From positions 1-28,825 of the forward strand of contig CAYUTF010000018.1 of NCBI GenBank assembly GCA_964447495.1: DNA of 28,825 bases, read 5' to 3'. The notes below the pieces were generated by a model. That model did no database searches. It saw only the letters and a program-made list of their open reading frames with translations, and was not told where the DNA came from. Source of the stretch: an uncultured archaeon. GTDB taxonomy: Archaea; Asgardarchaeota; Lokiarchaeia; Sigyniarchaeales; SOKP01. Made by a program: the position numbers and the translations under genes. Positions within the stretch are counted from its first letter, which is position 1, and each line of letters starts with the position of its first letter. Positions 1 to 28,825 of the stretch are shown piece by piece.

Positions 1-141
1 ATCTTGTTCATTATCACTTAAATAAGGATTTAACTAACTTTTAAACAATAATGTAGAAATTATACAAATACCTTATATGATACTTTAATAGATATATTTT
101 AAAAACTTGAAGAGCTGGTGCTATAAATTACACAAAAAATA

Positions 142-339
142 TTGTATAAGACTTTTGAGCAAATCTGTCTTGATAAATTAAAGGAAATAGGAATATCTAC
201 AGCTGCAGAATGGGCTGCGGCTATGGGATATATACACAGAGGGTCTTTAGCCAAAGTAATCAATCGAATCAGAAAAAGCTCTCCTGAAAAACTAAAAATA
301 TATCATAATAGAAAACCACGACGATATGAGGCAGTATAA
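142..339 (+). CDS. Small basic helix-turn-helix/winged-helix-like protein
   Basis: 65 aa, TTG start. The segment STAAEWAAAMGYIHRGSLAKVINRI has an HTH-like pattern, followed by a basic beta-wing-like tail (KIYHNRKPRRYEAV). Confidence 0.55.
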   Translation: MYKTFEQICLDKLKEIGISTAAEWAAAMGYIHRGSLAKVINRIRKSSPEKLKIYHNRKPRRYEAV

Positions 340-376
340 TCATATTTGAAGTAACATTTTGCTTTATTCTTAGAAA

Positions 377-1216
377 TTATTCATCATATAATTTGCGATT
401 TTCAATTAAAGAGTAGAATTTTAAGAGAACCCCTAAAATTAAGCTTAATTCTTTCTTAGTTATCAAAGAACGTTCAAATACGTGTTTAAAGGCGAGATAC
501 ACATTATTTTTCTTATAATATCGAATTTTTATTTTTTTGATTATACTATTTATCGTTGTAAGCAAGAGTTGCCTTTCTTCTCGATCAGCTAATAATACGG
601 GTTTTTTGCCACTTCCTATTTTCAAGTCATTCAATTTTATAAACAATTCATATAAAATAATACCACATGCATGAGATATATTCAGTGTGGGATAAGATTC
701 GCTGGTTGGTATTCTTAATATTATATCTGCAAGATTCATTTCGTCATTGGTTAATCCTCGAGACTCTCTTCCAAAAATAACGGCGATTTTTAACGGTTGG
801 TCAGAAATAGGCAAATTAAAATCTTCAGGAAAGATTGCACTTCGTGTCAAATTGGTATATTTTCTTCCTTTTGCTGTGGTAGCAATGATAAAATCGAATT
901 CATTTAATAAGTTTGTAAGTTCATTAAAGTGATTCAGTTCATTTTTAATTTGAATTACCTGTGCTTTAAAAAGTATATTTTTTCCATGCATAGCGAAGCC
1001 TTGGGTCTCGTAGCTGAATATTTTTTCTAATTTTTCTAAAGGATTAAATAATACTAAATCTGTAAATTCAAAGTTTGCCATTATACGAGCTATAGAACCT
1101 ATGTTTCCAGAATGCTCAGGTTGGATTAATATCACAGTAAATTGGAGATTTTTATATTTTTTAGCTACTTTTGTTTCCTGAAATGTGTCTAATTCTATCT
1201 TTTTCTTATTTTTCAT
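377..1216 (-). CDS. trmJ: TrmJ/LasT-family SPOUT RNA methyltransferase
   Basis: SPOUT motifs VILIQPEHSGNIGSIARIMANF, IAVIFGRESRGLTNDE and YPTLNISHACGIILYEL. Confidence 0.88.
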   Translation of the reverse strand: MKNKKKIELDTFQETKVAKKYKNLQFTVILIQPEHSGNIGSIARIMANFEFTDLVLFNPLEKLEKIFSYETQGFAMHGKNILFKAQVIQIKNELNHFNELTNLLNEFDFIIATTAKGRKYTNLTRSAIFPEDFNLPISDQPLKIAVIFGRESRGLTNDEMNLADIILRIPTSESYPTLNISHACGIILYELFIKLNDLKIGSGKKPVLLADREERQLLLTTINSIIKKIKIRYYKKNNVYLAFKHVFERSLITKKELSLILGVLLKFYSLIENRKLYDE

Positions 1217-1538
1217 TTAAAATGAACCTTCTTTGGGAAGAAGCTTTATAATTAGCAAATTTAATTGATGATAAAAATGTTTTTAAAAAAGCTTATAGTA
1301 AAGAGGATTAGAATTAAATAAAAAAAATATAATACAATTCAATCTTAATTAGTCATTCCTTCTCAAACGTATAATATGGAATGAGCCTTACCGCAAATTA
1401 GATTTAATTAGAATGAATGTATAATATATATATATATAAATATCTGTCCTTTTTTTTAATTACTATATTATTTAATAATTTTTAGTAAAGGATATTTCAG
1501 TATCAACATCCTTATAATAATGACTATATTTAGACGAT

Positions 1539-2144
1539 TTGACTATTAGCATGTTAGATTTCAAAAAAATATTGAATTATCTTGAATTTATTAATATTAG
1601 TAATGATGAATTTACTATTTTTGAATGGAAACCTCCAAAGTCTTATAAAAGTTATATGCTTGATTTGAATATAGTTAAGCAAAATAGAATGAGTAATATT
1701 TTCTTTCATCTTAACAAAGGAAATTTAAAAATAGTTCATATTCGAAAAGGTAATTTAATTTATTCTGCGGGTTCCACCAATGAAATACAGTTTCAGTTAT
1801 TAGAAGCACTAATCGAATATATATCAAAAGAATTTTATGAAGTATGGGATGTGGATTATGTTCTTAGCTATGAAAATTTTACTCCATCTATTTTTCATCC
1901 TTTTAAAAAGAATATTGAAGATATTGTGGAGAGATTTCATAAATTAGATTTAATCAAAGTAATTAATGTTGAATGTATGGTGTGTAATAAAATACTTCCC
2001 TTAATAGTAAAAATAAGTTTAATTGAAAATGCTGAATCATATCCCGTCCCAATTGTCTTTGATCATGTAGGTCATTCAATTCTCTGCTATATTGATAAAA
2101 ATTTTAGTGTACGTGGGGTAGAGCTAGTAAATAAAACAGGTTAA
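1539..2144 (+). CDS. Hypothetical protein; possible longin/roadblock-like N-terminus and C-terminal CxxC/His metal-binding module
   Basis: 201 aa ORF, TTG start (alternative ATG at 1551). The C-terminus has CMVC...YPVPIVFDHVGHSILCYIDKNFSVRGVE. The fold call is inference. Confidence 0.6.
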   Translation: MTISMLDFKKILNYLEFINISNDEFTIFEWKPPKSYKSYMLDLNIVKQNRMSNIFFHLNKGNLKIVHIRKGNLIYSAGSTNEIQFQLLEALIEYISKEFYEVWDVDYVLSYENFTPSIFHPFKKNIEDIVERFHKLDLIKVINVECMVCNKILPLIVKISLIENAESYPVPIVFDHVGHSILCYIDKNFSVRGVELVNKTG

Positions 2145-2229
2145 ATAATCGATGTACCATTAATTTCGATGGTAATAATTTTAAATTAATAAGCAAATTA
2201 TTAATATATCATTTTTATTAATTAATATT

Positions 2230-3231
2230 ATGGCTGATAAGAAAGACTCAGAAGAGGATCTCTTTTTTGAAGATATCGTAAAAAAGACTAAAACTGGTAT
2301 TACTTTCCCTAAAGAGCTAAGAGAAGATCTATTTAATGAAAATGATGAAGTCTATTTTAAAATAATAGTTCCAAAAGAGAAAAATAAGATCATTTTAGAA
2401 ATGATTTCTCAAGAAGAAGCAAAAAATCATACTAAAAAAGGCATTCCTGATGCTGAAAAGCAAACAAAATCTAATATTAAATCAATAGGAGGTGCAAAAT
2501 ACAGTAAAGCAATTTTAGCTCCAAATTGGGGTGAATATTTCGTTTATGATTTTAAAAGTAAAGAAAAGGTTAAACCGATTTTAGAATCGGCATTTTATAA
2601 ATTTGCTGAGACTCCTATCAATTTAGAAGATGCCATGGGGCGTTTAAAATATGCATTAGTCTCGTTTTTAAGTTCTACAAAAACAGAGAATGCCAAATTA
2701 TATTTTTCTGTTATTAAATTCCTCATCGATATTATTGAAAAGTTTAATTTACCTAACTTATTAGACTGGATCTTTGAAAAGATTATCCCTAATATTGATA
2801 GCAAATTTCTTTATGAACAAGCGCTTTTAGAATTAATCGAGGTGAGTTTAAAAACTAAACGCTATGAAAAAGCAGAACTGTTTATATTTTATGTATTAAA
2901 AAATATCGATGATTATCCGAAGTCAGAATTATATAATATTTTCAATTCATTCAAAGAATTAGTCAAAAAAGTAAGATTTGTTGAAAGAACCGAAAAAATT
3001 GATACCCTACTTAAGGAAAAACTCTTAGAATATGGTGAAGGGGCACAAGATCCGGACTATAAAATTCAAATTGTTGAATTTTTGGAAGATTTGAATTATA
3101 TTGAATTTGCTTATAAATTGGCTAAAGAAATACAGAGAAGTTTGCCCCCTGAAAGTAGTAAAGTTCAGGAGGTAAGAAAAATAATAAAACGATTATATAC
3201 CACACCTATTACAGAAAACAAGAGAGAATAA
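2230..3231 (+). CDS. AbrB/SpoVT-like N-terminal DNA-binding domain fused to an alpha-helical repeat domain
   Basis: N-terminal KKTKTGITFPKELREDLFNENDEVYFKII matches the AbrB-type GxITxPKxxRxxL pattern. The C-terminal ~230 aa are amphipathic helical repeats. Confidence 0.6.
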   Translation: MADKKDSEEDLFFEDIVKKTKTGITFPKELREDLFNENDEVYFKIIVPKEKNKIILEMISQEEAKNHTKKGIPDAEKQTKSNIKSIGGAKYSKAILAPNWGEYFVYDFKSKEKVKPILESAFYKFAETPINLEDAMGRLKYALVSFLSSTKTENAKLYFSVIKFLIDIIEKFNLPNLLDWIFEKIIPNIDSKFLYEQALLELIEVSLKTKRYEKAELFIFYVLKNIDDYPKSELYNIFNSFKELVKKVRFVERTEKIDTLLKEKLLEYGEGAQDPDYKIQIVEFLEDLNYIEFAYKLAKEIQRSLPPESSKVQEVRKIIKRLYTTPITENKRE

Positions 3232-3286
3232 TTGATGGTTTATAAAGATAAGGTAAATCGGATTTAATTATAAAAAACAGAAATTT

Positions 3287-4537
3287 TTATTTATTTTTAT
3301 CTTCTTCCTTATCAATCTTTTTCTCTTCCTCTTCAAAATATTGATCTGCTCGTTCTAGCTCATTTTCTAACAGTTTAAGTTCTTTTTCTTTTATCTTTTT
3401 CCCTTGTAATTCCAGTTCTACTCGAGATAATTCGTTTTCCTTTTCGATTAATTCTTCTTTTATTTTTAAAGTTTCTTCTTTTTTTTCAATTGCCATTTCT
3501 TCAATCTCTTTTTCTCTTAACTCAAGTTCAAGTTTTTTCTTTTTAATTTCTAAATCTTTCTTTTTCAGTTCTAACTCTTTATCTAAGATATCTGATTCTT
3601 CTTTCTTTATTATCTTCTTAACTTTTTTAGGTAATTCCTCCGTTTTAACTGGCTTTTCTATTTCTTGGTCGATCATTTCTTCTTTGAGTTTCAGAACCTT
3701 TTCTTTTTCGTGAATAATTTTTTCCTCAAGTTGCTTCTCCTTCTCTTCTAATTCCAATTTCTTCTTTTTTATTTCAATCTCTTTCTTTTTTAGTTCAATT
3801 TCTTTATCTATAATTTCGGCTTCTGCTTCTTCTAAACCTTCTTTCTCTTTTTCTTTTTCATCCTCTTCTTCTACAATCACTCCTATCCCCTCAATAGAAA
3901 CTATAGACTTCAATATAATATCCACCGACGCTTTCAAGTCTACATCTTCGGGGAATTCCTTAACATAATTAGTGATGATTTTAGTCACAAGAGCTGGTTT
4001 ATCTTTACCTATTGCAATTAAAGCTTGAATCGCTTTTTTTATTACAAAATCTTTCTCATCATTTAATTTATTGGCGATACCTTTAATTAATGACTCATCT
4101 TCAATACTCATTTCTCCTCCTGCAATAAAAATTATAAGCTGAAGATCTGCTTCCCTAACATTTGGATCATCTGAATTTAATAAATCTTCACTATAGGGTA
4201 AAAATATATCGCATTCATTCTCACACATTGATTTTAATAATAATAGAAATGAATAACGCAAGACAGAATCCCTTTTTGAAAGATTTTCTAATAAAGACGG
4301 GATATCAATAATTAATCTTTCAATAAGAAATCGAAGGACAATCCGACCACCATGCAAAAGCATGAGTGTCTCAATAACATCCTCAAGGCGATCTAAATAA
4401 TTATTATCGTTAGCATCACCGAGATAAAGAGCAATCATATTTACAACATCGTCAAATCGCTCATCTTTCAGGAAAACTTTTATTTTTTCTATTTCTGGAT
4501 TTTCTTGGGGTTTTTCACTCAATTTTTTCTCCTCCAT
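3287..4537 (-). CDS. HEAT-repeat protein with long charged coiled-coil C-terminus
   Basis: HEAT-like units LLNSDDPNVREADL and KLNDEKDFVIKKAIQAL. The ~190 aa E/K-rich tail contains an internal duplication. Confidence 0.75.
   Translation of the reverse strand: MEEKKLSEKPQENPEIEKIKVFLKDERFDDVVNMIALYLGDANDNNYLDRLEDVIETLMLLHGGRIVLRFLIERLIIDIPSLLENLSKRDSVLRYSFLLLLKSMCENECDIFLPYSEDLLNSDDPNVREADLQLIIFIAGGEMSIEDESLIKGIANKLNDEKDFVIKKAIQALIAIGKDKPALVTKIITNYVKEFPEDVDLKASVDIILKSIVSIEGIGVIVEEEDEKEKEKEGLEEAEAEIIDKEIELKKKEIEIKKKKLELEEKEKQLEEKIIHEKEKVLKLKEEMIDQEIEKPVKTEELPKKVKKIIKKEESDILDKELELKKKDLEIKKKKLELELREKEIEEMAIEKKEETLKIKEELIEKENELSRVELELQGKKIKEKELKLLENELERADQYFEEEEKKIDKEEDKNK
3440..3825 (-). repeat. 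Intragenic duplication of a ~55-aa coiled-coil unit (approximate limits)
   Basis: EAEIIDKEIELKKKEIEIKKKKLELEEKEKQLEE...LKLKEEMIDQE versus ESDILDKELELKKKDLEIKKKKLELELREKEIEE...LKIKEELIEKE. Confidence 0.75.
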
Positions 4538-4553
4538 CTTTTAAATTTTGATT

Positions 4554-5483
4554 TTAAACCCAAATTATATAAAATTCGTTATATAACCGAAAGATAATAT
4601 TAAATATTAGGCGTAAATCTCGATACCGAATAGAATTATTTACGTCGAGATGTAATTTAATTTTTAAATTTTCATTTTTGTCTATATACAAATTTATTTC
4701 TTTACAAAACTGGCTTAATGCATCAAGATCATTAGCAAACGTATTCCATAAATATTGATCTTTTTTATTATCTTCATTTTCAGGCGGTTTTTGACTAATT
4801 TTATTTAATATATCTCTAGGGATATATGTTTTAAGTTCAACACAGTCATCTGAGACTAAAGTTCGTTGAACCTCTGGAAAATATAATGATGAAAATAAAT
4901 CACTCAGACCTTTAACTATTTTTAAGTTTGCTATCTTTTCTCTATTGACATTACATAACACATACTTTTCCTTTAAAAAGATTATATGTATTTTTTCTTC
5001 AAATTTAAATATCAGATAATTTTTATCAGCAGTTAAGTGATATTGAAAATGTTCATCGCGATTTTTAATTCTATCATCAAAGATATCGATTGCAGCTTTA
5101 AAGTCCTCTTTTGATAAAAATTTATTTAATTTTCTATAATCTCCATGAAAAAAGATATCTAAGAAATCTATTAAATAAAGATAAGTATCAAATGGTTTGT
5201 ATATTACTGTTTTATTTCTAAAATCTCGTTGAATTATATTTTTATGGACACTATAACAAAATGTAGGTTGATCTTCAATAGTTAAACCATTTAATATTCG
5301 AAGTTTGAGTAAAAATCTCTTAGAACACATAGGTGAAAGGGTGCATAAAATTCTGTCACGCTCACATTCTTCAAAACATAATCTCTTTATCCGTTTATTT
5401 AATAATTCTAATAATTCTGTTTTTGATTTCGAGTCTAATTCCGTTGCTATAAATTTATCAATGTGTTCAGGTTGTAACGGCAT
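4554..5483 (-). CDS. Hypothetical protein with N-terminal Cys cluster
   Basis: 309 aa ORF containing CFEECERDRILCTLSPMC. It lies 16 bp upstream of the HEAT gene, so the two are probably co-transcribed. Confidence 0.65.
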   Translation of the reverse strand: MPLQPEHIDKFIATELDSKSKTELLELLNKRIKRLCFEECERDRILCTLSPMCSKRFLLKLRILNGLTIEDQPTFCYSVHKNIIQRDFRNKTVIYKPFDTYLYLIDFLDIFFHGDYRKLNKFLSKEDFKAAIDIFDDRIKNRDEHFQYHLTADKNYLIFKFEEKIHIIFLKEKYVLCNVNREKIANLKIVKGLSDLFSSLYFPEVQRTLVSDDCVELKTYIPRDILNKISQKPPENEDNKKDQYLWNTFANDLDALSQFCKEINLYIDKNENLKIKLHLDVNNSIRYRDLRLIFNIIFRLYNEFYIIWV

Positions 5484-5695
5484 TTTATAAAGATTTTTTT
5501 TATTTTCTTATTTTTATTTAAATTATAAAGAATAGAATTTATCTAATCTAATTTTAATTACTATTTTATCATTTGATAAATTATTCTATTAAAAATAATA
5601 ATCTTGAATTGTAAAAAAAATATATTAATCAGTATTTTTTATATTTTTATTAAGAATAATATTAAAGTTCCTTAAAAGAAAACATAAAGATAAAA

Positions 5696-7204
5696 ATGTT
5701 AAGGCAGCTTCATATTTTTTATAAAAAAGAGATAGTTTTCACTCATACCTATGCAATGGCGATTGGAGATGAGGAATTAAGTAATGTAAAAAAAGTTCTT
5801 AGTTCCTATTTGGAAATGCCAATGCCTGGTAAAACATTCCAACACCCCGGTTCTAATTTTCAAATATTCCATCGAAGTAGTAGCAATTTTCTCTTTTTAT
5901 TTATTACAGATTTAATAGATAACAAAGACTATATTGAAAATATACTTATTAGAATAATCGACAAATTTAGATCTCTTTTTCCTGAGTTAGAGTCTACGGA
6001 GAAATCTACATTATATAATGATGAAATAATAGGCTTTTTAAATCAACTACAACATAATATGCACTCCAAAATTGCAATTATGGGGCCATTTAACTCTGGA
6101 AAGACATTTCTTTATAATATGCTTAAAGATAATGAAGAACGTGAAATTGCCGATTTTGCTAAAGCAGCAATTTTTAATATAAATGAATTAAGTTTTGATT
6201 TATGGGATTTTCAATTAGCTGAAAACTTTCATGGTTTATGGGGCAAATTTATAAAGGGCTCCGACTTAATTTTACTTCTATTTGATGTTTCTAACTACAA
6301 TTTAAAAGTAATCGAACATTTCTTGCAATTACATAAACAAGAAAGCAATCTTTCAAAATTATTAATAATAGGTAATAAAGTAGATTTAGTTAATGAAGAA
6401 GAAATAAAGTTAAGTAAAAATCTACTTAATATTGGCGAATTTAAAAAAATTTCATTAAAAAAATCTGATGCTAAGCAGCAAATATTGGAGCTTATCTCAT
6501 TATCATTAGGTTTAAAAAAGAGCTTACCAGATAACTTTAATGCGATAATTAAAGAAGCTGAAAAATATGAAATTGATGAGAATTATGTTTTAGCTATATC
6601 AAAATATAAAGAGCTCATAAATATATGTAATAAATATCAAGACTTTTTATATATCTCCGAATTTAAGGAAAAATTACAAAATCTTTATAATAAGATTGAA
6701 AACTTTAAGAAATCACGACGCAAAGACGAAAGCAAACTTAAATTCGAGATTCCAGGTCAAATTAAGTTTCACAGTAAAATTAGTGTAAGTCCACTTCCAG
6801 CTGAAAGTAAGCAAGATTTAATAAAACCAGTACCTCCCAAAAAAATTTTCATTGAAATGCCCCTTGAGGGAAAATATGAAAAGAAAAAAGTAGAAAAACT
6901 AACGCTATTTACACAAGAGGATAAAGAAGTAGCTTCAAAAAAAGACTTCTTAAAATTTGAAGATATTAATTTAGATTTAACATCGAAAACTATTGAAGAA
7001 ACGGATTTACAAATAGAAAAAGAATTTACACCTTCAGATTTTCCTCAAAAACTTCAGGCTTTAATTGAAAACTATGGAAGCTCACTTAGTTTAAAATTAT
7101 GTGAGCATCTTATAAATGAGTTAAAAACAACACTCGCTCGACCTTTAACAACCAATGACCTAGAAACGGCAGCTGAAATATTTGTTAACCAAGAAAATTT
7201 TTAG
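5696..7204 (+). CDS. Longin-like domain + Arf/Rab-like small GTPase domain + helical (MIT/TPR-like) domain fusion
   Basis: N-terminal MLRQLHIF...FLFLFITDLIDN...IIDKF is longin-like. GTPase motifs: G1 GPFNSGKT, degenerate G3 LWDFQLA, G4 NKVD, G5 ISLK. These are followed by a helical hairpin (AEKYEIDENYVLAISKYKELI). Confidence 0.75.
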   Translation: MLRQLHIFYKKEIVFTHTYAMAIGDEELSNVKKVLSSYLEMPMPGKTFQHPGSNFQIFHRSSSNFLFLFITDLIDNKDYIENILIRIIDKFRSLFPELESTEKSTLYNDEIIGFLNQLQHNMHSKIAIMGPFNSGKTFLYNMLKDNEEREIADFAKAAIFNINELSFDLWDFQLAENFHGLWGKFIKGSDLILLLFDVSNYNLKVIEHFLQLHKQESNLSKLLIIGNKVDLVNEEEIKLSKNLLNIGEFKKISLKKSDAKQQILELISLSLGLKKSLPDNFNAIIKEAEKYEIDENYVLAISKYKELINICNKYQDFLYISEFKEKLQNLYNKIENFKKSRRKDESKLKFEIPGQIKFHSKISVSPLPAESKQDLIKPVPPKKIFIEMPLEGKYEKKKVEKLTLFTQEDKEVASKKDFLKFEDINLDLTSKTIEETDLQIEKEFTPSDFPQKLQALIENYGSSLSLKLCEHLINELKTTLARPLTTNDLETAAEIFVNQENF

Positions 7205-7225
7205 TTGTTTTTATCTCTAATTTTT

Positions 7226-8701
7226 TTAAATGAAAAATAGATTATAAAAGAAATATGGATTAATATAATATATTACAGCGTAAACTATTATAAAACCTAT
7301 TAAAATTACAGTAATTAAATAAATAAACAAAACAGGAATATTATAAGATGTTTCTTTTTTTAAATAAGAGCTCCTCTTACTTAAATATACTTGAATAAAA
7401 AAATGCGAAATACATAATAAAAGAATTAAAAGATATATTACCAATAACACTATTGTTAATGTAGTTATCAATGCTACAAGTGAGTTTATTTCAAGAACTA
7501 TTAATTCATAATGCAAAAAAAGAGAATTTAAATAAATTAAGCTCAACGGAAATATTAAGATCAATCCCGATAAAAACATAATTATTCCATAGATCTTATA
7601 TTTTAACCAAAAATTCCCTAAAGTTCGTACATTATCTTCATATGAATGATTCGCTATTTGAATAAATGTGGAAAATACAAGTAATTTTATTAACATTAAA
7701 CTTACGTAGAAAAAGATTAACGAATGTAGTAAATTTGTTAAAATTGGCGTAGACAATAAATAGATATTTGATAATAATAGTAAAATTAGATTAAAATCGC
7801 AAATAAAAGTATATCCCATTACTTTTTTTAGTGAATAGGTATATCCATCTTGGGAAGTGAATATTTCAAGTATGATATGATATATAGCAGTGACTAAACC
7901 CAAACTTGATAAGAACATCATTATTATGATGTTAAAAGATCTTGCCACATTAAAGATACTTAATAGTTGTATTATTCCAAATATCGATATAAAATTAAAA
8001 AGCATATAGATTAATAAATGAGAAAAACTAGTTTCTTGAAAGTAATTTTTTAAATGGTAAATAGAAAAAGGAAATATTCCACAAGGTATCCCTATACCTA
8101 AAATTATCAATATAGATATAATAATAGTATTCGTATAGGATAAACTTAATCCCCCTAAATTATAAAATTGCATTGTTCCCGCCTCTAGATAGAAAAATAT
8201 TGATGCTGTAAGGAGACATACTAGGCTTAAGAAGCAAACAATAAAGTACTTCTTTAATAGAGAAAATTCTTTCTTAAACTCCCCAAAATAAAAAATTATT
8301 CCGATAAGCATTATTGCTAGAAAGAAATATGATAAAAAGGCTAAGAAATTTATACTGATTACAATTCCGATGAGAGAGAGAAAAATAATTAATGAAATTG
8401 CATCAAATAAGTACGCATTTTGAAAATCTTTTAATTCATACTTATTAAAGATCGAGAAAACAAATTGAAATAAAAAAATGAATTCCATAAAAAAATATTG
8501 ATTATGTGAAATGAGAATATTAAAGAAGATTTCTTGATTTGGAAATACACTATTAATAATTAATAGAATACTATTTATTATAAGATTTCCAGAAGAGAGA
8601 AGCAAATAGATCTTTTTTCGGAGTTCTATTTCTTTTAATATTGACATTAGTATGGCCCCAACCACTAAAGAAATAAGAGGGATAATGGCAATAAAAAACA
8701 T
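7226..8701 (-). CDS. Proton-conducting membrane transporter-like protein (MrpD/NuoN/MbhH family), divergent
   Basis: About 13-14 hydrophobic segments. GIGIPCGIFPF resembles GxxxKxGxxPxH, and SLKKVMGY resembles DLKRLLAYS. KYFIV and RTLGNFW lie at family-typical positions. Confidence 0.65.
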   Translation of the reverse strand: MFFIAIIPLISLVVGAILMSILKEIELRKKIYLLLSSGNLIINSILLIINSVFPNQEIFFNILISHNQYFFMEFIFLFQFVFSIFNKYELKDFQNAYLFDAISLIIFLSLIGIVISINFLAFLSYFFLAIMLIGIIFYFGEFKKEFSLLKKYFIVCFLSLVCLLTASIFFYLEAGTMQFYNLGGLSLSYTNTIIISILIILGIGIPCGIFPFSIYHLKNYFQETSFSHLLIYMLFNFISIFGIIQLLSIFNVARSFNIIIMMFLSSLGLVTAIYHIILEIFTSQDGYTYSLKKVMGYTFICDFNLILLLLSNIYLLSTPILTNLLHSLIFFYVSLMLIKLLVFSTFIQIANHSYEDNVRTLGNFWLKYKIYGIIMFLSGLILIFPLSLIYLNSLFLHYELIVLEINSLVALITTLTIVLLVIYLLILLLCISHFFIQVYLSKRSSYLKKETSYNIPVLFIYLITVILIGFIIVYAVIYYINPYFFYNLFFI

Positions 8702-8715
8702 TATTGACGTGATTA

Positions 8716-9075
8716 TTATGAATCACCAAGTTCTTGTTCATTTTTATCAATTATTTTATTAATATCTCCACTATCCAAAGAATAATTCTTCTTCTCAATG
8801 AAAATATCTTCATTTTCTCTCTCAATTACTTTAGGTCTTAATATAAAGAAGAGAAAATATAAAAGATTACAAATTAATAACAGTAAAAATATAAAACTGT
8901 AAATAGGGTTAGCAGGAAATATATTTACAACTACTAGACCAATATTATATATGTTTGAGTAAAGCATCTTTTTATTTTTATTTTTAATAATAAACATTAT
9001 CCAAATAAATATTAAAAAACAGCAAATTGTTAAAATAAATAATATATATGACAAAGGTTCAGAAGTTAGGCTCAT
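8716..9075 (-). CDS. Small 3-TM membrane protein with acidic tail
   Basis: 119 aa with three hydrophobic segments. It lies 14 bp upstream of the transporter-like gene. Confidence 0.6.
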   Translation of the reverse strand: MSLTSEPLSYILFILTICCFLIFIWIMFIIKNKNKKMLYSNIYNIGLVVVNIFPANPIYSFIFLLLLICNLLYFLFFILRPKVIERENEDIFIEKKNYSLDSGDINKIIDKNEQELGDS

Positions 9076-9095
9076 TTTTCATGAAATTGAATGAT

Positions 9096-9116
9096 ATATT
9101 AATTGTCAATTAATAT
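9096..9116. promoter_or_regulatory. Perfect 10-bp-arm palindrome, candidate operator
   Basis: ATATTAATTG-T-CAATTAATAT in a divergent intergenic region. Confidence 0.4.
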
Positions 9117-9206
9117 TATTTAACTTTCGAAATTTAAAAAATTTAATAGTAACGGTATAAATTATTAAATGTAAGATTTTATTAAAAAAATATCAAATGA
9201 AGTATT

Positions 9207-10703
9207 ATGAGTGCAATAAAACAACTAAGAGAGGAGTTTACTGAATTTAGACGACTTCATTATATTAATGCGCTATTAGGATGGGATACACAAGTCAATT
9301 TACCTCCCGGATCATTTGAGGGACGTTCTGAGCAAATGGCTCTTCTGGAGAAAATAATCCATGAAAAATTAATTGCAGAAAAAATTGGAAAATTAATCGC
9401 TCAATGTGAAAAATTATCCAATCTAAACATAATCGAGTCTGCTATGTTAAGAGAAGCAAGGAGACAATATGATCAAGAAGTAAAAATTCCTACTGAACTA
9501 GTAACTGAAATTGCAAAGACTAGGATTTTGAGTCATCAAGCTTGGGCTAAAGCGCGAGAAAAAAGCGATTTTTCTATATTTGAGCCATTATTAAGAAAAA
9601 TGATTGGGCTTCAAATTGAAGTTGCAAAGAAATTGGATACAGGACCTACTTTATACTCGACATTATTAGACTTATATGAACCAGGAGCAACAAATAGTTG
9701 GATTAAACAAGTTTTTGATAATTTAAAACCTAGATTAGTGAAAATAATAAAAAAATTGACTGCATCTGATGATAAACCTAATTTTTCAATCCTAACTCAA
9801 AAATACGATATAACTAAACAGTGGGATTTTAGTGTTGAAGTAGTTAAAAAGCTAGAATTTGATCTAAATGTGGGACGACAAGATAAATCCGTCCATCCTT
9901 TTACGACTACTTTATCCTCGACTGATACTCGTATAACAACTAGAATTAATGAAGACTATTTCTCAACCTGCATTTTTGGATCAATTCACGAATGTGGACA
10001 TGCATTATATGAGATGGGTTATCAAAAAGAAATTCATGATACTATATTAGCTGATGGTTCTTCGATGGGTATTCATGAATCTCAATCACGAATGTATGAA
10101 AATTATATAGGAAGAAGTAAAGAGTTTTGGACATATTGGTATCCTATCCTTAAAAAGGACTATTTTAAAGATAATTTGAAAAATGTTGAATTAGAGGAAT
10201 TCCATAGAGCTATTAACACAGTACAACCATCATATATCCGTGTTGATGCTGATGAGGTCACTTATGGATTACATATAATTCTCCGATTTGAAATGGAAAA
10301 TGATATTATAGAAGGAAAAATTGAAACTTCGGATATCCCGGAAGTGTGGAATGAGAAATTTGAAAAATTATTAGGTATACCTGTAAAAAAAGATTCAGAT
10401 GGCATGCTCCAAGATGTACATTGGTCTGAAGGATATTTTGGCTACTTTCCATCTTATGCTTTAGGTAATCTATATGCTGCTCAAATATACGCCAATGCAT
10501 TGAAAATTAATCCTTCTTTACTTGAAGATTACAAAAAAGGAGACTTCTCAAATATTTTAACCTATCTTAGAGAAAATGTCCATCAACATGGAAAAATATA
10601 TCAACCAAGGGAATTGATTAAAAGAATCTCTAACGAGGATTTAAATCCCGATTACTTTATCAAATATATCGAGGATAAATTTTATCCTATTTATAGAATA
10701 TAA
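9207..10703 (+). CDS. Carboxypeptidase, M32 family (carboxypeptidase Taq-like)
   Basis: HPFT, HECGHALYE (HExxH), GIHESQSR, IRVDADEVTYGLHIILRFE, QDVHW and GYFPSYALG motifs. Confidence 0.96.
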   Translation: MSAIKQLREEFTEFRRLHYINALLGWDTQVNLPPGSFEGRSEQMALLEKIIHEKLIAEKIGKLIAQCEKLSNLNIIESAMLREARRQYDQEVKIPTELVTEIAKTRILSHQAWAKAREKSDFSIFEPLLRKMIGLQIEVAKKLDTGPTLYSTLLDLYEPGATNSWIKQVFDNLKPRLVKIIKKLTASDDKPNFSILTQKYDITKQWDFSVEVVKKLEFDLNVGRQDKSVHPFTTTLSSTDTRITTRINEDYFSTCIFGSIHECGHALYEMGYQKEIHDTILADGSSMGIHESQSRMYENYIGRSKEFWTYWYPILKKDYFKDNLKNVELEEFHRAINTVQPSYIRVDADEVTYGLHIILRFEMENDIIEGKIETSDIPEVWNEKFEKLLGIPVKKDSDGMLQDVHWSEGYFGYFPSYALGNLYAAQIYANALKINPSLLEDYKKGDFSNILTYLRENVHQHGKIYQPRELIKRISNEDLNPDYFIKYIEDKFYPIYRI

Positions 10704-10705
10704 TC

Positions 10706-10737
10706 TATTTTTTTTACTTTATTTTCTTTTTTTTTAT
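10706..10737 (+). terminator. Oligo-T archaeal terminator
   Basis: Long T-tracts immediately after the M32 stop codon, between convergent genes. Confidence 0.45.
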
Positions 10738-10797
10738 TACCAACTTTTAGACAAAAGTTCAAATATAAATAAGAAAAAATTAGAATGTTTATACAAT

Positions 10798-11460
10798 TCA
10801 AAACTCTTTACGAACAAATAAGAAAGAGGATATTCCTATTAATAAGAGGGGAATAGAAATTCCGATAATAGCTGCAAGAATAAAAGGATTTACCATATTT
10901 AATAATAATACAGGTAAGATAGAGAGCGCAGAAAGCTGATTGCCTAGATATACCGATAAGATGGCTGCAACAGGTACTGAAGAAACAGTAATGCCAAATA
11001 AAAGCCCTATAGAACATGAGATAGCTATTGCTGCTAAACTGACTGCCAAGGATTCAAAGAGGGTAGTAATAAAGATATCTGTTAATTCTCCGAGAGTAAG
11101 ATAATCAATTAAAAATCCTAATATCAAGGATATAATTATAGCTATAATTAAACAAAAATAAACGGCAAGAAATTTAGAAATCAAAATAGTTATACGCTTT
11201 ACTGGTCTAATTAAGAATAAATCATATACTTTTTGATTTATCTCACTTGTTAGCGAAGTACTTAACATTGCTGAGGCAAGTGTCCCTCCAATACTCGATA
11301 AAACTATTGAAACAAGAGCCGAAAAAGGAAAACCTTCCATATCTGGCTGAAAAAAATGCATCAAAATAGTGAGTAATGGTAAACCTACCCACAGAACTAT
11401 CATAACTTTAGATTTGTAAAAACCTCGTAACTCATCGACTAATAATATAGCTAAAGTCAT
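10798..11460 (-). CDS. ABC-2 type transporter permease
   Basis: About 6 TM segments and the motif SEINQKVYDLFLIRPVKR...ISKF. It has an ATGA overlap with the ATPase gene. Confidence 0.85.
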   Translation of the reverse strand: MTLAILLVDELRGFYKSKVMIVLWVGLPLLTILMHFFQPDMEGFPFSALVSIVLSSIGGTLASAMLSTSLTSEINQKVYDLFLIRPVKRITILISKFLAVYFCLIIAIIISLILGFLIDYLTLGELTDIFITTLFESLAVSLAAIAISCSIGLLFGITVSSVPVAAILSVYLGNQLSALSILPVLLLNMVNPFILAAIIGISIPLLLIGISSFLFVRKEF

Positions 11461-12476
11461 TTAATTCCCCCTCTTAAGTAATTTAAATATACGTTTTCAA
11501 GAGAGGGCTTAAGAAATTTAAAGCTCCGAATTCGACATTTTTGCTGAATAATAAACCCTAATATTTTATGTGTTACTTCATCTAAATTAATATCACGATG
11601 TAAATAGATTAGTTGCTTTATATTAGAGATTTTCTCGATTCTCTCTATCTCTTTAATAGATTCAAGCTCAACATAATGGTTTGAATTTTCAGCATATATG
11701 ATTTCAATAATATTTCCTAACTGAAATTCATCTTGTAATTCAGTTGGCGTACCAATTTTCATAATATGTCCCTGGTTAAGAATTCCTATCTTACTAGCAA
11801 TATCTTCAACATCATTAAGAATATGTGATGAAAATAAGATCGTTATTCCTTTTTGTGCTAAATTCTTGATTAATGATTTAATCTGAAACCTGCTAGCAGG
11901 ATCTAGACCCGAAAGGGGTTCATCTAAAATAAGTAATTTTGGTAAATTTAATAGTGCTTGTGCTAAACGTAATTTTTGAATCATTCCACTTGAGAGATGT
12001 TTAATCTTTTTATCTCTAAACTCTTGAAGACCCACAAATTTTAATATCGCTTGAATTCTCTCATTAAGTGTAGCTTTATTAATTCCAGAGAGCCTTCCGA
12101 GGGTATAAAGAGCATGATTAACCGTTCTCCATGTTTGGAATCCTGTATCTTGTGGATGATAACCTAATATATTGAAAAGATTATTAGTTTTTTTTATAAT
12201 TATTTTATCATTGATTAAGTATTCACCCGCATAGTTTTTGATTAAACCTACAATAATTTTAATAGTTGTGGTTTTGCCAGCTCCGTTTGGTCCGATATAT
12301 CCAAAAATGTCCCCTCTCTTAAGAGTTAGGGAGATTTTATTTAATGCTACGATATTTTTGTATTCTTTTGTAACATTATAAAATTTTAAGCTCTGGAAAT
12401 CATTCTCATCTAAGGTATCTTCATACATGTTAATAAAACTTCCTAAATTATCTGTCTCTGTTGCCATATTAATCAT
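11457..12476 (-). CDS. ABC-2 type transporter ATP-binding protein
   Basis: Walker A GPNGAGKTT, signature LSSGM, Walker B LILDEP, switch SSH, and C-terminal PSLENVYL. The start may be at 12467. Confidence 0.93.
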   Translation of the reverse strand: MINMATETDNLGSFINMYEDTLDENDFQSLKFYNVTKEYKNIVALNKISLTLKRGDIFGYIGPNGAGKTTTIKIIVGLIKNYAGEYLINDKIIIKKTNNLFNILGYHPQDTGFQTWRTVNHALYTLGRLSGINKATLNERIQAILKFVGLQEFRDKKIKHLSSGMIQKLRLAQALLNLPKLLILDEPLSGLDPASRFQIKSLIKNLAQKGITILFSSHILNDVEDIASKIGILNQGHIMKIGTPTELQDEFQLGNIIEIIYAENSNHYVELESIKEIERIEKISNIKQLIYLHRDINLDEVTHKILGFIIQQKCRIRSFKFLKPSLENVYLNYLRGGIK

Positions 12477-12682
12477 AAGTAAATTTCAATTGACAATTAA
12501 ATTTCAAGTATTGCAAATAATTATTGCTTTTATTGTTTTTTAAAAACATTTTTGGTTAAATCTAGTATTTTTCATAAAAATAAGAATAAGATTTCAAGAA
12601 TTTAAAGATATCAAGTCAGATTTAAATATATCTCTTTTTATAATTAATTAAATTACTGATTTTTTAATCATCTAAAGAAATA

Positions 12683-13654
12683 ATGATTGTTTCAGAAATT
12701 AATCTAAAAATGGCAATACTAGGGTATTGGAATTCTGGTAAAACCTCAATAGTGAACCTATATCTTGATAATAATTTTCCAAATATTTATATCCCTACAA
12801 TCGGCTCTAATATAGTCCGAAAAGAATATCAATTAGATAAATACCAAATTAGAATTAATATATGGGATATTGGAGGTCAAAAAAGCTTCAATCCATTGAA
12901 TCCTGCTTATTTTAGTAATTTAGATATTGTTTTTCTTGTATTTGATTTATCTAATCCAAAAGAAACCCTCTCTGAATTAAAGAAAACGTATTTAAAAACA
13001 TTAGATCAACTATCTCCCTATTCAATCCGATTTTTAATAGGTAATAAATCAGATTTAGTTAAACCTGAAAATTCTGAAATTTTACTCAACAGTATTCGTC
13101 AATATGGAATCAATGATATGCCAATTATATTTGTCTCTGCAAAAACCCAAGATAACCTTTCTGAAGCATTTGAGTTAATAGTATATGAGTTTTTAAAAAA
13201 AATAGAAAAGAAAAGTAAATCAAGACAAATTCAAGGGATAAGTGAAGAATTTTTACTTATTCTAAGGAAGAATGAGAAGGATTTATATAGTTTACTCATA
13301 AATATAGAAGATATTGATTCTAACAGTTTACAACAAAAAATTACTCCTCAAATTGTCAAAAAGGTCATTAAGCAAGTCGAACAAAGAGAAAAAATTAAAA
13401 TAGAAGAGGAAGCAAATATAACTTTTCCAGAAGAATTCTTTATTTACGATAAAATTAAAACAAATGTAATTAAGCTGTTCAATAACAATTTAAATTCAGT
13501 TCAAGATTTAATCTTAAGTTTAAAAATTACTCCTATAGATTATTTAATAAATAAAATTGATTTAGTAAATAATGAACTAAATGGATTTAAAGATGATTTT
13601 GAAACCAAACTAAATTCTCTTTTTAATATAAGAAATACAGTTGAAAAAGAATAG
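12683..13654 (+). CDS. Rab-like small GTPase with C-terminal helical extension
   Basis: G1 GYWNSGKTS, G2 YIPTIG, G3 WDIGGQ, G4 NKSD, G5 SAK, followed by a ~150 aa helical tail. Confidence 0.88.
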   Translation: MIVSEINLKMAILGYWNSGKTSIVNLYLDNNFPNIYIPTIGSNIVRKEYQLDKYQIRINIWDIGGQKSFNPLNPAYFSNLDIVFLVFDLSNPKETLSELKKTYLKTLDQLSPYSIRFLIGNKSDLVKPENSEILLNSIRQYGINDMPIIFVSAKTQDNLSEAFELIVYEFLKKIEKKSKSRQIQGISEEFLLILRKNEKDLYSLLINIEDIDSNSLQQKITPQIVKKVIKQVEQREKIKIEEEANITFPEEFFIYDKIKTNVIKLFNNNLNSVQDLILSLKITPIDYLINKIDLVNNELNGFKDDFETKLNSLFNIRNTVEKE

Positions 13655-13670
13655 ATAAAGGTGAGAAAAG

Positions 13671-14189
13671 ATTCCAAAAACAGAAAAATTACATGAGGAA
13701 GACTCTCAAGATCAACAAAATTTTGGTGAAAAATATACAAAACTAGAAGCAAAAATTGATGCCATAAAAACAGAAATCGCTACTGCCCAACAACAAATGA
13801 AAGAACGGATTGAGGAAACCATTAAGACCCAAGAAGAGATTATTATGTCCATGATCAATAAATTCAATGAAGAATTTTACAAACATAAAACCAACGTATT
13901 AGAAGAACTGGAATATGTAAAGAATCAGCAAGATGTATTGAAAATCTCATATACAGTTAATGAAAATAAGCTTTTAGATAAAATTGAGAAAATTGTAACC
14001 AAAAAGGTTCATGATAAAATAGATGGAAGAGAAAACGAGATCTTAATGAAACTATGGATTGACGAATTTAAAGAAATAATTGCTAATTTTGAGAAGCTTA
14101 AAAAAATGCTGCCTAAAGAATTCAAACTAAAACTAAATGAAATTTCGGATACAATTGAAATGTTTAAATCAAAGATGCACATTGAATAA
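13671..14189 (+). CDS. Coiled-coil protein (probable ATT start at 13671; first ATG at 13797)
   Basis: The frame is open from 13665. GGTGA lies 6 nt before ATT-CCA-AAA, and the heptad-like sequence continues upstream of the ATG. Confidence 0.65.
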   Translation: MPKTEKLHEEDSQDQQNFGEKYTKLEAKIDAIKTEIATAQQQMKERIEETIKTQEEIIMSMINKFNEEFYKHKTNVLEELEYVKNQQDVLKISYTVNENKLLDKIEKIVTKKVHDKIDGRENEILMKLWIDEFKEIIANFEKLKKMLPKEFKLKLNEISDTIEMFKSKMHIE

Positions 14190-14199
14190 AAAGAGAAAG

Positions 14200-15339
14200 T
14201 TAATTGAGTTTTGGAGGAGCAACATATACTTTTCTCATTCCCTCAATTAAACTAACGGCATTCTCAGGGCAAAAGTGAGCACATACACCACACCCAATGC
14301 AAATATTTTTATCTACCTTTGCTATATTTTCTGAATTCAGATGAACTGCTTCCACAGGACATTTTTCAACACAAATACCACATCCAGTACATAATCCTTC
14401 ATCAATCGATGATAAATAATTGGTTGAATTAATCATTGCTGTTATTCCTCCTCTCCACCAATCTAATGTACCACAACAACATTTACAGCAGTTACATATA
14501 CTTGTTTCATCCTTTTGAATATCTGAATGAGGATGGAATGCCTTATGAACTAACCCATCATTTTCAGATGCTCTCATGATTTTAAGCGCTTCTTCTTTTG
14601 AGACTAATCTAGCAAATCCTTGCTCTGAAACATACTTAGCTGACTTTCCAAACGTAAAACAATTTTCTCTCAGATTAGTTTGTTTACATGATTCCCCTAG
14701 TAAGTCCTTATGATTTCGGCAGAAACAATGTCCCACAGCAATCTCATCAAATTTGTTAATTAAATCTTCGATCCTTTGAGTTGGAACAATTATTTCCTCA
14801 GGGACTTGTAGTTCTTCGTTTATTTGAATTTGAATTTCGCTTCCATTTATATTCTTTTCTAAGATAGGTAAGGTTCTGTCAAAGGGACGCATTTTTTCGA
14901 ATATTGGAACAATTGTGTCATAATTCATTTGAATGAAACTTCCCACTTCGTTAAAATAGTTTGCAAACAATTCAGCAAGATTTTTCTCAGCTGGAGAATA
15001 GTTTATTTCCTTCATAAATGCATATTCAAAAGCGCCAACCATTACTAAGGGCATTAATCTATAAACCATAACCCCGTTAGAATTAGGTTGATTAAAAATA
15101 TACCCTTTTTTTGCTAGTGATTTCACATTCTTGATGATTTGCTCCTCTGACATTTTACTTGTTTTTAGCAACTCTTCTAATGTTTGAGAAGACTTTCTTT
15201 TAAACGCATAGATGAAATCTAATTCATGTTCCTCAATCATTTCTTTTACGATACTGACTAATGTATCATTCAGAGGAAAGGGAAGCGCACCAGCTTTTAT
15301 TATTATTTGTGCTGCTTTTTTATATTTATCTTCAGACAT
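14200..15339 (-). CDS. 4Fe-4S dicluster protein with N-terminal winged-helix-like region and central Cys-rich domain
   Basis: CTGCGICVEKCP and CIGCGVCAHFCP ferredoxin motifs, with central CFCRNH and ICNCCKCCCG. Confidence 0.88.
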   Translation of the reverse strand: MSEDKYKKAAQIIIKAGALPFPLNDTLVSIVKEMIEEHELDFIYAFKRKSSQTLEELLKTSKMSEEQIIKNVKSLAKKGYIFNQPNSNGVMVYRLMPLVMVGAFEYAFMKEINYSPAEKNLAELFANYFNEVGSFIQMNYDTIVPIFEKMRPFDRTLPILEKNINGSEIQIQINEELQVPEEIIVPTQRIEDLINKFDEIAVGHCFCRNHKDLLGESCKQTNLRENCFTFGKSAKYVSEQGFARLVSKEEALKIMRASENDGLVHKAFHPHSDIQKDETSICNCCKCCCGTLDWWRGGITAMINSTNYLSSIDEGLCTGCGICVEKCPVEAVHLNSENIAKVDKNICIGCGVCAHFCPENAVSLIEGMRKVYVAPPKLN

Positions 15340-15487
15340 TTTCTATCATTAATTTTCAATATTTTAATAATAATTCGATTAAATAATATATAAGATTATT
15401 AAATATCAATTAAGAAATATTGGACCCCTATTATTATATATTAGAAGATATCTTATTCTATCTCAACAAGGTTTTTTCAAAACAAAC

Positions 15488-15496
15488 CTTATATAT
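15488..15496 (+). promoter_or_regulatory. TATA-box-like element for a leaderless transcript
   Basis: CTTATATAT preceded by an A-rich BRE-like stretch, about 25 nt upstream of the ATG at 15519. Confidence 0.4.
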
Positions 15497-15518
15497 TAAA
15501 TTTTCTGATATATTCATC

Positions 15519-16100
15519 ATGTCTCAACCTAATATTGTTCTAAAATTAAAAAATGATGCAGAGGCTGTATACGCATTTCCAAATAAAAAAAAAGAGTTTT
15601 TTATTACTTTATTTAATGCAAGCCAGAGTTATCTCCCACAAGCAAGAGTAAGAATTACTGGTCCTCCACAAATTCGATTATTAATCAAATCAGAATGGTA
15701 TGGTGGAGTTCCTAGTGGTCGTGTTAAAACTCGACTTTTCACCATTTTACCTAAAGAAGAAGGAATATTTCAATTAACTGCTTCACTCTCAACAAAAACA
15801 GGACCTGCTATTAATTTACCCATTGAGGTGAGAGTAGGTAACGTCGCATTGACCCAAAAAACTTCTCTGCCCACTTCTAAACCTCCTCTTAGTGCAGGTA
15901 CTTCGAAAGTTAATTGCCCTTTCTGTCATGAATTAATTGATATTGATGCTTCCTTTTGTCCCCAATGTGGTTCTAATGTTCAAGAAAAGAAAGAAGCACA
16001 ACAAGAGATAACAACCAAGACTAAGTTTTGTGTTAAATGTGGAACAGAATTACCTTCGGACGCGAAATTCTGTGCGAAATGTGGCACAAAATTAAGTTAA
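15519..16100 (+). CDS. Double zinc-ribbon (DZR) protein with N-terminal beta-sandwich-like domain
   Basis: CPFC..CPQC and CVKC..CAKC zinc ribbons after a Pro/Ser/Thr linker. ATG 15519 is preferred over TTG 15420. Confidence 0.8.
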   Translation: MSQPNIVLKLKNDAEAVYAFPNKKKEFFITLFNASQSYLPQARVRITGPPQIRLLIKSEWYGGVPSGRVKTRLFTILPKEEGIFQLTASLSTKTGPAINLPIEVRVGNVALTQKTSLPTSKPPLSAGTSKVNCPFCHELIDIDASFCPQCGSNVQEKKEAQQEITTKTKFCVKCGTELPSDAKFCAKCGTKLS

Positions 16101-16314
16101 ATAAAAAATTTACTCTCTTTTTATCAAATTTCTGAATTGAGTTTTTTTGATTTTTTCAAATTATATTTTTGAATAATTTTGGGTTAATAATTAGGTTAAT
16201 AATAGTCTCTGATCTAGATACACTCAAAATAATGTTATTATATATATTATAAATATTAAAAATTTTTATTTCAATTGATACTCGTATTAATAAAAAATTA
16301 GAAGTTGAATAGTT

Positions 16315-17637
16315 ATGGTAAATGTATTAATTATTGGGCATGGAGCAAGAGAACATGTAATCGGTGAAGCATTAGTAAACAGTGGAGCTAATCTATTTGC
16401 ATTTATGAGTTTTAAAAATGCTGGTTTGGATGATTTAAGTCAAGGAAAAGTAAAAATTCATTCTGAAACCGATTTTAAAGAAATAACCGAATATTGCAAA
16501 TCAAATAAGATAGATTTTGCTGTGATAGGTCCTGAAGCACCGCTAGTAGTAGGAATTGTTGATGCTTTAGAAAAGAACGAGATTCCATGTGTAGGTCCAC
16601 GTATAGAAGCAGCTCAACTTGAAGGATCTAAAATATTTATGCGTGATCTTCTCGGAAAGTATAATATTGGTTCAAATATTCAAAGCAAAAGATTTAACTC
16701 CTTGCAAGGAGTTATTGAATATTTGGATGAGGTTGGTGATGAGAATATTGTAATCAAACCGGATGGACTTACGGGAGGCAAAGGAGTAAAAGTATATGGT
16801 GATCATCTATTCTCTAGAAAGGATATTTTAGATTATTGTCAAGAATTAATTGCATTAAAAAGGCCTTTTTTGTTAGAAGAGCGATTTGATGGGGAAGAAT
16901 TTACTCTGCAGACGTTTTGCGATGGTAAAAATGTAGTTGGAACGCCTTTAGTACAAGATCATAAACGTGCATTTGAAGGGGATAAAGGACCTAATACAGG
17001 GGGGATGGGATCATACTCGATGGAAGATCACCTAATGCCCTTTATAGATGAAAGAGATGTTGAAATTGCTCTAAGTGATATGAGAAAAGTAGTTGCATCT
17101 GTTAAAAAGGAGACAGGCGTACCTTACAAAGGTTTTCTTTATGGGCAATTTATGAAAACGAAAAAAAGCATTAAATTAGTAGAATTTAACGCCCGATTAG
17201 GGGATCCTGAAGCAATGAATATTTTGCCCTTACTTAATTCAAACTTTATTGATATTTGTTATGGAATAATTGAAGGAACTCTTAAATCAAGTGTAGAGTT
17301 TATGAAAAAAGCTACAGTTTGTAAATATCTAGCTCCTGAAGGTTATCCTACCTCTCCTAAAAAAGATGAATTAATACATATTGACCAGCTTAAGATTGAA
17401 AAGTTAGGCGCAAAATATTATTACGCTTCTGTTTATCGAAAAAATGGAGGTATTTATACGACTTCTTCTCGTGCTATGGGCATTTTAGGGATTGCAGATA
17501 CTTTAGAAGAAGCTGAAAATATTGCTGAACATGGAGTGAAGTGTATTTCAGGTAAATTATTCCATAGAAAGGATGTGGGAACAAAAAAATTATTACAGAA
17601 GCGAATAAATCATATGAATTCAATTTTAGAATCATAA
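16315..17637 (+). CDS. purD: Phosphoribosylamine--glycine ligase
   Basis: GHGAREH, VIGPEAPL, AQLEGSK, KPDGLTGGKGV, QDHKR, GPNTGGMGS and EFNARLGDPE motifs. Confidence 0.97.
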   Translation: MVNVLIIGHGAREHVIGEALVNSGANLFAFMSFKNAGLDDLSQGKVKIHSETDFKEITEYCKSNKIDFAVIGPEAPLVVGIVDALEKNEIPCVGPRIEAAQLEGSKIFMRDLLGKYNIGSNIQSKRFNSLQGVIEYLDEVGDENIVIKPDGLTGGKGVKVYGDHLFSRKDILDYCQELIALKRPFLLEERFDGEEFTLQTFCDGKNVVGTPLVQDHKRAFEGDKGPNTGGMGSYSMEDHLMPFIDERDVEIALSDMRKVVASVKKETGVPYKGFLYGQFMKTKKSIKLVEFNARLGDPEAMNILPLLNSNFIDICYGIIEGTLKSSVEFMKKATVCKYLAPEGYPTSPKKDELIHIDQLKIEKLGAKYYYASVYRKNGGIYTTSSRAMGILGIADTLEEAENIAEHGVKCISGKLFHRKDVGTKKLLQKRINHMNSILES

Positions 17638-17739
17638 CTCTTTATATTTATTCCTTAAGGATATTTATCACCCTCTCCAAGTTTTATATTTTATAAGAAT
17701 TAAGTTATAAAATAAACAAGATTAATTTTATTTAGTAAA

Positions 17740-18240
17740 ATGGATTGGAATAGTCACAATGAAAACTTTAATGGGCTAATAAGAGAATTATTTCAGGGAA
17801 GAGGATGGAATAAAAGAGCAGAAGCCGCTTTAAAGTTAGGTTTTCTAAAAGATGGTCGAGCAGTAAACCTATTATGTCGTGCTCTACAATCAGAAAAAGA
17901 TCCAGCAGTTATTAATAAGATTATCGAAGCCTTAGGTCGAATAGGAGACCCAAAAGCAACATTAAGAATAGTCGATAAACTAAAGGAAGAAATAGATTAC
18001 TTTAAAAATAATAATATGCAATTCGATAAATTAAGAGTAATTATTATTATTGAAAGCTTAATGAACATCAAAGATAAAAGAGCATTACCTTTTATTGGAT
18101 ACTTCTTAACCTCCAAAATTGAAGAATTAAAAATATTATCCGAACGGGCATTTAATGCGATTGAACCCAATTGGCGAAGTATTATTGATAAAGAACGTCA
18201 AGAAAAATCAATTCACGATATTTTTAAAGTTAATCTATAA
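17740..18240 (+). CDS. HEAT-repeat (PBS lyase-like) protein
   Basis: RAEAALKLG..DGRAV, IIEALGRIGDPKA and SLMNIKDKRALP repeats. Confidence 0.82.
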   Translation: MDWNSHNENFNGLIRELFQGRGWNKRAEAALKLGFLKDGRAVNLLCRALQSEKDPAVINKIIEALGRIGDPKATLRIVDKLKEEIDYFKNNNMQFDKLRVIIIIESLMNIKDKRALPFIGYFLTSKIEELKILSERAFNAIEPNWRSIIDKERQEKSIHDIFKVNL

Positions 18241-18365
18241 CATTATTTTCATATCAAAATTATATCATATTTTTTGCTATTAACAAATCCTTAATACAAA
18301 TATTATTTAAACCTCCTTTTTTTCTTTAGCTAACCTATGTTAATCAAATTGTAAGAGCGTTAAGA

Positions 18366-19475
18366 TTGAAGAAAAGAAATATATGTTGTTGGGACTTAGA
18401 GGGACCTATTAGCATAATTGACTTTGCTGCGGAATTATGTGAGGTATTAGATAAAAAGATTAAAAATGAAAACCCGAAAAGAAATATAGAATTTCTATTT
18501 AGCATGATATCTAGCTATGATGATTATCTTATCGACACACCTGGTATTAAAAAAAAATTAAGCATTCTTGATTATCAACCAGGAGATACGTTAAGATTGA
18601 TTGCACCATTGTATATTTCTTATTTTTCAAATACAGAATTAACTCATCTAGCTAATCAAAATTCTGGATTATTACTTGGTTGCCAAGATCTAATGTTAAA
18701 ACTCCAACACTCTTGGGATATTTATATAATATCAACTAGTTATGAGCAATTTGCATACTCATTTAGTAAAGTCTTGAATGTCGCTAAAGACCATATTTAT
18801 TGTACCTCTTTAAACATAGATGAATTAAAAAACAATATGGCTTCTATTAAAGATGAAATGGACATTTTAATTGATGATATCTTTTATTTATATTTGAAGC
18901 ATAAAAATGATTTGTCTTTTGTTATTGATGATTTAAATAGTTTCTTTTGGAATAAGGAAAATAACAATTATTTGAAGATTATGGACCAAATTAAAGTTAG
19001 AGGAGGAAAGCGTAAGGAGAAAGCAATTGAAGAGATTTCAGAATTAAATAGAGTAGATATATCGGAATTAATTGCTATTGGAGACTCGATTACAGATATC
19101 AATATGCTTCAAAGAGTAAGAGATGAGGGTGGAATTGCCATCTCATTCAATGGTAGTCGATTTTCCGTTAAGAAAGCAAATATAGCTATTACCTCTATAA
19201 GTAATTTAGGAGTTTTACCCATTTTTGAGTCAAAAGATACATTTCAGAACATATTAGATGTTTGGGAAAACATGTATGATATCTTCAAAAATAATCCGAA
19301 ATATATTCCAGATGAATTGATTTCAAAATCAACGAAAAATTTATTTATCTTATATAATATTGTACCAGAAATAGATTATTTAACAAATAAAAATTCTGTC
19401 GAAATTGAAAAAATTATCAAAAAACAAGAAGATATGCGAAGATTTGTCAGAGGAAAAGCAGGCAAATTGAATTAG
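18366..19475 (+). CDS. HAD-superfamily hydrolase, AF1437/EhaR-like (COG4030 type)
   Basis: WDLEGP (motif I), SYDDYL, YQPGDTLRL, ISTSYEQF (motif II), IGDSITDINML (motif IV) and SFNG. Confidence 0.82.
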   Translation: MKKRNICCWDLEGPISIIDFAAELCEVLDKKIKNENPKRNIEFLFSMISSYDDYLIDTPGIKKKLSILDYQPGDTLRLIAPLYISYFSNTELTHLANQNSGLLLGCQDLMLKLQHSWDIYIISTSYEQFAYSFSKVLNVAKDHIYCTSLNIDELKNNMASIKDEMDILIDDIFYLYLKHKNDLSFVIDDLNSFFWNKENNNYLKIMDQIKVRGGKRKEKAIEEISELNRVDISELIAIGDSITDINMLQRVRDEGGIAISFNGSRFSVKKANIAITSISNLGVLPIFESKDTFQNILDVWENMYDIFKNNPKYIPDELISKSTKNLFILYNIVPEIDYLTNKNSVEIEKIIKKQEDMRRFVRGKAGKLN

Positions 19476-19480
19476 AGATC

Positions 19481-20110
19481 TCATTCTTGATTCTGCTCTT
19501 TATTTTCAGAAAAATATGCTTTAAAAAATTCTTTCCCTTTTTTCATTGAATTTAGCTTACTCAAGCTCATAAAGTATTGTATTAAAAAGCTAACTAAGGA
19601 TAAAATAATTAAAAACCATATCGACATATAGATCACTGGCATCGAAAGAAAAAAATTTCTTGTTAAATACATGAAAATAATTCCTAAAATTGAAATAATG
19701 AGATTGATCTTTATTTTTTTCGATTGAAATTTAAAATCTTTAATTAATTTGTGATTTTTTAGGCTCTCATAACAACTACAACATATTAATGGCATTTCAA
19801 TATTAAATCTTTCTTTCAAATAAAGTTTCTGCATAACTGTTAACATCCTATCAATCTGATTACCACAAAATCTACATGAAAAAATATGTCTCTTTGTTCT
19901 ATCTATTTCTATTTTATTAATTACATTTTGGGGAAAATAACAATCATCATCGTTATAATGTTTACATGTTTTACAAGTTAAAAGAATCTCCATCTGTTTT
20001 TCTTGAAGCATAGTTTTATTTGGTATCATAAAAAAGGAGTAATTTGAGTGATATTGACAAATAACACGTCCTTTTTCATCAATTTCAAATGAAGGTTCTA
20101 CAAATGACAT
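19481..20110 (-). CDS. Cys/His-rich putative zinc-binding protein with two C-terminal TM helices
   Basis: CQYH, CKTCKH..C, CRFC and CCSC motifs, then two hydrophobic helices. The start is either ATG 20110 or 20155. Confidence 0.7.
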   Translation of the reverse strand: MSFVEPSFEIDEKGRVICQYHSNYSFFMIPNKTMLQEKQMEILLTCKTCKHYNDDDCYFPQNVINKIEIDRTKRHIFSCRFCGNQIDRMLTVMQKLYLKERFNIEMPLICCSCYESLKNHKLIKDFKFQSKKIKINLIISILGIIFMYLTRNFFLSMPVIYMSIWFLIILSLVSFLIQYFMSLSKLNSMKKGKEFFKAYFSENKEQNQE

Positions 20111-20356
20111 AATGATATGAGAGTTATTATCTAATTTTACGAAGGTAATTATCATATAATTATTTAACTCTAATAAAAGACAATTATACCACTAAATTAA
20201 TTTAATAAATGATAAATTAATTTCAAACCAGAGTAAAATAAATATGATAACTGACTCAATATATAACATAAATCCTTTTAATTATAATTAAAAGTAATAA
20301 ATCTTATAAAAATTTACAAAATTAAAATTAATTAAAATATTTTATTTAGAGGTAAG

Positions 20357-23170
20357 ATGACAGCCATTTCAAATAAGTTATACGATATTGGTAATATTTT
20401 ATATGAATCTCTTGATGATCTGATTTATATTCTCAATGAAAAGTACGAATGTGAATATGTTAACTCTACGATACACGAGAAAAAATTAGGTTACAATTCT
20501 CTCTTTAAAAAGTTCCAAAATTTTGTACATATTCGCGATTTAAAAAAATTTAATAAATTTATTTATAAACTTAAAGAAACAGGTACCGCAAATGATCAAT
20601 TTAGAATTAGAGATCGTATTGATTACTGTTATTTTGATATAAAGGGTAGGAAATTTTACGATAATGAATCGAATATTAAATTCTTACTAATTCTTAGGGA
20701 TATTTCTGATTTTAAGGCAGTAGAAACGCAACTATTCAAGCGTGTAGAAAAATTAAAAGATTTAGCTGAAACGCTCCCTGAAATAAGATTTTGGAATCTT
20801 TTACAAACTAAAACTTCGAAAAAAGCGTTACAACGAACAAGGGATATGCTAGAAAAAGTAATTGATCATATTCCTCAATTATTATATTGGAAAGATAAGG
20901 ATTTGAATTATATTGGTTGTAACTTAAATTATGCTCTAATCAATGATCTTGAAAATCCCCAAGACATAATTGGTAAAAAAGACGATGAATTACCTTGGAT
21001 AAAGAATCAAATTCCATCAATACAAGAAAATGAATTAAGAGTCATGAACAGGAATAAAAATCAGCATACGATAGAATCATGGAATTTTCTCAATAATGAA
21101 AAAAAGCATTTTGAGATCAATAGAATTCCACTTCAAAATATTGACGGAGATATTATAGGCATTTTAGTGACTTATAATGATATTACAGATCGCACCCACG
21201 CAGAAGAAAAACTCAAAGAATCAGAAAAAAAATATAGAAATATTATTGAAAGTATTCAAGAAGGGTATTTTGAAGTTGATTTAAAGGGAAATTTTACTTT
21301 TTTTAATGAGCCTTTTAAAGAGTTAACAGGTTATTCTCAAAAGGAATTATTAGGTAAAAACTATCGCGAATTAACTGACGAAGAGAATCAAAAGAAGATC
21401 TTTGAATACTATAACGAGATTTTCATGAGAGAAATTAGAAAACAAATTATTCAATTTAAATTCTTTAATAAAAAAAAAATTCCAATTATTATAGAAAGCT
21501 CAGTCGATTTAATATATGATTCAGAGGGAAAAAAAGCCGGTTTTTTTGGAATTGGAAGGGACATTACTGAAAAATTTAGCTTAGAACAAAAGCTTAAACA
21601 GTCTGAAGAAATGTATCGGTTAATAACAGAAAATGCTTACGATTTAATTTCAATTATAAATCAAAATCTTAAATTTGAATATGCAAATGAAGGACCCTTC
21701 TTCTCGATTTTAGGTTATACAAAAGATGAAATTATCGGGAGATCAGTCTTAGATTTAATAAATCTTGAAGACAGAGAAAGAGCACTGAAAATATTAACAA
21801 AAGGCTTGAAAGAAGGTGAAGGTATTCTTGAAACGAAAGTAAAACATAAAAAAGGTCATTTCTTATGGTTTGAAGTAAAAGGAAAAGCGTTCAAAGATAG
21901 AGATGGGAAAGTAAAAGGAATCTTGACGGGAAGAGACATTACGGAAAGGAAATTAGCTGAAGAAAAATTGAGAATTCTTAATCTAGAGCAAGAAATAATC
22001 ATCCAAGAAAAAACCAAAGAACTTCGAGATTCTGAAGAAAAGTATCGCCATTTATATGAGAATTCTCCATATGGGATAATTTTATTAAACACTAAAGGTG
22101 AAATTATTGATATTAACACAGCTATTACAAAAATATTTGGGTATAAGAGAGATGATTTACTTGGTAAAAACTATTTAAATTTATTAAGCGTTTATCCGGA
22201 AGAAACAAAGCCGCTATTAAGAAAAGTGGGTTATCTTCTTTCAAAAAATAATCATGAAGCCCCAAAATTTAAACCACAATCAATTAGAATTTATCAAAAA
22301 GATGGGAGTGAATGTTGGGTTGATTCTGAGATATCTTTAATAAGATTAGGCGAAGATTTAATATTACAGTTGATTATTCAAGATATTACCGAGAAAAAAA
22401 AAGCAGAAGAGATGTTAAAAGAATCAGAAAGATTATTAAGAAGCCAATACACTGAATTAAAAGAATTAGACAGGCTCAAAACAGATTTTATAAGTATAGC
22501 TGCACATGAATTGAAAACTCCATTGATTTCAGTAGGAGGGTATGTTGATCTTATATTATTACGAGAAAAAGATTTGAAAAATGAAATTAAGGAAGATCTC
22601 AGTCGTGTTTTGAATAATGTGCATCGATTAGAAGATTACATTAATCGTTTACTTGATGTTTTGAAAATTGATGCTAGGAAAATGGAACTTCTTCTTAAAC
22701 CCGTTAATATTTCTCGAATTATAGAGAATAGTTTACAAGAATTAGATTTTCAATTAAGTCAAAAAGAATTGAATATCAATGTAAGTATTGATAAAAATAT
22801 AATGATAAAAGGTGATTCTTTTAGAATACAACAAGTACTCTCTAATTTAATTTCCAATGCAATTAAATTTACATCAAAACAAGGGTTTATTGATATTTCA
22901 GCAACATTACAAGGCGATTATTATGAAATAAAAATTGAGGATAATGGAAAAGGATTAACAGAAGATCAGATAAGTAAATTGTTTGGAAAATTTGTCACAT
23001 TAGAAATGACTTCCGAAAATTTTTCTACCTTTGAAAAGGGAAGTGGGTTGGGCTTATATATTGCAAAAGGTATTATTGAAGCTCATGAAGGAAAAATCTG
23101 GGTGAAAAGTGAAGGTTTAGGGAAAGGCTCCAAATTTTATTTTACCTTACCAATTTTGAAAGAAAATTAA
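20357..23170 (+). CDS. Cytoplasmic multi-PAS sensor histidine kinase
   Basis: About 5 PAS/PAC units ending in RDIS/NDIT/RDIT/RDIT/QDIT. H-box AAHELKTPL, N-box NLISNAIKF, G1 DNGKG, G2 GSGLGL. No TM segments. Confidence 0.93.
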   Translation: MTAISNKLYDIGNILYESLDDLIYILNEKYECEYVNSTIHEKKLGYNSLFKKFQNFVHIRDLKKFNKFIYKLKETGTANDQFRIRDRIDYCYFDIKGRKFYDNESNIKFLLILRDISDFKAVETQLFKRVEKLKDLAETLPEIRFWNLLQTKTSKKALQRTRDMLEKVIDHIPQLLYWKDKDLNYIGCNLNYALINDLENPQDIIGKKDDELPWIKNQIPSIQENELRVMNRNKNQHTIESWNFLNNEKKHFEINRIPLQNIDGDIIGILVTYNDITDRTHAEEKLKESEKKYRNIIESIQEGYFEVDLKGNFTFFNEPFKELTGYSQKELLGKNYRELTDEENQKKIFEYYNEIFMREIRKQIIQFKFFNKKKIPIIIESSVDLIYDSEGKKAGFFGIGRDITEKFSLEQKLKQSEEMYRLITENAYDLISIINQNLKFEYANEGPFFSILGYTKDEIIGRSVLDLINLEDRERALKILTKGLKEGEGILETKVKHKKGHFLWFEVKGKAFKDRDGKVKGILTGRDITERKLAEEKLRILNLEQEIIIQEKTKELRDSEEKYRHLYENSPYGIILLNTKGEIIDINTAITKIFGYKRDDLLGKNYLNLLSVYPEETKPLLRKVGYLLSKNNHEAPKFKPQSIRIYQKDGSECWVDSEISLIRLGEDLILQLIIQDITEKKKAEEMLKESERLLRSQYTELKELDRLKTDFISIAAHELKTPLISVGGYVDLILLREKDLKNEIKEDLSRVLNNVHRLEDYINRLLDVLKIDARKMELLLKPVNISRIIENSLQELDFQLSQKELNINVSIDKNIMIKGDSFRIQQVLSNLISNAIKFTSKQGFIDISATLQGDYYEIKIEDNGKGLTEDQISKLFGKFVTLEMTSENFSTFEKGSGLGLYIAKGIIEAHEGKIWVKSEGLGKGSKFYFTLPILKEN

Positions 23171-23311
23171 AAATTAAGCAATCAGTAAAGACTAATAAGA
23201 TATTTTATTTTCTTTTAAAAATATATAGAAATTTAAAGATCTGTTATTCTTTATTACTTAAAAGAGCAGTATTTAAAAAAAAGCTAAAAAAACCTAAAAG
23301 AATTTTATTCT

Positions 23312-25489
23312 ATGTCTACACTATTAGTTTCTGAAAAAAATAAGGCAGCTCAAGCAATTGCAGAAGCGTTAGGTAACGTTAAAGTTATAAAAGTAAATAA
23401 AGTGAGTATATATCACGTCCCTTCTGAAAATCTTTATGTAATCCCTCTGAGAGGGCACATTCTTGAATATCGAAATACCGATAAATATAGAGATTGGAAA
23501 AATCCAAGTCCACGTGAGATAATTACTAATCCTAATGCAATTGAGAAGGTTCCTATTAAGTATTCTGGATCCTATATTAAGATATTGAAAGATTATGCTA
23601 AAAGTGCGAATTATTGCATTATAGGAACTGATGCCGATATTGAGGGCGTCAATATAGGTTTATATGATGCCTTACCTTTTATAAAACAAGTTAATCCAAA
23701 CATAAAAGTCCATCAACTATGGTTGAGTTCTCTCCAAAAAAATGAAATTGTATCTAAATTTCATAATTTAATTCCGCCAAAATATAGCTGGGGCGCTTCG
23801 GGTGAGGCAAGAGCCATAATAGACGCTTTTATTGGCTTTTCAGCTACGCGTGAAGTCACAAATACGCTTAAGCCCTTACTAATGACCTATAATGTTAAAT
23901 TTACTTCTATTGGACGAGTTCAGACTAGTCTTCTGTATCTTATATATAAACGCGAGCAAATGATTGACGATTTTATCCCAGAACCCTACTTTATCATTGA
24001 AGCAATTTTATTTCATGAAAACGGGATCTTTAAAGCTCAACATGATCTAAACCCCTTCATAAAAGAACATGAGAATAAAGCAAAACTCATATACGAAAAA
24101 GTTAAAAATGAAAAAATAGCATATATAATTGATAATTCAAAAGAAATTATCAAGAGGGCGCCACCTGCTCCATTAAATACAACAAAAGCTTTAATTTTAT
24201 TAACAAAAAATCTAAAAATATCCGCGAATCTAGCCCTGAAAACAATGAATGCACTGTATCTTAATAAAATAATCACTTATCCACGAACAGAAAGTGATAT
24301 CTATAAATCAAATTTCGATCACATACAACTCTTACAAAACTTCCTTACTCACTCAATGTATGGAAAATATACGAGTGCACTAATTTCCAACAACAAATTC
24401 ACTCCTATTTCTAAAGGCAAAAAAGATGCGGGAGATCATCCTCCAATTACTCCACTTGAAACTCTTGAATTAAATAGTAAACGATTTGAAAATGACCTTC
24501 AACAAAAAGTATATAATTTATTAGCTAGACATTATCTTGCCCTTTTTGGGGATCATGCTCTTGAGTCGAAGCAAAAATTACATCTTAAAATACATGATGA
24601 GCCCTTTACCGCGCAAATTGTCTCTTTAATTCAGGAGGGCTATTTAGAGATTGCTCCATTTTTAAAATCACATTATGATACAGCGATTCAAATATCTGGA
24701 AATACCGTTCCAATTAAAGAAATCCACTTGGAAAAGAAAATGACAAAACCCCCTCCCAGATATCAAGATCCTTCATTATTGAAATTAATGGAAAGGAACA
24801 ATTTAGGCACAAAATCTACCCGCCCGCAGATAATTAAAATTCTTCAATCCCGCGAATTAATCATTCGAAAAAAATATCAATATTTTATTACCGATTTGGG
24901 TAAATTTTTAATCGAAAATTTAATGAAAGTATGGCTTCCTTTCTTGGAACCTGATTTCACCAGAAAAGTTGAAGAAAAACTAAATTATATTATAACAGGC
25001 GCTAAATCTATGGATGAAATAGTTATAGAAGTAAAAAAAGAATTTCTTGAGCTTTTTGATAAGTTTATTGCCAATAAAAAGAATCTTCAACTGGAGATAC
25101 AGGATCATATTATAACTAAAAAAAACACTATGTCCGCTACTTCAGTATCGAAGAAACCCATTTTAACTTCTTCAAATTGTCCATATTGCCATCAATCACC
25201 AATGAAATTTATTAACCTTAAAGGAAAACGATTTTTAGTGTGTTCAGATGATAATTGTAAGAAATATCTATCATTACCAAAAAAGGGAAAGCTACAATTA
25301 ATTGCTACTACATGCAAATTATGTAATTTTAATATATTTAAAGTATCCTTAAAAAAACAAAACAGAACATATACTTATTATCTTTGCCCTAAGTGTTGGA
25401 ATGAAGGGTTGAGTGAGAAAGATGGGAAAGGATTTTGTTCAAACTGCAAAGATTTTAAAATTGAAAGAGATGAATGTATTAGGAAATAA
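23312..25489 (+). CDS. topA: Type IA DNA topoisomerase (archaeal TopA/Topo III) with C-terminal zinc fingers
   Basis: TOPRIM SEK..A, GHI, GTDADIEG, SIGRVQT, catalytic ITYPRTES, DHPPITP and LGTKSTR, plus a Cys-rich tail. Confidence 0.93.
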   Translation: MSTLLVSEKNKAAQAIAEALGNVKVIKVNKVSIYHVPSENLYVIPLRGHILEYRNTDKYRDWKNPSPREIITNPNAIEKVPIKYSGSYIKILKDYAKSANYCIIGTDADIEGVNIGLYDALPFIKQVNPNIKVHQLWLSSLQKNEIVSKFHNLIPPKYSWGASGEARAIIDAFIGFSATREVTNTLKPLLMTYNVKFTSIGRVQTSLLYLIYKREQMIDDFIPEPYFIIEAILFHENGIFKAQHDLNPFIKEHENKAKLIYEKVKNEKIAYIIDNSKEIIKRAPPAPLNTTKALILLTKNLKISANLALKTMNALYLNKIITYPRTESDIYKSNFDHIQLLQNFLTHSMYGKYTSALISNNKFTPISKGKKDAGDHPPITPLETLELNSKRFENDLQQKVYNLLARHYLALFGDHALESKQKLHLKIHDEPFTAQIVSLIQEGYLEIAPFLKSHYDTAIQISGNTVPIKEIHLEKKMTKPPPRYQDPSLLKLMERNNLGTKSTRPQIIKILQSRELIIRKKYQYFITDLGKFLIENLMKVWLPFLEPDFTRKVEEKLNYIITGAKSMDEIVIEVKKEFLELFDKFIANKKNLQLEIQDHIITKKNTMSATSVSKKPILTSSNCPYCHQSPMKFINLKGKRFLVCSDDNCKKYLSLPKKGKLQLIATTCKLCNFNIFKVSLKKQNRTYTYYLCPKCWNEGLSEKDGKGFCSNCKDFKIERDECIRK

Positions 25490-25552
25490 TTTCCAATTGC
25501 TTTTAGCTCTTAAATTAAAAATACTTTAAAAAAAGAGAATTAAAAAGATACT

Positions 25553-25933
25553 TTATTCCATTTTAAATCGATATTTGTTATATGCCGCTCTTGTAAGTCC
25601 AACGTAATTATCTGAAATTTTGTAATGTAATTTTCCATTAAATACTTTTTTCTCAACATAATCATTTTTTAGGGAGTGATTTAATGAACTTACCATGGTT
25701 CCAAGTGTAACAGCACCCATATATTTCTGATTTTTTTTCGTAATTCGTATTAACTCTAATTCAGAGTGCCAATTTCCATCTAACAAGCCCATTAAGATTC
25801 CATTTTTTACAGGTGTCTTAATATCTTTAATTTTATTAAACAATTGCGAATAATCTGGCTTATAATATTTCTTTAGTAACTTAGTTTGGTAAAAATCACT
25901 ATTTTCTGGAGGTTCCATATATTTTCTCACCAC
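25553..25933 (-). CDS. Hypothetical protein, probable winged-helix fold
   Basis: ILMGLLDGNWHSELELIR...AVTLGTMVSSL...YVEKKVFNGKLHYKI fits a wHTH pattern. The start is GTG 25933 or ATG 25918. Confidence 0.6.
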   Translation of the reverse strand: MVRKYMEPPENSDFYQTKLLKKYYKPDYSQLFNKIKDIKTPVKNGILMGLLDGNWHSELELIRITKKNQKYMGAVTLGTMVSSLNHSLKNDYVEKKVFNGKLHYKISDNYVGLTRAAYNKYRFKME

Positions 25934-26051
25934 TTCAATTATAAATTAGTACTATGATATAATATCGGAATAATATTATTAATCGAGAGTAATATGCTTG
26001 TAATACAAGAAAAAATCTTTTCTATACTGATTTTCTTAATTTTTAGGCATA

Positions 26052-27167
26052 TTATAATAATCCTTCTGGAACTCCTTCGCGGTAATATTGCGCACGTGTG
26101 ATCCAGTTTTTAGAAAATTCAGGAATCATGGCTAAAATGGAACCACCGACCCATACAGAAAATACTCTTTCCCGTGGTGCTATGATCTTAATCGTTTGGT
26201 TTTTTTTCTTTCTTTTGACCAATTCTAATTCCAATTCTTGATACATTCTTGACTTTATATTTTGGAACATAGAGGAGCCTCCTGAAAGAAAAATATTATT
26301 CAGTAATTCGGGACGTATATCCAAATCACACATTTCAATTACATCTAATATTGCCTCTGGTAAAGGAGTTTCCTCTAATTCCAAAGAAGGATTGAATAAT
26401 AATTCTGGTACTTGAAATCGTTCTTTACTTAATGTAATAGTCGATCCATCTGGTAATGAATACGGTTTTTCGTATTGTTCTACCCTTTTCATATCTTCTT
26501 TATAATCTAAGGATACAAAACATGCTTTTTCTTTTAAAGCCCTCACCAATTCCCTTCTTATGGATGAATCTGCGGAATATCCAGTTTCACCTAAAATTTT
26601 TTCCATATATCGAGTAAGGGTTCTTCCACCTATTTCTAAATATTTGATTGCATGATCTAACTTATAACCTTCATAAATAGGAACGATTCTAGTAATGCTG
26701 TCTCCAATTTCAATCACTAAACCCGTTTGAAATCCTCCAGAGTAAAGTGTGAGCATAGAATCTAATACGGGATAAAAGGCCATACACTGATAATGCTCTA
26801 AAAATAATTCAAATAATTTTTCTAGATCTTTCCGTGGAAATAATGGGTGAGTTGCAAATAAAACATTCACTAAACTTGGGTCTACTCTCAAATTATAAAA
26901 AATATAATCGATTATTTTTTCAAAATAACCCCAATCTTGGATAATTCCCTTCTCAATGGGGTAAAATATTTTATAAAGCCCTAAAGATTGAATCTCGTCT
27001 CCGATGAAATACTCATCTTTTTTTATTCCACCATAATCAAAATCAATTTGCTGGTATTTAGTTTGTCCAACAATAGTGAAAAACACTAGACTAGGATTAT
27101 CTTCTCCTGCGAACCCACATTTGGTTGCAAATTGCCCAATATCAAGTACCACAGTTAGATTTGCCAT
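26052..27167 (-). CDS. Actin-family protein (divergent Asgard actin-related protein)
   Basis: Colinear with actin over its full length: KCGFAGED.P, YPIEKG, VPIYEGY, KEKACFV, LPDG, ERF.VPE.LF.P, LSGGSSM, IKIIAP.ER..SVW.GGSILA. Confidence 0.95.
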   Translation of the reverse strand: MANLTVVLDIGQFATKCGFAGEDNPSLVFFTIVGQTKYQQIDFDYGGIKKDEYFIGDEIQSLGLYKIFYPIEKGIIQDWGYFEKIIDYIFYNLRVDPSLVNVLFATHPLFPRKDLEKLFELFLEHYQCMAFYPVLDSMLTLYSGGFQTGLVIEIGDSITRIVPIYEGYKLDHAIKYLEIGGRTLTRYMEKILGETGYSADSSIRRELVRALKEKACFVSLDYKEDMKRVEQYEKPYSLPDGSTITLSKERFQVPELLFNPSLELEETPLPEAILDVIEMCDLDIRPELLNNIFLSGGSSMFQNIKSRMYQELELELVKRKKKNQTIKIIAPRERVFSVWVGGSILAMIPEFSKNWITRAQYYREGVPEGLL

Positions 27168-27192
27168 AACTTAAGTGTTTATAAATCCATTA

Positions 27193-27200
27193 ATTATAAA
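27193..27200 (-). promoter_or_regulatory. TATA-box-like element for the actin-family gene
   Basis: TTTATAAT on the minus strand, about 26 nt upstream of the ATG at 27167. Confidence 0.4.
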
Positions 27201-27235
27201 TTAATTAACCGTTCTCTGACAATAAGTATATCGTT

Positions 27236-27985
27236 TTATACTAATAATATTTTTAGAGGTGTATAGGTTGTTTCTGGAATGAAAGATTCCCCATATGAAG
27301 AATCAATTTCATTACCTCGCAAAATTGCAGTATCTTCTGCCCAGTCTAATACTCTCTCTAAAACTTCTTTTTGAGAAAGATATACTTGCGAAAATATCTC
27401 TTTCTTTCTTTTCCAATACTTCTCAATATCAACCACTACAAATACAGAGCCTTCAATATATTGAAATTTACAAGAAGGAGATTCATAATAATAGACTCCA
27501 AGAGGTTTCCAATTTCGCTCATGACCACCATAGGCCTTACCAGTAGAACAATGATAAATCGCTTCTCGCGTAATAAGGGATAAATTTCGATGCACACGAT
27601 GAAAATCAGAAAAATGAGGTATTAGAATAATATGGGGCTTATTGTCTCGAATTAAATTTGTAATATGAGATATTTTTTCGCGTGTAATTTGCATCTGAGT
27701 GTAGTTTAATTCTAAGATTTTACAATTTAAGATCTTTTGTATCGTATTTAGTTCATTTTGGCGTTGTTCCAAAATCTGCTCTCTTTGCATCGTTTTTGCA
27801 TATCCTCCAAGCCCCGTAGTAGCTACAACTATAGTAATTTCTGAACCTAAATCCTGATATTTTAATAAAGTCCCACCACAAGAAATAATCTCATCATCAG
27901 GATGCCCTGCAAATACCATTATCCTTTTTGGAACTATAATTGGAAAATCATTATCATAAATGAGATATTCTTTTTTTTCCATCAA
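27236..27985 (-). CDS. PIG-L/LmbE-family N-acetylglucosaminyl deacetylase
   Basis: AGHPDDE..CGGTL, VVATTG..G, R..E and DFHRVH motifs. Confidence 0.88.
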   Translation of the reverse strand: MMEKKEYLIYDNDFPIIVPKRIMVFAGHPDDEIISCGGTLLKYQDLGSEITIVVATTGLGGYAKTMQREQILEQRQNELNTIQKILNCKILELNYTQMQITREKISHITNLIRDNKPHIILIPHFSDFHRVHRNLSLITREAIYHCSTGKAYGGHERNWKPLGVYYYESPSCKFQYIEGSVFVVVDIEKYWKRKKEIFSQVYLSQKEVLERVLDWAEDTAILRGNEIDSSYGESFIPETTYTPLKILLV

Positions 27986-28120
27986 TTATTAATTTACTTC
28001 TGAAGGTTAAAAAATTTTATGACATAATTGAATTTCATAGATGATCAAGTAAATATAATAAGAATATAGACGTACTAAATTCATAAAAAAGTAAAAATGA
28101 GAATGAAGCCTTCTTTGTTC

Positions 28121-28825
28121 TTATTCTCCTCTCATAATCTTTTTCAAACGATTTAATTCTTCTAACATTTCGTCTCTTAGAGAACTTAATCCTCCTCCTG
28201 GTTTTGGAGCGGCCATTGATCCGGGAGGACTTGGAACTGGTGCTGCGGGAGCACTTCCAGGAGGTCTTGGAGCACCACCTACAGGAGGTGCAGTAGGAGG
28301 CGCTGAGGGCGGTTTAGGGCGTTTCGCAAAAGTTGGAGCTTTTACAACTCCTCCACTTGGAGCTTGAGGTGGAGCGCTCGTACCTGGAGCTGGAGGTAAT
28401 TTTGGTGCTGGTGGAAGATTTCCCCTCGTTGGAGGTCCACTTATAGGTGCTTTTAGTGGGCCACTGCTAAGCGGAGCCTTAGGAGGTCCGGCACTAAGAG
28501 GTTTGGGTAAGCTAGTAGCTGGTGCAGCGGGTGTGGGACTCAATGCTGCTGAAGTAGGGGCAGATGCAGGAGCTTCAACACTCCCACTCAATAGATTAAA
28601 TAGAGTACTTGCTGCTGCCGTTTTCGCAGAAGAAGATGCTGCGGGTCTTGCAATTTGTTTAGAGGAGGTACTTACGGTTAATACTTCTGGTTCAACAGAT
28701 ACCTCTTTTAAATCTTTTAATGCTTTATTCAAAGATTTAATAAAATCGTTTATTCCTTTAACAGTATCTTCAAGGTCATCGGATAAAGAAGTTAATCCTT
28801 TTTTCATAAAATTAATGACGCGTTC
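28121..28825 (-). CDS. Proline-rich protein with coiled-coil N-terminal part and C-terminal WH2-like helix (5' end probably outside the window)
   Basis: The frame stays open to the window edge (ERVINF-MKKGL...). It has a coiled-coil, a long Pro/Ala-rich region and the C-terminus SLRDEMLEELNRLKKIMRGE. Confidence 0.8.
   Translation of the reverse strand, partial: ERVINFMKKGLTSLSDDLEDTVKGINDFIKSLNKALKDLKEVSVEPEVLTVSTSSKQIARPAASSSAKTAAASTLFNLLSGSVEAPASAPTSAALSPTPAAPATSLPKPLSAGPPKAPLSSGPLKAPISGPPTRGNLPPAPKLPPAPGTSAPPQAPSGGVVKAPTFAKRPKPPSAPPTAPPVGGAPRPPGSAPAAPVPSPPGSMAAPKPGGGLSSLRDEMLEELNRLKKIMRGE

Follow-up and report, generated by a model that had tools for sequence, protein, structure and literature searches.

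A conserved C-terminal helix on a proline-rich arm marks a nearly pan-Asgard family of three-part putative adaptor proteins

The window analyzed here, a stretch of 28,825 nucleotides from an Asgard archaeon, ends in a gene for a proline-rich protein whose last residues had been read, in a preliminary description, as a WH2-like actin-binding motif or, alternatively, as a VASP-like oligomerizing helix. This raises the question of what the short C-terminal segment is and with which partner it might interact. The described sequence does form the end of the protein: LRDEMLEELNRLKKIMRGE and the stop codon are encoded by positions 28121 to 28180 of the minus strand (the strand of all features given below), preceded by the GGG-LSS part at 28181 to 28198. 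The coding sequence occupies 28121 to 28825 as far as the window reaches, with the stop codon at 28121 to 28123, and is listed as an open reading frame (ORF) of 228 codons from an ATG (28121 to 28807). In 20 loci of congeneric species, coding conservation continues 15 codons farther upstream, to a TTG in 19 and an ATG in one, and an SD-like box (AGAGGA or GGAGGA) precedes the upstream start in all 20. Since conserved codons continue upstream, the ATG at 28807 is internal and the window truncates the 5' end of the gene, whose true start is probably a TTG about 15 codons upstream of this ATG and beyond the window; this start is read from the relatives, the genome's own DNA being masked (N) there. 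The GC content of the gene (0.46, versus 0.285 for the window) is raised by its proline, alanine, and glycine codons. With 43 prolines among 228 residues, making up 32% of residues 76 to 205, but with a longest run of two, the protein is proline rich and not the "polyproline protein" it had been called.

The protein consists of a head, an arm, and a tail. The head begins with a long amphipathic helix (28703 to 28825, extending past the window according to upstream homology), modeled by AlphaFold2 at residues 2 to 35 with a pLDDT of about 90. A short conserved helix, AKTAAASTLFNLLSG (28583 to 28627, residues 61 to 75), was identified from the alignment and the model; its residues A65, A66, L69, and L73 are invariant, the helix is modeled at residues 60 to 73 with modest pLDDT, and its core, L-[FWYI]-x-[LF]-L-x-G, is retained in distant relatives with a soluble head. 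The arm (28193 to 28582, residues 76 to 205) is rich in proline, alanine, and serine and predicted to be disordered from its composition and a pLDDT mostly between 42 and 60. It is built of GPPKAP-type repeats in variable number, and its length differs among relatives. Two islands of conservation interrupt it. One, LPPAPKLPPAP (28385 to 28417, residues 131 to 141; alignment and AlphaFold2), has L131, P132, P135, and P138 invariant or nearly so and a local pLDDT rising to about 70, and is possibly a second short docking site. The other, PTFAKRP (28316 to 28336, residues 158 to 164), is conserved in family f1 and part of f2 in an alignment of 30 sequences. No Pfam or NCBIfam profile matched above cutoff in the arm protein, its membrane-anchored relatives, or two small proteins discussed below, p126 and p88. 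One relative matched CCDC53/WASH below the cutoff (E value of 0.012; 16.5 bits versus 24.6), which we dismissed as coiled-coil noise.

The tail is much more conserved than the remainder of the arm protein. The conserved motif, LSSLRDEMLEELNRLKKIMRG (28127 to 28189, residues 207 to 227), was delimited by column counts in alignments A1 and A3, and its consensus across the phylum is [ILV]-S-x-L-R-x-E-M-L-x-E-L-x-R-L-K-x-[ILF]-M. Among 18 sequences whose overall identity to the target protein drops as low as 38%, L210, R211, E213, M214, L215, E217, L218, R220, L221, K222, K223, I224, M225, and G227 are invariant. In the 26 diverse sequences of A3, the tail varies only in columns 11, 15, 18, and 22, all on one stripe, and this confinement implies constraint over about 220 degrees of helix surface. 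Residue identity itself is held, with the M and two E positions invariant or present in 25 of 26 sequences, and the motif ends 1 to 6 residues before the stop codon, behind a disordered proline-rich arm, in all 26. AlphaFold2, run on the free protein with the 18-sequence alignment, predicts one continuous alpha-helix from residue 208 to 225 (28133 to 28186; block pLDDT, 91 and 87) that includes LKKI (28136 to 28147). The pattern as such is not remarkable, since LKK[TVI] alone is common in this AT-rich proteome (271 occurrences in 257 of 4,411 ORFs of at least 100 amino acids) and the extended pattern [LIMV][LIMV]xx[LIMV]-x(2,3)-LKK[TVI] occurs 10 times in the same set; what exceeds chance is the conservation of the tail. 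Neither the tail nor its profile returned anything significant from PDB sequences, and an ESM Atlas lookup of the tail gave no usable match. No longer protein (400 to 2,000 amino acids) sharing words with the tail scored, which is weak evidence.

Is this conserved helix a WH2 motif? In WH2, a short N-terminal amphipathic helix with an LLxxI-type core is followed by a helix-breaking linker, which leaves LKK[T/V] extended. Like WH2 (PF02205; e.g., thymosin-beta4 or the V region of WASP), the tail has an amphipathic helix (MLEEL), then L-K-K-hydrophobic, beside proline-rich sequence. The alignments bear out the claim of an amphipathic C-terminal helix behind a proline-rich region in an Asgard archaeon, as well as that of a WH2-like hydrophobic core: in M214-L215-x-x-L218, the methionine is invariant, the next position holds L in 21 and M in 5 of 26 sequences, and L218 is L in 21, I in 3, and M in 2. 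The LKKI motif held in part. Its leucine (23/26) and first lysine (25/26) are conserved among homologs, so LKK does not drop out as an unconserved stretch, which had been named as a ground against the actin-binding reading. However, the second position of the basic pair is basic in 16 (K in 14, R in 2), and the fourth position is I in 13, L in 7, F in 4, and Y and M in one sequence each but never T or V; a conserved M, F, or I follows directly. Moreover, unlike in WH2, the spacer between the core and LKK is two residues (x-R) without G or P in all 26 sequences, so that the tail has no helix-breaking linker and LKKI lies inside the modeled helix. The published WH2 signature is a leucine and two basic residues followed by T or V, and the Asgard WH2-like motifs described in the same source are LKKT-like stretches between gelsolin domains (PMC9433394). 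At an E value of ≤10, no Pfam family, WH2 included, matched the whole protein, its last 36 residues, or the tails of two relatives, and a six-frame scan of the genome with PF02205 at this threshold gave two weak matches, both away from the arm gene (contigs C8 and C124).

The VASP-like alternative met a similar outcome. In Ena/VASP proteins, an EVH1 domain is followed by a proline-rich region and an EVH2 region with a C-terminal tetramerization coil. The target likewise combines an oligomerizing or placing element with a proline-rich middle and short C-terminal helices, but its parts are ordered otherwise, and it has no EVH1, no run of at least three prolines (the profilin-type site), and no match to VASP_tetra (PF08776) at an E value of ≤10, either in the protein or in its last 36 residues; a genome scan gave five weak matches elsewhere. 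Loki and Odin profilins, for their part, reportedly do not bind VASP polyproline (PMC8410842). Judged by profiles, the conservation pattern, and the predicted structure, the tail is thus neither a recognizable WH2 motif nor a demonstrable VASP tetramerization motif. From the proposed WASP/VASP-like architecture, the C-terminal helix, the proline-rich region, and an actin paralog two genes away remain, whereas WH2 and VASP_tetra do not.

Independently of any VASP profile, the tail could be a short coiled-coil module that mediates self-association or pairing with other carriers of the motif, in the manner of VASP tetramerization. M214, L218, L221, and M225 fall on d/a/d/a heptad positions with hydrophobic L215 and I224 at e/g, and the sequence would allow a g-e' pair between E217 and K222. 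The closest solved sequences are the last heptads of GCN4-type leucine zippers, a resemblance that favors the coiled coil but is not significant (E value of 0.19 to 0.5), and some proteins carry the motif in duplicate or triplicate. Nevertheless, we consider this reading very improbable: at 18 residues, or about 2.5 heptads, the helix is short for a stable oligomer (the unmatched VASP_tetra profile spans 36 positions), most genomes hold a single copy, and as an element for oligomerization, the long helix at the N terminus is a more obvious choice. In addition, coiled coils usually retain the heptad pattern rather than residue identity, whereas the M, E, E, R, and K identities of the tail are fixed across the phylum.

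To obtain an overview of this distribution, we used a 28-position profile of the motif only, which matched in 257 of 301 Asgard genomes and in 84 of the 90 high-quality ones. The motif is typically present once per genome, at the extreme C terminus behind a proline-rich arm. The tail belongs to a previously undescribed family of putative adaptors that is nearly pan-Asgard and whose members consist of a head, a flexible proline-rich arm of 100 to 170 residues, and an almost invariant C-terminal amphipathic helix of 18 to 20 residues. This family is Asgard specific, near universal, and usually single copy. The head takes either of two forms, a soluble helix, as in this genome, or an N-terminal transmembrane helix with a coiled coil, as in other lineages. 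The motif itself is portable, since it closes soluble-head proteins, single- and multipass membrane proteins, and a zinc finger protein, and it also occurs internally, in one to three copies, in Ras-like GTPase and zinc-module proteins. Proteins P0002 and P0162 fuse a Ras/Roc GTPase, polyproline, the motif, and a CxxC...CC zinc module, and P0163, P0166, and P0176 combine three motifs with a CxxC...CC zinc module and a C-terminal domain; the multicopy proteins have proline-rich linkers.

These natural fusions with Ras/Roc GTPases and zinc modules suggest that the tail may dock onto small-GTPase machinery (a Ras/Arf-like GTPase, the zinc module, or a roadblock-like regulator) or onto another conserved protein not suspected so far. 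In the same direction, the genome itself encodes a GTPase with a zinc module, as well as a small protein in which a degenerate motif, ALLKNEMLLELNNLKEII, directly precedes the zinc module; a small-GTPase gene lies next to the arm gene not only here but also in genus g5 and family f31; and an Arf GTPase of L. ossiferum was reported to coprecipitate with Lokiactin (bioRxiv 10.1101/2025.11.30.690169). However, the Gtr1/Arf-like GTPase upstream of the arm gene had to be rejected as a conserved neighbor, being confined to this genome with no match in the other loci compared, including 20 from other species of the genus. Asgard genomes are rich in small GTPases, so that adjacency by chance is likely, and the helix in the zinc-module proteins may be a structural part of a domain instead of a ligand. 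On balance, we regard a GTPase-related or other such partner as somewhat unlikely.

The gene neighborhood points, circumstantially, to a different partner. Two genes from the arm gene lies an actin paralog of 371 amino acids (26052 to 27167; Pfam Actin, 303.5 bits), one of four actin-family genes in the genome and 44 to 45% identical to its main Lokiactin. Between the two lies a PIG-L family deacetylase gene (27236 to 27985; Pfam PIG-L, 75.4 bits). The order arm gene-(PIG-L)-actin paralog is found in 17 of 20 loci of the genus, the remaining 3 ending before the actin position, and in all 10 loci from seven other genera of the Lokiarchaeial family f1. PIG-L is present in all 20 genus loci but absent from 3 of the 10 others, in which arm gene and actin paralog are immediate neighbors; the gene order thus does not depend on PIG-L. 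The actin paralog is followed downstream by p126, a protein of 126 amino acids (25553 to 25933; AlphaFold2 pLDDT, 76.5) that adjoins the paralog in 8 of the 10 loci of other genera. A role for p126 as profilin or gelsolin was rejected after a fold search, because its best Foldseek matches, albeit weak (E values of 4.5e-3 to 2e-2; TM scores of 0.5 to 0.6), are winged helix-turn-helix proteins of the MarR/ArsR/PadR type. Another neighbor, the 88-residue p88, is unlikely to be the receptor of the tail helix given its distribution; in the ESM Atlas it matched only its own Promethearchaeota cluster, at 0.88. Beyond family f1, the arm gene is unlinked to actin: in f2, it is 44 to 100 kb away from the actin paralog, and in f4 and the membrane-anchored lineages, no actin gene is nearby. 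The membrane-anchored forms adjoin rpiA and a PIN-ATPase gene, and other neighbors of the family's genes are unrelated. Because actin linkage is missing outside f1, the order within this family may reflect mere inheritance.

Five genomes from three lineages in which the motif profile found no match do not discriminate between an actin and an ESCRT-related partner. Four of them still carry actin (both f21 genomes, one of two from f24, and the one from f13), which counts against an actin partner. ESCRT-III is present in three (both f24 genomes and the one from f13), and none was found in the two f21 genomes, which are 81 to 83% complete.

ESCRT-III matters here because its tails offer a further reading, in which the tail helix would be a MIM1-type and the LPPAPKLPP island a MIM2-like motif, both docking onto an MIT domain, either that of Vps4 or that of another protein. 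In this case, the role of the family would be to recruit Vps4 to the location of the head or to present it there, as ESCRT-III/IST1-type tails do; the IST1 tail combines MIM2 and MIM1. The genome's own Vps2/24/46-like ESCRT-III, encoded beside Vps4, ends in ALPTVDPDGKVKELEEELNKLKSRD, and both this C terminus and that of the target carry E-[LM]-x-E-E-L-N-[KR]-L-K behind a flexible proline-bearing linker. Within the set of 4,411 ORFs, this pattern is found in these two only, but it was derived after both sequences had been seen. The related core E-hydrophobic-x-x-E-[LI]-x-[KR]-[LI]-[KR] recurs in ESCRT-III tails and the motif in 10 other families, and the LPPAPKLPPAP island is reminiscent of the LPxVP-type motifs that precede the ESCRT-III tails encoded by the same genomes. 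According to Lu et al. 2020 (PMC7240154), Asgard ESCRT-III proteins contain MIM1-like helices rich in leucine and MIM2-like motifs rich in proline. With an HMM built from 26 ESCRT-III tails of the order, the target ranked third among C-terminal matches in ORFs of at least 100 amino acids, but with 5.0 bits over 7 residues, the likeness is not significant. An ungapped profile-profile comparison likewise gave a p value of about 0.10 against column-permuted controls, with the target ranking 154th of 4,371 C termini. The motif is also longer than the ESCRT-III tails, with a conserved L-R upstream and [ILF]-M downstream, and far more conserved than these tails in the same genomes. In contrast to ESCRT-III, the head of the target is not an ESCRT-III core (neither Snf7 nor any other Pfam family matched the arm protein, and the two Snf7 genes of the genome are on other contigs). 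The arm gene lies in an ESCRT cluster in none of the loci compared, and the two f24 genomes checked have ESCRT-III although the motif profile matched nothing in this family. Docking onto an MIT domain seems to us distinctly unlikely.

Taken together, we infer that the tail is a docking peptide, as suggested by its strong helix conservation, fixed residue identity, portability, terminal position, and phylum-wide presence. It is tempting to speculate further that the tail docks as a tethered helix and that its likeliest single partner is an actin-family protein, a combination that we put forward tentatively and that draws on the conserved order of arm gene and actin paralog, which survives the loss of PIG-L. 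The head, here the long amphipathic helix and the short LFNLLSG helix, would place the protein, while the tail would act as a docking peptide tethered to the flexible proline-rich arm. The hydrophobic face of the helix (L210, M214, L218, L221, and I224/M225, with conserved E and R/K flanks) would insert into a groove of the partner. Candidates are Lokiactin and the adjacent actin paralog, with the groove between subdomains 1 and 3, as the helices of arcadin-2, ParR, and WH2 bind their actins; such binding would link actin to the location of the head. The main actin is 88 to 100% identical across the order, and a near-invariant partner of this kind fits an equally frozen ligand. Arcadin-2 and ParR provide a precedent, with a C-terminal 17-residue helix in the hydrophobic groove of an archaeal actin (PMC5173319). 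Like the helices of arcadin-2, the crenactin regulator of Pyrobaculum calidifontis (PDB accession no. 5LY3), and of ParR from ParMRC (PDB accession no. 4A62), the tail would bind the groove of an actin-family protein, and the clustering of the arcadin-2 gene with its actin gene (PMC5173319) has a counterpart in family f1 only. In contrast to the tail, arcadin-2 relies on a tryptophan and, in its description there, has no long proline-rich arm (PMC5173319); the tail is devoid of tryptophan and has no demonstrated sequence similarity to arcadin-2 or ParR.

Asgard archaea are the closest known relatives of eukaryotes, and to our knowledge, no nucleator, elongation factor, or membrane-actin linker has been identified in them. 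They form actin-supported protrusions (PMC12050087), and the Asgard actin regulators described so far in the studies cited here are profilins and gelsolins only (bioRxiv 10.1101/2025.11.30.690169; PMC12050087). One bold, and in our view doubtful, proposal is that the family links Asgard actin to membranes or signaling sites, with the tail in the barbed-end groove of Lokiactin. The tail would then correspond to WH2, arcadin-2, and ParR in a compressed form consisting of a helix only, and the arm would provide flexible reach and, in some lineages, also a profilin site. The site of action would be fixed by the membrane anchor or by a soluble helix working with p88, and the multimotif Ras-like GTPase fusions would be GTPase-controlled actin assembly factors. 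If this were the case, WASP/formin-like logic would predate eukaryogenesis. With its frozen docking helix on a long arm, its soluble and membrane-anchored forms, and its reuse on GTPase proteins, the family is a candidate for the missing actin part or, alternatively, for a new route of Vps4 ATPase recruitment.

The arm gene was listed as an ORF of 228 codons starting with ATG on the minus strand (28121 to 28807), and the C-terminal tail that had been placed at 28121 to 28180 (minus strand) does translate there, to LRDEMLEELNRLKKIMRGE and a stop codon, directly preceded by GGGLSS (28181 to 28198, minus strand). Nowhere are more than two prolines found in a row, so the protein, which had been labeled polyproline, is better termed proline-rich; its 228 residues include 43 P, 33 A, and 29 S. 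Pro, Ala, and Gly codons account for the high GC content of the gene (0.46 versus 0.285 for the window). Judging from related sequences, the ATG at 28807 is internal and not the start of the gene. In 20/20 loci taken from congeneric species, coding continues upstream for 15 codons (L/M-V-S-K-E-Q/Y-K-K-x-E-R-V-x-N-F) to a start codon that is TTG in 19 loci and ATG in 1 and that is preceded by an in-frame stop or an SD-like AGAGGA/GGAGGA box; matching extensions also occur in families f2 and f4. Given these conserved codons and the start 15 codons upstream, the window cuts the 5' end of the gene, whose start region, with TTG in relatives, comprises 28808 to 28825 and beyond (L001:2185-2302), where the own-genome DNA is masked. 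A long plus-strand ORF (28503 to 28823; 107 aa) without a 3' end in the window runs across the GC-rich arm and could be a trap for gene callers.

An AlphaFold2 model built with an 18-sequence alignment features a head helix (residues 2 to 35, counted from the ATG at 28807; pLDDT of ~90), a weaker second helix (60 to 73), a disordered stretch between helices in which confidence rises slightly at LPPAPKLPP, and a tail forming one continuous helix (208 to 225, LKKI included; pLDDT of ~90). Besides the head helix and the tail, the alignments show three conserved islands: A-K-x-x-A-A-S-x-L-F-N-L-L-S-G, LPPAPKLPP, and P-x-F-A-K-R-P. The tail holds 14 invariant positions over the 18 sequences while overall identity to the arm protein falls to 38%. 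Across 26 diverse tails, variation in the helix is confined to four positions, all on one stripe, and the other twelve are fixed phylum-wide (among them two Glu, a Met that never varies, and an Arg and a Lys kept in 25/26). A heptad reading is possible, with M214, L218, L221, and M225 at d/a/d/a, and among solved sequences the final heptads of GCN4 zippers come nearest, although not significantly; however, the helix covers just ~2.5 heptads, and we regard self-association of the tail as very unlikely.

With a whole-protein profile, the family was found in 36/41 genomes sampled from the order and 140/301 from the phylum, and 67 cluster representatives were recovered at E <= 1e-3 among 1.84 billion proteins. 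A tail-only profile of 28 positions, derived from the 26 sequences, matched 257/301 phylum genomes and 84/90 of the high-quality ones, with no match in f21 (0/5) or f24 (0/7), usually once per genome and in ORFs of ~200 to 360 aa (~560 aa in one family). Among the 120 relatives listed of 206 at E <= 1e-3, no Pfam domain was present and all named ones but one are "hypothetical"; they are labeled Lokiarchaeota, Promethearchaeota, Odinarchaeota, or Hermodarchaeota. Arm and tail are common to two architectures. In one, to which the arm protein of the window belongs, the head is soluble (f1, f2, f4, f6, f7, f16, and f25); in the other, a transmembrane helix at the N terminus is combined with a coiled-coil region (f9, f11, f17, f19, f20, f26, and f31). 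A zinc-finger protein and a multipass membrane protein likewise end in the tail, and one to three copies lie inside Ras-like GTPase and zinc-module proteins, so that the helix is a portable module. Such constraint at the level of identity, at the extreme C terminus behind a flexible arm and on unrelated heads, would suit a peptide that docks to a conserved partner. In the Lokiarchaeial variant P0128 (549 aa), which has an N-terminal transmembrane helix, a TIR domain follows the tail motif and LKK is replaced by LKG. In several Asgard families, a ribose-5-phosphate isomerase A gene is a steady neighbor of the membrane-anchored relatives, most of which have a PIN + PilT-like ATPase (+KH) gene alongside as well (loci L074, L075, L078, L079, L080, L083, L085, L088, and L089).

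The soluble head has a companion of its own, p88, a conserved 88-residue ORF (e.g., L032:2400-2663, minus strand). It adjoins the arm gene in 16/20 genus loci and in 14/41 loci examined over f1, f6, f16, and f25; the two genes may be divergent, tandem, or convergent. Its profile matched 105/301 phylum genomes (f1, 62/68; f2, 6/7; f7, 4/4; f16, 16/19; f25, 3/3), and in the membrane-anchored families it was found in 0/28 (f9), 0/21 (f26), and 0/11 (f31) genomes, in none of f17, f19, and f20, and in 3/76 of f11. By this distribution p88 accompanies the head and not the tail; a role as universal tail receptor is therefore unlikely, p88 not being found in most membrane-anchored families that carry the tail. 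It may serve the head, perhaps in place of a membrane anchor. The sole match in the own genome is a remnant with four stop codons on another contig (C23:11739-11997), and a GTPase gene occupies the usual p88 position beside the arm gene.

Which partner might the tail dock? The preliminary description had read it as a WH2 or VASP-tetramerization motif, hence a WASP/VASP-like architecture. The profile checks that it called for were negative: in Pfam hmmscan, neither the protein nor its last 36 residues gave any match at E <= 10, and genome-wide scans with PF02205 and PF08776 (E <= 10) gave weak matches elsewhere and none at the arm locus. LKK itself is conserved in part, the L in 23/26 tails and the first K in 25/26, but the second K in just 14/26; the next residue is I/L/F/Y/M, never T or V, followed by a conserved M/F/I, and the stretch between the MLxEL core and LK contains neither Gly nor Pro. 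Bare LKK[TVI] occurs 271 times in the own proteome. The WH2-like motifs described so far from Asgard archaea lie between gelsolin domains, as LKKT-like stretches (PMC9433394 and bioRxiv 10.1101/2025.11.30.690169), and Loki and Odin profilins were reported not to bind VASP polyproline (PMC8410842). Membership of the tail in WH2 or VASP is thus not supported, and the WASP/VASP-like reading is left without its defining parts.

Docking to Vps4 draws on a likeness to ESCRT-III: E-[LM]-x-E-E-L-N-[KR]-L-K is common to the arm protein and the own-genome ESCRT-III tail (ending in KVKELEEELNKLKSRD), the same core recurs in the phylum, and MIM1/MIM2-like tails of this type were described by Lu et al. (PMC7240154). 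However, the tail scored a weak 5.0 bits against the MIM1 HMM, and the full comparison with ESCRT-III tails gave p ~0.10 (rank 154/4371); we regard this partner as unlikely. Because the tail is fused in some proteins with a zinc module and Ras-like GTPases, its partner may belong to the GTPase system. We consider this, or still another partner, doubtful; the GTPase gene beside this arm gene (L001:2463-3683, plus strand, just beyond the window; Gtr1/RagA/Arf-like, 406 aa with a 115-residue N-terminal extension), divergent to it, has no match in any other locus compared. The zinc module itself (~85 residues, CPxCG ... GIPCCxCFK) is uncharacterized and without Pfam match; its fusion partners are Ras-like GTPases, one to three tail-motif copies, and, in some proteins, a further C-terminal domain of ~130 residues. 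It occurs in the own genome on C62 (ORF from 73, plus, 280 aa) and C2 (ORF at 113401, minus, 155 aa), with one extra, degenerate tail copy ahead of such a module, and elsewhere in P0002, P0162, P0163, P0166, P0176, and P0178. Ras/Arf-type GTPases, a PAS histidine kinase, and a topoisomerase are among the ordinary genes of the AT-rich window. Apart from the GTPase neighbor of the arm gene, two small-GTPase genes, each with a long extension, lie in the window at 5696 to 7204 (plus; Arf/Roc-like, 502 aa) and 12683 to 13654 (plus; Ras-like, 323 aa).

Our tentative candidate is an actin-family protein. A row of genes (arm gene, PIG-L, actin paralog, p126) is conserved in the genus (PIG-L in 20/20 loci; actin in 17/20, the remaining three ending short) and in 10/10 loci from seven other f1 genera; three of these 10 loci lack PIG-L, and there the actin paralog is the immediate neighbor of the arm gene. 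The window actin (303.5 bits to Pfam Actin) is one of four actin-family genes in the genome and is 44 to 45% identical to the main Lokiactin, which lies on another contig and is 88 to 100% identical over the order. C-terminal helices of Arcadin-2 and ParR can bind the groove of actin-family proteins in prokaryotes, as noted in PMC5173319. Against an actin partner, the paralog lies 44 to 100 kb from the arm gene in f2, and no actin linkage was found in the loci examined from other lineages; phyletic patterns do not discriminate between partners. The 126-aa p126 (25553 to 25933, minus strand) has a winged helix-turn-helix-like fold, its weak Foldseek matches including TubR and a plasmid centromere-binding protein as well as MarR/ArsR/PadR regulators; two genus-g16 loci carry it as a tandem duplicate. 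The pairing of an actin-like gene with the gene of a small DNA-binding protein recalls ParM/ParR-type segregation pairs. By analogy and from the gene order of one family, a link of the arm protein to actin is plausible. The proline-arm adaptor with its frozen docking helix, of which we found no description in the literature searched, is real, pan-Asgard, and experimentally tractable.
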